The position numbers were made by a program, and so were the translations under genes. Shown piece by piece: positions 1 through 64,000 of a stretch of DNA of 64,000 nucleotides (position 1 is the first letter of the stretch; each line of letters opens with the position of its first letter). The notes beneath the pieces are model-generated. The model made no database searches. It was not told where the DNA came from and saw nothing but the letters and a program-made list of their open reading frames with translations. Location of the stretch: sequence record SRR22947727_4895. One strand, written 5' to 3'.

Positions 1-29
1 GGTTCGACGAACGAACCCTGTTGGTTCGA
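1..29. repeat. 45-bp modular repeat, partial copy cut by the window edge, in the LMF reading frame
   Basis: ggttcgacgaacgaaccctgttggttcga matches the loop and right arm of the copies at 6197 and 58562. Confidence 0.8.
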
Positions 30-646
30 AAATCGGGTGGGTCGGGTTCGGCATCCGGACGCTTCCGTTGCTGGTAATCGCTCTGCTGAATTTTCAGAGT
101 GTTTTTTCCGATTTACGAAACGCTCCAAATCCGGTGACAACAATTGATTTTACGCCGGAGGTTTTGGATTCTTTTTCGCAAAAAGTCGGTGGGTGGCATC
201 TCGTTTCTGGCTACGGCTTGTTTCGAACAATGACGACGACGCGTCCTGAAATCATCGTGGAAGGCAGTCGTGATGGTCAATTGTGGACGGCCTATGATTT
301 TAAATGGAAGACTGATCGCTTTGATGAAAAGCCGCGATTTGTCGCTCCGCATCAACCTCGGGTGGCGTGGCAACTGTGGTTTGCTGCGTTGGAACAAGGT
401 TACAGTCCGCGAGGGCGCAATGCTGGGTGGATCAGTAATCTGGTGATGAAATTGCTAAAAGGCGACGAAGCGGTGCAGGTTCTTTTTTACGAAAATCCGT
501 TTCCGAATACCCCGCCGAAGTACATTCGAATGCGGCAATTTGATTATGAATTTACGACGCGAGAAGAACGACGAAAATCCGGCGATTGGTGGAAACGCTA
601 TCGAGCGCGGAACTTTTTGTCCCCAGTTTCACTTCGCTCGAATTGA
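2..646 (+). CDS. Lipase maturation factor (LMF1) family membrane protein, C-terminal part (5' end lies outside the window)
   Basis: Motifs YGLFRTMTTTRPEIIVEGS, YDFKWK, PHQPRVAWQLWFAAL, NPFPNTPPKYIR and YEFTT..GDWW are typical of the LMF1 C-terminal domain. The frame is open from nt 2. Confidence 0.88.
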   Translation, partial: VRRTNPVGSKIGWVGFGIRTLPLLVIALLNFQSVFSDLRNAPNPVTTIDFTPEVLDSFSQKVGGWHLVSGYGLFRTMTTTRPEIIVEGSRDGQLWTAYDFKWKTDRFDEKPRFVAPHQPRVAWQLWFAALEQGYSPRGRNAGWISNLVMKLLKGDEAVQVLFYENPFPNTPPKYIRMRQFDYEFTTREERRKSGDWWKRYRARNFLSPVSLRSN

Positions 647-724
647 TTTGATGACAGACTGCTGGTCGAAACTTGTGGCATAATGTGAGGTTATATCCGT
701 AGGTTCACCCGAAAATTCCAATTT

Positions 725-1777
725 ATGAAATTCCCCACCTACTTTTTCTACGCTCTGGTTAGTGTGTGCGAGATGGCTTCCGCTCAGGAAAAAGATGAAG
801 CGGCGGAAAGTTTAGATCAAGCGAGGAAGCTATTTCCTGAATTCCAGAAAACGATGCTTTCGGATCCGGAGAAAGCGAAGAAGTCGTTCGATCCGTTTTT
901 GAAAATGCCGGACGCAATGCAGAAGCGTCTCCAGATTTGGCTTGATACGCAGTGGGCGGAAATGCGACGTGAACACGACCGGGCAACTGGCGGAAGCTCG
1001 TCCAGCGGCGGGCCTTCACCGATGCAGAAAAAGCAGATTCAGGAAAACCGGAAATTGCTCGAGGAGATTCGGAAAATTGGAAGTGAAGATGAGATGAAAA
1101 AGAAGCTCAAGGAAAAGGGCTGGGACGCATTGGACGCGCTGTTGCGTTTGACGAAACGATCCGGAGGTCAGTCCGCGGCACCTGCCGGGAGTTCTCAAAA
1201 ATCAGACCGGTTGCTGAAGGAGCTTTTCGTCATCGGCGATTTTCGTTCCACCATTCGGAGAAACCGGGGGGAGTCTTTTACCGAGCCATATAAGGAATTG
1301 GGCGTGGCGGATCCGAGTGTAGATTCGTCCGAAGTTGAGGTCGCTGCGGTTGATTCAATCGAAGGCGACAGAAAAGCGAAGTCTGTTCTGGCTGCGAATG
1401 AGAAAATGAAAGGAGACATTCCAAAGGGAGAATATGAGGGCATTCTTGAAGTGAATCAGTGGCGGATTTCAATGGGATTAAACGCGCTTTTGATCGATCC
1501 TAAACTTTGTGAGGCGTCGCGCGATCATTCGAGCGACATGGCGTCGATGGGATTTTTCGCCCATGAAAGTCCGGTCGAAGGCAAAAAACAGCCGTGGGAT
1601 CGGGCGAAGAATTTTGGAACGACGGCTCGCGCTGAAAACATCGCGATTAATGGGTCGACCCCCGGAGCAAACAAGGCATGGTTTTACAGCCCGGGGCACC
1701 ACAAAAATATGTTTTCCGGCCACACGTATATTGGCCTTGGGATTAAAGGGCGCCACTACACGCAGCTATTTCGATAA
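725..1777 (+). CDS. Secreted CAP (SCP-like) domain protein with helical N-terminal region
   Basis: N-terminal signal-like sequence. The C-terminus has NQWR..GL..L..D.KL..ASRDHS.DM....FFAHES, AENIA and W..SPGH.KN CAP motifs. Confidence 0.85.
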   Translation: MKFPTYFFYALVSVCEMASAQEKDEAAESLDQARKLFPEFQKTMLSDPEKAKKSFDPFLKMPDAMQKRLQIWLDTQWAEMRREHDRATGGSSSSGGPSPMQKKQIQENRKLLEEIRKIGSEDEMKKKLKEKGWDALDALLRLTKRSGGQSAAPAGSSQKSDRLLKELFVIGDFRSTIRRNRGESFTEPYKELGVADPSVDSSEVEVAAVDSIEGDRKAKSVLAANEKMKGDIPKGEYEGILEVNQWRISMGLNALLIDPKLCEASRDHSSDMASMGFFAHESPVEGKKQPWDRAKNFGTTARAENIAINGSTPGANKAWFYSPGHHKNMFSGHTYIGLGIKGRHYTQLFR

Positions 1778-1783
1778 GCGATT

Positions 1784-3394
1784 TTAACGCTTCAGGCTCT
1801 CCATGACTTTGGATGGAGGTTTCCACCCGATGCGCCGTTTTTCGTCGGGTATATATCCGATCGAGAGAATGAACATTCCATTGGCTTCGGCGATTGTCTC
1901 GGGTTCTAGATTCACCTGAACCTGAGTGTATCCGTTGCCAAGCCAAGTTTCGTAGCCGTTCCATTCGGACTTTTTCAAAACGTTTCCGTTGAGACGAACG
2001 TCGACGAGTTCAGGTTTTTGGTAGGGAAGTCGAACTCGAAATCCCATCGCGCAATCAGCGGGGAGGGGAGTGGCATCGAGTGGCTTTTTGCCTTTTTCAA
2101 AAGCAAACTTGATCTCTGGGCCTGCATTAACAAATTCTCGAATCGCTTCGGTATTAAAATGTGGACGTTCTTCGAGCCGATCGAGAAATCCTTTCTTATC
2201 GTTGTCCAAAAGGTCTGTTGCTTCCTTCATTGTCGTGATCAGAAACAGCGATCGGCCATCGGTTTGCGGATACAAAACACCGTGTGAAAACGCGGCCTGA
2301 CGTTGCCAAATTGCCACTCGGGAAAGGCGTCGTTCCGCCATATTTTTTCCAGCCGCCGTCACAAAATGCCCGATGAATGCGTTCATCCGATCGACTGGGT
2401 AACCTTCGTTTTTCTCCCCGATCCAAACTTCATTTCCCATCGCGAGCCAGCCTTTGGAACGCTCGACACCGCTTTTTTCCCAACCGATTTCGAGAGCGGC
2501 AATGACGGTGTGATATTTCAAATACCCATATTGAGCTGAATAAAAAAATGGGCGGCCGCGCCACACTTGACCGGCGACGGGATTTAATGGAAGCCCCCAG
2601 AATGCACGCTGGGCATCGGCTTCAAACCGATCGCTCGGAAAACCTGCCGCATTTCCAGCGGCGATCATTTTCTCCGTGATCCGCCAATCCCATGGACGCA
2701 GCGAATAATTTGAATACGCTGACGCCGTTATTTCCGTCATAGTTTGCCCTTGATACCGCTCTCGTGTTCCTAGCTGACTTTCGCCGTATTCCTGCAGCCC
2801 CGTGCCGTGCAGATCGAGATGCGCCTCGGGCTGGAATTCATCCACGAGTTTTAGAAATGCCATCAGTTCAGGGGCTTTTTCGGGCTCCTTCAACTTCAGG
2901 TTTTCGATGTCCCACGCGTTTGTTCCGCCGCCGGTATAGGGATCGAATTTCTGCTCATTGCCAAATCGATCCGTCACGAAATACCCATGTGGGTTCAGAA
3001 TTGGCATTACCTTCACCACCTGCTTCTTTCGTGTTTCCACGGCTATCGCGTTGTCGCTCACGAGCCATTCAATCAGGTGAAATGCCGCTGTGGTTCCCGA
3101 TCGCTCCGGCCCGCCGTGCATTGCGGTGATCAGGCTGTGCTGTTTGTTTTCAGCAGGAGATTTGTGATCGGTGATCGTAATCGTATAAACTCCCTGACCG
3201 TTCGTGTTTTCCCCTGACCGCTCGACTTCGAGCATCGCGCCGTATTTTTCGTCCCAAAACTTCAGCGTCGCTTCGTATTCAGCTTCAGTGAGGCGATGCG
3301 GTGCCGGTTCTTCCCAAATTTTTGGAACCCGGTCGAGATTTTGGGCGTTGACTGAGGCGGCCAAAGCGATGGCGAGAATTGTCAGAATTTTCAT
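1784..3394 (-). CDS. M14 zinc carboxypeptidase-like secreted protein
   Basis: Signal peptide MKILTILAIALAASVNA, H-x-x-x-E (MHGGPE), P.LNP.G and DLHG motifs. Start moved to ATG 3394. Confidence 0.75.
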   Translation of the reverse strand: MKILTILAIALAASVNAQNLDRVPKIWEEPAPHRLTEAEYEATLKFWDEKYGAMLEVERSGENTNGQGVYTITITDHKSPAENKQHSLITAMHGGPERSGTTAAFHLIEWLVSDNAIAVETRKKQVVKVMPILNPHGYFVTDRFGNEQKFDPYTGGGTNAWDIENLKLKEPEKAPELMAFLKLVDEFQPEAHLDLHGTGLQEYGESQLGTRERYQGQTMTEITASAYSNYSLRPWDWRITEKMIAAGNAAGFPSDRFEADAQRAFWGLPLNPVAGQVWRGRPFFYSAQYGYLKYHTVIAALEIGWEKSGVERSKGWLAMGNEVWIGEKNEGYPVDRMNAFIGHFVTAAGKNMAERRLSRVAIWQRQAAFSHGVLYPQTDGRSLFLITTMKEATDLLDNDKKGFLDRLEERPHFNTEAIREFVNAGPEIKFAFEKGKKPLDATPLPADCAMGFRVRLPYQKPELVDVRLNGNVLKKSEWNGYETWLGNGYTQVQVNLEPETIAEANGMFILSIGYIPDEKRRIGWKPPSKVMESLKR

Positions 3395-3448
3395 TTGTAA
3401 GATCGAGCTGGGCAAGGGGCGTCGGAATTGTTCTTTTTTCACGCAGCG

Positions 3449-6142
3449 CTATTTTTTCTTCTTAGATGCGAGCGACTTGATGTAGAGAATGATTGAATCG
3501 ATTTCGTGATCTTTTAGCACGCCGAGATACGATGGCATTCCAACTCCGGTTTTTTCAGTTTCGAATCCCTTTTGAACATTGCGGGCGGGGTCGACAATTG
3601 ATTCGCGGAGATAGACTTCGTCGACGCTTCTTAAAACGACACCGTCAGTGAATTCGCGTTTTGAACCCCACAAACCAAGCCAACTTGGGCCAACAGCGAC
3701 CGCTGCCGCCGCTGCGCCCACCGTTTGCTTTAGCGCTTTCCCATCGACGCTGTGACAGACAACGCAGCCGTATCTTGTGGCGGTTTCTTTTCCGGTCGCC
3801 ACGGTCGGTTCGATCTTTTTCATCGCTTCGGTCGCTCCTGCTTTTAGCGTCAGATCAACTTTGTTGGAATCGAAGCCTTCCGCTTTCAGATCAATTTTAT
3901 TCAGTGAATTGACCGTCAAATAGGTGCTCGCGATTTGAGGTGTCTCGGCTTTCGGATTTGGCACGCGATAAGTCATTCGAATCGAGTGAACCGGCTTCAT
4001 GTTTGGCAGGCCGATGAAAACCGATTTTTTATCAGAAGAAAGCATCGCGCTGGCAACCGGCATTGTCTCCTGACCAGGTGTGCCATCGAGTTTGTAATTC
4101 CCCGAGCCGTAGCTGTGGGTCTGTTTGTAATTCCAGCAATCCACCGTGTAGTTTGCCAAATTTGTCGCGGTGGCTTCATCAACGAGCTGATCAAATTTCA
4201 GTAAGATTCCTTTTTCTGATGAACGGACGTCTTGGGGAATCCACGATGGACCGCCGTCATGAGTCACTCGGTAAAGTCCTGAAATTTGGTCCGCCGCTGT
4301 GCCCCAAATCTTGAATCCCGTCAGCCAAAGTGAGCCATCGATCGGGTGAATCCGCGGCTTCATGATGCCCGAAGGAAAGCCATGCATGATGGATGAAACG
4401 GCGCCGTTTATTGGAGGCGATTTTTTGGGATTTGTTGGAGGCGAGAGATCATCTGGCGCGGCGTCGAAGTAAACTTTGAAAATCTCAGGCCGGTTGTAAC
4501 CGACGTGAATCAGCGAATTATTCAAAGGTCCCAGCTTCGCGTTTCGAGTCCAAATTTGGCTCGCGCCACTTTGATTTACGAAATGTGGAATGTGAATTTC
4601 AGGCTGATCAATCGGTGCCGGATGAACGGCTTTTTCCTTAAATTGCGCTGGCTGAAATCCGTAGTAATCGCCTTTTCGCACGATATGAATCGGCGTTGCC
4701 GGCTTCCAATGCCCTTGTTGGTCACTTGCTGTGACAACGCCCGTTTTAGGGTCAACCCCGATGTAAGGCATTCGAAATCCTGTGGCGATGACTTCAAAAG
4801 ACTTTCCATCTTTCGCGATTTCAACCACCGTGCCGTTGTGTTTCCCGCGCGTTGTCGAAACCTGCCCGCCTTTTGCGATGTAGAATCCGCCACCTGGTTT
4901 TTCCCAAATGTCATTCGCGAACTCCCGCGTCTCGGCTGTTTGTGAAACGAGATTGCAGAAGTTTTCGTAAAAATCGGCTTCGCCATCTCCGTTCTCGTCA
5001 TGCAGTCGAACGATCCCATTTCGATCAAAAACGTAAATTTTTTCGTCCGAAATTTCGAGTCCGATCGGGTCGTGAAGGCCGGACGCGAAGCGTTTCCAAG
5101 TCACGTTTTGGAGGTCGCCTACAAGGTTTTCGACAATCCAGACATCGCCATCAAATGTGGAAAAAGCGGCCCGACCATCAGAGAAAAAATCGAAGGCGGA
5201 AAGGCGGACGTTTCGCTTCCAAGGGTTGTCGAGCGGGAGTGCTATTTCTTGAAGGTCGAACCCATTCTCTGCCAAATCATTTGTGAGCTTAGTTGTTTTC
5301 AGTTTTTCGGACCAAATCGCGGAAGCGGGTTTTTCCCAATGGTGCACCAGGTCGAATACGGTTTTCTCACCGTCTCCAAAAACGGCTTCCCCCCAAATCG
5401 CACTGCTTTCCTTTGGGCTGAATTCTTTGAACGTAGGCTCCCCGTTTGCCCTCGGCTGCAGCATCGTGATTTTTTTATCAACTTCTCCAAGAGCAATCCG
5501 CCGACTGACAACGCCATTTTTTGCATCAACCGAAAGCCGTTCCACCACTTCGACTCCGTAGACTTCGTATTCGAGCGCAATCGTATCTTCATGGATGCGA
5601 ATGCCTTTCCAGTGGAGCCCATCGATCGGGCCAAGTCCGTGCTCATCCAAATCAACTGATCGCTCACGAGGATCTTCCGGTTTATCAGGAGCACTGCCGA
5701 GATACCAACCCGGAACACATTTGGTTGCTACGAGTGGTGTCCCGATAATACGCGGCAAACTTTTTTGGCCTGCTGAAGCTTTTCGATTTGGCAAACGATA
5801 GCTTCCTGTGCTCATCGCATCCATTGTCAAATATTCGCCGTCTTCGTTCTCTTTCCAAATCAGCGCGACCCGAAGTAAATCGGTATCGAAACAGGCGTAG
5901 TAGCCGTGGCCGAGTTTCAAAATAATGCTACGCGGCGTCAGATTATCTTTAGGCCAATCACCGCCGAGATGACGCGCATCGAGCGTGTGGGAGAAAAACG
6001 GGAAATCTCTCTCAATATACGAACCCCAGGGAGAATCGAGCGCGAGATGCGATTTTTGCTGAGCGAACCCCGTCGCCGATGCAACCAGCAAAATAGTCGA
6101 AAAAATGAGGGTATAAATTTGAAACGGAAGTGCGTTCTTCAT
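3449..6142 (-). CDS. PVC-type DUF6797-like beta-propeller protein with C-terminal cytochrome c
   Basis: Signal peptide, LP.DNPW..VR.S.FDF..DGR....T..GDVW and FASGLH.P.G repeats, CVVCH heme motif, and a YLRESIVDP...MP.Y cytochrome tail. Confidence 0.75.
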   Translation of the reverse strand: MKNALPFQIYTLIFSTILLVASATGFAQQKSHLALDSPWGSYIERDFPFFSHTLDARHLGGDWPKDNLTPRSIILKLGHGYYACFDTDLLRVALIWKENEDGEYLTMDAMSTGSYRLPNRKASAGQKSLPRIIGTPLVATKCVPGWYLGSAPDKPEDPRERSVDLDEHGLGPIDGLHWKGIRIHEDTIALEYEVYGVEVVERLSVDAKNGVVSRRIALGEVDKKITMLQPRANGEPTFKEFSPKESSAIWGEAVFGDGEKTVFDLVHHWEKPASAIWSEKLKTTKLTNDLAENGFDLQEIALPLDNPWKRNVRLSAFDFFSDGRAAFSTFDGDVWIVENLVGDLQNVTWKRFASGLHDPIGLEISDEKIYVFDRNGIVRLHDENGDGEADFYENFCNLVSQTAETREFANDIWEKPGGGFYIAKGGQVSTTRGKHNGTVVEIAKDGKSFEVIATGFRMPYIGVDPKTGVVTASDQQGHWKPATPIHIVRKGDYYGFQPAQFKEKAVHPAPIDQPEIHIPHFVNQSGASQIWTRNAKLGPLNNSLIHVGYNRPEIFKVYFDAAPDDLSPPTNPKKSPPINGAVSSIMHGFPSGIMKPRIHPIDGSLWLTGFKIWGTAADQISGLYRVTHDGGPSWIPQDVRSSEKGILLKFDQLVDEATATNLANYTVDCWNYKQTHSYGSGNYKLDGTPGQETMPVASAMLSSDKKSVFIGLPNMKPVHSIRMTYRVPNPKAETPQIASTYLTVNSLNKIDLKAEGFDSNKVDLTLKAGATEAMKKIEPTVATGKETATRYGCVVCHSVDGKALKQTVGAAAAAVAVGPSWLGLWGSKREFTDGVVLRSVDEVYLRESIVDPARNVQKGFETEKTGVGMPSYLGVLKDHEIDSIILYIKSLASKKKK

Positions 6143-6196
6143 GAAAATTCCGGGCGTTGAGGAGGTGGAGTTCGGTTCGGAAATGATTTAAACAAA

Positions 6197-6241
6197 ACGA
6201 GCCAACAGGGTTAGTTCATCGAATGAACCCTGTTGACTCGT
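6197..6241. repeat. 45-bp modular repeat, palindromic form
   Basis: acgagccaacagggttagttc-atc-gaatgaaccctgttgactcgt is a near-perfect inverted repeat. Confidence 0.92.
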
Positions 6242-6260
6242 AGAAATGCGGAATGTGTTC

Positions 6261-7628
6261 TTAGATGCCTTTCACTTCCCAGCCTTCACGATAGGTGTCG
6301 TGGACGAGCGCGTTGGCTTCTTCCGAATTCGTGAATTTTGCAGCAGCATCATCCCAGACGAGTTCTTTGCCTGCGAGCTGCTGGGCGACGGTTCCGAGTA
6401 ATACGGCTTCGCTCATCGGACCGGCATAATCCCAGTTTGCGACCGGCTTTTCTGAAGTCTCCCCCCGAATGTGAGCCACGAAATCTTTGTGGTGACTTCC
6501 TGCTTCGGCAGGATCCGGAGTCTCATCGACTTTTTTACCGTCGCGAAACAACGTTGGCATTCCCCCGTGAGGAATTACCAGTGCGCCCGTCGTTCCAATG
6601 ACGACACTTCCGTTTCGCGGAACGTTGTGAACGTCTTTCCCGTCGCCATTTTTCGTAACGCCGCCGAGTGCATCAATCACCCATTGATCAGGGAACTGGT
6701 TGCCGTCATACCATGTAAAATCGAAATCACCATCGGACTGATCGTTGCCTTTCATCTTATGATGAACCTTGCCGTTCACGGGCCAAGAATCGCCATCGAC
6801 GATTCCAACGCCATGACTCGTTACAGAAAGTGTTACGGGCTGATTCAATCCCTGAAACCACGGATGATAAATATGACAACCCATGTCACCGAGGGTTCCC
6901 GTTCCAAAACCGATGCGCTTCCGCCACTGGCTCGGGTGAAATTCTCCCGTGATGTAGCTACGCTTTTTGCCAACTCCAATCCAACCATCCCAATCCAGTG
7001 TGCCGGGAACTTCATCGACGCGATCTGGAAGAGGCTTCATTGAGCCCCACGATTTCCCGATCATGCTGTGGACGGATTTTACTTTCCCGACGATGCCTTC
7101 GCGCAGCCATTTTACCGAGGTTTTGTTGCCTTGGCCCGAGCCGACCTGAATTCCCATCTGCGTTGTGATGTTGTTCGCTGCTGCATATTCACGGAGCGTC
7201 CGTGCTTCATGAAGGGTCCTAGTAAGAGGCTTTTCGCAGTAGCAATGTTTGCCAAGCTGCATTGCGCTCATCGAAATCGGCGCGTGCATGTGATCCGGCG
7301 TTGCGACCACGGCGACGTCAAAATTATTTGCCTCTTTTTCCAAAAGCTCACGCCAGTCTTGATAGATTTTTGCTTCAGGGAATCCTTTGCCCACTTTGTC
7401 GGCACGGCGAAGGTCGATTTCGGCTGCTGCCACCAATGTTGCGTTGTTCACACCGGCCATGGAAGAAATATTTCCCCAGGCCCGGCCATTGGTTCCAAAA
7501 GCCACGTAACGGATATTGCCGCTTGGAGCGCCGTTTGCGGTTGTTTTCCAACCAATGTAGGGAGCCGCAATTGCTCCTGCGGTGGCGGTTTTGAGAAAGT
7601 TGCGTCGTGAATTATTCTTAACTGACAT
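6261..7628 (-). CDS. Gfo/Idh/MocA family oxidoreductase, Tat-exported
   Basis: SRRNFLK twin-arginine signal and ATPDHMH, YCEKPL and G.LGDMGCH motifs. Confidence 0.92.
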   Translation of the reverse strand: MSVKNNSRRNFLKTATAGAIAAPYIGWKTTANGAPSGNIRYVAFGTNGRAWGNISSMAGVNNATLVAAAEIDLRRADKVGKGFPEAKIYQDWRELLEKEANNFDVAVVATPDHMHAPISMSAMQLGKHCYCEKPLTRTLHEARTLREYAAANNITTQMGIQVGSGQGNKTSVKWLREGIVGKVKSVHSMIGKSWGSMKPLPDRVDEVPGTLDWDGWIGVGKKRSYITGEFHPSQWRKRIGFGTGTLGDMGCHIYHPWFQGLNQPVTLSVTSHGVGIVDGDSWPVNGKVHHKMKGNDQSDGDFDFTWYDGNQFPDQWVIDALGGVTKNGDGKDVHNVPRNGSVVIGTTGALVIPHGGMPTLFRDGKKVDETPDPAEAGSHHKDFVAHIRGETSEKPVANWDYAGPMSEAVLLGTVAQQLAGKELVWDDAAAKFTNSEEANALVHDTYREGWEVKGI

Positions 7629-7723
7629 GTTTCAAGCGTAAATGAAAATTCACACGCTCGTCAATGGCGTGAAAAGCGTAATTTTAATTCCTCGCGTCGC
7701 AGTTCCAGTATCCGCTTTTTCGT

Positions 7724-7885
7724 TTACCGAAAGAGGAGCAGGTGCATGATCAACACGGCGATGAAAAACCAAACGAGGCCGAGAGTGCAGAGAATCAAAA
7801 TGCAGCCAAGATAGCAAAAAGTCCATGTCCAGGGAGAAGGGCGCGCCGCTCGTTTTGCACGAAGTTCCGCCCGTGTGTCCTCCAT
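7724..7885 (-). CDS. Putative 53-aa small membrane protein (not in the ORF track)
   Basis: ATG 7885 to TAA 7724 encodes MEDTRAELRAKRAARPSPWTWTFCYLGCILILCTLGLVWFFIAVLIMHLLLFR: a basic N-region followed by a long hydrophobic stretch. It fills a gap between co-oriented genes. Confidence 0.5.
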   Translation of the reverse strand: MEDTRAELRAKRAARPSPWTWTFCYLGCILILCTLGLVWFFIAVLIMHLLLFR

Positions 7886-7975
7886 CAATCTCGAATTGTC
7901 CTACATGAAAAAATTGTGACTCAGAATCGAATTTGATTCCATTATAAAATATTGCGAGCGGCAGTTCAGTGTATT

Positions 7976-9793
7976 TCACCCCAGCGCCTTCAGCATCGCC
8001 TTCTCCACTAAAATTGCAGCAAGTTCTTCGGTGGCTTCGTCGAGAACTTTATTCGCGGCCTTTAGTTTTGCGACGTCCTGAGCTTCGTCAGCGACAGCTG
8101 TTTTGACTTCGTCGACTGCGGATTGAATCGACGCCAATTCATCGGCAGAAAGTTCATCGCCAGCCATCGAAATGGCTTGCACAACCGCGGGAATCAGTTC
8201 GTCGCTTTTCAGTTTCGCTTCGGTCCAAATCCGCGCGTTCATGTCGTCGAACGCGTAATCGACAGATTCGCTGATCATCGCCTCGACCGCTTCATCATCG
8301 ACATCGACGGCAGAGTTTTCGATTTCTAGAACGCGATCTTCGCCGGTATTTGTATCTCTGGTCAGGACACTCAGAATTCCGTTTTCATCGATGGAGAATT
8401 GAACGCCGACACGCGCGGACCCTTTTGCACCGGGCTCAAAATCGAGTTCGATTCGTCCGAGTTCCCAGTTGTCTTTTGCGATTTCGCGCTCGCCCTGCAA
8501 GACACGAACCAACATCGATTTTTGGTCACCAACGGCATTGGTGAAGAGCTCGCCGGCTTTTGCCGGAATCGTTGTGTTACGGGGAATGATCACATTCATC
8601 AACCCACCAAAGGTTTCGATGCCGAGCGAAAGTGGCGTCACATCAAGGAGGACAACTTGCTGAACTCGACCGCACAAAATCCCTGCCTGAATCGCTGCGC
8701 CAAGGGCGATCGCCTCGTCAGGATTCTGCGAAATGTCAGGCTCAATCCCAAACCATTCAGCAACGAGTTTTCGTACTAACGGAATCCGCGTCGAACCGCC
8801 GACAAGGATTACACGATCCAACCCTGTTGATTCATCGATCCAACCCTGTTCGATCGTGGTGCGTTTGCAAAACGTGCGGGTCAGTTCGATCACGGGACGA
8901 GCGATTTTTTCAAATTCGGGGCGGCTGATTTCGAGTTCGAAACTGTGTTCGCCGTCAAAAAATGGCAGTAAAATTTTTGCGGTCTCGGTGTCGGAGAGCT
9001 GCTCTTTCGCAGTTCGAGCTGCCGCGAGAATTTTGGTGCGTTCTTCGCCGGTGAAATCGGATCCCAGCTCGAGTTTTTCGGCAATGAAATCGGTTACGGC
9101 GTCATCGATGTCGTCTCCACCGAGGTGGGTGTCACCTGCAGTCGCGACGACTTGAAAAACGCCGTCGCGCATTTCGAGCAACGACAAATCAAACGTCCCT
9201 CCGCCGAAATCGTAAACGGCGACACGGGCATTCTCGTCGAGTTTATCGAGTCCGTAGGCGAGGGCGGCTGCGGTGGGTTCGTTGATGATTCGTTCAACGG
9301 TCAGCCCGGCGATTTCTCCGGCTCGTTTCGTTGCATTCCGTTGGGCATCATTAAAATAGGCAGGAACGGTGATCACGGCACGTGTAATCGATTCTTCGAG
9401 GGCGTATTCGGCGGTAACCTTCAATTTTGCCAGAATTTTTGCCGAAACGTCTTCGGGTAGAAGCGTCTCTCCGTTCGCCGAAATTGCAGCCCAGCCATCA
9501 TTTAATCGGGTGATCTCAAACGGGCTTTTTGATTTTTCCTCGGCGGGAATTTCATCAAATCGTCGACCGACCAGGCGTTTGATCGAGGCAAACGTCCGTT
9601 TGGGAGCGACCGCTGCCATTCGCCGGGCGGGTTCGCCAACGAGGACGTCTCCTTTTTCTGGAAAATGAACGATCGAAGGTAGGATCCGATTGCCATTCTC
9701 ATCGGCTAGTAGAATGGGAAATCCGGAATCAACGACGCCAACAAGCGAGTGCGTGGTGCCGAGATCGATGCCGATGATGGTGTTTGAAGACAT
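7976..9793 (-). CDS. Hsp70 family chaperone (DnaK paralogue, possibly HscA-like)
   Basis: [44 protein letters not shown] and DVTPLSLG motifs. Short C-terminal lid; no dnaJ or grpE adjacent. Confidence 0.93.
8813..8857. repeat. 45-bp modular repeat, tandem (head-to-tail) form, inside the Hsp70 CDS
   Basis: acgatccaaccctgttgattca + tcgatccaaccctgttcgatcg + t. Same architecture as 14695-14739 and 34388-34432. Confidence 0.85.
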
Positions 9794-9915
9794 TTAACAA
9801 AAAGGAGCTGGAAGCTAGGAGCCAGAATGATGGAGAATTAGGGCGCGGTGCTCCGATTTTGAAAGGTAAATTTTGAAGATTGGATCCTAAGATCGAAAAC
9901 CTTCTAATCAGAAAC

Positions 9916-9951
9916 AAAAAAGCGGGCCCGATTGAATATCGGAGTCGCTTT
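9916..9951 (-). terminator. Probable intrinsic terminator downstream of the rhodanese gene
   Basis: Imperfect stem aaagcgggcccga/tcggagtcgcttt with an A6 run on the + strand (U-tract on the - strand). Confidence 0.55.
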
Positions 9952-9979
9952 GCTGGAGAGGATTGGGGAATTGCAATGT

Positions 9980-10399
9980 TTACACCTCCGGATCCGATTT
10001 TGACTTCGCGTCATCGATTTTTTCTCCGGCACCGATCCAGCCAGAAATACCACCTGAGAAGTGGACTACGTTTGTGAACCCAAGTTTACGGACTTCATTG
10101 ATCCCGGCTTGATACGCGGTGCACGACGGGCCGCCGCAATAAGCGACGATGAGCATCTTTTTATCTTTGGGCAGTACCGCGGCGAGTTGGTCTTCGTTTT
10201 TCCTAAAATCGATCGCGCCGGGGAGATGACCCTTGGAATAGGATTTGGTGCCGTTCACATCGATCAGCAATACGGTGCCTTCGGCGATGGCCTTTTTCAG
10301 ATCCTTGATGCTGATGTCAGGATATTCTTCATCGGCGGCAAATACGGATGTCGTAATGGCCGCAAAGCTAAGGGCAAGGATGGTAAAAATGGATTTCAT
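9980..10399 (-). CDS. Secreted rhodanese-like domain protein
   Basis: Signal peptide MKSIFTILALSFAAITTSVFA, LIDV, GHLPGA, YCGGPSC active-site loop and GGISGW. Confidence 0.88.
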   Translation of the reverse strand: MKSIFTILALSFAAITTSVFAADEEYPDISIKDLKKAIAEGTVLLIDVNGTKSYSKGHLPGAIDFRKNEDQLAAVLPKDKKMLIVAYCGGPSCTAYQAGINEVRKLGFTNVVHFSGGISGWIGAGEKIDDAKSKSDPEV

Positions 10400-10507
10400 G
10401 ATTTGAAAGGGTTCAGTATTCAAAACGATAAGAGAAGCGATTTCTTAGTCGATTTCAGATTTGAGATTTCCAAATTGCGACGACAGGTTCCTTTTTACCA
10501 ATACACG

Positions 10508-11179
10508 ATGGCCGATTCCCGAATGACTCGCGAACAACCGCCGCTTCCGTTTAAAGCCGTCATGATCGGCTGGGCGGCTGCGACGCTGATTCGCGTTGTG
10601 TCGCTGACCCTGCGTTGGCGAATGGAGGATCGGGCGAAGATTTCAGAGAATCCGCCGGAAGGTCAGATGATCTGGGTTTTCTGGCACAATCGAATTTTCG
10701 TGGTGCCGGTCGCCTATCGGAAATACTTGAAATCCCGGAGCGGGGCGGTATTGACCAGCGCGAGCAACGACGGCGCGATCATCGCCGCGACTGTAAAATG
10801 CTTTGGGGCAGATGCTGTTCGCGGATCGACTTCACGTCGGGGAGTGGCCGCTTTGCTGGGTTTGGTTGAGTGGGTGAAAGGCGGATTCGATGTCGCGATT
10901 ACGCCCGATGGTCCTCGTGGGCCACGTTATCGACTGGCGCCCGGGTTGATCAAACTCGCGCAGACAACTGGAGCTTCCATTTTGCCGGTTCGGATCGAAT
11001 ACAGCTCGTTTTGGAGTTTTCGGAGCTGGGACAAATTTCGCGTTCCCAAACCATTTTCACGTGTGACGGTTATTTTTGAACCACTGGAAATGATTGACCC
11101 TGCCGTCGAAGGTGATTCTTTTGAAGCCGAAAGAAAACGAGTCCAACAGATTTTAAATCCCACGAATGAAACTGATTGA
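10508..11179 (+). CDS. Lysophospholipid acyltransferase family (DUF374) protein
   Basis: [17 protein letters not shown] and ITPDGPRGP motifs. Start reassigned to ATG 10508. Confidence 0.88.
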
Positions 11180-12047
11180 AGGAAAACCAATCGCCGCCGC
11201 AGTTTACGAAGAATGCGCGCGCGAACTTGAATTGTTAAAAGCTGCGGGCGTAACGCCTGGTCTGGCTGTCGTTCTGGTGGGCGAAGATCCTGCATCGCAA
11301 GCCTACGTTGGGATGAAGGATAAAAAATGCAAGGAACTCGGCTTGCATTCGGTGAAGCTTGAGCGGCCTGCCACTATATCTCAGAGGGATCTAGAAGCCC
11401 TTGTTGAAGAACTGAACACGGACGATTCGATTCACGGGATTTTGGTGCAAATGCCGTTGCCTGGTGATTTGGACGCAGACGCGGTCATCAAAAAAATCGC
11501 ACCCGAAAAGGATGTCGATGGACTGCATCCGCAGAATCTCGGGAAAATCGCCAGTGAAGACCCGACGGGATTTGCCCCGTGTACCCCGTTCGGCAGTCAG
11601 CGCATGTTGATCGAATCCGGCATCGAGACATCGGGAAAAAGCGTCGTTATTGTTGGCCGTAGTTTGCTTGTTGGAAAGTCGCTCGCCCTGTTGATGATGG
11701 GCAAAGGCCCCGGCGCAAATGCCACCGTGACGGTTGCGCATTCCCGCACGAAAGATTTGGCCGCAGTGACTCGCGAAGCCGACATTCTCGTGGCAGCCAT
11801 TGGCGTGCCGCATTTTATTACAGCCGACATGGTGAAAGATGGCGCCGTCGTGATCGATGTGGGGATCAACCGCGTTGAAGACGCCACTGCCAAGCGTGGA
11901 TATCGTCTCGTCGGTGATGTCGATTTTGATGCCGTGGCTGAGAAATGCGAAGCGATTACCCCCGTTCCCGGCGGAGTGGGCGTGATGACGATCGCGATGC
12001 TGATGGCGAATACGATCCGTGCGGCGAAGTTGAAGGCGGGTTTGTGA
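11166..12047 (+). CDS. folD: Bifunctional methylenetetrahydrofolate dehydrogenase/cyclohydrolase
   Basis: [44 protein letters not shown] and TPVPGGVG motifs. Confidence 0.97.
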
Positions 12048-12127
12048 TTGGGGGTAAAAAATTCCAACTTCTCAAAAATCCGCTACCTATTCGGCTGGGC
12101 TATGCGTCTATCTTTGTGGACTCACCT

Positions 12128-14632
12128 GTGACTGACGATTTTCCCATTTCAAATCTCGAAGACGAACGCCTCTGCATTGCTGGAAAGCAGTTTGCAGTTG
12201 GGGATGCGGCGTTTTTTGTCAAAGCGGTGACCTACGGGCCGTTTGCTGAATCCGTCGATCACGCCACGGAATTGGCTCGGGTGCGCGACAAATTGGGGGC
12301 CAATGCGATCCGGATTTATGAAGTTCCGTTGATCGATTTTCTCCACAAGGCGGCGGAAGCTGGACTGCGGGTTTTCATTACGATTCCGTGGACGCAGCAT
12401 GTCGATTTCCTCAGCGAACGGTCCGCACTAAAAGCGGCTCATGAAACGATTCGTGATGCGGCGACTCGATTTCGCGGTCACCCGGCGGTTGGTGGTTATT
12501 TTGTAGCGAATGAAATTCAATCAACCCTCGTCCGCTGGATGGGGCCGGCTCGGGTGAAGCGGGCTCTCGAATCACTCATCGATACTGGAAAAAAAGCAGA
12601 TCCCGCTGCGCTTTTCAGTTACGCAAATTACCCGACAACCGAGTATTTGCAGCCGTCTAACCAGGATTTTGTGGCTTTCAACATCTATCTCGAATCGTCT
12701 GAAACCTTTGGGAAGTATCTACGGCGGTTGCAAAATTTAGCGGGCGACAAACCGCTGTTTCTTGCCGAGTTCGGAGTCAACACAAAGGCGAGCGGCGATG
12801 AAAAACAGACGGAAATGCTGAGCTGGCATCTCGATGAAGTTTGCGCTGCGGGGCTGGCGGGAACCACGATATTTGCGTGGTCTGATAATTGGAAGCGCGG
12901 TGGCGAATCAGTCACGGGCTGGGATTTTGGGCTGATTCGGCGAGATGGAACGGCCAAACCAGCACTCCTTGATTTGTCGAAAAAATGGGAGGAACTCAAA
13001 TCCCCAGCCGATGGAATTAGACTCACTGAGACTCCAAAAATCTCAGTCATCGTCTGCACCTATTGCGGATCAGCGACCTTGCGGGGCTGTTTGGAATCGC
13101 TCGAAAAATTACGGTATCCCGATTACGAAGTTGTCGTCGTCAACGATGGTTCAGATCCTGAAGTGACGGCGATTGCGGAAAAATTCCCCGAATTCATTCT
13201 CAAAAACATCGATCACGGCGGTTTGAGCAATGCGCGTAATTTAGGTGCCCAAATCGCAAGTGGTGAGATTTTTGCCTACACCGATGACGACTGCGTGGCG
13301 CCGCCGGATTGGCTGTCGTGGCTGGCGTTTGCCTACGAGCAGAACCCTGAATTTTTCTGTCTTGGCGGGCCCAATATTCCGCCGCCGCCTCAAAATTTTG
13401 AGCAAGCATGCGTAGCCGCTTCTCCAGGAGGCCCGGCTCATGTTTTGCTGACTGATCAGATCGCCGAGCACGTTCCCGGCTGCAATTTGACCGTTCGTCG
13501 TGAGGCTTTCGAGGCTATCGGCGGGTTCAATCCTGTTTTTTGGACAGCAGGCGACGACGTCGATTTTTGCTGGCGACTCGAGGATGCCGGATTTGTGATC
13601 GGCTTTCACCCGGCAGCGTTCGTGTGGCATCACCGGCGGTTCAGTTTTAATACCTACCTGAAGCAGCAAAGCGGATACGGAAAAGCCGAAGCGATGCTGA
13701 TCCCGCTGCACCCTGATAAGTTTGGCGAGATCGGTGGGGCACGATGGCATGGCTCGATTTACGAGCCCGCTCGGCAAAATATGTCGGGCAGTTTTTCACG
13801 AATTTACCAAGGCGTTTTCGGCTACGAACCCTACCAAATGATCTACGGCGGAGGCAGTTCCGTGTTCGGGTACATCGTAGGAACCGTGCAATGGCTTGCG
13901 CTTGGCGTTGCTCTAGCTGCGCTTGGTTGGTTGTTCCCCAGTGTCGGAGTGATCGGGATTTTGATGCTCGGAACAAGTGTTTTCCACGCGTTGCAAAGCG
14001 GTTTCAACGCACCAATCCCAATTAGCCAATCGCGTTTCGCGTCGCGGATTTGCCTTTCCCTTTTAGCCTTTGCTCAACCGTTTGTTCGCAGTTTTAAGCG
14101 CTTCACAGGAAGTCTGAAACACGCTCATTTGCCATCCCGTTTTCCTGATTCGATCGGCCCATTTTTCTTCCCTGAGTTCAAGTTCCTGACCCGGTGGAAG
14201 CGTTACCGATTTTGGAGCGAATCCGGCGTCGGTCGCGACGAGCTACTTCATGAAATCCTCCATGGTGAAGAACGTCCCAATTCGATTCCTGTTCGCGCGG
14301 GAACCGGTTGGGAAAATTGGGACATCGATCTTCCCGTTGGGCTTTTCTGGGCGCTCCATCTTCGCACCGTCACCGAATATCATGCAGCCAAAGATCAGCT
14401 GACACGTTGCAAACTCGAATCCCGACCGACGTTGTTGACCGTCATTTGGCGAATCGCAGCGATCATAGGGTTAATCTTTTTGTGGAAAAACGGCGACCTT
14501 TTTTCTCTCGCTGGAATCACCGGTTGGGCCGCGCTGTTCTTCCCCGATTTGTTTTTGCTCAGCGGATTTGTCCGCGGCTCAAAATGCCTCAAACGCGCGG
14601 CGAAGGCAGTCGGGCTAGCACGAGCGAAATGA
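12128..14632 (+). CDS. Fusion of a clan GH-A (GH2/GH5-like) TIM-barrel glycoside hydrolase domain, a GT2 glycosyltransferase and membrane helices
   Basis: N-terminal GANAIRIY, ANE and AEFG motifs. GT2 motifs ISVIVCT, DGS, ARN.GA, TDDDC, IGGF and GDDVDFCWRL. C-terminal hydrophobic helices. Start (GTG 12128) is uncertain. Confidence 0.85.
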   Translation: MTDDFPISNLEDERLCIAGKQFAVGDAAFFVKAVTYGPFAESVDHATELARVRDKLGANAIRIYEVPLIDFLHKAAEAGLRVFITIPWTQHVDFLSERSALKAAHETIRDAATRFRGHPAVGGYFVANEIQSTLVRWMGPARVKRALESLIDTGKKADPAALFSYANYPTTEYLQPSNQDFVAFNIYLESSETFGKYLRRLQNLAGDKPLFLAEFGVNTKASGDEKQTEMLSWHLDEVCAAGLAGTTIFAWSDNWKRGGESVTGWDFGLIRRDGTAKPALLDLSKKWEELKSPADGIRLTETPKISVIVCTYCGSATLRGCLESLEKLRYPDYEVVVVNDGSDPEVTAIAEKFPEFILKNIDHGGLSNARNLGAQIASGEIFAYTDDDCVAPPDWLSWLAFAYEQNPEFFCLGGPNIPPPPQNFEQACVAASPGGPAHVLLTDQIAEHVPGCNLTVRREAFEAIGGFNPVFWTAGDDVDFCWRLEDAGFVIGFHPAAFVWHHRRFSFNTYLKQQSGYGKAEAMLIPLHPDKFGEIGGARWHGSIYEPARQNMSGSFSRIYQGVFGYEPYQMIYGGGSSVFGYIVGTVQWLALGVALAALGWLFPSVGVIGILMLGTSVFHALQSGFNAPIPISQSRFASRICLSLLAFAQPFVRSFKRFTGSLKHAHLPSRFPDSIGPFFFPEFKFLTRWKRYRFWSESGVGRDELLHEILHGEERPNSIPVRAGTGWENWDIDLPVGLFWALHLRTVTEYHAAKDQLTRCKLESRPTLLTVIWRIAAIIGLIFLWKNGDLFSLAGITGWAALFFPDLFLLSGFVRGSKCLKRAAKAVGLARAK

Positions 14633-14640
14633 ACGATTTT

Positions 14641-14739
14641 TCGAACCAAAAGGGTTGATTCATCGAACTTACCCTGTTGCTTCGAAACTGCTTCACGAAC
14701 ATACCCTATTGAATCTTCGAACAGACCCTGTCCGATCGT
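14641..14739. repeat. Double 45-bp repeat: palindromic copy (14641-14685) plus tandem-form copy (14695-14739)
   Basis: tcgaaccaaaagggttgattc-atc-gaacttaccctgttgcttcga, then acgaacataccctattgaatct/tcgaacagaccctgtccgatcg. Confidence 0.9.
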
Positions 14740-14771
14740 GGCAGGGTGTGCTAGCGTGAGCGGAGAGAACT

Positions 14772-15182
14772 ATGCAAATTGGGCGACACATCACAAATCA
14801 AATCGGAGCGGCGCTACTGGAAGTGGTGATAGCGACGACGGTGTTTGCGACGGTCGGCACTGCTCTCGTCATTGCGGTTAATGAAATCGGGAAGCTCTCG
14901 CTGGAAGTTCATAAGGAGGTTTATGTATCGACGCGGCTGCAATCGATTTTGGAGGAAAACAGCAAGGTGCCGGATATTCGCGAGGGGGAATTGAAAACGA
15001 AGCCGGATGATCGCGGGGTGGTTTTTGAAACAACGGTGGAACCGATCGAAATTCGGACGGCGGAGGATTTTTTGCTGCCGCAAATGTTTGTGATCAAAAC
15101 ACGCGGATTGTGGATGGAAAATGGAACGAAGCAGGAATTGACTGCAGAAACGTATCGCTATGCACCGATGTTCAGACAGTAA
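14772..15182 (+). CDS. Type II secretion minor pseudopilin (GspI-like)
   Basis: Prepilin-like G|AALLEVVIA with Glu at +5 and a hydrophobic helix; first gene of an overlapping operon. Confidence 0.72.
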   Translation: MQIGRHITNQIGAALLEVVIATTVFATVGTALVIAVNEIGKLSLEVHKEVYVSTRLQSILEENSKVPDIREGELKTKPDDRGVVFETTVEPIEIRTAEDFLLPQMFVIKTRGLWMENGTKQELTAETYRYAPMFRQ

Positions 15183-15909
15183 ATTTTCAGCCGAAAATGG
15201 TCGGGGCGGTTTTACGCTGCTGGAGGTGACGATGGCGATGGTGCTGGCGATGATGTTGCTCGTTGGGATTTTTGCGGTGGCCACGGGAACGACGCAGATC
15301 ACGGATGAGATCAGCAAGTTTCAAAGCCGGGAGACTCAAAAGCAGGCGTTTACCCAACTTTGTCGACGAACCTTGAAAGGGCTTGGAGCGGAAGCGCAGC
15401 TTCAACTGGATACGGTTTCGGGGCGGCGTGGTGGGTATTTATCGAAGCTGATTATTGATCGCGATCCGTTGGCGTTTTCGTTCAGTGCGATGCCTCCGGG
15501 GGCGTCGCGGGTGGTGTTGTATTCGCAGTCAATGGCGGGAGGAGATCTCGCAGTTTGGCTGAAATATTTGAATCAAGAGGAGGTCGAAGCAATGGACAAC
15601 GGCGAATGGAAAGGGCTGGGAACGGATCTTCGATTGCTTGGAAATGTGTCAGCTTTTGAGTGGCGATTTTTTAATCGGGTGACCGGGGAATGGTCGAACG
15701 TGTGGGAACCCGGAGCGGAACGCCCGTCGCTGGTGGATTTGAGTCTCGGAGTGGATCAGGAGACGCCGTTGCGTCATGTCTTCTGGATTCCGAAATACGA
15801 GCAGGCGGAGCAGTTGACTCGCGGATTTACCCAAACGGATGCGAACGGTGGCGTGCCAGGGGAGGAACCAAATGGGGAGGTCGCACCGGGGGGTGGGATT
15901 GAACCATGA
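15160..15909 (+). CDS. Type II secretion minor pseudopilin (GspJ-like)
   Basis: RGG|FTLLEV N-methylation site and a C-terminal F.WRFF......W...W......P..V motif typical of GspJ. Confidence 0.8.
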   Translation: MHRCSDSKFSAENGRGGFTLLEVTMAMVLAMMLLVGIFAVATGTTQITDEISKFQSRETQKQAFTQLCRRTLKGLGAEAQLQLDTVSGRRGGYLSKLIIDRDPLAFSFSAMPPGASRVVLYSQSMAGGDLAVWLKYLNQEEVEAMDNGEWKGLGTDLRLLGNVSAFEWRFFNRVTGEWSNVWEPGAERPSLVDLSLGVDQETPLRHVFWIPKYEQAEQLTRGFTQTDANGGVPGEEPNGEVAPGGGIEP

Positions 15910-16835
15910 AAGTTCGCCCCATATCAAAAAATCGAGGCTCGATTCTGCTTGCGGTGTTCTGGGTGATTGCGGTGCTTTCTTTCGCGGTGGTGACGTGTGT
16001 CGCACTGGTTCTGACAGATGTGGAGTTGGAGTTGAACTCGAAACAGCAATTTGAGGCTCAGCAGTGGGCCGAGAAGGGAGTTGCGATCGCGGCTCATCCA
16101 CTGGTGAAACCGTGGGATCCAATTTTGCGGCAGCAGACAGAAAACGGAGAAGGATTTACCGTGCAAATCATGAGCGAGGGAGCGCGATTAAATTTGAACG
16201 CCATTTTGCTGGGAAATGATGTCGATCTAATACAGCGGATTTTCGCTCAATGGGGGCTCGATTTGCAGCAATCGCAGGCGCTGATGGATGCGATGCAGGA
16301 TTGGATAGATCCCGATAAACTGGAGCGAATCAACGGAGCGGAGCGAGATTTCTATGAAGAACAGGGCTACCAAAATCAGCCTTTTAATCGCGCGTTTCGT
16401 TCGCTCGACGAAGTGAGGCTGGTCGCGGGAATGGCGGAGGTGGACGCGATTTTTCCAGGGTGGCGGAATTATTTTACGCTGTGGAGTGGGAGCGGGAAAC
16501 TGGATATCAATGAAGCGCCGGAAGAGTTGATTTCGCTAGCGTGTGGTTGCACAATCGAGACCGCGCAGCAGTGGATTTCAATTCGTCGCGGACAGGATAA
16601 AATTGAGAACACGCAGGATGATTTGACGATTCGAGGGATACCAGAGGTGATACAAATTTTGGGGCTTGGTGGGGACGCACAAACGCTTGTCGCCCGGCGA
16701 ATTTCATTTGAAGATCCGACCGTGCGAATTTCGAGCATTGGTGTTGCCGGAGATGCGCAATTTCGCCGCGAGATGGTCTTGCGTCGCAACGAAGCTGCGC
16801 CGACACTCCTGTATCTGAACGACGAAACCAGATAG
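15906..16835 (+). CDS. gspK: Type II secretion minor pseudopilin GspK
   Basis: RG|SILLAVFW (no Glu5), E.ARLNLN, DWIDPD...GAE..Y, N..F.S..E...V.GM and DINEAP motifs. Confidence 0.88.
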   Translation: MKVRPISKNRGSILLAVFWVIAVLSFAVVTCVALVLTDVELELNSKQQFEAQQWAEKGVAIAAHPLVKPWDPILRQQTENGEGFTVQIMSEGARLNLNAILLGNDVDLIQRIFAQWGLDLQQSQALMDAMQDWIDPDKLERINGAERDFYEEQGYQNQPFNRAFRSLDEVRLVAGMAEVDAIFPGWRNYFTLWSGSGKLDINEAPEELISLACGCTIETAQQWISIRRGQDKIENTQDDLTIRGIPEVIQILGLGGDAQTLVARRISFEDPTVRISSIGVAGDAQFRREMVLRRNEAAPTLLYLNDETR

Positions 16836-16841
16836 ACATTT

Positions 16842-18044
16842 TTGAGCCGAAAACGAACAGTGACCTGCCTTTTGCCCGGTGAAACGGAGCAGGAGTTCTG
16901 GGAATTTCCTGCCAATGGAACTGGTCCGGGAGCGAAATCGTTGCGCAAGCCGTCGGGCGATTGCACCTATTGTTTTGGGAGCCGTGCGCTGTTTGCTGTG
17001 CCGCTGTGGGTCAGTTCAACCGATCCCAATGTGATCGAAGGGGCGGTTCGGATGCAGTTGGAAAATCGCCATATTGGTGATTTTTCAGTCGATGAGGGTC
17101 AACATTTTGACTATTTCAACGTGGCTGAAGATGGATCGCGGACTCAGATTTTGGCGACTGTTTTAGCAGGTGAACCGGAAACTTATGGTCTAAACGGAAA
17201 TCTCGGCGGGTTTGAACTCGCTCCTCGTTTTTTCTCGCTGAAAGAAAACGCGATTGGCTTGTGGCGCGAAAATCAGCGGTGGGTTGCCGCGTTTTATCGT
17301 CAGGGGAATTTGGCTTATTTTCAGGCGCTTTCGGCGCGTGATTTTGATGAAGATTTGATCAGCGAAATCGAATGCATTCGCGAATGGTTGCGCGGTGCCG
17401 GGTTTGTCGAAAAAATAAATTCAGTGGTCGTGTGGGAACCAATGACCGATCCGGTCGCGGTGACTGAACTTGGTGAACGGCTGCAAGCGACGGCAACCGT
17501 GTCGGATCGTCCAATGCCTATGTTGCCTCTTGAGGAAACGGCATTGATGCCCGAATCGTTTGCGCTTCGCGAAAAATCATCGGCGCGTCAGAAAAATTGG
17601 ATGCGGCTCGCGGTCCTTGGCTTGGTTGTCTACATGGTGATCATGGCGGTCGTGATGTTCGGCATCATGATGGATCAACGAGCGAATGCAGCCGAGCGAA
17701 ACTGGATTGCGCAACATGAATCGGAAGCTGCAATCGTTGCAGAAACCCAAGCGCGATGGGATGAGTTGCAGCCGGCTATCAACGCTGAGGGGTATCCTCT
17801 CGAGCTTTTTTATCGGGTTGCAAAAATGTTACCGGAAGAAGGGATTCGCATTACCCGATTCGAAGCGAATGGTCCAAAGATTCTTCTATCTGGAGAAGCT
17901 AGCAGTGTGAGTGCCGCGATTTCCTGGAAGGCGACGTTGATGAAAAGTCCGGATTTCATCGAATACGAGTGGGAGTTTCCGGCCCCGGATATTCAGGCTG
18001 ACAACCGGGCAACCTTTAACGCGGAGGCAAATTTGAAGCAGTAA
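16842..18044 (+). CDS. GspL/PilN-like assembly platform protein
   Basis: Cytoplasmic domain, single TM, coiled coil and a periplasmic LPEEGIRITRF...L.GEA ferredoxin-like motif; follows gspK. Confidence 0.7.
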   Translation: MSRKRTVTCLLPGETEQEFWEFPANGTGPGAKSLRKPSGDCTYCFGSRALFAVPLWVSSTDPNVIEGAVRMQLENRHIGDFSVDEGQHFDYFNVAEDGSRTQILATVLAGEPETYGLNGNLGGFELAPRFFSLKENAIGLWRENQRWVAAFYRQGNLAYFQALSARDFDEDLISEIECIREWLRGAGFVEKINSVVVWEPMTDPVAVTELGERLQATATVSDRPMPMLPLEETALMPESFALREKSSARQKNWMRLAVLGLVVYMVIMAVVMFGIMMDQRANAAERNWIAQHESEAAIVAETQARWDELQPAINAEGYPLELFYRVAKMLPEEGIRITRFEANGPKILLSGEASSVSAAISWKATLMKSPDFIEYEWEFPAPDIQADNRATFNAEANLKQ

Positions 18045-18051
18045 GACGACA

Positions 18052-18585
18052 ATGAAACGCTCCGAAAAATTGCTCGCTGGTTTGTTGATTGTGGTCCTGT
18101 TCATCGGTGCCAATTTCATTCTCGGCGTTCGGATTTCTAAAAAGAAAAACGCGCTCGATCAAGAATCGCATGCGCTTGAACTTCGTCGTGTCGAAATCGA
18201 GACACTTATCGAGGAGAAAGATGAGTGGATGAAGTATGAGGCGTGGTTGGCGGTCAATCAGCCCGTATTTCCGGGCAATGAATCGGCCGGACAGGAATTA
18301 CTCAAGATTGTCGATTCTTCCGATGAATTCGGTCTCGAGATTCTTGGCCGCGATTTGTTGGAGCAGGAAGATTTGCCCTCTGCAACCCAAGTGGGCATGT
18401 TTGTGAAAACGAGAGGGGATCTCGAAAGTGTTCTTCGATGGCTATATTCGCTGCAGAGTCCGAAGAAATTCCGAGTCGTCCGCCAGCTCAAAATTCTCCC
18501 TGACAAAGAAGATGAAACCAGCGTGATCTGCGAATTTTTACTGCTACGTTGGTATCAGACTGAGGAAGGAGTCGCGACGTTATGA
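18052..18585 (+). CDS. GspM/PilO-like protein
   Basis: MKRSEK followed by a TM helix, coiled coil and G.L....RWLY.LQ motif; follows the GspL-like gene. Confidence 0.7.
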   Translation: MKRSEKLLAGLLIVVLFIGANFILGVRISKKKNALDQESHALELRRVEIETLIEEKDEWMKYEAWLAVNQPVFPGNESAGQELLKIVDSSDEFGLEILGRDLLEQEDLPSATQVGMFVKTRGDLESVLRWLYSLQSPKKFRVVRQLKILPDKEDETSVICEFLLLRWYQTEEGVATL

Positions 18586-19289
18586 AAAATTCCGAATCGA
18601 TTTTATTGGGGCTGATTTGTAGTTCGATCGTCATTTGTGCTCAGGAATCAAGTGAGCCGTGGGAACCGATTTCGTTTCCCGAAAGTCGCTACGAAGCTGC
18701 CTGGGAGCGAAATCCGTTCAATCTCGATACCGCACCTGAAGACGGCCCGGTCGATCAGTCGTTCGCCCGTGATTTTACGCTGGCGGGAGTTTCGGTGATT
18801 GGAGAAAAAAAACGTGTCCTTCTCGTGAATCGCAAAACCAAGGCCTACGAAACTGTTTACAGTGGTGATGAAAACGGGAACGGATTCAGCCTCGTCAGTA
18901 TCGCGTTGAATCCTGATCGCACTAAGGTGACTGCCGTGATTAAAAAAGGCGGCAGAGAAGCGACCGTGAAATTTGACCCGAAGATGACCGCTGCCCGAGC
19001 AAAAGAGGTGGCAGCCAAGCGCGCAGCAGAAAATCCTGTCGCTGAAAAAGTTGATCCACGAGCAGCTGCAAAAGCTGCCGCATTACGCTCGCGCGGAGGA
19101 GCCCGCGTCCGCACGCCAGCGGACATGAATCGCGAAGAAATGACGCGAGATTTACCCAGTCTGAATCGTGCTCTTGATGGTGGAGCACCTCAATCGGAGC
19201 CAGCTCTAGAAGCCGGTGAGCGAGGTAAAAAAAACGACACTACTCGGAATCGGCGGCTCCTAAAGTCGGTCCCGCGTGGGGCAAAATAA
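18582..19289 (+). CDS. GspC-like exported protein
   Basis: N-terminal hydrophobic segment and RNPF...F.LAGV......VLL, resembling the GspC HR domain; similar to 61416-62069. Confidence 0.5.
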   Translation: MKNSESILLGLICSSIVICAQESSEPWEPISFPESRYEAAWERNPFNLDTAPEDGPVDQSFARDFTLAGVSVIGEKKRVLLVNRKTKAYETVYSGDENGNGFSLVSIALNPDRTKVTAVIKKGGREATVKFDPKMTAARAKEVAAKRAAENPVAEKVDPRAAAKAAALRSRGGARVRTPADMNREEMTRDLPSLNRALDGGAPQSEPALEAGERGKKNDTTRNRRLLKSVPRGAK

Positions 19290-19303
19290 GTAGTAGAGTT
19301 TTT

Positions 19304-19445
19304 GCAATCCAATAGGGTGTGTTCGATGAATCAACCCTACCAAATCGCGTCCGGGTTAACTCGTTGTATTTCAATAAAAACGTCGTCGCAAATTAGTGGG
19401 GGCCTGACAGGCGGTATCGCCGGTCGTATATTTCTGATTGATCGA
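19304..19445. repeat. 45-bp repeat carrying a ~98-bp internal cassette (19339-19436)
   Basis: caatagggtgtgttc-gat-gaatcaaccct [cassette] attgatcga. The cassette is homologous to 29485-29577. Confidence 0.85.
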
Positions 19446-19457
19446 AAAATTTAGAAT

Positions 19458-21800
19458 TCAAACAGCCTCGTCCTGTCCAACGATTTGAACCTCGGTCTCG
19501 AGTTCAATATCGCGCTCAGCGCGGGCTTTGGCTTTGATGTTTGCAATCAATTCGAGCACTTCCTGAGCGGTAGCGGTGTTGTCGCTGTTGATGATGAAAT
19601 TTCCGTGAATTGGCGAGACGATTGCTTTGCCAACGCCAGTTTCTTTCAAGCCGAGCTCGTCGACCAGCTGCCCCGCTCCGAGTGAGGTCGTTGGATTTTT
19701 GAAAATACAGCCGGCACTCGCGGCGATCGGTTGAGAGGTCTTGCGCTTGTTTTTTGACGCTTCAATTTTCTCGGCAATTTCTGCTGCGGGGGCAGGCTCG
19801 CCTTCGAAAACGGCGGAAACGGCGACGTTGTGCGCCAGCTCGGGGACGTTGCGGTAGTGAACCTGCATTGAGGTCGCGGCTTTCTCGAGAATATCACCGT
19901 CGCTGTCGATCATTCGCACGCTGACGACTTGATCAAACGTCTCGGTTCCCATGGCTCCGGCGTTCATGCGCAAACTACCGCCGACCGCTCCGGGAATGCC
20001 TTCCATCCACTCGAACCCTCCAAGTTCCGCGCCGAGGGCGGCTGCCGCGAGGGCTTTGTATTTCACGCCTGCGCCGGCACGAATGGTATTGCCATCGACA
20101 TGGATTTCGGAAAATTCGCCGCGAACGGGGCAACAAACCACTCCGGGAATTCCACCATCACGCACGAGCAAGTTCGATCCACGGCCGACGACGCGCAGGG
20201 GTAATCCCGTTGCCGCGCAATGTTTTACGAGTCGTGCAAAACCAGGTTCAGTGGTGGGCTCGGCCCAAAATTGGGCGGGGCCACCGACCTTCATCGTGGT
20301 GTGTTTCCGCATCGGTTCGTAAAGTTTGATGACGGCATCTTCTTCGTCGATAACGCTGCGGAGCTGATCGATGGTGGCCAAATCGGTCGTCAAGCGCGTT
20401 CCGACTTCGTGAATGTTTCCCGCGCCGAGCGTGATCACCCAATCGCCGGGCTTGAGTTGATTTCCGATTTCAAGATGAAGTGTCGCGAGATCGGGATGGG
20501 AAAACGCTTTCTCGGTTTTACCGCGTTCTTTAACGGCGTCGACGATGGTCTGACCGGTAATTCCGGGAATCGGCTGCTCGCTGGCAGGGTAAATATCGGT
20601 GACCCAGAGTTCATCGACTTCATCAAAAGCCGCGCCAAATTCATTGCGCAACAGCTGCGTCCGCGTGAAGCGATGCGGTTGGAAAAGGCAAATGAGGCGG
20701 CCCTGATGCTGGGTTCGGGTGGTCTGAAGGGTCGCCGCGACTTCTGTGGGGTGATGCCCGTAATCATCGACGATTGTCACAAAATCAGACTGACGTTTCA
20801 GTTCAAAGCGACGTTTGGCTCCACGAAAACTGCCGAGCGCTTCATCGATTTGATCGATTGAAATCCCGATTTCTGTTCCCAGTGCAATCGCAGCAAGGGC
20901 GTTCAGTACATTGTGATCACCAGGAATCCCTAGACGCACGCGGCCGAGTTCTTTGCCGTTTTTTACCACAGTAAATTCCGTTCCTGCGCCTTTTTGAACG
21001 AGTTTGGTCGCTGAATAGTTGAACTCTGGATTCAATCCGTAGCTGATCGCAGTCTCTCGTCCTGCAAGAATTTTCGTCGCGTTCGGGCATTCACCGCAGT
21101 AAATCACGGATCCGCGCGTCTGATCGCAGAACTGTTTGAAAACCCCGCAAATTTCTTCCAAACCACCTTGGTAGTGGTCGATGTGCTCAGCTTCGACATT
21201 GAGCAAAATAGCGTGTTCTGAGTGAAAATTCACCAAGGTTCCATCGCTTTCGTCGCCCTCAGCGATGAAATATTCGCCTTCCGGCTCGAAGTTTGCATTT
21301 GTCCCCAGGATCGGGATTTCTGCGCCGACATAATGCGAAGGCGAGCGCCCACCCGTTCGTAAAACGTGGGCAGCCAACGCTGAAGTCGTTGTCTTTCCGT
21401 GGGTTCCGGCAACGACGACGCCCTTCCGGCCGGTCATAATAGCCGCAAGTGCTTCAGCACGCCGCAACAGAGGGATTCCAGCTGTGATGGCTGCATCGAG
21501 CGCTACATTCTTGCCCTTCTTAACCGCTGAGGTGTAAACGACGACGTCCGCTCCGTTGACTTCATCTGGGTGATTGGGCGAGGAAAATATAAGCCCGACG
21601 CCTTCGAGGCGCTCCGTTTCGGTCGTCGTCACGCGATCTGATCCTGAAACCGTATGTCCCATGCCGATAAACAGCGATGCGAGACCGCTCATGCCTGAGC
21701 CGGCAACGCCGATGAGATGAATGCGAACCGGATTTTCGGAATCCGAAAATTGGTTAGCCCATTCTGAAAAATCGTTCGCGGCAGGTGTGGAATCGCTCAT
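19458..21800 (-). CDS. murC: MurC-MurB fusion (UDP-MurNAc-L-Ala ligase plus UDP-GlcNAc-enolpyruvate reductase)
   Basis: MurC motifs IGVAGSGMS, GTHGKTTT, EGDESDG, DDYGHHPTE and FQPHR. MurB motifs HTT.KVGGPA, G.GSN, GIPG.VGG..MNAGA, SAGCIFKNP, H.NF and LETEV. Confidence 0.95.
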   Translation of the reverse strand: MSDSTPAANDFSEWANQFSDSENPVRIHLIGVAGSGMSGLASLFIGMGHTVSGSDRVTTTETERLEGVGLIFSSPNHPDEVNGADVVVYTSAVKKGKNVALDAAITAGIPLLRRAEALAAIMTGRKGVVVAGTHGKTTTSALAAHVLRTGGRSPSHYVGAEIPILGTNANFEPEGEYFIAEGDESDGTLVNFHSEHAILLNVEAEHIDHYQGGLEEICGVFKQFCDQTRGSVIYCGECPNATKILAGRETAISYGLNPEFNYSATKLVQKGAGTEFTVVKNGKELGRVRLGIPGDHNVLNALAAIALGTEIGISIDQIDEALGSFRGAKRRFELKRQSDFVTIVDDYGHHPTEVAATLQTTRTQHQGRLICLFQPHRFTRTQLLRNEFGAAFDEVDELWVTDIYPASEQPIPGITGQTIVDAVKERGKTEKAFSHPDLATLHLEIGNQLKPGDWVITLGAGNIHEVGTRLTTDLATIDQLRSVIDEEDAVIKLYEPMRKHTTMKVGGPAQFWAEPTTEPGFARLVKHCAATGLPLRVVGRGSNLLVRDGGIPGVVCCPVRGEFSEIHVDGNTIRAGAGVKYKALAAAALGAELGGFEWMEGIPGAVGGSLRMNAGAMGTETFDQVVSVRMIDSDGDILEKAATSMQVHYRNVPELAHNVAVSAVFEGEPAPAAEIAEKIEASKNKRKTSQPIAASAGCIFKNPTTSLGAGQLVDELGLKETGVGKAIVSPIHGNFIINSDNTATAQEVLELIANIKAKARAERDIELETEVQIVGQDEAV

Positions 21801-21918
21801 AAAAGGTAGAGCGTGGAATAGATGCCGTTTTGCGAGCGGTTCAAGCCTGAACTCTGTGCTCAGATATTGGAGAAACCTCACGCCGAGGCTCGTTCCTGGT
21901 TCAGCTCGCCATCATTCC

Positions 21919-21962
21919 ACGATTCAACAGTATCTGATCGCCGAACCGACCCAGTTCGATCA
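21919..21962. repeat. 45-bp modular repeat, degenerate palindromic copy
   Basis: acgattcaacagtatctgatc-gcc-gaaccgacccagttcgatca. Confidence 0.7.
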
Positions 21963-21978
21963 AAAACGTCTTCGATCA

Positions 21979-22260
21979 TCACGGGCGGCTTATCATTTCG
22001 TCGAGCCAATCGATGTATGTTTTGTAAGTCTTCGAATGTTCATAAAGATATTCGATTGGAATGGCCGGAAAATAAATAGTGTCCGAAATCACTTCAGGTG
22101 CTTCATCCACGATTGTTTCGTTGTTATCGAAATACAATAAAATGGCGGGGTAGATGAAAACGTAGAGAATAAGAATAAACGCAGCTCCGGTTACATATTG
22201 GATCGGTCGTTTCCAACGACTCCATTTTTCTTCAAACGCTGAGATCTCGACTTCATTCAT
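21979..22260 (-). CDS. Small hypothetical membrane protein
   Basis: 93 aa, one TM segment, 4-nt overlap with the upstream gene. Confidence 0.6.
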
Positions 22261-23600
22261 GGCTGTTTCTTCTCTCCGATCGCAAACAAATGCTCTGCCC
22301 CGCGAACGTAAATGACGCCTTCGGAAATCGCGGGTGTTGCCATGAGTGGTTCGCCGATCGGATTGGTGGCGAGGAGTTTGAATTCGGTGGTGGCTTCGAT
22401 CACGTGAATGTTTCCGGATTCGCCGGTGAGATAGATTTTCCCATCGGCGGCGATGGGGGACGCGCTGAACCCGTTGCCGCCGTGAGGAATCCGCAGGTAA
22501 AAATGTTCGAGACCGGTCGCAAGGTCGAAACAGGCAAACGGGCCGTCATTGTTTAGGGAGAATAGCGAGCCGCCGACCGCGATGGGAGTCGGCATGTAGG
22601 GGCCGCGCCGATTGATGGACCACGCGATGTCGTCAGGGCCAAGGTCGCCGTTTGCACCGGGTTTGATCACGAAAATGGGGCGCTCGGGAGCACGCCCGCT
22701 CGCCACGACGATCAAATCATCCGCGACAAAGGGAGTCGGGGCGGTGATTTTTGAACTGCCGCCGAGACGCCACAGTTCTTTGCCCGTCGCCGGGTCATAG
22801 CCACGAATAAAGTTCGATCCGTTGGTGATCAGTTCGGTGCGGTTTTTGCCTTCGTAAACCGTCGGGGTTCCCCAGGAAGGCAATTCGTCGCGTGGCGTGC
22901 GCCAGATTTCTTTTCCGGTGGCGACATCAAACGCAACGATGAATGAGTCTTTTTGGGTGTCGCATTGCACGATGACTTTTCCGTCCCACATGATCGGCGA
23001 ACTTGCGGTGCCCCATTCGTAGCTCGGCAAATCGTAGGCTCCGACATCGAGCCGACCGAGTTCTTGTTTCCATAAAAACTTCCCCTCGACCGTGTAGACA
23101 AACAGTCCGTTCGATCCAAAAAACGCCGCCACATGTTTGCCGTCAGTTGCCGGAGTCGAGTTAGCGTAAGTCGCTTTGACGTGACGTTTATCGATCGGTT
23201 TTTCTGAAGCTGCCGTTTGGGTCCAGAGCACTTTCCCCGTCGATTTTTCGAGACACAGAATCTGAAAATCGTGAACTTCCTTGCGATCCTCCGCCGCGTC
23301 ACCTGCGCCATAGAGCCCCGGTTTGAAGGTGGAATCACCGGCTGTGTTCACTGCCGTCGTCAGGAAAATCCGATCACCCCAAATGATCGGGCTGGAATGC
23401 GCGAGCCCCGGGATCTTGACTTTGTAGAGGACGTTTTCGCCCGTTTCAGCATTCCACTTCAGCGAAAGGTGTTGCCCATCAGGAGCCAGTCCGGTTGCCG
23501 AAGGGCCGCGAAAGGATGGCCAATCGTGTTCGCCGGAAAAAGCGACCGCCGCCAAACCCATCATCAGAAAAAATCCCCAGATCACTTTTGCTTTTCCCAT
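22257..23600 (-). CDS. PQQ-like (BamB-type) beta-propeller protein, PVC family
   Basis: Signal peptide, DWPSFRG, repeated SSP/STP motifs and TG..W repeats. Confidence 0.88.
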
Positions 23601-23660
23601 AGCGCAAAAAACTAACATGCTGGCTTGCCGTAACCAATCCAATTTCCGATCATCTTACTT

Positions 23661-24284
23661 ATGAAAATGATTCCGCTTGTTGCCTGCACTGCCGTTCTGC
23701 TGACGATTTCCGCCCGAGGTCAGGAAGCGGGAGACGGCGAACGGTTCCAGTTCAATACGCCGGCGGAATGGCGCGGGGAGGTCATCAAGCTTCCTCCCGG
23801 TTTCGCGAAGGATCTGAAATGGCACGGCACGGAAAGTATTCGATTTGCCCCCGGCATGTTCGATGCCGACTCCGAATCGTTCTTTTCCTACGTCCTCGTT
23901 TTTCTTCTCAGCAAAGATGACGATTTAACCGACAAGGCCGTTAAGGTACAGGTTCTGACCTATTACCAAGGTCTTGCATCAGCGGTGATGGGCGCGGGGA
24001 AAGACGTGACGGATGCCTTTAAACTAACGCTTCAGAAATCAAAAGCCGGTGAGCCAACCTCTCCACCCGCCGATGCGGAAAAGAAGAAGATTACAGGATG
24101 GACCGGCACATTGGAATGGGTTGAGCCATTCAAGACCAAAAAAGGCCAGACCCTGAATTTAGAAATTCACCTGTGGAAAAACGGCGAGCGCCCCGTGTTG
24201 TATTTTGCAGTTTCGCCGCAAAAAACCGATCACGCGATCTGGGACGAAATGCGGAAGTATCGGGCGCTGTTTCAGCTGAAATGA
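23661..24284 (+). CDS. Secreted hypothetical protein
   Basis: Signal peptide and a W.GE.I.LPP.FA....G.E.IRFAPG motif; family not identified. Confidence 0.7.
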   Translation: MKMIPLVACTAVLLTISARGQEAGDGERFQFNTPAEWRGEVIKLPPGFAKDLKWHGTESIRFAPGMFDADSESFFSYVLVFLLSKDDDLTDKAVKVQVLTYYQGLASAVMGAGKDVTDAFKLTLQKSKAGEPTSPPADAEKKKITGWTGTLEWVEPFKTKKGQTLNLEIHLWKNGERPVLYFAVSPQKTDHAIWDEMRKYRALFQLK

Positions 24285-24375
24285 GTTCTCGTTTTTCGAA
24301 GGGAATAGGGGCCCAATGAAGCCATTTTTCATCCATGCTTGAAGCCGCATCGATTCAACGCATAGTGCCGAAATC

Positions 24376-25791
24376 ATGCCCGATTCCCCAGTCATCTCCA
24401 CCCGAGATAAAGCCCTCCAAACTAATCTCGACCAGCGTCGCTACGGGACATTCGCAGAGATCGGCGCCGGGCAGGAAGTCGCCCGCTGGTTTTTCCGCGT
24501 CGGTGGTGCGGCTGGCACCATCGCAAAAAGCATTTCCGCCTACGACATGCAGGTCAGTGATGCCATCTACGGCAAAACTCCGCGCTACGTCTGCCGTGAG
24601 CGACTCGAGGACATGCTCGACTACGAGCAGAATCTGAACATCGAACGCCTCACCACTGGCCGCGGCGATACCACCGCCTTTTTCGCGTTCGCCAATACCG
24701 TCTCTGCGCGGAATTACAAAGGCACCAACGAATGCCACGGCTGGATGGGTGTTAAATTCCAAGCGCATCCGGGAGATGAGTCTTCACAGATCATCATTCA
24801 CGTGCGCATGTGGGACAAGACCAACGAGCTGCAACAGGAGGCGCTCGGAATTGTGGGCGTTAATCTCGTCTACGGATCTTGCTTCCTCCACCATGATACG
24901 GACAGGCTCGTAGAGTCGCTCGTCGACGGCCTGACGACGAAGCGTATCGAGATCGACATGATCGAGTTCAACGGCATCGAATTTCGCAATGTCGATAACC
25001 GCCTTAAAAGTCTTCAACTCGTCGAACTGGGGCTTACGGACGCTGCCATGTTCAGCCCGCAGGGCGAGATGCTCCAGCCGTCCGCCGCCCTGCGCAAACG
25101 GCCGATCCTCGTCGAGCGCGGCACCTTCAACCCGGTCACGGACACCAACATCGACATCCTTGAGTGCGCCGCGAAACAGTTCTGCTCCGAGGAGTCTGTT
25201 GATGGTGAAAAAGTCATCGAGATCATGGAGATCACGATGCACGATCTCACGCGTGACGGAAAACTCGATCACCGGGACTTCCTGGCACGCGCCGACCTCA
25301 TCGCCGCAGCAGGCAAGACCGTCCTGATCTCGAACTATTTTGAATACTTCCGCCTGGCCGCCTACTTCAACCGCTATACCGACCAAAAAATCGGGCTCAC
25401 TCTCGGTGCCGGCAGCCTACTCGAACTCTTCGATGAGAAATATTACACCGAGCTTGACGGCGGAATCCTCGAAGCCTTCGGGCGGCTCTTCAAGAACGAC
25501 CTCACCTGCTATGTTTACCCGGCGAAAGATGAGGAATCCGGCAAGCTAACCACCACCAGGAACATCCGCGTCGCCTCCGAACTGAAAAACCTCTACAAGT
25601 ACCTTTTGGAACGCGGTGGCATTGTCCCGATCGTTGACTACGACGAACGCTGCCTCGATATCCACTCCGGCAGGGTCCTCGAACTCATCAAGAAAGAAGA
25701 TGCATCCTGGGAGACGATGGTTCCCAAAGCGGTCGTCAAGGTCATCAAAGACCGCTGTTATTTCGGTTTTTGCGAGCTTGAGGAAGCGTAG
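24376..25791 (+). CDS. Nucleotidyltransferase-superfamily protein (nicotinate-nucleotide adenylyltransferase-like)
   Basis: YGTFAEIGAGQEV.R.FF..GGA.GTIAK..SAYDM..SDAIYG N-domain and ERGTFNPVT motif. Confidence 0.7.
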   Translation: MPDSPVISTRDKALQTNLDQRRYGTFAEIGAGQEVARWFFRVGGAAGTIAKSISAYDMQVSDAIYGKTPRYVCRERLEDMLDYEQNLNIERLTTGRGDTTAFFAFANTVSARNYKGTNECHGWMGVKFQAHPGDESSQIIIHVRMWDKTNELQQEALGIVGVNLVYGSCFLHHDTDRLVESLVDGLTTKRIEIDMIEFNGIEFRNVDNRLKSLQLVELGLTDAAMFSPQGEMLQPSAALRKRPILVERGTFNPVTDTNIDILECAAKQFCSEESVDGEKVIEIMEITMHDLTRDGKLDHRDFLARADLIAAAGKTVLISNYFEYFRLAAYFNRYTDQKIGLTLGAGSLLELFDEKYYTELDGGILEAFGRLFKNDLTCYVYPAKDEESGKLTTTRNIRVASELKNLYKYLLERGGIVPIVDYDERCLDIHSGRVLELIKKEDASWETMVPKAVVKVIKDRCYFGFCELEEA

Positions 25792-25830
25792 CAGAATCGG
25801 GAACGTAAAATCCCGGTTGGGGCTGAACCC

Positions 25831-26070
25831 CTATAGCTCGGGCCTCTCCGGAGACTCACCATCCCCCGTCGTCGGATACTGAGCATCTGCATCTTCCAGT
25901 GCCGCATTCATGGCCTGCATCATCTCAGCAAGCTTTTCCGGCTGGGTCGATGCGAGGTTGTGAGACTCGTCGCGATCTTGGCTGAGGTTAAAGAGTTCGA
26001 CTTTGTCATCGCTGGGACCGGATGTTTTGTCGTAGTGATGGATGAATTTCCGATCGCCTTTGCAGCCCGG
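25831..26070 (-). pseudogene. Sulfatase C-terminal remnant
   Basis: KGDRKFIHHY...ELFNLSQDRDESHNLASTQPEKLAEM...L...DAQYP matches sulfatase C-termini. No catalytic CxPxR domain upstream; 5' boundary approximate. Confidence 0.6.
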
Positions 26071-26221
26071 TTTTTCCGCGATCTGAGTGATACACGGGAC
26101 ACCGCATTCGGATTCGGCAACGGGCTTTCCAAGAAGGGGCGCTGTCATCAGGCTGATGGGGATTGATCTGCTACTCCTATCACGGCATCGCTTTTCGGAC
26201 CGACAATGCCACCGTTTCTTC

Positions 26222-28900
26222 GTGAACACACGCCTCACCGCCTTTTTCCTTTTGTTCCTTGTGGGTTCCGCCGAGGTCCCTGCACAGGAATCTGCTGCTT
26301 CATCGCCGGATTTCGCGACAATCCAGCCGATGCTGGAACAGTATTGCTATAAATGCCACGACGCGGATGTGCAGAAGGGGGATTTGCGGTTGGATGTGTT
26401 TGAGTCAACGAAGGCGGTTCTGCGGGTGCGGAAGACGTGGCGGCATGTGCTGGAACAGCTGGAGACGCGGGAGATGCCGACGAAAAAGCCGCTGCCGAGT
26501 GAGGCGGAATACGAGGCGATGATCGCGTGGGTCGATCAGGCGGTGAATCAGCTGGATTGGGAAAAGATCAAAAATCCGGGGCATGTGACGATTCCACGAC
26601 TCACGAAGAGTGAATACAATCGGACGATTCGGGACTTGTTCGGGCTTGATTCGAAACCGGGAGATGTTTTCTCTGAAGACGGGGAGGGGAAGAGTGGTTT
26701 TAACAATGATCGTGACGCGCTTTTTATCACGGCGTCGCAGATGGAGAAATATTTCGAAGCGGCGGAGAAATCGGTCGATGCGGTGATGGCGCTAAATTTG
26801 GAACCGTTTTCCAAGAAGTTTGAGGCTGAGGAGATGTTCATGACGGAGACTAAAATAGCGAAGTCGAAGGTCGATGATGACGAGGCGCTCGGATATATTC
26901 TCAGCCGTGGGCAGATGACGTTGTATGATTCGGTCGATGTTCCGGCGGACGGATTTTACAAGTTCAGCGTGCGGGCGCGTTCCACGACGAATGGCCCGAC
27001 CAGCGGCGTGATGCGGCTCAATGATGTTAAAAAAGGAGTCGCGGATATTTCCGGCTGTGAACCGGAGGTGGCTGAACTTGATGTGTTTCTGCCGAAAGGA
27101 AGCCATCAAATGGCGTGGAATATCAATTTGGAAGGGCTGCCCAAACCGGCAAAGAAGACCCCGAAGAAGCGCTATACAGTTGTGCCGAAAAATGCCGGGG
27201 ACATCATCAATCGCGAATCGAAGAAGCAGTCTCCGGTTTTCCCGGCGAGCGGTGATGAGCCGGAGGTGCTGCGGAAAAAGATTCAGCGCTGGGATGCGAA
27301 TCAATCAAATGTCCAGCGTCCCTACGAGTGGCTGCGATTGCACGGCGAAAATGGGGATCCGTCGGAGCTGAAACGATTCAACGCTTACGTTGTTGACCGT
27401 AGCCGAGTCCCGAATCAGTTGCGCACCGAAATTTCGAAAGCCCTTGAAATGACTGAAGCGGAATTCGATAACAAGGTGCTCGCGGCCAATCCGAAAAAAA
27501 TGGCGGCCCGCGAGAAGCTTTTCAAAATGTCTCAGGTGGAAGTGGTCAAAGGCAAAGCGCAGCCGGGGAGTTTTGCGGTTGATTGGATTAAGGTGGACGG
27601 GCCGATTGCGGTTGGTGATGTTGAATTGGAAAAATCGGTTGCTGCGCTTTTCAGGAACAATAAAGGCAGGAAAGCTGGCGCAGCTGAGTTGATTAGGAGA
27701 GCGTTCCGACGTCCGGTTTCGGAGCCGGAACTGGCTAAGTTCCGCGCCGTTTATGATGCCTCGCGGAAAAACGGGCTGGATCACGCGGAATCGATGAAGC
27801 AGATGCTGGTGGCGGCGTTGGTTTCGCCGAACTTCCTGTATCGAGTCGAGCTTGGTGAGGGAAAGGAATTTCAACTGGATGACTGGCAGCTGGCCTCGCG
27901 GCTGTCGTATTTCCTGTGGCAGACGATGCCTGACGACGAGCTTTTCGCCGAGGCGGCAAACGGGACCCTGCGGAAAAATCTAGGGGTACAGGTTGAGCGC
28001 CTATTGGCGGATGAAAAGGCGAGCATTTTCTACGAAACGTTTGGCGGACAGTGGTTGGGGTATTCCCGTTTGGGAAAAACGCTCATGCCGGATTCGAAGG
28101 CATTTAAAGAATTCAGTCCCGAACTTGCCGAGGCGATGAAGGGGGAAATTAATTGGCTTTTTGCATCGGTTTTTCGGGAAAATCGGCCGATGACGGATTT
28201 GATCACGGCGCGCGAAACGGTGATGAACGCACAACTGGCGCGACATTACGGAATTAAGGGCGTCGCAGGGGATACGTTGCAGAAGGTGGCGCTCGAGACC
28301 GATCAGCGCGGTGGGATTTTGGGAATGGGCTCGATCTTGACTGCGACGTCGACACCGGTGAGAACCAGCCCGGTGCTTCGTGGCGTTTTTGTGATGGAAC
28401 GTCTTCTCGGAGAAGAGCCCGGTGAGCCACCTGCCGATGCTGGGGACCTTCCGGGAAATGCGGGACCGAATCGCGGCAAAACCCTGCGAGAGGAATTGGA
28501 GATTCATCGTGATCGGGAAGACTGCGCGAGCTGCCACGATAAGATCGATCCGCTCGGGTTTGGTCTGGAAAATTTTGATGCGATTGGCCGTTACCGAACC
28601 AAAGAAGGAAGAAAAACAATCGATGCGACCGGCACTTTGCCTGATGGCACGACGTTCAAAGGCATCAACGATCTGCGGAATTATTTGTTGAATGATCGTC
28701 GCGATGATTTCCTCCGAAACGTGACCGAGCGGCTCATGAAGTTTGCCCTCGGGCGCGATCTGAAAATGCCAGACGAAGCTGCGATTCGTGAAATTCTGAA
28801 ACGCGGCGAAGCGACTGAATTTCGTGGTGCCGACTTGGTGAAATCGATTGTCGAGAGCTATCCGTTTCAGAACCAGGCAGCGGAGGTTGTGACCGATTGA
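26222..28900 (+). CDS. Planctomycete cytochrome c / DUF1587-DUF1595-DUF1592-DUF1588-DUF1585 domain protein
   Basis: CYKCH and CASCH heme motifs; RLT..EYN.TIRDL, RAFRRPV, SPNFLYR, LASRLSYFLW..MPD, RTSPV.RG and DPLGFGLENFD motifs. Confidence 0.92.
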   Translation: MNTRLTAFFLLFLVGSAEVPAQESAASSPDFATIQPMLEQYCYKCHDADVQKGDLRLDVFESTKAVLRVRKTWRHVLEQLETREMPTKKPLPSEAEYEAMIAWVDQAVNQLDWEKIKNPGHVTIPRLTKSEYNRTIRDLFGLDSKPGDVFSEDGEGKSGFNNDRDALFITASQMEKYFEAAEKSVDAVMALNLEPFSKKFEAEEMFMTETKIAKSKVDDDEALGYILSRGQMTLYDSVDVPADGFYKFSVRARSTTNGPTSGVMRLNDVKKGVADISGCEPEVAELDVFLPKGSHQMAWNINLEGLPKPAKKTPKKRYTVVPKNAGDIINRESKKQSPVFPASGDEPEVLRKKIQRWDANQSNVQRPYEWLRLHGENGDPSELKRFNAYVVDRSRVPNQLRTEISKALEMTEAEFDNKVLAANPKKMAAREKLFKMSQVEVVKGKAQPGSFAVDWIKVDGPIAVGDVELEKSVAALFRNNKGRKAGAAELIRRAFRRPVSEPELAKFRAVYDASRKNGLDHAESMKQMLVAALVSPNFLYRVELGEGKEFQLDDWQLASRLSYFLWQTMPDDELFAEAANGTLRKNLGVQVERLLADEKASIFYETFGGQWLGYSRLGKTLMPDSKAFKEFSPELAEAMKGEINWLFASVFRENRPMTDLITARETVMNAQLARHYGIKGVAGDTLQKVALETDQRGGILGMGSILTATSTPVRTSPVLRGVFVMERLLGEEPGEPPADAGDLPGNAGPNRGKTLREELEIHRDREDCASCHDKIDPLGFGLENFDAIGRYRTKEGRKTIDATGTLPDGTTFKGINDLRNYLLNDRRDDFLRNVTERLMKFALGRDLKMPDEAAIREILKRGEATEFRGADLVKSIVESYPFQNQAAEVVTD

Positions 28901-29441
28901 TTGGTGGCGAATTGCGGCTTCCGGTGCCAAACTCCGACATCGCTAACGTCCGTCAGCAAACACCTCCAGAAGAACTCGCAAATACCGTCACGCACGGCAT
29001 CGGAGTGATTTTCAGCATTGGTGGACTCATTTTTTTAGTGATGAAAGCAGTTGCTCACGGCACCGCTGCGGAGCCCTATCGGCTGGGCGCTGTTTCGAAT
29101 CGTTTGGGGGCTTGCGATCCTTGGGTTTGTTTTAAAGGCGATTTACCTGCCGCATTTTGCGAAACCGACCTCGTTTTTGTATTTGGTGATGGGATGGCTG
29201 ATCGTTTTCGCGGCCGGGGAAATTTCAGAGAATTTGTCACCACTCACCACTCACCACTCACCACTCACCACTCGCCATTCGCTGGTTAGTCGCGGGCGGG
29301 TTGTGTTATTCAATAGGAATCATCTTTTTCATCCTCGATCGGATCAAATACATGCACGCTGTCTGGCATGTGTTCGTATTGGCCGGAAGCATTTGTCATT
29401 TTTTGGCAGTTTTTTATGGCGTGATCCAGACTGGGAAATGA
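28897..29441 (+). pseudogene. Hemolysin III (PAQR) family pseudogene
   Basis: Three frames: EELANTVTHGIG; LRSPIGW...YLVMGW; WLVAGG.CYSIG...HAVWHVFVLAGS.CH-stop. The central YH/DH..IY segment is missing. Confidence 0.85.
29237..29278. repeat. Heptamer tandem repeat (TCACCAC)x5 plus one degenerate copy
   Basis: Read directly; it causes a frameshift in the hemolysin III frame. Confidence 0.95.
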
Positions 29442-29449
29442 TCAGATTT

Positions 29450-29587
29450 TCGATCATACCCTGTTGATTCGTTGAACATACCCTACCAAATTGCGTCAGG
29501 GTTGACTCATTGAATAAAAAAAACGTTATCGCGATCTGGTGGGCTTTTGACAGGCGGTATCGCCGGTCTTATTTATTATTGATTCGT
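29450..29587. repeat. 45-bp repeat (tandem form) carrying a ~93-bp internal cassette (29485-29577)
   Basis: tcgatcataccctgttgattcg/ttgaacataccct [cassette] attgattcgt. Confidence 0.85.
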
Positions 29588-29602
29588 AACACTTTTTTAA
29601 TC

Positions 29603-30511
29603 ATGCAGACCACTCCCATTACTCGTGACGATTTGGCAAAATCGGTAATATCGGTTCCTCCGATGGCCCGCAATTCAGATTTAAAATTCTGTCCGGCGGA
29701 GAATAAGAAGATCATTCGTCACATCGAAAACGGTGGAGTGACCACTCTGCTTTATGGCGGAAATGCGAATTTCTATCACATCGCGTTGAGCGAATACGAA
29801 GAAATTCTCGGTGGTTTGGCCGAGCTGGCAGGACCGGATTCGCTGATTATTCCGGCAGTCGGACCTGCTTACGGAACAATGATGGATCAGGCCGCGATCT
29901 TTGCGCAATTCGATTACCCAACGGTGATGGCGCTGCCGCAGCAGGCGTTGACGACTCCAGATGGCATTGAAATCGGGCTTCGGCATTTGGCTGAAAAAGT
30001 TGGAAAACCGATCGTGGTTTACATTAAGCACGATGGATTTATCGAAGTGGAAAACGTGAAGCGTCTTGTCGATGACGGGCTCGTTTCGTGGATTAAATAC
30101 GCCACGGTTCGGGATGATCCATCTGAAGATGCTTATCTCAGTGCCTTGGTCGATGCAGTCGATCCCAATATGATCATCAGTGGTATCGGCGAGCAACCGG
30201 CCATCATTCACATGCGAGATTTCGGTGTGGTCGGCTTCACTGCCGGCTGCGTTTGTGTGCGTCCCGACCTGAGCCAGAAAATGCTGGTCGCGATTCAGGC
30301 TGGCAATTTTGATCGTGCGGAAGAGATTCGTAAGATCTTTCTTCCCCTCGAAGATTTGCGGAATGAGATCAATCCGGTTCGTGTTTTGCACGATGCCGTC
30401 GAACTCGCCGGAATCGGTAAAACCGGTCCCGCATTGCCCTTGCTGACTCGACTGGATGCCGATCAGCAAGTGCTGGTTAAAGCAGCTGCGGTTGCGCTGC
30501 TCAATGTGTAA
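29603..30511 (+). CDS. Dihydrodipicolinate synthase (DapA/NAL) family aldolase or dehydratase
   Basis: GV..LLYGGNA, vvYIK and WIKYA (Schiff-base Lys), GFTAG. Start reassigned to ATG 29603. Confidence 0.8.
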   Translation: MQTTPITRDDLAKSVISVPPMARNSDLKFCPAENKKIIRHIENGGVTTLLYGGNANFYHIALSEYEEILGGLAELAGPDSLIIPAVGPAYGTMMDQAAIFAQFDYPTVMALPQQALTTPDGIEIGLRHLAEKVGKPIVVYIKHDGFIEVENVKRLVDDGLVSWIKYATVRDDPSEDAYLSALVDAVDPNMIISGIGEQPAIIHMRDFGVVGFTAGCVCVRPDLSQKMLVAIQAGNFDRAEEIRKIFLPLEDLRNEINPVRVLHDAVELAGIGKTGPALPLLTRLDADQQVLVKAAAVALLNV

Positions 30512-30521
30512 AGCGACTTTA

Positions 30522-31556
30522 TTACTCAACTACCCGGAGCGCGGGCGCTGCTGGTCGAGTCTGTGATTTTGCGGGCTTCGAATTCGGAGTGTCGATTCCT
30601 TTGAGCGGTTTGAATAAATCGCTGCCGGTCGATAAAATTACGGTCGTGTCGCTGGAAAGCATTTCAGGATACAGTTCCATCATTTTGATGAATTCGTAAA
30701 ACTCGACGGCCTCAGGGCTTTGATTGTAGGCATTCGCATAAATCTCAGTCGCCTTCGCATCCGCAGCACCTTCGATTTCCTGAACTTCTTTGTAGGCAGT
30801 TGAGGTAATTGAAAGCAGCTCTTTCTCCATGTTTCCGAGAATTTTTGCAGCCTCTCCTTCACCTTCTGAGCGAAATCGCTCAGCGATCTGCTGACGCTCA
30901 GAAATCATCCGTTCGAAAATGCGCTCTTGAACGGACGCATTGTAGTGAATTCGCTTAAAGCGCACGTCGAGTAACTCGATCCCGAACTCGCGAAGTTTCT
31001 GGCGACTTTTCTCGAGAATTTCAGATTCCAAAACCGTCCGGCCGCTTCGAATTGGAAGCAGTTTTCCGATGGTTCCTGATTGGTCCGCTTCAGCCAGCTC
31101 TTCAGCTTGCTCAGGTTTACGATCTTTGGTTGTCCGAATCGCTTCAATCAGTTCATGCTTCGCAATTGTATTTCGGGTCTCACTGCCGAGGATGTCATCA
31201 AGCCGGGACTGAGCGCTTCTTTCATCACGGAGACGATTGAAATACTTGAGTGAATCAACAATTTGCCAGCGCGCAAACGTATCGACCGCGATGTAGGTTT
31301 TGTCTTTCGTCGGCATTTCCACGGCGCGACCGTCCCACTCCAGGACTCGCTTTTCAAAACGGTTCACCACTTGGATGAACGGTGTTTTGAACTTGAGACC
31401 TGCTTCAGTGACGGGCTCGCCAACCGGCTTACCGAACTGAGTAATGATAACCTGCTCCTTCTCGTTAACCGTGTAAATCGAGTTCCACCCAACAAATGCG
31501 AGCGCTATAACGATGACGCCAACGACGCATCCTGATGCTTGTTTAACTTTGCTCAT
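30522..31556 (-). CDS. hflC: FtsH protease modulator HflC
   Basis: TM plus SPFH domain; GL.FK.PFI, GI...DVR.KRI, RM.SER..IA..RSEG and FY.F motifs. Confidence 0.93.
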   Translation of the reverse strand: MSKVKQASGCVVGVIVIALAFVGWNSIYTVNEKEQVIITQFGKPVGEPVTEAGLKFKTPFIQVVNRFEKRVLEWDGRAVEMPTKDKTYIAVDTFARWQIVDSLKYFNRLRDERSAQSRLDDILGSETRNTIAKHELIEAIRTTKDRKPEQAEELAEADQSGTIGKLLPIRSGRTVLESEILEKSRQKLREFGIELLDVRFKRIHYNASVQERIFERMISERQQIAERFRSEGEGEAAKILGNMEKELLSITSTAYKEVQEIEGAADAKATEIYANAYNQSPEAVEFYEFIKMMELYPEMLSSDTTVILSTGSDLFKPLKGIDTPNSKPAKSQTRPAAPALRVVE

Positions 31557-32554
31557 TATTTGGAAAGTGTTGGAGTTGCGTTTTCGTTGAGATTCAGAAG
31601 TGGCAGAATGCCGGTGGCTCCTTCATCAATGATAATTTTCTTACCCAGCTGAGGCATGACTTTCTGCATCGTTTCGAGATACAAGCGTCGTTTGGTAACT
31701 TCGGGGGCCTTCTGGTATTCGGTAAAAAGGGCGTTGAATTTTGCAGCATCACCTTCCGCTTCATTCACGCGTTGCAGGGCGTAACCTTCCGCCTCACTGA
31801 TTTTCTGTTCCGCTTCACCACTCGCTTTCGGAACCACTTTGTTTGCCTCACCTAGCGAGACGTTGATTGTTTTTTCCCGATCCTGCTGGGCCTGGTTCAC
31901 TTCGTTAAAGGAAGACTGAACTTTCTGTGGTGGGTTCACATTTTTGAGCTGCACCTGATCGATGCTGATTCCCATTTCGAATTTTTTAGCCAAGTCCGAT
32001 AGCTTTTGTTTCGCCTCGCTTTCGATATCCTGACGACCAAAAGTGATGACCTCATCAACCGTGCGGTCTCCGACGACTTCGCGCATGACTGACTCCGACG
32101 CATCTCGCAGCGTGTCGTCCGCGTTCCGAACGTTGAAGAGATACTGCGAAGGATTTTCGATTCGATACTGAATGACCCACTCAACAAGAGCGGCATTTAA
32201 ATCGCCGGTCACCATTGATTTTTCCTCCTCCTGCTCGGTCCGCGAGCTCATTTGCGAGTAGTTTGAACCACCCGTGGTCCCGAAGCCGAATTCCTGCTTC
32301 ATTTGGCGTTTCACGGCGACTTTTTCGACCGTATCGATCCAGAACGGAGCCCTGAAATGCAGACCGTTGTCAACCGTTTTGATCTCTTTGCCAAAACGCA
32401 GAACCACGCCCTGTTCGTCCTGTTGAATGGTGTAAAACGAGGTCAGCACTGCTCCGATGAGCACAATTGCCCCGAGAATCACGGCGACCCCAACTCCGCC
32501 AAAATCAGGCGTCGGGATTTCATGGACGTCCTTTCCAATTTGAATTCGAATCAT
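31556..32554 (-). CDS. hflK: FtsH protease modulator HflK
   Basis: EQGVVLRFG, MVTGDLN, ES.MREVVG, PP..V...F.EV..A.QD and RLYLETM motifs. Confidence 0.93.
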   Translation of the reverse strand: MIRIQIGKDVHEIPTPDFGGVGVAVILGAIVLIGAVLTSFYTIQQDEQGVVLRFGKEIKTVDNGLHFRAPFWIDTVEKVAVKRQMKQEFGFGTTGGSNYSQMSSRTEQEEEKSMVTGDLNAALVEWVIQYRIENPSQYLFNVRNADDTLRDASESVMREVVGDRTVDEVITFGRQDIESEAKQKLSDLAKKFEMGISIDQVQLKNVNPPQKVQSSFNEVNQAQQDREKTINVSLGEANKVVPKASGEAEQKISEAEGYALQRVNEAEGDAAKFNALFTEYQKAPEVTKRRLYLETMQKVMPQLGKKIIIDEGATGILPLLNLNENATPTLSK

Positions 32555-32557
32555 GCG

Positions 32558-32632
32558 CCGACCATAGTCGGAATCGGGCGCGATGCAAAATTACAAACGG
32601 AGTTTCGCTTTGTAACGTCCGACTGTTGTCGG
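32558..32632. promoter_or_regulatory. Two CCGAC-N4-GTCGG palindromes flanking a TTACAAA/TTTGTAA inverted repeat in a divergent intergenic region
   Basis: ccgaccatagtcgg 32558-32571; ccgactgttgtcgg 32619-32632; ttacaaa 32591 and tttgtaa 32609. Confidence 0.45.
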
Positions 32633-32727
32633 CGTTCATTTTTTGCAGAGTCCAGTATCTTGCTTTAAGCGATGGTCGTGATTAAAGAAACTCAGTAACC
32701 GAAAACCCCACAATCGAAAAGGATCTC

Positions 32728-34323
32728 ATGAAAATCACCGGTCACACTCTCATCGCCAATCAACCTTCATCGGAATCGAGCGAATTTTTCTCGGCCAAAA
32801 ACCCTGCGACCGGCGAAACGCTTTCGCCGGAATTTTGCGAATCGACATCAGCTGAAATTGATCGCGCGGCCACGGCTGCAGCGGGCGTTTTCGATGCCTT
32901 TCGAAAATCCACACCGGAAGAGCGGGCTGTATTTCTCGAAACGATTGCGGATGAAACCATGGCGCTCGGCGATGAATTCCTCGAGCGGACTCAGGCGGAA
33001 ACAGGGCATCCTCGTCCGCGCTGCGAGATGGAACGGGGGAGGGCGGTTGCTCAGGCCCGCTTATTTGCTGAGTTTCTCCGCGAAGGATCGTGGGTCGATG
33101 CCCGAATCAATTCAGCTCAGCCAGATCGCCAGCCGATGCCCGCGCCGGATGTTCGGAGTATGATGTTGCCGGTCGGGCCGATTGCCGTTTTTGGCGCGAG
33201 TAATTTTCCGATCGCAATTTCAGTTCTAGGCTCCGACACGATTTCTGCCTTTGCCGCCGGTTGTCCTGTCATCGTGAAAGCGCATCCCGCTCATCCTGGT
33301 ACGTGTGAATTCGCTGCTCGGGCGATTTATTCTGCGATCGAAAAATGCGGACTTCCTCAAGAAATTTTCTCAATGGTCCATGGCCTCGGGCATGAAGTCG
33401 GCACGAATTTAGTTTCGCATCCAGAAATCAAAGCGGCGGCATTTACTGGATCGCTTGGGGGCGGGCGAGCGCTCTTTGATGTCGCCAATGCGCGGCCCCA
33501 GCCGATTCCGTTTTATGCTGAAATGGGCAGCGTAAATCCAATTTTCATTCTTCCGGAAGCGCTCGCTGAACGTGGTGATTCCATCGCGCAAGGCTACGTC
33601 GCTTCACTGACAACCGGCGTCGGGCAGTTTTGCACGAACCCCGGTTTGGTTTTCGGAATGGAATCTGATGCGCTTTCTGATTTCACAAAAACAGCCGCCA
33701 GCGCAGCCGCAGAATGGCAACCCGCCACGATGTTGCATGCGGGGATTCATCATGCTTTCGAAGCTGGGGTCGAAAAAATGGAGTCGATGTCGGAACTTAA
33801 ATTGGTCGGCCAATCTTCTGTGAAAACCGATCCTGATAAATCCGAAGCCGCGTGCCATGTTTTCGAAACCAATGCCGACGGACTTCGTGCTCATCCTGAG
33901 CTTTATGACGAAGTCTTCGGCCCTGTTTCCACCGTCGTGAATTGTCAATCAACCGCTGATCTGGAGCACTTTGCCAATCAGCTTGATGGATCGCTCACCG
34001 CCAGCATTCACGGCACCGAAGCGGATCTCGCAGCGCATCGCGATCTCATTACCATTCTCGAAAAGAAAATCGGCCGTCTCATTTTCAATGGCTATCCCGT
34101 TGGGCTTGAAGTGAACGATTCGATTCACCACGGCGGTCCGTATCCGGCAACCTGCCACAGCCATTTCACCAGTATCGGGACCCGTTGTATCAATCGCTTC
34201 ATTCGCCCCGTGTGTTATCAAAATTGGCCCGATCCGCAATTGCCCGACGAATTGAAAAATGCGAACCCGCTCGGGATTTGGCGCTTGGTTGATGGCGAAT
34301 GGACGCAAGCTGAGAAGTCGTAA
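32728..34323 (+). CDS. NADP-dependent aldehyde dehydrogenase, alpha-ketoglutarate semialdehyde dehydrogenase type
   Basis: FGASNFP, KAHPAHP, FTGS..GG, AEMGSVNP, GQFCTNPG, EVFGP and HGGPYPAT motifs. Confidence 0.9.
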   Translation: MKITGHTLIANQPSSESSEFFSAKNPATGETLSPEFCESTSAEIDRAATAAAGVFDAFRKSTPEERAVFLETIADETMALGDEFLERTQAETGHPRPRCEMERGRAVAQARLFAEFLREGSWVDARINSAQPDRQPMPAPDVRSMMLPVGPIAVFGASNFPIAISVLGSDTISAFAAGCPVIVKAHPAHPGTCEFAARAIYSAIEKCGLPQEIFSMVHGLGHEVGTNLVSHPEIKAAAFTGSLGGGRALFDVANARPQPIPFYAEMGSVNPIFILPEALAERGDSIAQGYVASLTTGVGQFCTNPGLVFGMESDALSDFTKTAASAAAEWQPATMLHAGIHHAFEAGVEKMESMSELKLVGQSSVKTDPDKSEAACHVFETNADGLRAHPELYDEVFGPVSTVVNCQSTADLEHFANQLDGSLTASIHGTEADLAAHRDLITILEKKIGRLIFNGYPVGLEVNDSIHHGGPYPATCHSHFTSIGTRCINRFIRPVCYQNWPDPQLPDELKNANPLGIWRLVDGEWTQAEKS

Positions 34324-34333
34324 ATCCTTTTTC

Positions 34334-34432
34334 ACGAACCAACAGTATCCGTTCATCGAACGTATACTATTGGTTCGAAAAGCCATTTCGAACAGACCCT
34401 ATTGATTCGTCGAATATACCCTGTTCGTTCGT
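34334..34432. repeat. Double 45-bp repeat: palindromic copy (34334-34378) plus tandem-form copy (34388-34432)
   Basis: acgaaccaacagtatccgttc-atc-gaacgtatactattggttcga; tcgaacagaccctattgattcg/tcgaatataccctgttcgttcg. Confidence 0.9.
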
Positions 34433-34488
34433 AAAACCGTGTTTTGCAGGTTGTAAAAAATTCGGCATCCTGCTTCAATCCTCGCACT

Positions 34489-35325
34489 ATGGATCGTCGA
34501 CATTTTATCACTGCAGCTGCGGCTGTTGCCGCCTCTCCGATTGCTTCTGTCTCAATGGCGGGTGAGTTTTCGGGAATTATCAAAAAGGGAACAAAGTTTT
34601 CGATGGTGAAGGAACCTGACCTTTCGATTTTGGATCAGTTCAAAATGCTGAAAGAGGTCGGTTTTGATGGAACGGAGCTGCGAACGACGGATAACGTGAA
34701 GGCGAAGGAGTTTGCGGAGGCGATCGAAAAATCGGGGCTTCCGGTTCACGGAGTCGTGAATTCGAACAACCCGGATTTAAAAGCGGCCGTGGAATTTTCC
34801 AAACAAATGGGCGGAACAAGCGTGCTGTACGTTGCGAAATACGACAAGAAAAGGCCGCTGATGGAAAGTTGGAAGGAGACCCAGGAAGTGATTCGCAAAG
34901 GGCTTCCGCACGCCGAAAAACACGAGGTTAAAATTCTCGTCGAGAACGTTTGGGCTGGTTTTTTGATCTCGGCGCTCGATACCGAACGTTTTGTTGATGA
35001 GATCGATAACCCGTGGTTTGGATCGTATTTTGATGTCGGAAACAATGTCCGCTGGGGAGTTCCCGAGCATTGGATTGAAATTCTCGGGCCTCGAATTGGC
35101 AAGCTGGACATCAAAGAATGGGATGAGCGGAAGCATTCCAAAGAGGGCTTGCGTGCAGGGTTCGGATCCGAACTCGGCGAAGGGACAATCGATTGGGCGG
35201 CAGTTCGCACAGCTTTGAAAAAGATCGAGTTTAAAGGCTGGGCAACGGCCGAAGTCCGTGGCGGCGATCGTGCGCGGATGACGGACATTTCAAAGCGAAT
35301 GGATAACGTCCTTGGACTCGCTTGA
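34489..35325 (+). CDS. Tat-exported sugar phosphate isomerase/epimerase (xylose isomerase-like TIM barrel)
   Basis: MDRRHF signal; GFDGTE, VENVW, FDVGN, DIKE and G.IDW...TAE metal ligands. Confidence 0.88.
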   Translation: MDRRHFITAAAAVAASPIASVSMAGEFSGIIKKGTKFSMVKEPDLSILDQFKMLKEVGFDGTELRTTDNVKAKEFAEAIEKSGLPVHGVVNSNNPDLKAAVEFSKQMGGTSVLYVAKYDKKRPLMESWKETQEVIRKGLPHAEKHEVKILVENVWAGFLISALDTERFVDEIDNPWFGSYFDVGNNVRWGVPEHWIEILGPRIGKLDIKEWDERKHSKEGLRAGFGSELGEGTIDWAAVRTALKKIEFKGWATAEVRGGDRARMTDISKRMDNVLGLA

Positions 35326-35329
35326 TTTT

Positions 35330-36175
35330 ATGGACTCCAACGAAGAGCCCCTTCGGCCAGTGGAATCTGGCGATGAGTGCGAAATTCGCTACGACGCATC
35401 CGTGCCGAATGATCCGCGTCCTCTCACGAGGCGATGGGGCTTTTGTGCCACTTTGGGATTCGGATTTGTCATCGCCTTTGTTGCCGTGGCGGTGCAAACG
35501 ATTGCGTCACTCCCTTTTATTATCGCCCGCTATTTCAAAGACCCCGAGGTTTTTCAGGAGAGTTTGAAGGAAATTGAGTTCGACGGGATGTTGATGGGTG
35601 TTTCCTCACTTGTCACTATTCCGGCAGTGATTGGGACATGTTGGTTCCTTGCGTCGCTGCGAAAAAAACGCGGAATTACCTCTAAAGAATATTTGGGATT
35701 GAACCCGATGGGATGGAAATCCTGGGTTTTTTGGCCAATCGTTACTCTGGCGTTTATGCACGGAATCGGTTGGATTTTGGTGAAATGCGGGGCCCCGGAA
35801 GTAAATCCGTGGATGAAGGAAATGTCGGAAAAGGTCACTCACTTTTGGTGGTTGGCCGCAGCGGTGGTGATAGGTGCGCCGCTGATTGAAGAGTTTATCT
35901 TTCGGGGATTTCTCTTCGCCGGATTTCGCGAATCACTGAATCGCTATGATTCCAGAGTGAGTCTGGTCGTGACTATTTTGCTTACGAACACCGTCTGGAC
36001 GTTGATTCACGGCCAATATGATATTTACGGCCTCGTCGCCGTATTTTCACTCGGCATTTTGCTGAGTGTGTCCTTAGTGATTTCCAAGTCGCTGTGGGCG
36101 CCGATATGGATTCACTTCATCAACAACGCGTTCGCCTGTTTCGAAATGTGGAAAATGGCGAACGGAGTTGAATAG
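35330..36175 (+). CDS. CPBP (CAAX protease/Abi) family intramembrane protease
   Basis: APLIEEFIFRG, W.LIH and SLW.PI.IH..NN motifs. Confidence 0.9.
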   Translation: MDSNEEPLRPVESGDECEIRYDASVPNDPRPLTRRWGFCATLGFGFVIAFVAVAVQTIASLPFIIARYFKDPEVFQESLKEIEFDGMLMGVSSLVTIPAVIGTCWFLASLRKKRGITSKEYLGLNPMGWKSWVFWPIVTLAFMHGIGWILVKCGAPEVNPWMKEMSEKVTHFWWLAAAVVIGAPLIEEFIFRGFLFAGFRESLNRYDSRVSLVVTILLTNTVWTLIHGQYDIYGLVAVFSLGILLSVSLVISKSLWAPIWIHFINNAFACFEMWKMANGVE

Positions 36176-36192
36176 ATTGTTTCGATCAAAAT

Positions 36193-36220
36193 AAAAAAAC
36201 GGAAGCTTTGGCATCTTCCG
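36193..36220 (-). terminator. Possible intrinsic terminator between convergent genes
   Basis: A7 run followed by cggaag-N9-cttccg; overlaps an alternative 10-bp stem (36216-36247). Confidence 0.45.
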
Positions 36221-36323
36221 CTACAGCCAATCTTGCTTGTAGCGGAACTTGCAAAAAGTTACGTTTATCTAACGCCGGGGTTTGTGCAATGCTCCGGCCA
36301 GTTATTTAGAAATCTTCAGAAGT

Positions 36324-37598
36324 TTACTTCTTCGCGAGATCGAAGCAGCCGCCCTCAGTGGTGCTTCGAGCGTAAATTTTTCCATCGGTAAGCGATGGCG
36401 TGCTCCAGCATTTTCCTGAAAGAACGTCTGCGCGAGCCAATTCCTTGTAGCTGTCTGGATTCGCGTCCACGAGGACGATTTCGCCTTTATCGCTAAGAAT
36501 TACGAGCTCTCCGTCGGCTGACAGAATTACATTTCCAGGGCCAAACCCAGCTTCTTTCCACTTCATCTTGCCGGTGCGAATATCGACACAAGCGAGTGGG
36601 CCTTTGCCATATTCCTTGAAACTGAACATGCCGTAGAGGAAGCCATCTTTCACGACTGGAGTGCTCCAGTGATTGATGTTGTCGTTTTCGGTCCGCCAAA
36701 TTTCAGTAGCTTTCAAACCAGAACCGTCTTTCTCGACTTTGACCGCGCCTGCGCCCACGCCATAGCCGGCTGAGCAGTAAACGATGTCTTCGAAAATCAC
36801 AGGCGATGCTGCAGTCGATACTTTGAAGGGAAATTCGTAGCGCCAGAGTACGTCACCCGCGTCCGGAGTCACTGCAACGAGGCCTTCCTGAGTGAAAAAG
36901 ATCACCTGCTTAACGCCCTGAACTTCACCGATGATTGGTGTCGCGTGGGTAATCGCATCGTCTTCAGCTTTCCAGATAACGGAGCCCTCTTTTTTGTTGA
37001 AGCAAATCAGCGACTGACCTTTTCCGCCGGCAGCGACATAAAGGTGATCACCATCGATCAGCGGCGAAGCGGCGTTCTGCCACTTGATGTTTTTCGCGCC
37101 GAATTTTTTGTTGAGATCGATCTGCCACGCAGGCTCGCCATCTTCCATGCTCAGCGCGTAAAGTCTCAGGTTGGCATCCAAAACGTAAGCGTGATCACCG
37201 TCGATTACCGGAGTCGAACGCGGGCCGTCGCCGCCGTCATTGCCTTTTTCACCTGATTTTCCACCGCCGCCCCATTTGTTGGCAATCCACAACGGAGCTG
37301 CCCAGATTTCTTTTCCAGTATTGGCGTCAAGCGCGATGCAGACTTCCATGTCATTTCCATCGACGTCGCGAGTTACCAAAGTGAGCGCTTTATTGCCAGC
37401 AACAGTGAACGAGCTGAAACCGTGTTCGACTTCGGTTTTCCAAACTGCCGCTGGGCCGTCGGAAGGAAATGTGGTTGTCGGTAATTTCTCGGTGGAAACG
37501 CCGTCGCCGGATGGTCCGCGATAAGCCGGCCAGCTGTCAGCGAGGAGCGAAGACCCCGCGAGAAGTCCGAGGGCAAAAAAAGTATTTTTCAGGTGCAT
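36324..37598 (-). CDS. PQQ-like (BamB-type) beta-propeller protein
   Basis: Signal peptide; WPAYRGP, GPRSTP, AASP and CWSTP motifs. Confidence 0.88.
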   Translation of the reverse strand: MHLKNTFFALGLLAGSSLLADSWPAYRGPSGDGVSTEKLPTTTFPSDGPAAVWKTEVEHGFSSFTVAGNKALTLVTRDVDGNDMEVCIALDANTGKEIWAAPLWIANKWGGGGKSGEKGNDGGDGPRSTPVIDGDHAYVLDANLRLYALSMEDGEPAWQIDLNKKFGAKNIKWQNAASPLIDGDHLYVAAGGKGQSLICFNKKEGSVIWKAEDDAITHATPIIGEVQGVKQVIFFTQEGLVAVTPDAGDVLWRYEFPFKVSTAASPVIFEDIVYCSAGYGVGAGAVKVEKDGSGLKATEIWRTENDNINHWSTPVVKDGFLYGMFSFKEYGKGPLACVDIRTGKMKWKEAGFGPGNVILSADGELVILSDKGEIVLVDANPDSYKELARADVLSGKCWSTPSLTDGKIYARSTTEGGCFDLAKK

Positions 37599-37746
37599 GA
37601 GATTTTCGATTCAGGATACAATGAGGCTGAAATTTAGAACCTTGCTGGATAGCGTCAAGATCGGAATAGCCGGTGGAAAGGACATATTCAGGTCTTCCAA
37701 CTTCTCGTTTCGTTTACCCAAAATGGCATCCAAACTCACCAGCCCT

Positions 37747-38130
37747 ATGTCGAAGTCACCAGCGTATGAGCTGTGGACGATGAGTTTGCTGGCAATGCTG
37801 ATGCCGTCGGTCATTGGCTTGATGCTCGGCGATTCGTCAGAATTTGATTTCCCAGCTCAGCGACTGATTTATTTTTGCGGCTTTTATATTCTCCAGATTG
37901 AGGAGACGGGCCTTTTCGACAATCTCCACCAAGTGCTCGGGTATACGTTATCCGAGATTGTCTCCATTGTCATTGCGCTGGGGATTATCGCGATGTGGTT
38001 CATGATTCTCGCACTTCCTGCATTTAATCGATTCTCACTTAAAAAGCGTTATCGCCTCCATTTTTTGCAAGTCTTCTACTCAACGATTCAAGTTGTCGGA
38101 GGTGCTATTTTTGCGCAAAAGAACTTCTAG
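37747..38130 (+). CDS. Hypothetical membrane protein
   Basis: Several hydrophobic segments; start uncertain (37723 or 37747). Confidence 0.55.
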   Translation: MSKSPAYELWTMSLLAMLMPSVIGLMLGDSSEFDFPAQRLIYFCGFYILQIEETGLFDNLHQVLGYTLSEIVSIVIALGIIAMWFMILALPAFNRFSLKKRYRLHFLQVFYSTIQVVGGAIFAQKNF

Positions 38131-39470
38131 TTTTCGTTCTGTAAAAACTTCTCAAAAACCGCGCCAGTCGTCACAGCCATCGCCTGTCGGTCCGCATTTT
38201 TGAAAGCCCATTTCCGCCCTGAATTTGCAAATCCTGAGGCCTTTTCTTTGTCGGCGAGCAACGTCGCAAGCGAATCGGCTAATGCTGACACGTCTCCGGT
38301 TGGAAAAATTAATCCACCACCGCTCGCGGCCAACATTTCTGGAAAAGTCCCGCGATCTGGCGCGACGATTGGGATTCCCGACGCCATTGCTTCGATCGCG
38401 TAAATTCCTTTTGGCTCGACAAATCTTGCCGGGACAGAAAAAACGTCGATCGATTCGAAGAAATCGAGTTTCCCGTCGAGTTCGGGCGAACCAATATGCT
38501 CAAAGTGATCGGATAAACGAGCTTCCTCGATTCGAGCGATTTGAGTTTCAAAAAATGCGCGATCTTTTTCACCGAGATAGCCGCCGACTTTCAGTCTGGT
38601 GTTTTCAAAACCCGCTCGTTTCGCCAGATCTAGAAACGCGCTGATCATTAAATCGAATCCCTTTTCGGGGCAAATTCGGGCGAAATAGCCAATCGTATTT
38701 CCGTCGGTTTTCCGTTCGGATTCCACGTTGTGAAAATCGTGCAAATCCGCACCCAGCGCGGTGAGGTGAAATTTCTCCAACGGAATTTCGAACATCGGAG
38801 CAACGCGGTCGCGATAGAATTCGCTGAAGGTGATGAAACCGTCCGCCAACGCAGCGAGGCCTTTCATTTCGTGGAGAACTTTTTCCAGCCACGGTTCGAT
38901 CAACTCATCGAGAAATACATCGTCTCCCTGCAACGTGACCAGTATTGGAACATCTGGTAGTTCTTCTTTCAGAGTCGGTATGCAGCCGCCTACGAGCAAA
39001 TTCGTCAAACAAATTAGATCCGGTTTGGCTTCGTCGCGCAGCCATTCGACGAGACGTATCACTTCCTTTTTCTGATGACCATGCGTCCCCTGAACCATTG
39101 AAAGCGTGAGTGAACCGAGGTCTTTGGCATTCACGCTCATCCCGCGTGACGCGACACGTTTCACCAGCTTGGGTTTATCGAGCCAACGATCCAAAAAACG
39201 GGGCAGATGACGGAACAGAGGAATCTTTTGCTGAAGGAAAACATTGATTCCACCAAAGAAAATTTGATCGACCGAGACATCCGGTTCGTCCGTGCGGATG
39301 GGCGTGTAGAGCGGTAGAAGTGTCACATCATAGCCGCCGGTTTGCTTCAACTGCGTGACCAACGCGTTGTCTCGCATGCAACTTCCACAAAACATTCCCG
39401 CCGCTCCCGCGGTGATGTAGACGATTTTTTTTGGACTGTCAGCTGTGCTTTCGATGCTGAACATTCGCAT
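38127..39470 (-). CDS. Glycosyltransferase family 4 (GT-B)
   Basis: GYFARI.PEKG and EPKG...EAMASG.P motifs; N-terminal GM.CGSC.RDN. Confidence 0.88.
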   Translation of the reverse strand: MRMFSIESTADSPKKIVYITAGAAGMFCGSCMRDNALVTQLKQTGGYDVTLLPLYTPIRTDEPDVSVDQIFFGGINVFLQQKIPLFRHLPRFLDRWLDKPKLVKRVASRGMSVNAKDLGSLTLSMVQGTHGHQKKEVIRLVEWLRDEAKPDLICLTNLLVGGCIPTLKEELPDVPILVTLQGDDVFLDELIEPWLEKVLHEMKGLAALADGFITFSEFYRDRVAPMFEIPLEKFHLTALGADLHDFHNVESERKTDGNTIGYFARICPEKGFDLMISAFLDLAKRAGFENTRLKVGGYLGEKDRAFFETQIARIEEARLSDHFEHIGSPELDGKLDFFESIDVFSVPARFVEPKGIYAIEAMASGIPIVAPDRGTFPEMLAASGGGLIFPTGDVSALADSLATLLADKEKASGFANSGRKWAFKNADRQAMAVTTGAVFEKFLQNEN

Positions 39471-39936
39471 ACCAAATCACCACGACAAGCCCCACAAGCA
39501 AGCTGATTCCAAAGCATCGCACGGGTCCGTCGGCAAAAATAATAGCACCGTTCACAATCATGAAAATCACGAGAACCTGGACAACTCGATTTTGAGTTTT
39601 GCAGACGCCGCCTTCGCGAAAAATTCGCATCGCAAAATCAGCTGCCAGCGCCGCGAAGAACGCAAAATTCACCCACAGTCCAACGCTTGAACTCCAACCA
39701 GTCAAGTCTTCGGTTAGCCGAGCGGTTTCGTCGAGCGCAGTTCGGATACTCCATTCGTAAAACCCGTGGAACGCCGTCACGATATGAATCGCAAAGACAA
39801 TCAAAGCAAACAGCCACCAGCCGTTCGCTATTCGCCTTTTCTGCGGCACGCAATACCGGGTCGCCATCGCGACAACCCAGCCGAACATCGCCGCCCAGAT
39901 TGCGATTTTACTGATGAGTTGCACGGTATTTTCCAT
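39439..39936 (-). CDS. Hypothetical multi-pass membrane protein
   Basis: About five hydrophobic helices; overlaps the GT4 start. Confidence 0.7.
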   Translation of the reverse strand: MENTVQLISKIAIWAAMFGWVVAMATRYCVPQKRRIANGWWLFALIVFAIHIVTAFHGFYEWSIRTALDETARLTEDLTGWSSSVGLWVNFAFFAALAADFAMRIFREGGVCKTQNRVVQVLVIFMIVNGAIIFADGPVRCFGISLLVGLVVVIWYANVQHRKHS

Positions 39937-39947
39937 GGTAAAATTTC

Positions 39948-40045
39948 ACGAACCAACAGGGTTGGTTCGATGAACATACCCTATCTGATCGAAAAGGTGT
40001 TTTGAATGAACAGGGTTGATTTGGCGAATAGCCCCTGTTGCTTCG
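39948..40045. repeat. Double 45-bp repeat, two palindromic copies
   Basis: acgaaccaacagggttggttc-gat-gaacataccctatctgatcga and tgaatgaacagggttgatttggcgaatagccctgttgcttcgt. Confidence 0.88.
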
Positions 40046-40074
40046 TAGGCTTTAAGACACCCCAACCTGACGTT

Positions 40075-42225
40075 TCACGATTTGTGATCACGAATCGCAG
40101 CAAGAAACGGCTCGAGATATCGCTCGGCTTTCACTTCGCCGACGCCGCGAACTTGCATGGCATCGATTTTTGTTTTTGGCTTGAGGCGCGTGAAAAATTC
40201 GAGTGTGGTATTTGCGAAAACAACGTGAGCGGGAACGCCGTATTCTTTGGAAAGTTCGAGTCGGACAATCTTGAGGGATTTGAAAAGAGACTCGTCGAAT
40301 TCGAGTTCGCTCAAATCGAGTTCGGATGGTTTTTTCCCGCTGGATTTTGAAAGCCCCACGGCGAGTTTTTCTGCATCTGGCCAATTGATGCGAAAATTGT
40401 GATCGCCTCGCATCACGTCGCTGCCGCGACGGGTCATCGTCATGAGCGGGTAGGGCGTTTTTCGAATCACGACAAGGCCTGCTTTTTCGAATTCGGTGAG
40501 CAGGGCGAAGACGTAAGCGGAGCCTTCATTTTTCAGCAAGCCGTGGGTGGAAAGCTGATCGAGCCGGGCTTTGAGCACTTCCTGAGATTTGCTGCCGCTG
40601 AGCATTGCCACGATTTTTCCTTTACCAAAAATAGGTTCCCACTCGCCATTTGGAAATTGGCGGGAGGAGCGAGCAACGCCGCTCAAGGCTTTCTGAGTGA
40701 TGAGGAATTCGGGATCGGAGGGGCCTCGTTTGTCCGACACGTTTCCGTTCGCGCAGACGTCGCAGGTTCCACAATTGGAATCACCCGGTTCGCCGAAATA
40801 GGTCAAAATCCAAGCCTGCCGGCAGCACTCGTCATCGTAGCAAAATTCAACCATCGACTCGAGTTTCTCGCGGTCGCGTCGGGATTTTTCGGCTAATTCG
40901 GCAACGTCGAGATCGAGATCTTCGACTTTTAAATTGGGCTGCGTCAGTCGGGTGCCGCGAGCGCGTTTTCCAGGGACATCGTAGCGTTCGAGATAGCCTT
41001 TCCGCGTGAGATGTGACAGCGCGCTGCCCACAGCCATCGTGTTTTTCGAACCAATCACTTCGGACAATTCACGGATCGGAACGACGACTTCGCCATCTTT
41101 GTTGGCGATGTGTTTCAGCGCGCGGTAGGCGTCTGAAATGATGCCGACTCCAGGGTTGTTGCCATCGATGAAAAATTCCTGAGTCCGGGTGTCGGCGTAA
41201 TTGAACAGCAGCTCGCAGACGGCGGGTTCTCCATCACGACCGGCGCGTCCAGCTTCCTGGTAGTAGGCTTCGATGGATCCAGGAACGTCGAAATGGATCA
41301 CGAACCGGACATCGGATCGATCAATTCCCATTCCAAAAGCGTTGGTCGCAACAGCGACGTCGGCTTTGCGATTGATGAATACATTTTGAGCGGATTCACG
41401 TGATTTGTCGTCCAGGCCGCCGTGATAGGCGATGGTTTTGAATCCCATCAGCGCGAGTGAATCAGAGACTTCTTCTACTTTTTTCCGAGTGGCGCAGTAA
41501 ATGATTCCGGTTTTGTGCTCTTTAACAATGGCTTCGATTCGATCGTATTTATCGCGGTGGGAATCGCATTGTTTGACGGTGAGAGCGAGGTTCGGACGTT
41601 CAAACCCTGACACGGCAACATACGGATCGCGCAGTCGCAGGGTTTTAAGAATGTCATCGCGGACGATCGGCGTGGCGGTTGCGGTGAATGCTGCAGTCTG
41701 AGGAAAACCCAGCTTTTCCACGGCTTCGCTGAGCTTCAAATAATCAGGACGAAAATCGTGCCCCCATTGTGAAAGACAGTGGGCTTCATCGACGGCAAAC
41801 AGGGCGATGTCGACTTTTGAAAGCGCGCTCAAAAATGCGTTGCTGCGAAAACGCTCGGGCGCGACGTAAACGAGCTTGAATTTGCCTTCGCGAATGTCGT
41901 CGAGCCGGGCTGATTGCTCGGAGGGAGACAGCGTCGAATTCAAAGCGGTGGCCGGAACTCCCTTTTTCACAAGGCTGTCGACCTGATCCTTCATCAGGGC
42001 GATAAGCGGTGAAACGACGATGGTGAGACCATCCATTACCATGGCTGGAAGCTGAAAGCAGAGGGATTTTCCGCCACCCGTCGGCATGATCGCGAGGGTG
42101 TCTTTTCCGGCTAAAATCGCGGACACGATTGGTTCCTGACCAGACAAAAATTCGCGAAATCCAAAGTGCTTCTCAAGCGACTCTCGGGGATCGTGAATCA
42201 GGGGTAATTCTTCGGTTTCAGGCAT
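40075..42225 (-). CDS. recQ: RecQ family ATP-dependent DNA helicase
   Basis: PTGGGKSLC, DEAHC.SQWGHDFRP, ATNAFGMGID and QEAGRAGRDG motifs; Zn cluster CCR..C..CD.C; RQC and HRDC domains. Confidence 0.95.
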   Translation of the reverse strand: MPETEELPLIHDPRESLEKHFGFREFLSGQEPIVSAILAGKDTLAIMPTGGGKSLCFQLPAMVMDGLTIVVSPLIALMKDQVDSLVKKGVPATALNSTLSPSEQSARLDDIREGKFKLVYVAPERFRSNAFLSALSKVDIALFAVDEAHCLSQWGHDFRPDYLKLSEAVEKLGFPQTAAFTATATPIVRDDILKTLRLRDPYVAVSGFERPNLALTVKQCDSHRDKYDRIEAIVKEHKTGIIYCATRKKVEEVSDSLALMGFKTIAYHGGLDDKSRESAQNVFINRKADVAVATNAFGMGIDRSDVRFVIHFDVPGSIEAYYQEAGRAGRDGEPAVCELLFNYADTRTQEFFIDGNNPGVGIISDAYRALKHIANKDGEVVVPIRELSEVIGSKNTMAVGSALSHLTRKGYLERYDVPGKRARGTRLTQPNLKVEDLDLDVAELAEKSRRDREKLESMVEFCYDDECCRQAWILTYFGEPGDSNCGTCDVCANGNVSDKRGPSDPEFLITQKALSGVARSSRQFPNGEWEPIFGKGKIVAMLSGSKSQEVLKARLDQLSTHGLLKNEGSAYVFALLTEFEKAGLVVIRKTPYPLMTMTRRGSDVMRGDHNFRINWPDAEKLAVGLSKSSGKKPSELDLSELEFDESLFKSLKIVRLELSKEYGVPAHVVFANTTLEFFTRLKPKTKIDAMQVRGVGEVKAERYLEPFLAAIRDHKS

Positions 42226-42278
42226 CGATGTAATGCCAGTTTGCCGCAGAATTTGTGATGTTCAAATGATGAGTTCGC

Positions 42279-43298
42279 TCATTCGTCGTCCTCGAGAGAC
42301 TTATCCACTTCGGCATAGAGAGCTTTGTTTCCCGAGTCCAAATGTTTCTGATTGATGGAATCGAGAGAGCGCCGCGCAGCTTTGATTTTTTTTGCATCGC
42401 GGTAAATCATGGCCCGCTCCAAAAGGTAACCAGAGAGGCGGTTTGTTTTCTGCAAACGGGTTGTCATGCCGCGATGGACAGCGGATAACGCATCCTGATA
42501 ACGTCCGGCTTGCCGGTAAATGCGAGCCAAATCGAGATAGCCCATTCCCTGTCGAAAATGCTCGTTTACGAAGCCATCGGGATCCGCGAACAATTCATCT
42601 TCCGTAAGACAGCCAAACGAAATCAGATTTTTAAATACGCCTGAATTGAAGGGCATCATTTCGTAAATAAACGGATGGCGGAGAAACGCTCGCACTTTGG
42701 GAATTCGAAATTCGGAGTCGACCTCTTTCGCTTCAACTTTTTCGGGATTCAATGCGAATTTGAGGTGTTTGAACAAGCGGTTCACGGATTTCGCGCTTGT
42801 GATGTAACAGGCGCGTCGTTTTTCAGGAAGCGAATACCGCCAACGAGAGGCGCGATCTCCGCGGTCGGTCGTGATGGCGAGGATCATGTGATCTGCCGGG
42901 ATTTCTTCAAGGCCGGCGAGCCTTCCAAAAGCATCGTCGCTGGTATGTCCCGGCATGGTTTCAAATGCCAATAGCCAGGCTTCGTCGGATAGCAGGCCGA
43001 TTTTTAAAGGAGCGGCCTCCCTCGTTTTTAACACGTTGGTCAGAATCGGCTGAAGGGCGTTTTGTCTCCAATCCGGACGAACTTCCTCGCCGTTGATCGC
43101 ATTCCACAACAGAGCAAACTGCGCGGCGTTGCCTCGTTGGATTTCGGCGACAGCCGGTTGGGAGAGTTTGGTGACCTGTTCGAGGAAAACATCCCGTGAT
43201 TCAGCGTCCGCCACTGTTTTCGCTTCTATCGCAAATGCTTCTGCCTGAGAAGTCATCGAAAGCGCCACCTTCAAAACCTGAAAAACTAAAACGTTCAT
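42279..43298 (-). CDS. Hypothetical protein with C-terminal TPR-like helices
   Basis: YLDLARIYRQAGRYQDAL TPR-like repeat; start uncertain. Confidence 0.5.
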   Translation of the reverse strand: MNVLVFQVLKVALSMTSQAEAFAIEAKTVADAESRDVFLEQVTKLSQPAVAEIQRGNAAQFALLWNAINGEEVRPDWRQNALQPILTNVLKTREAAPLKIGLLSDEAWLLAFETMPGHTSDDAFGRLAGLEEIPADHMILAITTDRGDRASRWRYSLPEKRRACYITSAKSVNRLFKHLKFALNPEKVEAKEVDSEFRIPKVRAFLRHPFIYEMMPFNSGVFKNLISFGCLTEDELFADPDGFVNEHFRQGMGYLDLARIYRQAGRYQDALSAVHRGMTTRLQKTNRLSGYLLERAMIYRDAKKIKAARRSLDSINQKHLDSGNKALYAEVDKSLEDDE

Positions 43299-43548
43299 GC
43301 TGGTGGGTTTCTAGCACTCTGCTGAAGGGATGTCGATGTTTTAAAGGGGCTACGGATGAACGATGCGCGGTCGTTTGAGCTTCAAAAAAATGATTTATGT
43401 GATGAATTTCTCCTTGAAAAGCAAAAAATTCTGGACATATCAGTTTATCTAAACAAAAGGGTCGTTTTAACTCGCTTCCGTTGTGGACGCGCTGATGATT
43501 GCGGCCTTTAGTTGCGACCAATTTTTTTTGAAAACCCCTTAGCAATAA

Positions 43549-44499
43549 ATGATCGAAGTCGAAAACCTCAGAAAACAGTTTGGCACGAAGGTGGCCGTCG
43601 ATGGGATTTCTTTCACAGTTAAAAAAGGTGAAGTGCTAGGATTTCTCGGACCCAACGGCGCCGGAAAGTCAACCACGATGCGAATGGTGACCGGTTATCT
43701 TCCTCCGACAGCGGGTGTGATCACAGTTGGTGGAGAGAATATCGAAACGAACGAAATCTCCGCGAAATCAAAAATCGGATATCTGCCCGAGAATGCACCG
43801 CTCTATTCCGACATGACGGTGGAAGGCTTTTTGAAATTCTGCGGCGAAATGCGTGGGATTAGGCCGAAAGATTTAAAGGCTGCGGTCAACAAAGCGATCG
43901 ACACCTGCTTTTTGGATAAGGTTCGTCATCAAAGTGTTGAAACGCTTTCCAAAGGATTTCGTCACCGGACGTGTTTTGCGCAATCGATCATTCACGACCC
44001 TGAAGTGCTGATTTTGGATGAGCCAACTGATGGATTGGATCCGAATCAGAAGCATGAGGTTCGGAATTTGATCAAACGGATGGGCGAAACGAAGGCCATC
44101 ATTTTCTCGACCCACATTTTGGAAGAGGTCGACGCCTCTTGTTCGAGAGCTATCATTATTGATCGAGGAGCGATTATTGCCGACGGCACGCCGGACGAAC
44201 TGAAAAGTCGTTCGAAAAATGCAGGAGCGGTGATGTTGAGAGCGCGAGGGCTCGCTGGTTCGGGAATCGAAGGAGAATTGAATAAGCTTGGTGAAGTGAG
44301 TTCGGTCGAAGTGTTGGATTCCACTGATGACAGCATTCGGGCGCGGATTCGAGCAGCCAAAGGAAAAGCCGATCAGCTTTCCAGCGCGATTTACCAAATG
44401 ACAGAAGGCAAAAAAATCGTGATCGACGAGCTTCGAGTTGAAGAAGGCCGATTGGATGAGCTTTTTCGCGAGATCACAAAATCAGACATGGAAGACTGA
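43549..44499 (+). CDS. ABC transporter ATP-binding protein (GldA-like)
   Basis: GPNGAGKST, LSKG, ILDEPT.GLDP and STH motifs. Confidence 0.93.
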   Translation: MIEVENLRKQFGTKVAVDGISFTVKKGEVLGFLGPNGAGKSTTMRMVTGYLPPTAGVITVGGENIETNEISAKSKIGYLPENAPLYSDMTVEGFLKFCGEMRGIRPKDLKAAVNKAIDTCFLDKVRHQSVETLSKGFRHRTCFAQSIIHDPEVLILDEPTDGLDPNQKHEVRNLIKRMGETKAIIFSTHILEEVDASCSRAIIIDRGAIIADGTPDELKSRSKNAGAVMLRARGLAGSGIEGELNKLGEVSSVEVLDSTDDSIRARIRAAKGKADQLSSAIYQMTEGKKIVIDELRVEEGRLDELFREITKSDMED

Positions 44500-44566
44500 T
44501 CCTTTGTTCCCTGATTCTTCTAAAACCCCACTTTTTTGTTTCGTTAATTAATACCGATTTTTCAGC

Positions 44567-45394
44567 ATGGACGCTTTAATCACTCTGATTCTCCAATACC
44601 TCGTTCCTGCCGCGATCATTGCGGTGGTTTTCTCGCTGGTGCTTTTTTTACTTCCTCGCGAAGTGCGCACGATTTTCAAGCGTGAGCTAAAAGCTTATTT
44701 TACCTCCCCAATTGCCTACGTTCTATTCGTGGTCTTTTTGGGAATCTCGAACGGCCTCGCCTTTTTCTTCTTTAAAGTTCTGGAGAGTGGTGAAGCGGAT
44801 ATTTTCGGTCCGTTTTTCCAATGGCTGCCGTGGTATTTCGTCATCATCATTCCGGCAGTTGGAATGCGGTTGTGGTCGGAAGAGCAGCGACTCGGCACTA
44901 TGGAGTTGGTATTCACTATGCCGATAGCTCCGTGGCAAGCTATTTTCGGAAAATACCTCGCGGCCGCAGTTATCGTTTTCCTGATGCTGGTATTGACCTG
45001 CCCGATTGTGTGGACGGTTAATTATTTGGGAAACCCGGACAACGGAGTGATCTTCTCGGGTTACGTGGCGAGCTTGATGCTGGCACTTAGTTTCCTTGCG
45101 GTTACTTCAGCCGTTTCCGCATTTACCCGCAGTCAGATTGTTGCGTATCTGATCTCGCTGGTTATTGCGCTTGTGATGGTGCTCGGATCCTTTCCTGATG
45201 TGGTCGACCTCACAATGAACATTTCAGGCATAGGCGGATTCCTCGCTGGGCTAATCAATAAAATTGGCGTGTGGCTTCATTTTTCGGAAATGGCGAAAGG
45301 TAATTTTCAGATTCGAGACTTCGTCTTTTTCCTATCAATCATCGGTTTCAGTTTGTTTGCCACTGCTGTGGCCCTGCGCGTGAAGCGTTCCTAA
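44567..45394 (+). CDS. ABC-2 type permease (GldF-like)
   Basis: REL..YF.SPIAY, MRLWSEE.R.GT.E and GKYLAA motifs. Confidence 0.9.
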   Translation: MDALITLILQYLVPAAIIAVVFSLVLFLLPREVRTIFKRELKAYFTSPIAYVLFVVFLGISNGLAFFFFKVLESGEADIFGPFFQWLPWYFVIIIPAVGMRLWSEEQRLGTMELVFTMPIAPWQAIFGKYLAAAVIVFLMLVLTCPIVWTVNYLGNPDNGVIFSGYVASLMLALSFLAVTSAVSAFTRSQIVAYLISLVIALVMVLGSFPDVVDLTMNISGIGGFLAGLINKIGVWLHFSEMAKGNFQIRDFVFFLSIIGFSLFATAVALRVKRS

Positions 45395-45449
45395 CATCGA
45401 ACTAATTTTTCAGATCCTTTTTAATTTCTAAATCCCTTTTTCACAGAAA

Positions 45450-47702
45450 ATGAGCGACTCAAAAGAAAGTGAATCAACTCCCGCCAAGAAACCCAAGGCC
45501 GCCACAAAGTCATCGACTGGTGGCAGCGGAAGCATTGGACGCGGGCTCTCAGCCATCATCGCTATTGCAATTGCCTTGGTAATCGTCGGCCTCGTCAATT
45601 ACGCAGCAAATTCGGTTAGCGTCGGTGCTGACTTGACTGAGAACAAAATGTACACCCTTTCCAAAGGGACTAAAAATATCCTCGAAAATTTGGAGACTCC
45701 GGTGACGCTGCGTTACTTCGTAACTGATAGCAGTGACGTGATGACTCCGCGTGAGAAAGCGCTTTCCCGTCGGATCGAAGACGTTTTGAGCACCTACGCG
45801 AGTGCTGCTCCCGCAAAAGAAATCGAAGTCGTGAATGAAAAGAGCGGCGCGTTAGAAAAAAAGAAGGTGAAGATGATTTCGATCGAGAAATTGAATCCTG
45901 AGCCGAGCACGGATGCGGAAGACGCAGCACGTCTTGAGGGCCTGCAGCAAGTCCAATCTCCCGAAACCGGCAATCAGCTTTATGCCGGAGTAGTTGCGCA
46001 GTGCATTGATTCGAAAGAAAAAATCGAAGTGATGACTTTCGGGGAAGAGCGGCTCGAGTATGAGTTGTCTCGTGCGATATCAAATGTTCACGGGGGCAAA
46101 AGTAAAACGATCCGCGTCATGTCGAGCGTGCCTGTGAGCGGAGGAATGGGGGGGAACTTCCAAGCGCCGCCGCGTCCAGCATTGGCTTTTTATCAGCAGC
46201 TGGAAAAAGACTACAACGTCGAGACGATTCCGGTTTCAGGGGATCCTATTCCAGATGACACCGAGGTTCTCGTCGTGGTTCACCCATTTGACGTCACGGA
46301 CGAAGCCGAGTTCGCGATCGATCAATTCGTTTTGAAAGGCGGGAAAGTGATCGCTCTCGTCGATCCTAATTTTTTCTACGCCGAGACATTCGGCCAGCCT
46401 GGACAGTTTCCTGGAATGCCCGCTCAAGGTGCTCCCGGACCGGCGTCGCACCTAAATACGCTCTTCAAAGCATGGGGCGTGGAATACAGTTCAACTGAAG
46501 TGTTGGCTGATTTCAGCTTTGGTACTCAACTGGGCGGACCGGGGAATTTCGTTCCGACTCTATTGAGCCTGCCGCGCAATGCGATGGTTTCTGAAGCTCA
46601 GGCAGTAGTTGAATCTCTGGGGCCTGAGGCGATGGCAGAAATCAAATCTCAAGTGGCCGCGATGAAAGCAGCCATGGATAAACGCGTTGCTGAAACGGGT
46701 GCTGACACAGCTGAAGTCAAGGCGATGCAGGCTGAAATCGAGCAATACGAAACGATGTTGGCGGATGTAGACAATGGAGACAAAGACAGCGTCGCTTCCA
46801 AAATCACGGTTGGTATCAATGGGCTTACAATGCTAACTCCTGGAGGATTTGAGTTCGGTAAATTGGCTGAAGGCCTTACCGCAACTGCGTTGGTTCAGTC
46901 TTCGCCAAACAATCAACTGGTTCCATCGATGGAGGCTGACCCCCGCCAGCAAGAGGCGATGAAAGCGCTCCGCGATAAATTCAAGCCTTATGAAAAACGT
47001 CGCGCTTTTGTTTTACAGCTTGGCGGGCTTTTCAAAACAGCTTTTCCCGACGGTGATCCTTCGGCTCCGAAAGAAGAGGAAAAAGCTGACGATGCAGAAG
47101 CAAAAGACGGCGAAAAGAAAGCCGACGAGCCGAAAGAGCCTGCGAAGCCAGAAGCTCTCACATCGAGTCAGAAACCGGGAACCGTTGTTTTGGTGGCTGA
47201 CGTTGATTTCATTTTTTACGAAGGTTTTCAGCAGCTTGGTTTGCGAAACCAGAACCTGACGCTTTTCCAGAATACGGTTGAGGTTATTTCCGGTGATCCA
47301 AATCTTGTTGATGTTCGAAGCCGCGAAAATGTCGGACGCCGTTTCACAAAGCCAAACGAGTGGATGGCCGAGGCACGTTCCAAGTATCAGGCTGAAATCG
47401 AAGAGATGAGCAAAAAGGAGCAAGGCGTGATGCGCGATCTCACGGAACTGATTCAGAAACGCCCTGACGGAACGAGTGAAGTCGTGATCGGTGCCGACAT
47501 GCAGGAGAAGTTTGCCAAACTTGAAGAAGACCAAATTCGTTTCAACAAGCGGGTTCGTGAGTTGGAAAAAGAAGTGAACCGCGAATACAAGAGCAAGCTA
47601 GCCAGTTACAAATTTGGAAACGCGATGTTCATGCCTCTTTTGGTCATCTTCGTTGGCATCTGTTTCGCCTTCGCGCGTCGTCTCAAAACAGCGGCCCGCT
47701 AA
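45450..47702 (+). CDS. GldG-family ABC auxiliary protein
   Basis: DLTENKMYTLS.GT..IL, EYE..RAI and IDQFVL.GG motifs; N- and C-terminal TM helices. Confidence 0.88.
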   Translation: MSDSKESESTPAKKPKAATKSSTGGSGSIGRGLSAIIAIAIALVIVGLVNYAANSVSVGADLTENKMYTLSKGTKNILENLETPVTLRYFVTDSSDVMTPREKALSRRIEDVLSTYASAAPAKEIEVVNEKSGALEKKKVKMISIEKLNPEPSTDAEDAARLEGLQQVQSPETGNQLYAGVVAQCIDSKEKIEVMTFGEERLEYELSRAISNVHGGKSKTIRVMSSVPVSGGMGGNFQAPPRPALAFYQQLEKDYNVETIPVSGDPIPDDTEVLVVVHPFDVTDEAEFAIDQFVLKGGKVIALVDPNFFYAETFGQPGQFPGMPAQGAPGPASHLNTLFKAWGVEYSSTEVLADFSFGTQLGGPGNFVPTLLSLPRNAMVSEAQAVVESLGPEAMAEIKSQVAAMKAAMDKRVAETGADTAEVKAMQAEIEQYETMLADVDNGDKDSVASKITVGINGLTMLTPGGFEFGKLAEGLTATALVQSSPNNQLVPSMEADPRQQEAMKALRDKFKPYEKRRAFVLQLGGLFKTAFPDGDPSAPKEEEKADDAEAKDGEKKADEPKEPAKPEALTSSQKPGTVVLVADVDFIFYEGFQQLGLRNQNLTLFQNTVEVISGDPNLVDVRSRENVGRRFTKPNEWMAEARSKYQAEIEEMSKKEQGVMRDLTELIQKRPDGTSEVVIGADMQEKFAKLEEDQIRFNKRVRELEKEVNREYKSKLASYKFGNAMFMPLLVIFVGICFAFARRLKTAAR

Positions 47703-47746
47703 TTAACTAACGTTTTTCTACATTCTAAAAACCAGTTTTAAAAGTC

Positions 47747-48988
47747 ATGGGAACAAAAGGATTGATTCGACTTCTAATTGTACTCGCCATCGCGGGTGTC
47801 ATCGCAGTAATCGCAAAATTCGCCGGCTCGGATACGGGCGTCTCAACCGTTGAGTCGAAGACGACAAATCAGCGGACCAAAGTGTTTGCCGATTTTCCGA
47901 TCAATGACGTGGCGGCTGTGAAGATTCAGTCGAAAGACGAAGCGCTAAACATATTGAAAAAAGACGGCCAGTGGGTCATCAATGAGCGCGAAGATTTTCC
48001 AGCACAGGAAGATCGTGTGTTGGATTTACTGAAGCAAATGTGGTCGGTGAAAATCACTCAGGTGGTCCCAAATGGTGCAGCGCATTTGGCTCGTTTGGAA
48101 CTCAGCGATCCTGCATCAGGAAAAGAGGGTGAAACGGCCACGGTTCTGACTTTCAGTGACGCTGAAGGCAAAGAGCTGACATCAATTGCGCTCGGAAAAA
48201 TCCAGGTAACAACCAGTTCGCAGCCAAATCCATACACGGGCGGAGCTTCGACAACCGATGCCGGGCGTTATGTGAAGCCAGGTGGTAAAAACTCAGTGTA
48301 TCTTGTCGACACACCTTTCAAAGAAGCGGCGGGAGTTGATCCGACTGAGTGGATCACGAGAGACTTTTTCAAGGTGGAGCGTCATGAGTCAGTGGCTCTC
48401 GATACAGGAAATCCAAAAGAGGATTGGAAGTTGGAGCGGGGAGATCTGCCGAAGCCTTTTGATCTTGTGGACGCTAAAAAAGGCGAGAACCTCGATACCG
48501 CCAAGATTTCGACAATCAAAAGCGCATTCGTCTCACCGACGTTCACTGACATTTACGTTGGCGACGAGAAACCAAAAACCGATGCAGCGACTTTGACGCT
48601 TACGAGTTTCGACAAACTCACCTATACCGTTTCCGTCGGTGAAAAAGACGAAGAAAACAATCGTCCGCTGGCATTCACTGTAAAAGGAGATTTTTCTGAG
48701 AAGCGGGAAGTAGGCGAGGAAGAGTCAGAGGATGATAAAAAATCACTCGATGCCCGGTTTGAAAAATTAACGACAGAGAGGAAAGAAAAGCTCGCCCAAG
48801 AGCAGGCGCTTTCCAAAGGGCGCGTTTTTAAAGTGCGGAGCTCAATCATAGATCCGTATCTCACAAAACGAGCAGATCTACTGATCCCACCACCAGAGCC
48901 GGAGACGCCTCCAGGCGTTGATATTCCGGGAATCAAGCCACCTCCAGTACCTCCAGCGGCTGTGCCCGGTGCACCGGTGGGGCAGTAA
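47747..48988 (+). CDS. DUF4340 domain protein
   Basis: N-terminal TM, L.K.DG.W......FPA and RYV......VYLV motifs; usual fourth gene of GldAFG-like clusters. Confidence 0.8.
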   Translation: MGTKGLIRLLIVLAIAGVIAVIAKFAGSDTGVSTVESKTTNQRTKVFADFPINDVAAVKIQSKDEALNILKKDGQWVINEREDFPAQEDRVLDLLKQMWSVKITQVVPNGAAHLARLELSDPASGKEGETATVLTFSDAEGKELTSIALGKIQVTTSSQPNPYTGGASTTDAGRYVKPGGKNSVYLVDTPFKEAAGVDPTEWITRDFFKVERHESVALDTGNPKEDWKLERGDLPKPFDLVDAKKGENLDTAKISTIKSAFVSPTFTDIYVGDEKPKTDAATLTLTSFDKLTYTVSVGEKDEENNRPLAFTVKGDFSEKREVGEEESEDDKKSLDARFEKLTTERKEKLAQEQALSKGRVFKVRSSIIDPYLTKRADLLIPPPEPETPPGVDIPGIKPPPVPPAAVPGAPVGQ

Positions 48989-48991
48989 TTT

Positions 48992-49036
48992 TCGATCTAA
49001 CAGGGTATGTTCGATGATCCAACTCTATTGGATCGT
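48992..49036. repeat. 45-bp modular repeat, palindromic, overlapping the GT2 stop codon
   Basis: tcgatctaacagggtatgttc-gat-gatccaactctattggatcgt. Confidence 0.85.
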
Positions 49037-49810
49037 TGAAAACCATTTGGTGGCCTGCTTTGCGGCGATGCGACTTTTTTCGTGAAGCGCGGATTGGAGG
49101 GCTTTGAATTGGGCTTCGTTGGCGACTCCGTTTTCTAAAATACTGAGTAGCGCGAGGACGCGCCAGCGATCGATCCCGCCCTTGACGTTTCCGGTGAGTT
49201 GGTCGGGGTGGCCTCCGTATTTTGCGACTAAATCCTCGCCTTCGATCAGGCCGATGCCTTCATACATTGCGATTCGCATCCACAGCTCGTAGTCTTCGCA
49301 AATACGGAAAAATTCGTCGAAGCCGCGCGTTTCTTCCCACAAATCGCGTTGGATCATCACGGCGCTGGGGCTGATGCAGCAGCGTTTGGTGCACTCTTCG
49401 AAAATGTCGCCGGCGGGTTGCGCGAGGTGTCTGGGCTTGCGGGCGTGGTTGCCGTTTCGAATCCAAATTTCTTCGCACTGTGAAATGCGAAGGTCGGGAT
49501 GGGCGTTGTGAAATTTGAGTTGGCGGGCGAGTTTTTCGGGGAACCAGCGATCGTCGGAATCGAGAAAGGCGATCCATTTCCCGGCTCCAGTGGCGGCTCC
49601 TCGATTTCGGGAAGCGGCTGGGCCCAGATTTTCGTCGTTCCGCAACCAGATGATTTTTTGTGAAAAATCGGCTGAATTGAGTTCGGACGCATCATCAACA
49701 ACGATCAGCTCAAAATCCCGAAACGTTTGTTCGAAAACGGATTCGATGGCTCGCGCCAGCATTTCAGGTCGATCAAATGCCGGAATCACGATGGAAACGA
49801 GCGGTGTCAT
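49025..49810 (-). CDS. Glycosyltransferase family 2 (GT-A)
   Basis: VSIVIP, VVDDAS, RNRG, FLDSDD and EDYELW motifs. Confidence 0.9.
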   Translation of the reverse strand: MTPLVSIVIPAFDRPEMLARAIESVFEQTFRDFELIVVDDASELNSADFSQKIIWLRNDENLGPAASRNRGAATGAGKWIAFLDSDDRWFPEKLARQLKFHNAHPDLRISQCEEIWIRNGNHARKPRHLAQPAGDIFEECTKRCCISPSAVMIQRDLWEETRGFDEFFRICEDYELWMRIAMYEGIGLIEGEDLVAKYGGHPDQLTGNVKGGIDRWRVLALLSILENGVANEAQFKALQSALHEKSRIAAKQATKWFSTIQ

Positions 49811-49910
49811 AACATCACTTCAATTAATGTTTGGCTCGTTGTTATCAATGGCATCAATTCGGTAATTTGAGGTAAGCTGCCTCAGACTTCAACCAAAGGA
49901 GCGCATTATC

Positions 49911-52900
49911 ATGGACGGAGGAATCACTGCAGCAATTTGTATTTTTGGAATCGGCGGAATTTTAACGCTGATTTTCATCGTTTCGACTTTGTCGCGCCTG
50001 ACTGAGCAGCGTGATTTGATCGGCAAGCTTCGCAAAGACTTGTTGGATTTGAGAAATGAAATCCGAGGGATTCAAGATCGGGAAGAGTCCCGGACTGAGA
50101 CGTCACCGGAGGTTGAAAAATCCGAAATGGCAGAGCGTTTTGATGAGGTGAAAGAGGCTGCGAGAAAGGCGACCGCAAGTCAGGTAGATCCGCCACCGCC
50201 GGAGGAGGAGCCGCCGCCGGTCACGCCTCCGCCTCTGCCGTCGATGCAATCAACTTCAGATCGGGCAGGCATCAAACTGACGCCGGATCCGGTTCCGGTG
50301 GTTCAGGAGTTCAACATGGCCACGGTCCCGAAACCAACTTCACAACCCGCATCTGCTCCCGAACCTGCGGGGCCAAGCCGCTTGCAGAGCTTTTTAGAAA
50401 AAATAAATCTGTGGCCGCCGAGTGGCGATACCGCTGCAGAAGCAACGATTGGCGCGTGGTGGGCGACTCGGATTGGCCTGATCGTGGCAATTATCGGGGC
50501 GACGTTTGGCGGGATTTATGTGGCTGAAGGCGCGCCGCCGTGGACCCGCGTGTTGGCGATGACGGTGATTTCGATTGCCGTGACGATTCTCGGATTGCGT
50601 CTGGAGAGAAAGATTCCGGCGTTTGGCCGTCTGATTTCGGCAGGCGGATTGGGCCTTGGCTATTTCACGGCGTTCGCGGCGTTCGCGTTGGCACCGATGA
50701 AAATCATCGATTCGTCGACGATTGGGTTGTTGGCTCAAGCAGCGATATTGGTGGTGATGGTCGGCTGGAGTTTGTGGAAGCGGGATGAAGTGGTCGCGGG
50801 AATGGCGATTTTGTTGGGCTATGTGTCGTGCTGGTTCTCGCTGGAAAACGATCAGATGGATTTTGTTGTCACCGGATTGATGATGCTTGCGGCGGCGGCT
50901 TCCTTTCTTCTGTGGAAGCGGCAATGGCTGTGGTCCCAGGGGATCGCGATTTTGGGAACGTGGATTGGGTTTCTGGCGCTTGGGATTTTTGAATGGGATT
51001 CGGAGACTGCTCCTGCATTCCTGATTGTGTTGGGGGGCCTGCTGGGCGCTCAATTGATTTTTGAGGCGGGACATTTCTTCGCTGGAAACAAATTTGAAGT
51101 AAAAACGCTTGCTGCGAAATGGCTTCGCCGCTTGTCGGTGCTGTCGAGTCCGCTTTCGATATTTGTCGGGTATTTCGTGATTGCGGAGACGTATCCTGAA
51201 CAGAAAGCGGCGTTCTATCTGTCGTTCGCGGTAATGATGCTGCTTTTTTCGCTGGCGCATTTTTTCAGAAAACACGAGATTTCGCGTGGCCTCGATCAGA
51301 TGTTTTTCCTGAAAATGTCGGCGCTGCTGTGTTTGTTTTTCGTGGCGCAATTCGATGGGCCGGTTCGCTGGTTGGCGATTGCATTGCAAGCTGGCGCGGT
51401 GCTGTTCACGTGGCGTCGAACGGGATATCGCTGGGTTGAAGTAGCGTTTGGTATTCTGTTTTTTGTCGCCGGCGCGGCCTTGATCCGGGGAGTCATCACG
51501 TATGACGCTGACTTATGGAGCCTCTTCAGTCCGCAAAATCTGGTATCGCTGCTCTCGCTCACGGCGTTGTCCTTTTGGCTCACGATTTACCGCCATTGGA
51601 AATTTCCGATCGACGGCGATCAGCCCAAGATCGATTCACAAGAAAATCCGCTCTACTTACTAGGCGCGGTGACGATTGCGGTGGCGGCATGGTTCGTCGC
51701 GTCAGTTCCGTTGGATGTGGCGGATGCCTTTCGACCAGTGTTTTTGATAATTGCGGCGGGAGCGGTCGCCCTGCCACTGTTGCGCTGGGCGAAAGCGGGG
51801 CCGGTTCTTGCGGCGACGTTGATCCTGATCGGTGCTTTTGCAAAAATACTGTTGTATTCAGGTGAAATGATCACGTCCAAGGCCACGACGTTGGGCTTTG
51901 TTGGGGCTGGTATCGCAATCGTTTTGGCTGAATTGTGCCGTCGTGGATGGAGGCCTGACTGGATTCTCGGTAATGTTTTTCGAACCGTTTACGCGGGTTT
52001 TGGTTCGCTGCTTTTGCTTTCGGCCATGAATTTGCTGACGGAACAGTTTGATGGGATTTCGGTAATCTGTTTGCTTGTTTTTGCAGGAATCGGAATGCTG
52101 CTGTTAGCGCAAAATGCACTCGGTCTTCGGGCGGGCGTGGAAACAAAATCTCCCGAACTTCATGTGGAGTGTCAGTGGGTCTTGTCGATTTTGATTGGCC
52201 TTGTTGCCGTCATTTTCTGCCCGGATGTGGTTAAGGGGGAAGCTCTTGCTTTCAATTCGGTCTGGTTCGCGTTGGCGGGTGCAATTTTATTGGCGGCAAC
52301 GTTTTTTACCCGGAGCGCGGTTCCGATTATAGCCGGTGGATTACCGTTGGTCGCTTCAGTGATCAGTTTTCTCGGGGATTATGATAAGGGAGGAAGCACC
52401 AACGAGATTTTGATCGCGGCTGGCGGATTACTGGTGATCTTTGTGGGAATCATTGTGGTGCTGCATCGCTTCACGGGCGGGAAGAAATCTGATTTTCTCG
52501 CGGGGTGCGAGACCATTTTGATCGGGGCAGCGGCGCTCATTTTACACTGGGCTTTGCGTCCGTTTTTGGATGCTTCAGAGATTCTCGCAGCTGATTGTGG
52601 AATTATGTTGGGTCTCGTTTTGGCCGCTCGCAGATGGCCGATGCGGACACTTAAAGCTTCCAGTGCGTGGCCGATCGGTTTTGCTGTGTTGCACGTAGGA
52701 TTACTCGCTTTCGATTTGTATGAAGAAGGCCCCGAGGCATTGTGGTGGGTTGCGGCAGTGCTCGTCTTGGCGTGGGGATGGATTTACTATCAGGGCGACG
52801 CAATTCGATTGCCTGATTTTTCAGCCGCAGCTCCAGATCGGAAAATCGTGTTCGGTTGGCCGACTATTCTGGTGACGGCCGTGTTTTGGTTGGTGGCGAT

Positions 52901-53498
52901 TTTTGGATCGAACGAACCGTGGCAGTCGGTTTCATTTGCTGCGTTTGCGATTGTCGTGCTCGTTTTTTGGCGTTTTGCCAATGGAGCAGGAGGTCATTTG
53001 TGGACGTGGATTTTAGTTGCTTCAGCCCTGGTAACCGCTGCTCGCAGTATTGTTCATCCGGATGGTTTTGAGGCTGAAACGTTGGCGGTCGTTATCGTTA
53101 CAGCTGGACTGGTGGTAATTCACGGCGTGTTGTATCCGCGTGAAATTGAGGAATTTCGCAACCTTTCGATATTTCATGCACTCCCTGCACTGGGTCTCGT
53201 ATTCTGGGCGTGCTCACCGGATGTGCTGACTGTTGATAAATTGACGACGGTTTGCTGGGGCGCCGCGTCGGTGGTCCTTTTTGTAATGGGCTTGATGGCT
53301 GGTTTGAAAATTTACCGCATCGTTGGCTTGGTCGGCTTGGGACTTTGCATCTTCCGCATGTTCCTCGTGGATATTGACGACACCCTTTATCGAATTATTG
53401 CGTTTCTCGGGGTGGCGATTGTCCTGCTCATCATCGGATTTTTATATCACCGCTTCCGTGGCCGCATTGAAAATCAATTCTCTGGCAAAACCGACTAA
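49911..53498 (+). CDS. DUF2339 family large polytopic membrane protein
   Basis: TM, coiled coil, Pro-rich linker, E..IG..W..RIG, many TMs, and a C-terminal FLVD.....YRIIAF.G motif. Confidence 0.85.
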   Translation: MDGGITAAICIFGIGGILTLIFIVSTLSRLTEQRDLIGKLRKDLLDLRNEIRGIQDREESRTETSPEVEKSEMAERFDEVKEAARKATASQVDPPPPEEEPPPVTPPPLPSMQSTSDRAGIKLTPDPVPVVQEFNMATVPKPTSQPASAPEPAGPSRLQSFLEKINLWPPSGDTAAEATIGAWWATRIGLIVAIIGATFGGIYVAEGAPPWTRVLAMTVISIAVTILGLRLERKIPAFGRLISAGGLGLGYFTAFAAFALAPMKIIDSSTIGLLAQAAILVVMVGWSLWKRDEVVAGMAILLGYVSCWFSLENDQMDFVVTGLMMLAAAASFLLWKRQWLWSQGIAILGTWIGFLALGIFEWDSETAPAFLIVLGGLLGAQLIFEAGHFFAGNKFEVKTLAAKWLRRLSVLSSPLSIFVGYFVIAETYPEQKAAFYLSFAVMMLLFSLAHFFRKHEISRGLDQMFFLKMSALLCLFFVAQFDGPVRWLAIALQAGAVLFTWRRTGYRWVEVAFGILFFVAGAALIRGVITYDADLWSLFSPQNLVSLLSLTALSFWLTIYRHWKFPIDGDQPKIDSQENPLYLLGAVTIAVAAWFVASVPLDVADAFRPVFLIIAAGAVALPLLRWAKAGPVLAATLILIGAFAKILLYSGEMITSKATTLGFVGAGIAIVLAELCRRGWRPDWILGNVFRTVYAGFGSLLLLSAMNLLTEQFDGISVICLLVFAGIGMLLLAQNALGLRAGVETKSPELHVECQWVLSILIGLVAVIFCPDVVKGEALAFNSVWFALAGAILLAATFFTRSAVPIIAGGLPLVASVISFLGDYDKGGSTNEILIAAGGLLVIFVGIIVVLHRFTGGKKSDFLAGCETILIGAAALILHWALRPFLDASEILAADCGIMLGLVLAARRWPMRTLKASSAWPIGFAVLHVGLLAFDLYEEGPEALWWVAAVLVLAWGWIYYQGDAIRLPDFSAAAPDRKIVFGWPTILVTAVFWLVAIFGSNEPWQSVSFAAFAIVVLVFWRFANGAGGHLWTWILVASALVTAARSIVHPDGFEAETLAVVIVTAGLVVIHGVLYPREIEEFRNLSIFHALPALGLVFWACSPDVLTVDKLTTVCWGAASVVLFVMGLMAGLKIYRIVGLVGLGLCIFRMFLVDIDDTLYRIIAFLGVAIVLLIIGFLYHRFRGRIENQFSGKTD

Positions 53499-53535
53499 CT
53501 TCGGCATAGTACCGGGCAGGCGAGAGGTTATTTTT

Positions 53536-54216
53536 ATGAGTGATTCGGACGAGAATAAGACCCGCAGACGAACAGGAAAAAGTAGCGTCGAAGGCGGAGA
53601 AGAGAATGGAGACGAGAAAATCTACCCACCGGAGATCAATTTGCCGGTTCCAGATGAATTTAATACGTCGATGACCGACACTTCGGTAAAGCAGGCCGAT
53701 GCGCGGGCACGAGCTAAAGCGGAAAAGCAGCGCAGAAAGCAAAAACGCCGCGGCCATCCCACGGATACCTATGAACCGCTTAAAAAAAGAAAAAAAGGAT
53801 GCTGTGGGTGTATTGGGATGTTTCTGGTTGTCGTTTTTCTAGTGATCTTTGGTGTGCCGCTGTATTTTTCGTCCTGGGCAATAAAACCCTATAAGGATGC
53901 AGGTTACGAAGTAGTTAAGACCGGGAAATCCGGCCAGCTCTTGACTGTAACCGAGGCTCCAGACGTTGAGACAATTTACACGGTTCGAAAGGTCAGTTAC
54001 CAAGCCGAATCGACTCCCAAAAAGATCGTTTTTGTCGGATCGGATGTCACGATTTCAGGAACATTTGCAGATAAAGTAACGTTCAAAGGCGGAAAATTGA
54101 CAATCGTAGAGGGAACCGTTTTTCAAGGGGATCTTGAGGTTCATGCCATTCAAATGATCGATGAAGGCTCAACTTGCCAAGGCGAATTGATGGGGAGTGT
54201 GTTAATGCAAGAATGA
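53536..54216 (+). CDS. Membrane-anchored hypothetical protein with beta-helix/bactofilin-like C-terminus
   Basis: Charged disordered N-terminus, KKGCCGC followed by a TM, then V.I.G.F / L.I..G..F.GDL / C.G.L.G repeats. Confidence 0.6.
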   Translation: MSDSDENKTRRRTGKSSVEGGEENGDEKIYPPEINLPVPDEFNTSMTDTSVKQADARARAKAEKQRRKQKRRGHPTDTYEPLKKRKKGCCGCIGMFLVVVFLVIFGVPLYFSSWAIKPYKDAGYEVVKTGKSGQLLTVTEAPDVETIYTVRKVSYQAESTPKKIVFVGSDVTISGTFADKVTFKGGKLTIVEGTVFQGDLEVHAIQMIDEGSTCQGELMGSVLMQE

Positions 54217-54244
54217 GCCGGGATATCGGCAAAAACAGATTTTC

Positions 54245-54289
54245 ACGAATCAACAGGGTCGGATCGATGGATCGCCCCTGTTGGATCGT
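54245..54289. repeat. 45-bp modular repeat, palindromic
   Basis: acgaatcaacagggtcggatcgatggatcgcccctgttggatcgt. Confidence 0.85.
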
Positions 54290-54424
54290 TTTTCTGCAAA
54301 AAGTGAACACAAAAGGTTTCCGCGTGGTCTGACACAAAACGATGGTCAAATCGCCATCTCTGCGTAGATTTCCACTCCCTAAAAACTCTGGAAATTTAAG
54401 ATTTCCGAAATACCTTTCCTAAGC

Positions 54425-57400
54425 ATGATTAAGTGGCTCCTTAAATCGATTGTCGGCAATAAGAATCAGCGTGAAATCAAAAAGATTTTACCGCTGATCG
54501 GAGAAATCAATGCCTTCGAGGAATCACTCCAAAAGGGAACGGAAGAAGATCTCATCGCCAAAACGGCCGCTTGGAAAAGTCAACTCGACCGGTATCACCT
54601 GCGAACCGAGTTTTTCTCGCGTCGGAAGTTGGAGACGATGTCGAAAGAAGAGTTGGTTCCTGTCGCTGAAAAATGGGCGATGCGTTTTGCTGAGCTGGCG
54701 GATGAATTCAGTGTGACTCGTGGATTTCCGACAAAAGACTCGATTTCTGGAATGTCAGCCGAAGCGTTGGTTGATAAAATTCGAGATGCTCAAGAAACGT
54801 TCACCGATTTGAAAAAAGAATTTCCGGCTGCGCGAAAAGCGTATTTGGAAGAAATTCTGCCGGAAGCGTATGCGGTGGTGAAAAATGCGTCGCGCCGGCT
54901 TTTTGGAACGGAGTGGGTGGTGTGTGATCACATGGTGAAATGGGAAATGGTCCATTTCGACGTGCAGCTGATTGGCGGAATCGCGCTTCACCGCGGAATG
55001 ATTGCGGAAATGGCAACGGGTGAAGGTAAAACGCTGGTGGCGACCTTGCCGGTTTTCCTCAATGCGCTGACCGGACTCGGGGTTCACGTGGTGACGGTGA
55101 ATGATTACCTGGCACGACGGGACTCGGAGTGGATGGGACATCTATTCCAATACCTGGGGCTGACGATCGGATGTATTCAAAATAATCAGCGGGGTGATCT
55201 GCGTCGCGAGCAGTATCAGCGTGATATCACTTACGGAACGGCAAGTGAGTTTGGTTTCGATTACCTGCGCGACAATGGAATGGCGCAGAACAAGGAAGAT
55301 CAGGTGCAGCGAAATCACTACTTCTCACTGATTGATGAGGTTGACTCTGTTTTGATCGATGAAGCCCGGACGCCGCTGATCATTTCGGGGCCGGTACCGC
55401 CTCGCGAATCGGATCAGCTTTACAATCAGTTTAAATCTCAAATCTCAGCGCTTTCGCGAAAACAAACGCACTTGCTGAACGGCGTTGCGTCGGAGGCAAA
55501 GAAAGAAATCGAAGCCGGCAACGTGGCTGAAGGCGGCTTGAAGTACTTCAAAGTGAAGCTCGGCCAGCCGGACAACCGCGCGTTGAAGCGTGCGATGGAG
55601 GATCCTGATGTTCGGAAGCTGGTCGAGAAGGCCGAACTAGAATTTTTCAAAGACGTTCAGAAATCAGCGCTTTTCGAACTGAAAGAAGAGTTGTTTTTCA
55701 CACTGGACGAAAAAAATCACGAAGCAGAGCTGACCGAGCAGGGCCGAAATTTCCTGAGTCCGGATGAACCTGATGCTTTCGTTTTGCCGGATATGTCAGA
55801 CGCATTTTCTGAAATCGACGGCGACGAGTCGATGACGGTTGAGCAGAAAGAGGAGAAAAAGCAGGAAGTTCAGCGCAAAACGAGCGCTCAAGCTGAGAAG
55901 ATGCATACCATCTCGCAGCTGATGAAGGCCTACACGCTTTACGAAAAGGACAAGGAATACACCGTTCAGGACAACAAGGTGATCATCATTGACGAAAACA
56001 CCGGTCGTCCGATGCCGGGACGTCGTTGGTCTGATGGATTGCACCAGGCAGTTGAGGCGAAGGAAGGCGTTAAGATCGAAAACGAAACGCAAACCTACGC
56101 AACGATCACGATTCAGAACTACTTTCGCCTTTACGAAAAACTCGGTGGTATGACCGGAACAGCGGAAACCGAAGCCGCAGAATTCCACGATATTTACAAG
56201 CTGGACGTGCTGACGATTCCGACGAATCGCCCGAATGTTCGGATTGATCTGAACGACAAGATCTACAAAACGCAGCGTGAAAAATTCAAGGCGGTGATTG
56301 ATGCCGTGAAAGAACGAAACGAAGCCGGACAACCCGTTTTGCTGGGAACGGCGAGTGTTTTGACTTCGGAAGTTGTTTCGCGAATGATGAAACGTGAGAA
56401 GATCCCTCACTCAGTTTTGAACGCGAAACACCACCTGCAGGAGGCTGAAATCGTCTCTAATGCAGGTAAAAAAGGCGGCGTTACCGTGGCAACGAACATG
56501 GCTGGTCGGGGAACGGATATTAAATTAGGTGAAGGTGTTAAAGATCTTGGCGGCCTTTACGTCATCGCAACCGAGCGTCACCAAAGCCGTCGGATTGACC
56601 GCCAGCTTCGTGGACGTTGTTCGCGTCAGGGGGATCCTGGAAATTCAGTTTTCTTCGTTTCTTTCGAGGACGAATTGATGGTGCGTTTCGGTGCGGCGGA
56701 GCGGATGACGAAGATGATGGATCGCTTCGGCCTCGAGGAAGGACAGGAGCTGGAGCACCCGTGGCTCAATAAATCTGTCGAAAACGCGCAGAAAAAAGTC
56801 GAGGAGCGAAACTATCTCTCACGGAAAAACATTCTCGAATACGATGACGTGATGAACAATCAGCGGGGTGTCGTTTATGGCTACCGCAACGAGGTTATTC
56901 AAACGGAAGACCCGCATGCGCTGGTTCTTGATGTCATCGAAGAACAAATTCCCGGACGAGCAGAAGCTTTTTACGACGATCAGGCTGGCGATGTGAACTG
57001 GGAGGAATTTATCGAATGGATCAATCTGACTTTCCCTGTCGGAATCGATGCTGACGATGCCGAATTCACAAGCAAGAGCACCGATGGCAAGCTCGATATG
57101 ATCATCGAGAAGGTGAAAGCAGCCTACAACTTCAAGTGCGGTCACGAAGATCCGGACGTACTCGAAGATCTCGAGCGGCACATCATTTTGAAGAACATCG
57201 ATGATTCATGGCAGGAGCACCTCTACGAAATGGATGGTCTCCGTGACATGATCGGTAACTACAAGTATGCGCAAAAAGATCCGCTCGTGGAATACAAACA
57301 CGAGGCCTACAAAATGTTCACTGGTCTGATGGACGGTATTCGAGGATCTGTATTGGAAAGCCTTTTCCGCCTGACAACGCGTCCCGAGCAATATCAAAAC

Positions 57401-57628
57401 GTGCTCGCGAATATGAAGACTCAGCTGAGTCGTCCCGACGTTCTTGCTGAACTCGCAGGCGCAGGCGGAATGCAGGCTGCTCAGGCCCAGGCCGTAGCAA
57501 ATCCTGCTGCGCCGCCACAGCCGCAGATTGCGATGCCAGTGAAACGTGAAGCCCCAAAAGTGGGTCGAAACGAGCCTTGTCCGTGTGGCAGTGGTAAGAA
57601 GTTTAAGGCGTGTTGTGGCAAGCTTTGA
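54425..57628 (+). CDS. secA: Preprotein translocase ATPase SecA
   Basis: MATGEGKT, DEVDSVLIDEARTPLIISG, ATNMAGRGTDI and QLRGR..RQGD motifs; C-terminal SEC-C CPCGSGKKFKACCG. Confidence 0.98.
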   Translation: MIKWLLKSIVGNKNQREIKKILPLIGEINAFEESLQKGTEEDLIAKTAAWKSQLDRYHLRTEFFSRRKLETMSKEELVPVAEKWAMRFAELADEFSVTRGFPTKDSISGMSAEALVDKIRDAQETFTDLKKEFPAARKAYLEEILPEAYAVVKNASRRLFGTEWVVCDHMVKWEMVHFDVQLIGGIALHRGMIAEMATGEGKTLVATLPVFLNALTGLGVHVVTVNDYLARRDSEWMGHLFQYLGLTIGCIQNNQRGDLRREQYQRDITYGTASEFGFDYLRDNGMAQNKEDQVQRNHYFSLIDEVDSVLIDEARTPLIISGPVPPRESDQLYNQFKSQISALSRKQTHLLNGVASEAKKEIEAGNVAEGGLKYFKVKLGQPDNRALKRAMEDPDVRKLVEKAELEFFKDVQKSALFELKEELFFTLDEKNHEAELTEQGRNFLSPDEPDAFVLPDMSDAFSEIDGDESMTVEQKEEKKQEVQRKTSAQAEKMHTISQLMKAYTLYEKDKEYTVQDNKVIIIDENTGRPMPGRRWSDGLHQAVEAKEGVKIENETQTYATITIQNYFRLYEKLGGMTGTAETEAAEFHDIYKLDVLTIPTNRPNVRIDLNDKIYKTQREKFKAVIDAVKERNEAGQPVLLGTASVLTSEVVSRMMKREKIPHSVLNAKHHLQEAEIVSNAGKKGGVTVATNMAGRGTDIKLGEGVKDLGGLYVIATERHQSRRIDRQLRGRCSRQGDPGNSVFFVSFEDELMVRFGAAERMTKMMDRFGLEEGQELEHPWLNKSVENAQKKVEERNYLSRKNILEYDDVMNNQRGVVYGYRNEVIQTEDPHALVLDVIEEQIPGRAEAFYDDQAGDVNWEEFIEWINLTFPVGIDADDAEFTSKSTDGKLDMIIEKVKAAYNFKCGHEDPDVLEDLERHIILKNIDDSWQEHLYEMDGLRDMIGNYKYAQKDPLVEYKHEAYKMFTGLMDGIRGSVLESLFRLTTRPEQYQNVLANMKTQLSRPDVLAELAGAGGMQAAQAQAVANPAAPPQPQIAMPVKREAPKVGRNEPCPCGSGKKFKACCGKL

Positions 57629-57660
57629 GTGAGATAAACGGGGAGGCCTACTTTTGAATC

Positions 57661-58557
57661 ATGGACTGTTTTCCTCCATCGCGGCCCGTATCAGCTGGAG
57701 CAAAACTTGCGCTGGTTGCACCTGCGGGGCCATTCGATCGCGAAGCATTTGATGCCGGTGTTGCGTGGCTTCGAGAGCGTTATGAAGTCACGTTCGATGA
57801 GGGGGTCTATTCGAAATCTGGATATTTTGCGGGTGATGATAACCGTCGATTGCAGGAATTAATTACCGCGCTGACCGATCCATCCGTTGATGCGATCGTC
57901 TGCGCTCGAGGGGGATACGGTGCGACTCGATTGTTGCCAAATCTTGATGTTGAGCTGGTTTCCAGTGTCAATAAAACGCTGGTCGGGTTCAGCGACGTCA
58001 CCGCGTTGCATTCATTGTGGGCGAGGGCCGGGGTGCGTTCGATTCATGCACCGATGGTGGCTGCAATTGGAAATGCCAGCGGCGAAGTGCAAGATAAATG
58101 GCTCGCAGCTCTTGAGAATACCGGTGATTTATCGGAAAAGCTTTATCCGCTCAATCCCATCTCGAATCCGGCGGCCACATCGGTGAAGGGCCGATTCTTT
58201 GGCGGAAATCTTGCCGTTCTCGGAGCGCTGAATGGAACTCCGTTCGTTCCACCGTTGGATGACGGAGGAATCTTATTTCTCGAAGATGTCGGCGAACGTC
58301 CGTATCGGATCGATCGAATGCTCACAACGCTCGGTCAGGCAGGTTGGTTTAAAAACCTCGATGGGATCGTTCTCGGATCATTCAGCGAAGGCGATCCCGG
58401 AGCGGACGGCGTGTCCGTTGAAGACGTGTTTCGCGATCATTTCGGCGATTTCGAGATTCCGGTGCTGCATGGTTTGTCAGCGGGCCATATTTCAGACAAC
58501 GAACCGCTCACTTTCGGAGCAGAAGCTCGAATCGACGGATCATCCCTGTATCTGTAA
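57661..58557 (+). CDS. LD-carboxypeptidase (peptidase S66)
   Basis: ARGGYG, GFSD.T, GGNL, FLEDV.E and GH catalytic Ser/Glu/His. Confidence 0.92.
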   Translation: MDCFPPSRPVSAGAKLALVAPAGPFDREAFDAGVAWLRERYEVTFDEGVYSKSGYFAGDDNRRLQELITALTDPSVDAIVCARGGYGATRLLPNLDVELVSSVNKTLVGFSDVTALHSLWARAGVRSIHAPMVAAIGNASGEVQDKWLAALENTGDLSEKLYPLNPISNPAATSVKGRFFGGNLAVLGALNGTPFVPPLDDGGILFLEDVGERPYRIDRMLTTLGQAGWFKNLDGIVLGSFSEGDPGADGVSVEDVFRDHFGDFEIPVLHGLSAGHISDNEPLTFGAEARIDGSSLYL

Positions 58558-58561
58558 ATTG

Positions 58562-58606
58562 ACGATCAAATAGGGTATGTTCGCCGAACGAACCCTATTG
58601 ATTCGT
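58562..58606. repeat. 45-bp modular repeat, palindromic, between convergent genes
   Basis: acgatcaaatagggtatgttc-gcc-gaacgaaccctattgattcgt. Confidence 0.92.
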
Positions 58607-58614
58607 AAAGATCG

Positions 58615-61299
58615 TTACTCGGGAACGCCGTGGCTGAAGGGGGTCTCGCGACGTTTGGGGCCGAAGACGCGCTTTCCGAATTTCTTCAGAAATCCGCGTT
58701 TTTCTTCTTCAACCTCTTCCTCAACATGCTGAACGGTGGGAACTCCGGGCTCCGGGAAAACCGCGGCGGCGTCTTCTCCAATTTTCGAGCGAACGTCTTC
58801 GTCGGCGCTTGCTTCATAGGTTTCTTCATCAGTGATCACCACGATTGGCTGAATAAAAATCATCAGCTCAGTTCGAACTTTTGTGGTTTTTTTGTTTTTG
58901 AGACCGGCCCCGATAATGGGAATGTTTTTCAAAAACGGGATTCCGCTGTCGATAATTTCATCGCGCTCAGAAATCAAACCGCCCAGAACGATGGTGGAAC
59001 GATTCGGAATCGTGACGGTCGTATTGAGCTCCTGTTTTCCGATGATCGGCACCTCATTGTTTGCCACGATTTGGGTTCCAACCACACGGTCATTGATCTG
59101 AACGATATCGAGAGTCACTTTTTTGTCCTTATTGATGGTCGGCAGTACCTCAAGTTTTAGAACCACCTCTTTAAATTCAATCGAAGTCTGAACAGCGTTG
59201 ATGTTGTTCGTATCGCTCAAGCTGGTCGCTGGAACGGGCACTTCCTGACCGGATGTGATCTCAGCGCGTTTGCCGTTTTGAGTGTAAATAACGGGCCTCG
59301 AAAGGACTTTAAACCGGTTGGTGGCTTCCAGCGCGGTGACGAGCGCGTCGACGTTTTCGCCGATCTGACCGTACAAATTCAATCCTGCGGCGGGACCAAA
59401 TGGCGATGTCACTAGCAAATCACGAACGTCAGCGATGTTGCCCGTCGTGTTGGTTTGGCCAATAATATCGCTCCGACCATTGATGTTTCCTGAGGTGATT
59501 CCACCGGCATTGGGATCCTGACTGTCGAAATTGATGAAACGCTGAATGTAGTCGATTCCAAATTCCGTGTCGTCACTTAGCGTCAGTTCGCCGATGATGG
59601 TCGCGAGATAAACCTGAGGCTGCTGGCGATCCAATCGATCGACAATATCGGTTACGATTTTCTGATTCTCCGGCGAACCGATGATGATGATGGTGTTCGA
59701 TAGGCGGTCTGCGATGAGTCGAGTTTTTCCGACTAAAACGGAGATCGGGGCGACGTCATCGACAGGAAAAGCGATTTGGTCGGTGCGTCCGCCCACTTCG
59801 GAATCAGCTCCGGCATCGACATTTCGGTTTTGATTGTTGGCTGCGCCACTTGTTGCCCCTGTGAGCGTTGCCAGTTGAGAGGATGTCACTGGAGTTGGGC
59901 GAGTGTCGATTTGACGACCACCCGGCAACTGAGTTTGGCCGGTTCCGGTATCTTGGAGAACGTCGACAATCACGGGAAGAATATCTATCACTTTCGCGTG
60001 CTCCAAGGGACGTTCCAGTGGAGTGATGGACTCCAGAGGCTGATCGAATTGCCCGATCATATCCAGAATATAGGCAACATCTGTTGGCGAAGCGACGACC
60101 ATGATTCGGTTTAAGCGATCATCAGGAATGAGCTGTGCCGCTGGCTGGTCGGCCGTTCCAACTCCATTGGAAGATGAATTTCCGTTTGGCGTAGATTTTG
60201 GCTGAGGCTTTTTCGGGTCCACTTTCTGACCGCTAATTGTTTTTCCGGATTCACTCTGACGCTCGCGTTCTTCCATTCGCGCATCCATTGCGGCCTGAAT
60301 AATCTGGGCGACCACATTGGCCTGGGCGTATTCGAGGTGAATAAATTGAGTCAGCAATGGCGCGTCTTCCGTCGGCATATCGATGATTTGCGCCAGCCGG
60401 ATCAATTGACGGACGATCGGAGTGGTTTCAGTGATCAAAAGACCTGAAGGACTCGAAACCGGAGTGATTCGTCCGAAGTCATTGAGCACCACATGGTTTC
60501 CAAAAATGGTGGCCGCTTCCTCTGGGCTGATAAATTCCAACTCGAGGAAGAAACCGACGAGGGAATCGCCATTTGGAAGGGCGTTCGGATCGGTATAGAT
60601 GACAACGCCTTCTGAAAACGATGCGCTTTGTCCGGGAGCACGTGCTCCTCCAAGGAGAACCTTCACGCTATCAGCATCGGGCTCAGCCACAAGAACGTAG
60701 CCGTTGACGAGCAATGCGGCTTCTATCAGTCGAATGGCTTCGTCGCGCGGCACGTCGGTTGGAGTAACCAGACTCACTTGAGGCCCTTCAAATACCGTGC
60801 TGTCTTTAACAATCGGCTTCCCGATGAGACGTTCGTAGATTGAGAGGATGTCATTCACCGGGTTTAAAGGAAACTGAAGCGTTACCCGATCTCCCTGAAT
60901 GGCCGCGCCGTTTCCGGCTGCAACCGGCGGGCCGGTAGGAGCTCCAGGAAGGGGGCCTCCAGGAACGGTTGGTCTTTCGGGAATATTACCAGGTGCGGGT
61001 GCCGGCGCTGCTGGAGTCGTTGGCGCGGCCGGAACGGCTGGTGTCTTCGGCGCAGGAGCTTGGTTTTGAGCCAAAAGCGGTACTTTTTCACCGGATGCCA
61101 CTTTTTGAGTCTTTGAAAACAAATTCAGTCGTTTCTGCTTTTTGGCTGCGTCTCCACCACCCTGGCCAAGAGCCGCGAAGGGAGTTCCAAAAGTCAGAGA
61201 GAAAAAAAGCGGAATCACTACAGCGATTTGCCGTAGAGATACAGATTGATCGACTGCCCCACCTTTACGGCGTGGCCTTGCGCCTGCGTTTTGTTTCAT
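58615..61299 (-). CDS. gspD: Type II secretion secretin GspD
   Basis: Pro-rich N-terminal linker, N0/N domains (D.R.N.I.V), and secretin domain LD...PQV, LS.P, G..VP, T..LGGLI, GIP.L..IP..G, TEL.IFI.P. Confidence 0.9.
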   Translation of the reverse strand: MKQNAGARPRRKGGAVDQSVSLRQIAVVIPLFFSLTFGTPFAALGQGGGDAAKKQKRLNLFSKTQKVASGEKVPLLAQNQAPAPKTPAVPAAPTTPAAPAPAPGNIPERPTVPGGPLPGAPTGPPVAAGNGAAIQGDRVTLQFPLNPVNDILSIYERLIGKPIVKDSTVFEGPQVSLVTPTDVPRDEAIRLIEAALLVNGYVLVAEPDADSVKVLLGGARAPGQSASFSEGVVIYTDPNALPNGDSLVGFFLELEFISPEEAATIFGNHVVLNDFGRITPVSSPSGLLITETTPIVRQLIRLAQIIDMPTEDAPLLTQFIHLEYAQANVVAQIIQAAMDARMEERERQSESGKTISGQKVDPKKPQPKSTPNGNSSSNGVGTADQPAAQLIPDDRLNRIMVVASPTDVAYILDMIGQFDQPLESITPLERPLEHAKVIDILPVIVDVLQDTGTGQTQLPGGRQIDTRPTPVTSSQLATLTGATSGAANNQNRNVDAGADSEVGGRTDQIAFPVDDVAPISVLVGKTRLIADRLSNTIIIIGSPENQKIVTDIVDRLDRQQPQVYLATIIGELTLSDDTEFGIDYIQRFINFDSQDPNAGGITSGNINGRSDIIGQTNTTGNIADVRDLLVTSPFGPAAGLNLYGQIGENVDALVTALEATNRFKVLSRPVIYTQNGKRAEITSGQEVPVPATSLSDTNNINAVQTSIEFKEVVLKLEVLPTINKDKKVTLDIVQINDRVVGTQIVANNEVPIIGKQELNTTVTIPNRSTIVLGGLISERDEIIDSGIPFLKNIPIIGAGLKNKKTTKVRTELMIFIQPIVVITDEETYEASADEDVRSKIGEDAAAVFPEPGVPTVQHVEEEVEEEKRGFLKKFGKRVFGPKRRETPFSHGVPE

Positions 61300-61415
61300 G
61301 ATGTGTTTCGTTGTCCTGCACAAACCGGTGTTTTAAGGCGATTTGTGATAAAAATTAGTAAGATGTCAGGTGTAGAACGGGAAGGGAAGTCTGACAAGAA
61401 ATCTTCTGGAATTGC

Positions 61416-62069
61416 TTAATTTTTCTTCAGCATTTTCTCCATCGATTTTTTCATCAACTCTCCTCTTTCTTCCTTGCTCATGTCTGGTTTTTTTTCCCGG
61501 AGCTCCATCATCTTCTGGAAAAGTTTGCCTCGTTGTTCTTCTGAAAGCGACATCATTTTTTCCCGCATTTCGGGATCTGATCCACCACGTCCACGACCGC
61601 CATTGTCTTTCCTATCAGTCTTTTCAGCGCCCTTTTCCGGTTCAGGGGCGCCTGATGCACCCAATGCTCCAGCTGGTTTTCCCTCGCCGCTTTTGAGCTT
61701 CATATTGTCATAACGCACTTTCACGGTGTCGGAGCCATCGACTGAGATAGTGGCGGTGATGGTTTCCAGATCGAGATCTCCATCTAATTCCACCATTTTC
61801 CAGCCCTGGGCGTTCGGCTGATTCGAAACCACATAGCTTTGTTTTGTGTTTCGATCAACCAACGTGGCGAGCGCTGTTGCATCAATCACCGCGATTCCTT
61901 TCAAAATAAGGGAATCAGACAAATTTACCGACCTCAAGAAAGGAGAGTTTTCGAGAATGTCACTGAAATGCTCTTTCAGAACAGGTGCGGGAATCCCACT
62001 AGAATCCTGCGCAAAACCATGAAAAGCCATGGAAATAACGATCAGTGTAATTAGAGGGATTCGGAACAT
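61416..62069 (-). CDS. GspC-like exported protein upstream of the secretin
   Basis: Signal peptide and ENSPF...L.L.GI......ATLV; similar to 18582-19289; charged helical C-terminus. Confidence 0.5.
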   Translation of the reverse strand: MFRIPLITLIVISMAFHGFAQDSSGIPAPVLKEHFSDILENSPFLRSVNLSDSLILKGIAVIDATALATLVDRNTKQSYVVSNQPNAQGWKMVELDGDLDLETITATISVDGSDTVKVRYDNMKLKSGEGKPAGALGASGAPEPEKGAEKTDRKDNGGRGRGGSDPEMREKMMSLSEEQRGKLFQKMMELREKKPDMSKEERGELMKKSMEKMLKKN

Positions 62070-62247
62070 GTCAGGATGAAACGGTCTGGCATTGTAACTC
62101 CGCAGATCGTGCGAAGTTTCGAGAAAATTTTATGAGGCCCGACGAGTGCGATTAAAAACGAACCTGATTCGGAATCCCTCAAATGCGTCCCGAGAAATGT
62201 AAAATTTGCTCTAGCAAGCCCCGCAAAACGGTCTATTATTTATTCGT

Positions 62248-62266
62248 GTTGAGAATCAGTCTCAAT
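62248..62266. promoter_or_regulatory. Fur-box-like operator upstream of the feo operon
   Basis: gTTGAGAatcagTCTCAAt inverted repeat resembling the 7-1-7 Fur consensus, directly upstream of iron-uptake genes. Confidence 0.75.
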
Positions 62267-62279
62267 AAAGGGCTTTCAA

Positions 62280-62558
62280 ATGAGATTACGTCGCAGTAGC
62301 AAAATTGCAGTTTCCGGTACCCCAGGTGCAGCGGAGGCAGTGCCGCTTTTGAAGTGGCCCCGCGGTTTAGTTGGCTGCGTGCTCCGTCTTGAAGGCAACG
62401 ATGAATTCAAAAACCGGTTGCGTGAAATGGGGCTCTGCGAATCAGCAGAAGTCAGCGTTTTGCAGGTGAACGGATCCGTTCTCTGTCAGGTTCAGGGATC
62501 GCGTTTCGGATTGAGCCGTTCTGCTGCGGAAGCCGTGATTATCGGGGGAATGGCCTAA
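62280..62558 (+). CDS. feoA: Ferrous iron transport protein A
   Basis: RLREMGL...A.V.V and GSRFGL...A motifs; true start may be downstream (e.g. GTG 62340). Confidence 0.85.
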   Translation: MRLRRSSKIAVSGTPGAAEAVPLLKWPRGLVGCVLRLEGNDEFKNRLREMGLCESAEVSVLQVNGSVLCQVQGSRFGLSRSAAEAVIIGGMA

Positions 62559-62575
62559 CTTACAGACGTTCTGAC

Positions 62576-62815
62576 ATGACTCTTGCAGATCTCCAGCCCG
62601 ATGACGTGGCAATCATTGAAGAAGTTCAAAACGGAGAAATGAGTGGCAAAGCAATGCGGCGATTTCGTGAAATGGGTCTGATGAAAGGCGCAGAAATCAA
62701 ACTGGTGCGTCGAGCCCCGTTGAACGATCCGATCGAAATTTCTGTGCTGGGCGCATTATTTTCAATTCGTGGGGAAAATGCGAAACACATTCTGGTTTCC
62801 AAAAAAGAAGCTTAA
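62576..62815 (+). CDS. feoA: Ferrous iron transport protein A
   Basis: MTLADL, EMGL..G and R.APL.DP motifs. Confidence 0.92.
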   Translation: MTLADLQPDDVAIIEEVQNGEMSGKAMRRFREMGLMKGAEIKLVRRAPLNDPIEISVLGALFSIRGENAKHILVSKKEA

Positions 62816-62824
62816 CAAATCGAA

Positions 62825-64000
62825 ATGGCGGATCAAAAATCGGGTCAGGGGAAGCAGCGGACATTCGCGTTGGTGGGGAATCCCAATTCAGGAAAAACCA
62901 CGCTCTTTAACGCACTGACCGGGCTTCGCCAAAAAGTAGGGAATTATCCTGGCGTCACCGTCGAGCGAAAAGAAGGCGTCGCTATTGGTCAGCATGGTGA
63001 AAAACTCGCAATCATCGATCTGCCGGGCGCATACAGCCTTGAACCGGCTTCTCCGGACGAAGCAATTTTACGCGCTGTTTTGACTGGTAAACGAGCCGAT
63101 ACACCGCTGCCGGATGCTGTGATTTGTGTGGTTGATGCAAGCAATGCCGAGCGCCACCTCTATCTGGCAACTCAGATTTTAGAGCTTGGATTGCCGACGG
63201 TGATCGTGCTGAACATGACCGATGTCGCTGAAGGGCGAAACATTCGGCTGGATCCTGAAATCATGAGCGAACGCCTCGGTGTGCCGGTGATTCCGATGCA
63301 GGCGAATGCGCGAATTGGTTTGCCGGAGCTCCGGATCGCGATGAGCTCAGGCGACTTGAAGCCGAGCAGTCATAAAGTCCCGGTTCCAACGGAATTACAG
63401 AATTTGGTCGAAAAAGCCAGCCTCGATCCTGACGAAAAAGCGGGTTCGGGATTGGAAATGGAGCCATCGGATGCAGAGCGTGAGATTTGGGCCGAGCAAC
63501 TCATTTCCGCCCGCTACGAGGCCGTTCAAAAACTGGTCGATGACGCGGTTGATCGTTCGAATTCACCATCTGAAACGTCGACCGACCGGCTGGATTCGTG
63601 GCTGCTACATCGATTCCTCGGGCCAATCATTTTGATCAGCGTTCTCGGTTTTGTTTTCTATACCATTTTCGCCTGGGCAGGGATTCCGATGGATGCGATC
63701 GATGGAAGTTTCGGTTGGCTTGGCGACACCGTAAAAAACCTCATGCCCGAAGGAGATTTGCGTGATCTGATCACTGACGGCATCATTGGTGGCGTCGGGG
63801 GAGTTGTTATCTTCCTTCCCCAAATTCTGATCCTGTTTTTCTTCATCGGTTTGATGGAAGACACCGGTTACCTCTCGCGAGTGGCCTTCATCATGGATCG
63901 GGTCATGGCAAAAGTCGGGCTCAATGGCCGTGCCTTCATTCCAATTTTGAGCAGCTACGCCTGCGCCGTGCCCGCCATCATGGGAACACGGACGATTGAA
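62825..64000 (+). CDS. feoB: Ferrous iron transport protein B (3' end outside the window)
   Basis: My translation gives GNPNSGKT, NYPGVTVE, DLPG.YSL, LNMTD, GII.GVG.V..FLPQI, EDTGY..R.AF..D and CAVPAIM.TR, with the frame open to the edge. Confidence 0.95.
   Translation, partial: MADQKSGQGKQRTFALVGNPNSGKTTLFNALTGLRQKVGNYPGVTVERKEGVAIGQHGEKLAIIDLPGAYSLEPASPDEAILRAVLTGKRADTPLPDAVICVVDASNAERHLYLATQILELGLPTVIVLNMTDVAEGRNIRLDPEIMSERLGVPVIPMQANARIGLPELRIAMSSGDLKPSSHKVPVPTELQNLVEKASLDPDEKAGSGLEMEPSDAEREIWAEQLISARYEAVQKLVDDAVDRSNSPSETSTDRLDSWLLHRFLGPIILISVLGFVFYTIFAWAGIPMDAIDGSFGWLGDTVKNLMPEGDLRDLITDGIIGGVGGVVIFLPQILILFFFIGLMEDTGYLSRVAFIMDRVMAKVGLNGRAFIPILSSYACAVPAIMGTRTIE

Follow-up and report, generated by a model that had tools for sequence, protein, structure and literature searches.

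Intragenic palindromic repeat doublets that appear to stand in for native loops in an Hsp70 paralogue and other proteins

DNA uptake sequences (USS/DUS) and HIP1 have cores of 8-12 nt that arise by point mutation, and uptake sequences are frequently paired as inverted repeats behind genes. Ogata and colleagues reportedly described RPEs, in 2000, as surface insertions. Palindromic repeats that lie in frame within conserved genes, in tolerant parts of the encoded proteins, have been described in Rickettsia conorii, Opitutus terrae and other organisms (PMC3733652). Intragenic REPs and RPEs are thus already in print, including those of a verrucomicrobium, O. terrae, whose REPs form heterodimers as well as tight doublets in which the spacer is 1-2 bp; the respective papers present the intragenic elements as inserts that code for 20-30 or more residues (PMC3733652, PMC3116915). 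Inversion of a spacer by template switching is a described class of mutation (PMC8604942) and, according to two reports, alters a protein in one multinucleotide step (PMC8604942, PMC8794818). Here we analyze a palindromic repeat family represented in a 64,000-nt stretch of DNA (record SRR22947727_4895; hereafter, the window) from an organism of marine origin as judged from the run labels.

The repeat family and its Hsp70 host gene

The family consists of 21-nt units, each of which is a near-perfect palindrome with the arms CGAnCnAAC and GTTnGnTCG flanking an asymmetric core of 3 nt, AGG or CCT (position-table consensus CGA-W-C-C-AAC-AGG-GTT-G-G-W-TCG). As is characteristic of REPs and REPINs, these short imperfect palindromes are present in very high copy numbers, 1,039-1,677 units per genome in four genomes: with one mismatch at most, 1,500 units are detected in G001, 1,039 in G002 and 1,677 in G003, all from the same genus as the window, and 1,042 in G020 from another genus, compared to only 12 in G009 and 0-3 for the reversed pattern used as a control (3 in the nearest genome). 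In the window, the repeat 15-mer occurs six times at up to two mismatches against 0.24 expected occurrences, and none of 100 shuffled sequences reaches six. An exact-pattern scan of species genomes indicates that the repeat is almost confined to Verrucomicrobiales MAG records.

Most of the units are organized in doublets. In 978 kb of loci together with the window, 358 units make up 192 elements, and 159 of the 166 unit-to-unit spacings are 22 nt. The great majority of the doublets (118 of 145) are inverted (the hairpin form), in agreement with the inverted doublet being the replicating unit of REPINs, 25 are direct (the tandem form) and two are everted; the tandem form is a recurrent minority in the window as well (3 of 12 doublets). 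Because the two partners within a doublet resemble each other less than shuffled partners do (0.551 versus 0.633; all 2,000 shuffles reach or exceed the observed value), the doublet is a heterodimer of two different 21-nt units, 43 nt in length, that is copied whole rather than assembled in place. Similarly to REPs, the elements are mostly extragenic and close to the 3' ends of genes: 10 of the 12 elements in the window are located outside long ORFs or merely touch ORF ends, and they often begin 3-12 nt past a stop codon or even include it (Table 1). Three of the elements combine four units each, the starts of which are 22, 32 and 22 nt apart; a further element lies within an hsp70-family gene, and the remaining one is located at the edge of the window. 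No Rfam family matches anywhere in the window.

Table 1. Repeat elements and the host gene in the window
Feature	Position	Strand	Remarks
Hsp70-family paralogue, host gene of the repeat	7976..9793	-	intact 605-aa ORF
Repeat-doublet codons (15), T313-R327	8813..8857	-	from translation; VILVGG follows directly
Repeat unit A', first in coding direction	8836..8856	-	AGG core on coding strand; read ..IEQGWI..; 0 mismatches to unit pattern; same copy in L001, 32.2 bits
Repeat unit B'	8814..8834	-	AGG core on coding strand, flipped state; read ..ESTGLDR; same copy in L001, 26.8 bits
Intergenic hairpin-form doublet	6198..6240		between two minus-strand ORFs
Four-unit composite (22/32/22 nt)	14642..14738		starts 10 nt past the ORF ending at 14632
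Degenerate intergenic doublet	21920..21962		unit-pattern scan
Four-unit composite	34335..34431		fills the gap between the ORF ending at 34323 and the ORF starting near 34435
Four-unit composite	39949..40045		between two minus-strand ORFs
Hairpin-form doublet	48993..49035		between convergent ORFs; the minus-strand ORF 49025-49819 has its stop codon within the element
Intergenic hairpin-form doublet	54246..54288		unit-pattern scan
Hairpin-form doublet	58563..58605		occupies most of the 57 nt that separate convergent ORFs; RNA fold -19.6 kcal/mol, z -5.0

The host gene product shows a highly significant match to the Pfam HSP70 family (E 2e-175) and scores under the cut-offs of the NCBIfam equivalogs for both DnaK (NF001413; 615.9 against 648) and HscA (TIGR01991; 596.5 against 708.55), on account of which the protein is classified, from its profile scores, as an Hsp70 paralogue. 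A separate DnaK-like gene, with ~44% identity, is located elsewhere. The paralogue was matched in all 41 related genomes searched, with 55-100% identity for the best 34 places among the listed matches. Thus, as in the case of RPEs, the repeat is in frame, and the host ORF is intact and conserved. The repeat consists of two units in the same orientation, 22 nt apart, and its 45 bp correspond, exactly as claimed in the earlier note, to 15 in-frame minus-strand codons. In an AlphaFold2 model, residues 306-315 form a helix, 316-326 a coil and 327-331 a strand, so that T313-E315 are the end of the helix, Q316-D326 belong to the coil and R327 starts the VILVGG strand; the model, which is of moderate confidence here (pLDDT 70-75), supports a loop topology for the repeat segment and nothing beyond that.

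Loop length and evolution of the intragenic copies

To compare loop lengths, a block was measured that comprises the 15 repeat residues and three residues on each side. This block is 21 residues long in the window protein against a median of 19 in 27 repeat-free orthologues (19 in 22 of these, 21 in three, 23 in one and 18 in one; the three with 21 residues, L004, L006 and L024, come from the same family), and alignment of solved DnaK chains with the window protein leaves a gap of two residues only. The native loops have the form AL-DAG-(4 to 6 residues)-LD-x, and the repeat places EQG at the D/A-A-G position and LDR at the L-D-x position, so that the previously noticed mimicry of the native pattern holds; the repeat peptide itself is absent from the orthologues that lack the repeat. 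The alignments support the view that the repeat occupies the place of the native loop codons, with an excess of about two residues as originally estimated, instead of being added to them: there is no plain 15-aa insertion at the window copy, and the addition of the repeat's own length to the protein, which is typical of RPEs, is seen instead at the G020 copy, a separate one.

Relatives differ from one another at this loop. G003 (77% identical) carries the doublet in exactly the same register, in the hairpin form (..NEQGLFDEPTLLDR), and so does L053, an Akkermansiaceae MAG by name (ALTEQGMVDDPTLLDR). By contrast, P0003 (88%), the closest relative without the repeat, and G002 (80%) have unrelated, shorter loops, of 14 residues in the former, against 16 in the window, as read from the protein only, and of 13 residues in the latter, with no unit reaching 7 bits. 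Within the genus, the tree has the topology (G003,(G002,(P0003,(window,P0002)))), with supports of 99/98/99/96. Given that the native D-A-G motif is missing in P0003 and G002 too, these two are read as likely decayed descendants of a repeat-bearing ancestor; the hsp70 copy is probably ancestral in the genus, with the polarity taken from the protein alone. A search for DNA of the P0003 lineage in metagenome contigs did not find it, the best loci being 88% identical to P0003. L053 falls outside the genus clade in the trees, but the AU test does not reject a clade of L053 and the genus (p 0.124). In G020 and its clade (P0006-P0018), the repeat family is found at this loop in another register and another orientation, as a plain insertion (~6 to 16 residues): the G020 block has 37 residues (+16 aa), with the native ALGAAG and GIDR retained on both flanks, and throughout the clade, the native ALGAAG.. 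and ..GLDR are retained on both sides of the insertion.

Six further intragenic copies were verified by comparison with orthologues taken from the 41 genomes mentioned above. The doublet-bearing blocks are 21-22 residues long in HemC (repeat-free median 20, n=25), 22-23 in squalene-hopene cyclase (18, n=23), and 21 in each of the PBP1C-like protein (19, n=19), a binding protein (17, n=23), the L075 protein (19, n=17) and the L052 protein (18, n=19). The smallest doublet-bearing block accordingly exceeds the repeat-free median by 2 residues in Hsp70, 1 in HemC, 2 in the PBP1C-like protein, 4 in the cyclase, 4 in the binding protein, 2 in L075 and 3 in L052, a mean of 2.6 residues over the seven genes compared to ~15 for a plain doublet insertion. 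In all seven genes, hardly anything is left of the native variable loop whereas the doublet is whole, and in four of them the last residues of the repeat are identical to native residues (LDR in Hsp70, FD in PBP1C, DR in the cyclase and PVD in L052). These alignments support near length-neutral occupancy as a general property of the family, in seven of the seven genes checked. Longer states, uncompensated or half-trimmed, exist as well: the cyclase of G001 contains a second doublet and has a block of 40 (+18 aa), the L075 protein has blocks of 32 in G020, 42 in G001 and 43 in G002, and HemC has a block of 45 in G002. Further candidates (L037, L045, L051, L083, L104, L116, L118, L130, L115, L119 and L050) were left out of the seven-gene count, and one, L064, was dropped since its ORF looks antisense, with a low-complexity frame.

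Orthologous copies differ by exact inversions of the core. In Hsp70, the core of the second unit is AGG in the window but CCT in the G003 and L053 copies (cca acc ctg in G003, tca aca ggg in the window), and the tandem form arises because the core is inverted in one unit of the hairpin form; the tandem form still folds as a single long hairpin (-19.5 kcal/mol, z -3.6). Core flips are found in three of the four genes compared, also in HemC (G003 and G020 versus G002 and G004) and in the cyclase (G002 versus G003 and G001), with none in PBP1C, and they toggle the peptide between Pro/Ser-Thr-Gly and Pro-Thr-Leu. The units also fall into genome-specific subtypes defined by the paired positions 4 and 18. 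There are 31 T4/A18 units in G001, 80 in G002, 11 in G003 and 374 in G020, the corresponding numbers of A4/T18 units are 308, 55, 417 and 0, and the loci of the L053 genome contain mostly C4/G18 units. These differences between genomes are compensatory (A/T, T/A, C/G), and there is no covariation of the two positions within genomes. The orthologous intragenic copies carry the subtype of their own genome, a match which implies either homogenisation with the pool of copies in the genome or re-creation; the intragenic copies stay near the consensus across genera in which the proteins are just 55-65% identical. Derivation of the second unit from the first one by template switching was considered and rejected as the partners are no more alike than shuffled ones in all four genome groups.

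Origin of the copies in coding sequences

The best explanation of the Hsp70 copy, to which we give about an even chance of being right, is insertion of the whole doublet followed by loss of the native loop codons. The doublet would have entered the loop-coding part of the Hsp70 paralogue gene in an ancestor of the genus, landing in a reading frame that spelled a hydrophilic peptide (T.EQG...EPTLLDR). The native loop codons would then have been lost, probably by a deletion between the terminal GATCG of the element and the native Leu-Asp-Arg codons (GAYCG) preceding VILVGG, after which the repeat peptide would have assumed the native D-A-G and L-D-x positions. Since then, either selection or exchange with other copies in the genome may have held this copy near the consensus of the family, and in the window lineage, the second unit would have had its 3-nt core inverted from CCT to AGG, converting the hairpin form into the tandem form and Pro-Thr-Leu into Ser-Thr-Gly. 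Membership in the repeat family, the lack of length gain, the recurrence in other genes, the core flips and the genome-specific subtypes are directly observed, whereas the sequence in which the steps took place, the deletion itself and the process that homogenises the copies are reconstructions. Insertion with subsequent trimming fits the plain insertions made by the family, the blocks of intermediate length and the excess that is always positive (+1 to +4). Against it, the intermediate expected on this route, a doublet accompanied by an intact native loop in the register of the window, is missing among the 120 closest homologues, P0003 has an unrelated loop despite its closeness to the window protein, and L053 shares the register although it is placed outside the genus clade. 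Furthermore, all seven genes lost the loop yet kept the doublet, whereas random trimming predicts otherwise unless the doublet is protected. Two steps become less likely if the window lineage gained the repeat after the split from P0003, because the time would be so short.

Clearly less probable, if still a serious candidate, is templated replacement in one step, whereby a break or a stalled fork in the loop is repaired from one of the ~1,500 copies, with microhomology, such as GATCG, serving as the anchor. Such a process would be ectopic gene conversion or template switching in which native codons are overwritten nearly length-neutrally; it would also homogenise copies, and flip cores whenever the donor is inverted. 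A single step fits the near length-neutral occupancy in seven of seven genes, the unrelated 14-residue loop of P0003 against the 16 residues of the window, and the same register in three lineages that are separated by lineages without the repeat. It also fits the subtype match, which calls for pool exchange or re-creation, and the exact 3-nt core inversions; template switching at inverted repeats has been reported to render the arms homogeneous and to invert the spacer within coding DNA (PMC8604942). It is at odds with the plain insertions of the same family (+16 aa at the Hsp70 loop and +18 aa in the cyclase), with the always positive excess, which looks as if ~15 residues were added and then trimmed, and with the lack of general DNA pre-similarity to the unit in the loops of repeat-free orthologues. 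The idea of a DNA 'proto-site', that is, of native loops that were already unit-like, was rejected after a scan that compared the best unit score in the loop with those in other windows of the same gene among repeat-free orthologues: the mean percentiles for the seven genes are 0.68, 0.53, 0.56, 0.35, 0.51, 0.43 and 0.61, and only the Hsp70 value is raised, where the rows are related. It is therefore just the outcome, near length neutrality in seven genes, that stands from the initially suggested length-neutral substitution mechanism; the one-step overwriting is challenged by the plain insertions, and the two-step route explains the junction equally well. Similarly, the contrast drawn there with RPE-style insertion applies to the window copy, which brings no gain in length, but not to the family, which makes plain insertions elsewhere. 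For the family at large, it is a tentative proposition that it spreads or renews itself by templated replacement from the ~1,500-copy pool, anchored on microhomology, overwriting variable loops in essential, conserved proteins without length change, imposing the subtype of the genome and toggling peptides by core inversion.

Irrespective of the origin, by insertion and trimming or by replacement, the copies might be retained for a function, as a protein-binding site or as an mRNA hairpin with an influence on translation or decay. Such retention seems rather unlikely. The near-consensus state of orthologous intragenic copies across genera, the compensatory differences at positions 4 and 18 and the folding of the tandem form as one long hairpin are all in favour of a function. 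However, copies decay freely in some lineages (Hsp70 of G002 and P0003, the binding protein of G001 and the second unit in HemC), and there is neither within-genome covariation at the paired positions nor an Rfam match in the window.

A far less plausible scenario is point mutation in situ, under drive or selection for a motif in the manner of DNA uptake sequences or HIP1 and with no insertion involved. Although it would account for the constant length and the huge over-representation of the motif, and uptake sequences are known to accumulate in genes at tolerant positions (PMC2817400), the full 43-nt two-unit element with its fixed 22-nt spacing, two unit types and 27-32 bits per unit is hard to reconcile with it: repeat-free loops score from -13 to +2.5 bits, so that dozens of directed substitutions would be needed, and multi-unit arrays and plain insertions are copy-and-paste behaviour. 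Finally, an assembly artefact or a chimeric contig, which the earlier note had listed among the possible refutations, can be dismissed with near certainty because G001 contains a gene 100% identical to that of the window, the 99% variant protein P0002 has the same loop, and contigs from three other studies (runs X6, X11 and X13), each single contig spanning positions 5500-15500 with 24-39 substitutions and no indel, carry the same repeat sequence. None of the 40 listed differences of these contigs (41 more lie beyond the list) falls within the repeat, the nearest listed one being 8860 T>C (to Ala, as in P0002). A fourth run, X10, covers 8289-9341 with two differences, and no presence/absence polymorphism of the hsp70 copy was seen in the contigs of the four public runs, contigs being prone to drop rare variants.

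Comparison with described repeat systems

The repeat resembles REPs and REPINs in that it is a short imperfect palindrome with a copy number in the hundreds to thousands, located mostly right behind genes and arranged mainly in inverted doublets. It differs from them in that the consensus lacks the GTAG or CGTC tag that is a feature of REPs, and each unit by itself is a near-perfect palindrome around an asymmetric 3-nt core. The doublets of REPs (repetitive extragenic palindromes) are mobilised by RAYTs, transposases of the Y1 type whose genes are flanked by the repeats. Matches to the Y1 transposase family (PF01797) number one in G001 (with a stop), one, weak, in G003, six in G002, 17 in G020 and 15 in the repeat-poor G009, so that the gene counts do not track the repeat counts in these five genomes. 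None of the six loci inspected among the 40 matches has a doublet on either side of the Y1 gene; in five of these loci, no unit reaches 12 bits, and L264 contains a single unit of 13.7 bits.

With DNA uptake sequences and HIP1, the family shares the thousands of copies, many of them in genes at constant protein length (PMC2817400). These systems are short cores arising by substitutions, whereas the repeat analyzed here is a 43-nt structured heterodimer that also occurs in 3- and 4-unit arrays and as plain insertions, and its two-unit architecture and the low scores of repeat-free loops do not conform to such an origin. The exact inversion of a 3-nt core between perfect 9-nt arms is the expected product of spacer inversion by template switching, as this is presented in PMC8604942 and PMC8794818. 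This likeness covers the flip from the hairpin to the tandem form but not the arrival of the doublet, and the partner units here are not homogenised.

The two main readings have different implications. If insertion with trimming is correct, the repeat is protected while native codons are discarded. If instead a single templated event is responsible, this would be a new way for repeated DNA to rewrite protein sequence: selfish or structural DNA would introduce new sequence into conserved enzymes through a mutational process other than transposition. In both cases, nature provides a set of enzymes with exchanged loops, and the spread of REP-like elements can be studied in a family for which no transposase is evident. 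In the portions of the literature on intragenic REPs and RPEs that were available, no account was found of repeats that occupy a loop at nearly constant length while imitating its native residues, of subtype tracking at orthologous intragenic sites or of core flipping; similar cases may be hidden among the intragenic REPs tabulated in the supplement to PMC3733652.

The closest parallel is with RPEs and REP-decorated proteins, in which, too, a palindromic repeat lies in frame in a tolerant region of a conserved gene. So far, palindromic repeats within genes have been treated as inserts that lengthen proteins, whereas here they appear as stand-ins for native loops, in a chaperone and at least six other proteins, where the repeat imitates conserved residues, is kept fresh from genus to genus and changes its peptide via a 3-base inversion. 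Compared to the RPEs, described as inserts of 20-30 or more residues, the doublets of this family net 0-4 residues and take native conserved positions in all seven genes.

Higher-order arrangement of the repeat units

Composites of four repeat units, with the same spacing of unit starts (see the table), recur at intergenic positions, and one such composite lies within the squalene-hopene cyclase gene of the nearest genome, G001. This suggests that the repeat element has a higher-order form of 97 nt.

Coordinates of repeat features in the window and in loci from related genomes
Feature	Sequence	Position	Unit-start spacing (nt)
Four-unit composite	Window	14642-14738	22/32/22
Four-unit composite	Window	34335-34431	22/32/22
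Four-unit composite	Window	39949-40045	22/32/22
Four-unit composite	L215	2312-2408	22/32/22
Doublet at ORF end	Window	48993-49035	
ORF, minus strand	Window	49025-49819	
Second doublet, PBP1C-like gene	L172 (G003)	1508-1550	
~105-nt repeat	Window	19322-19429	
~105-nt repeat	Window	29468-29572	

Another repeat, of about 105 nt, occurs twice in the window (families D6 and D8, 79-81% identical), directly adjoining a REP-like unit at both sites; it has no Rfam match.

The paired positions 4 and 18 of the unit show compensatory differences among genomes (A/T, T/A and C/G), as compared genome-wide in G001, G002, G003 and G020 and in loci of the type found in an Akkermansiaceae MAG (L053). No covariation of the two positions was detected inside single genomes.

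Doublets in and around genes

The HemC of G002, a member of the same genus (L147), contains, immediately after the repeat doublet, an extra 23-residue insertion that is missing in every other HemC orthologue compared. The HemC of G004, from another genus (L146), carries a decayed doublet; exact units of either subtype are absent throughout that genome, and the doublet seems to be a remnant from a family of repeats now extinct in G004.

One doublet in the window encloses the 3' end of a minus-strand ORF, its final codons and stop codon included; therefore, the repeat also supplies gene ends. In G003, the second doublet of the PBP1C-like gene is located right at the 5' limit of the stop-to-stop frame and probably precedes the actual start of the gene.

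Y1 transposase genes and repeat abundance

Genes for Y1_Tnp (IS200/IS605-type) are nearly absent in the repeat-rich genomes G001 and G003; the repeat-poor G009 has many (15), as does G020 (17).
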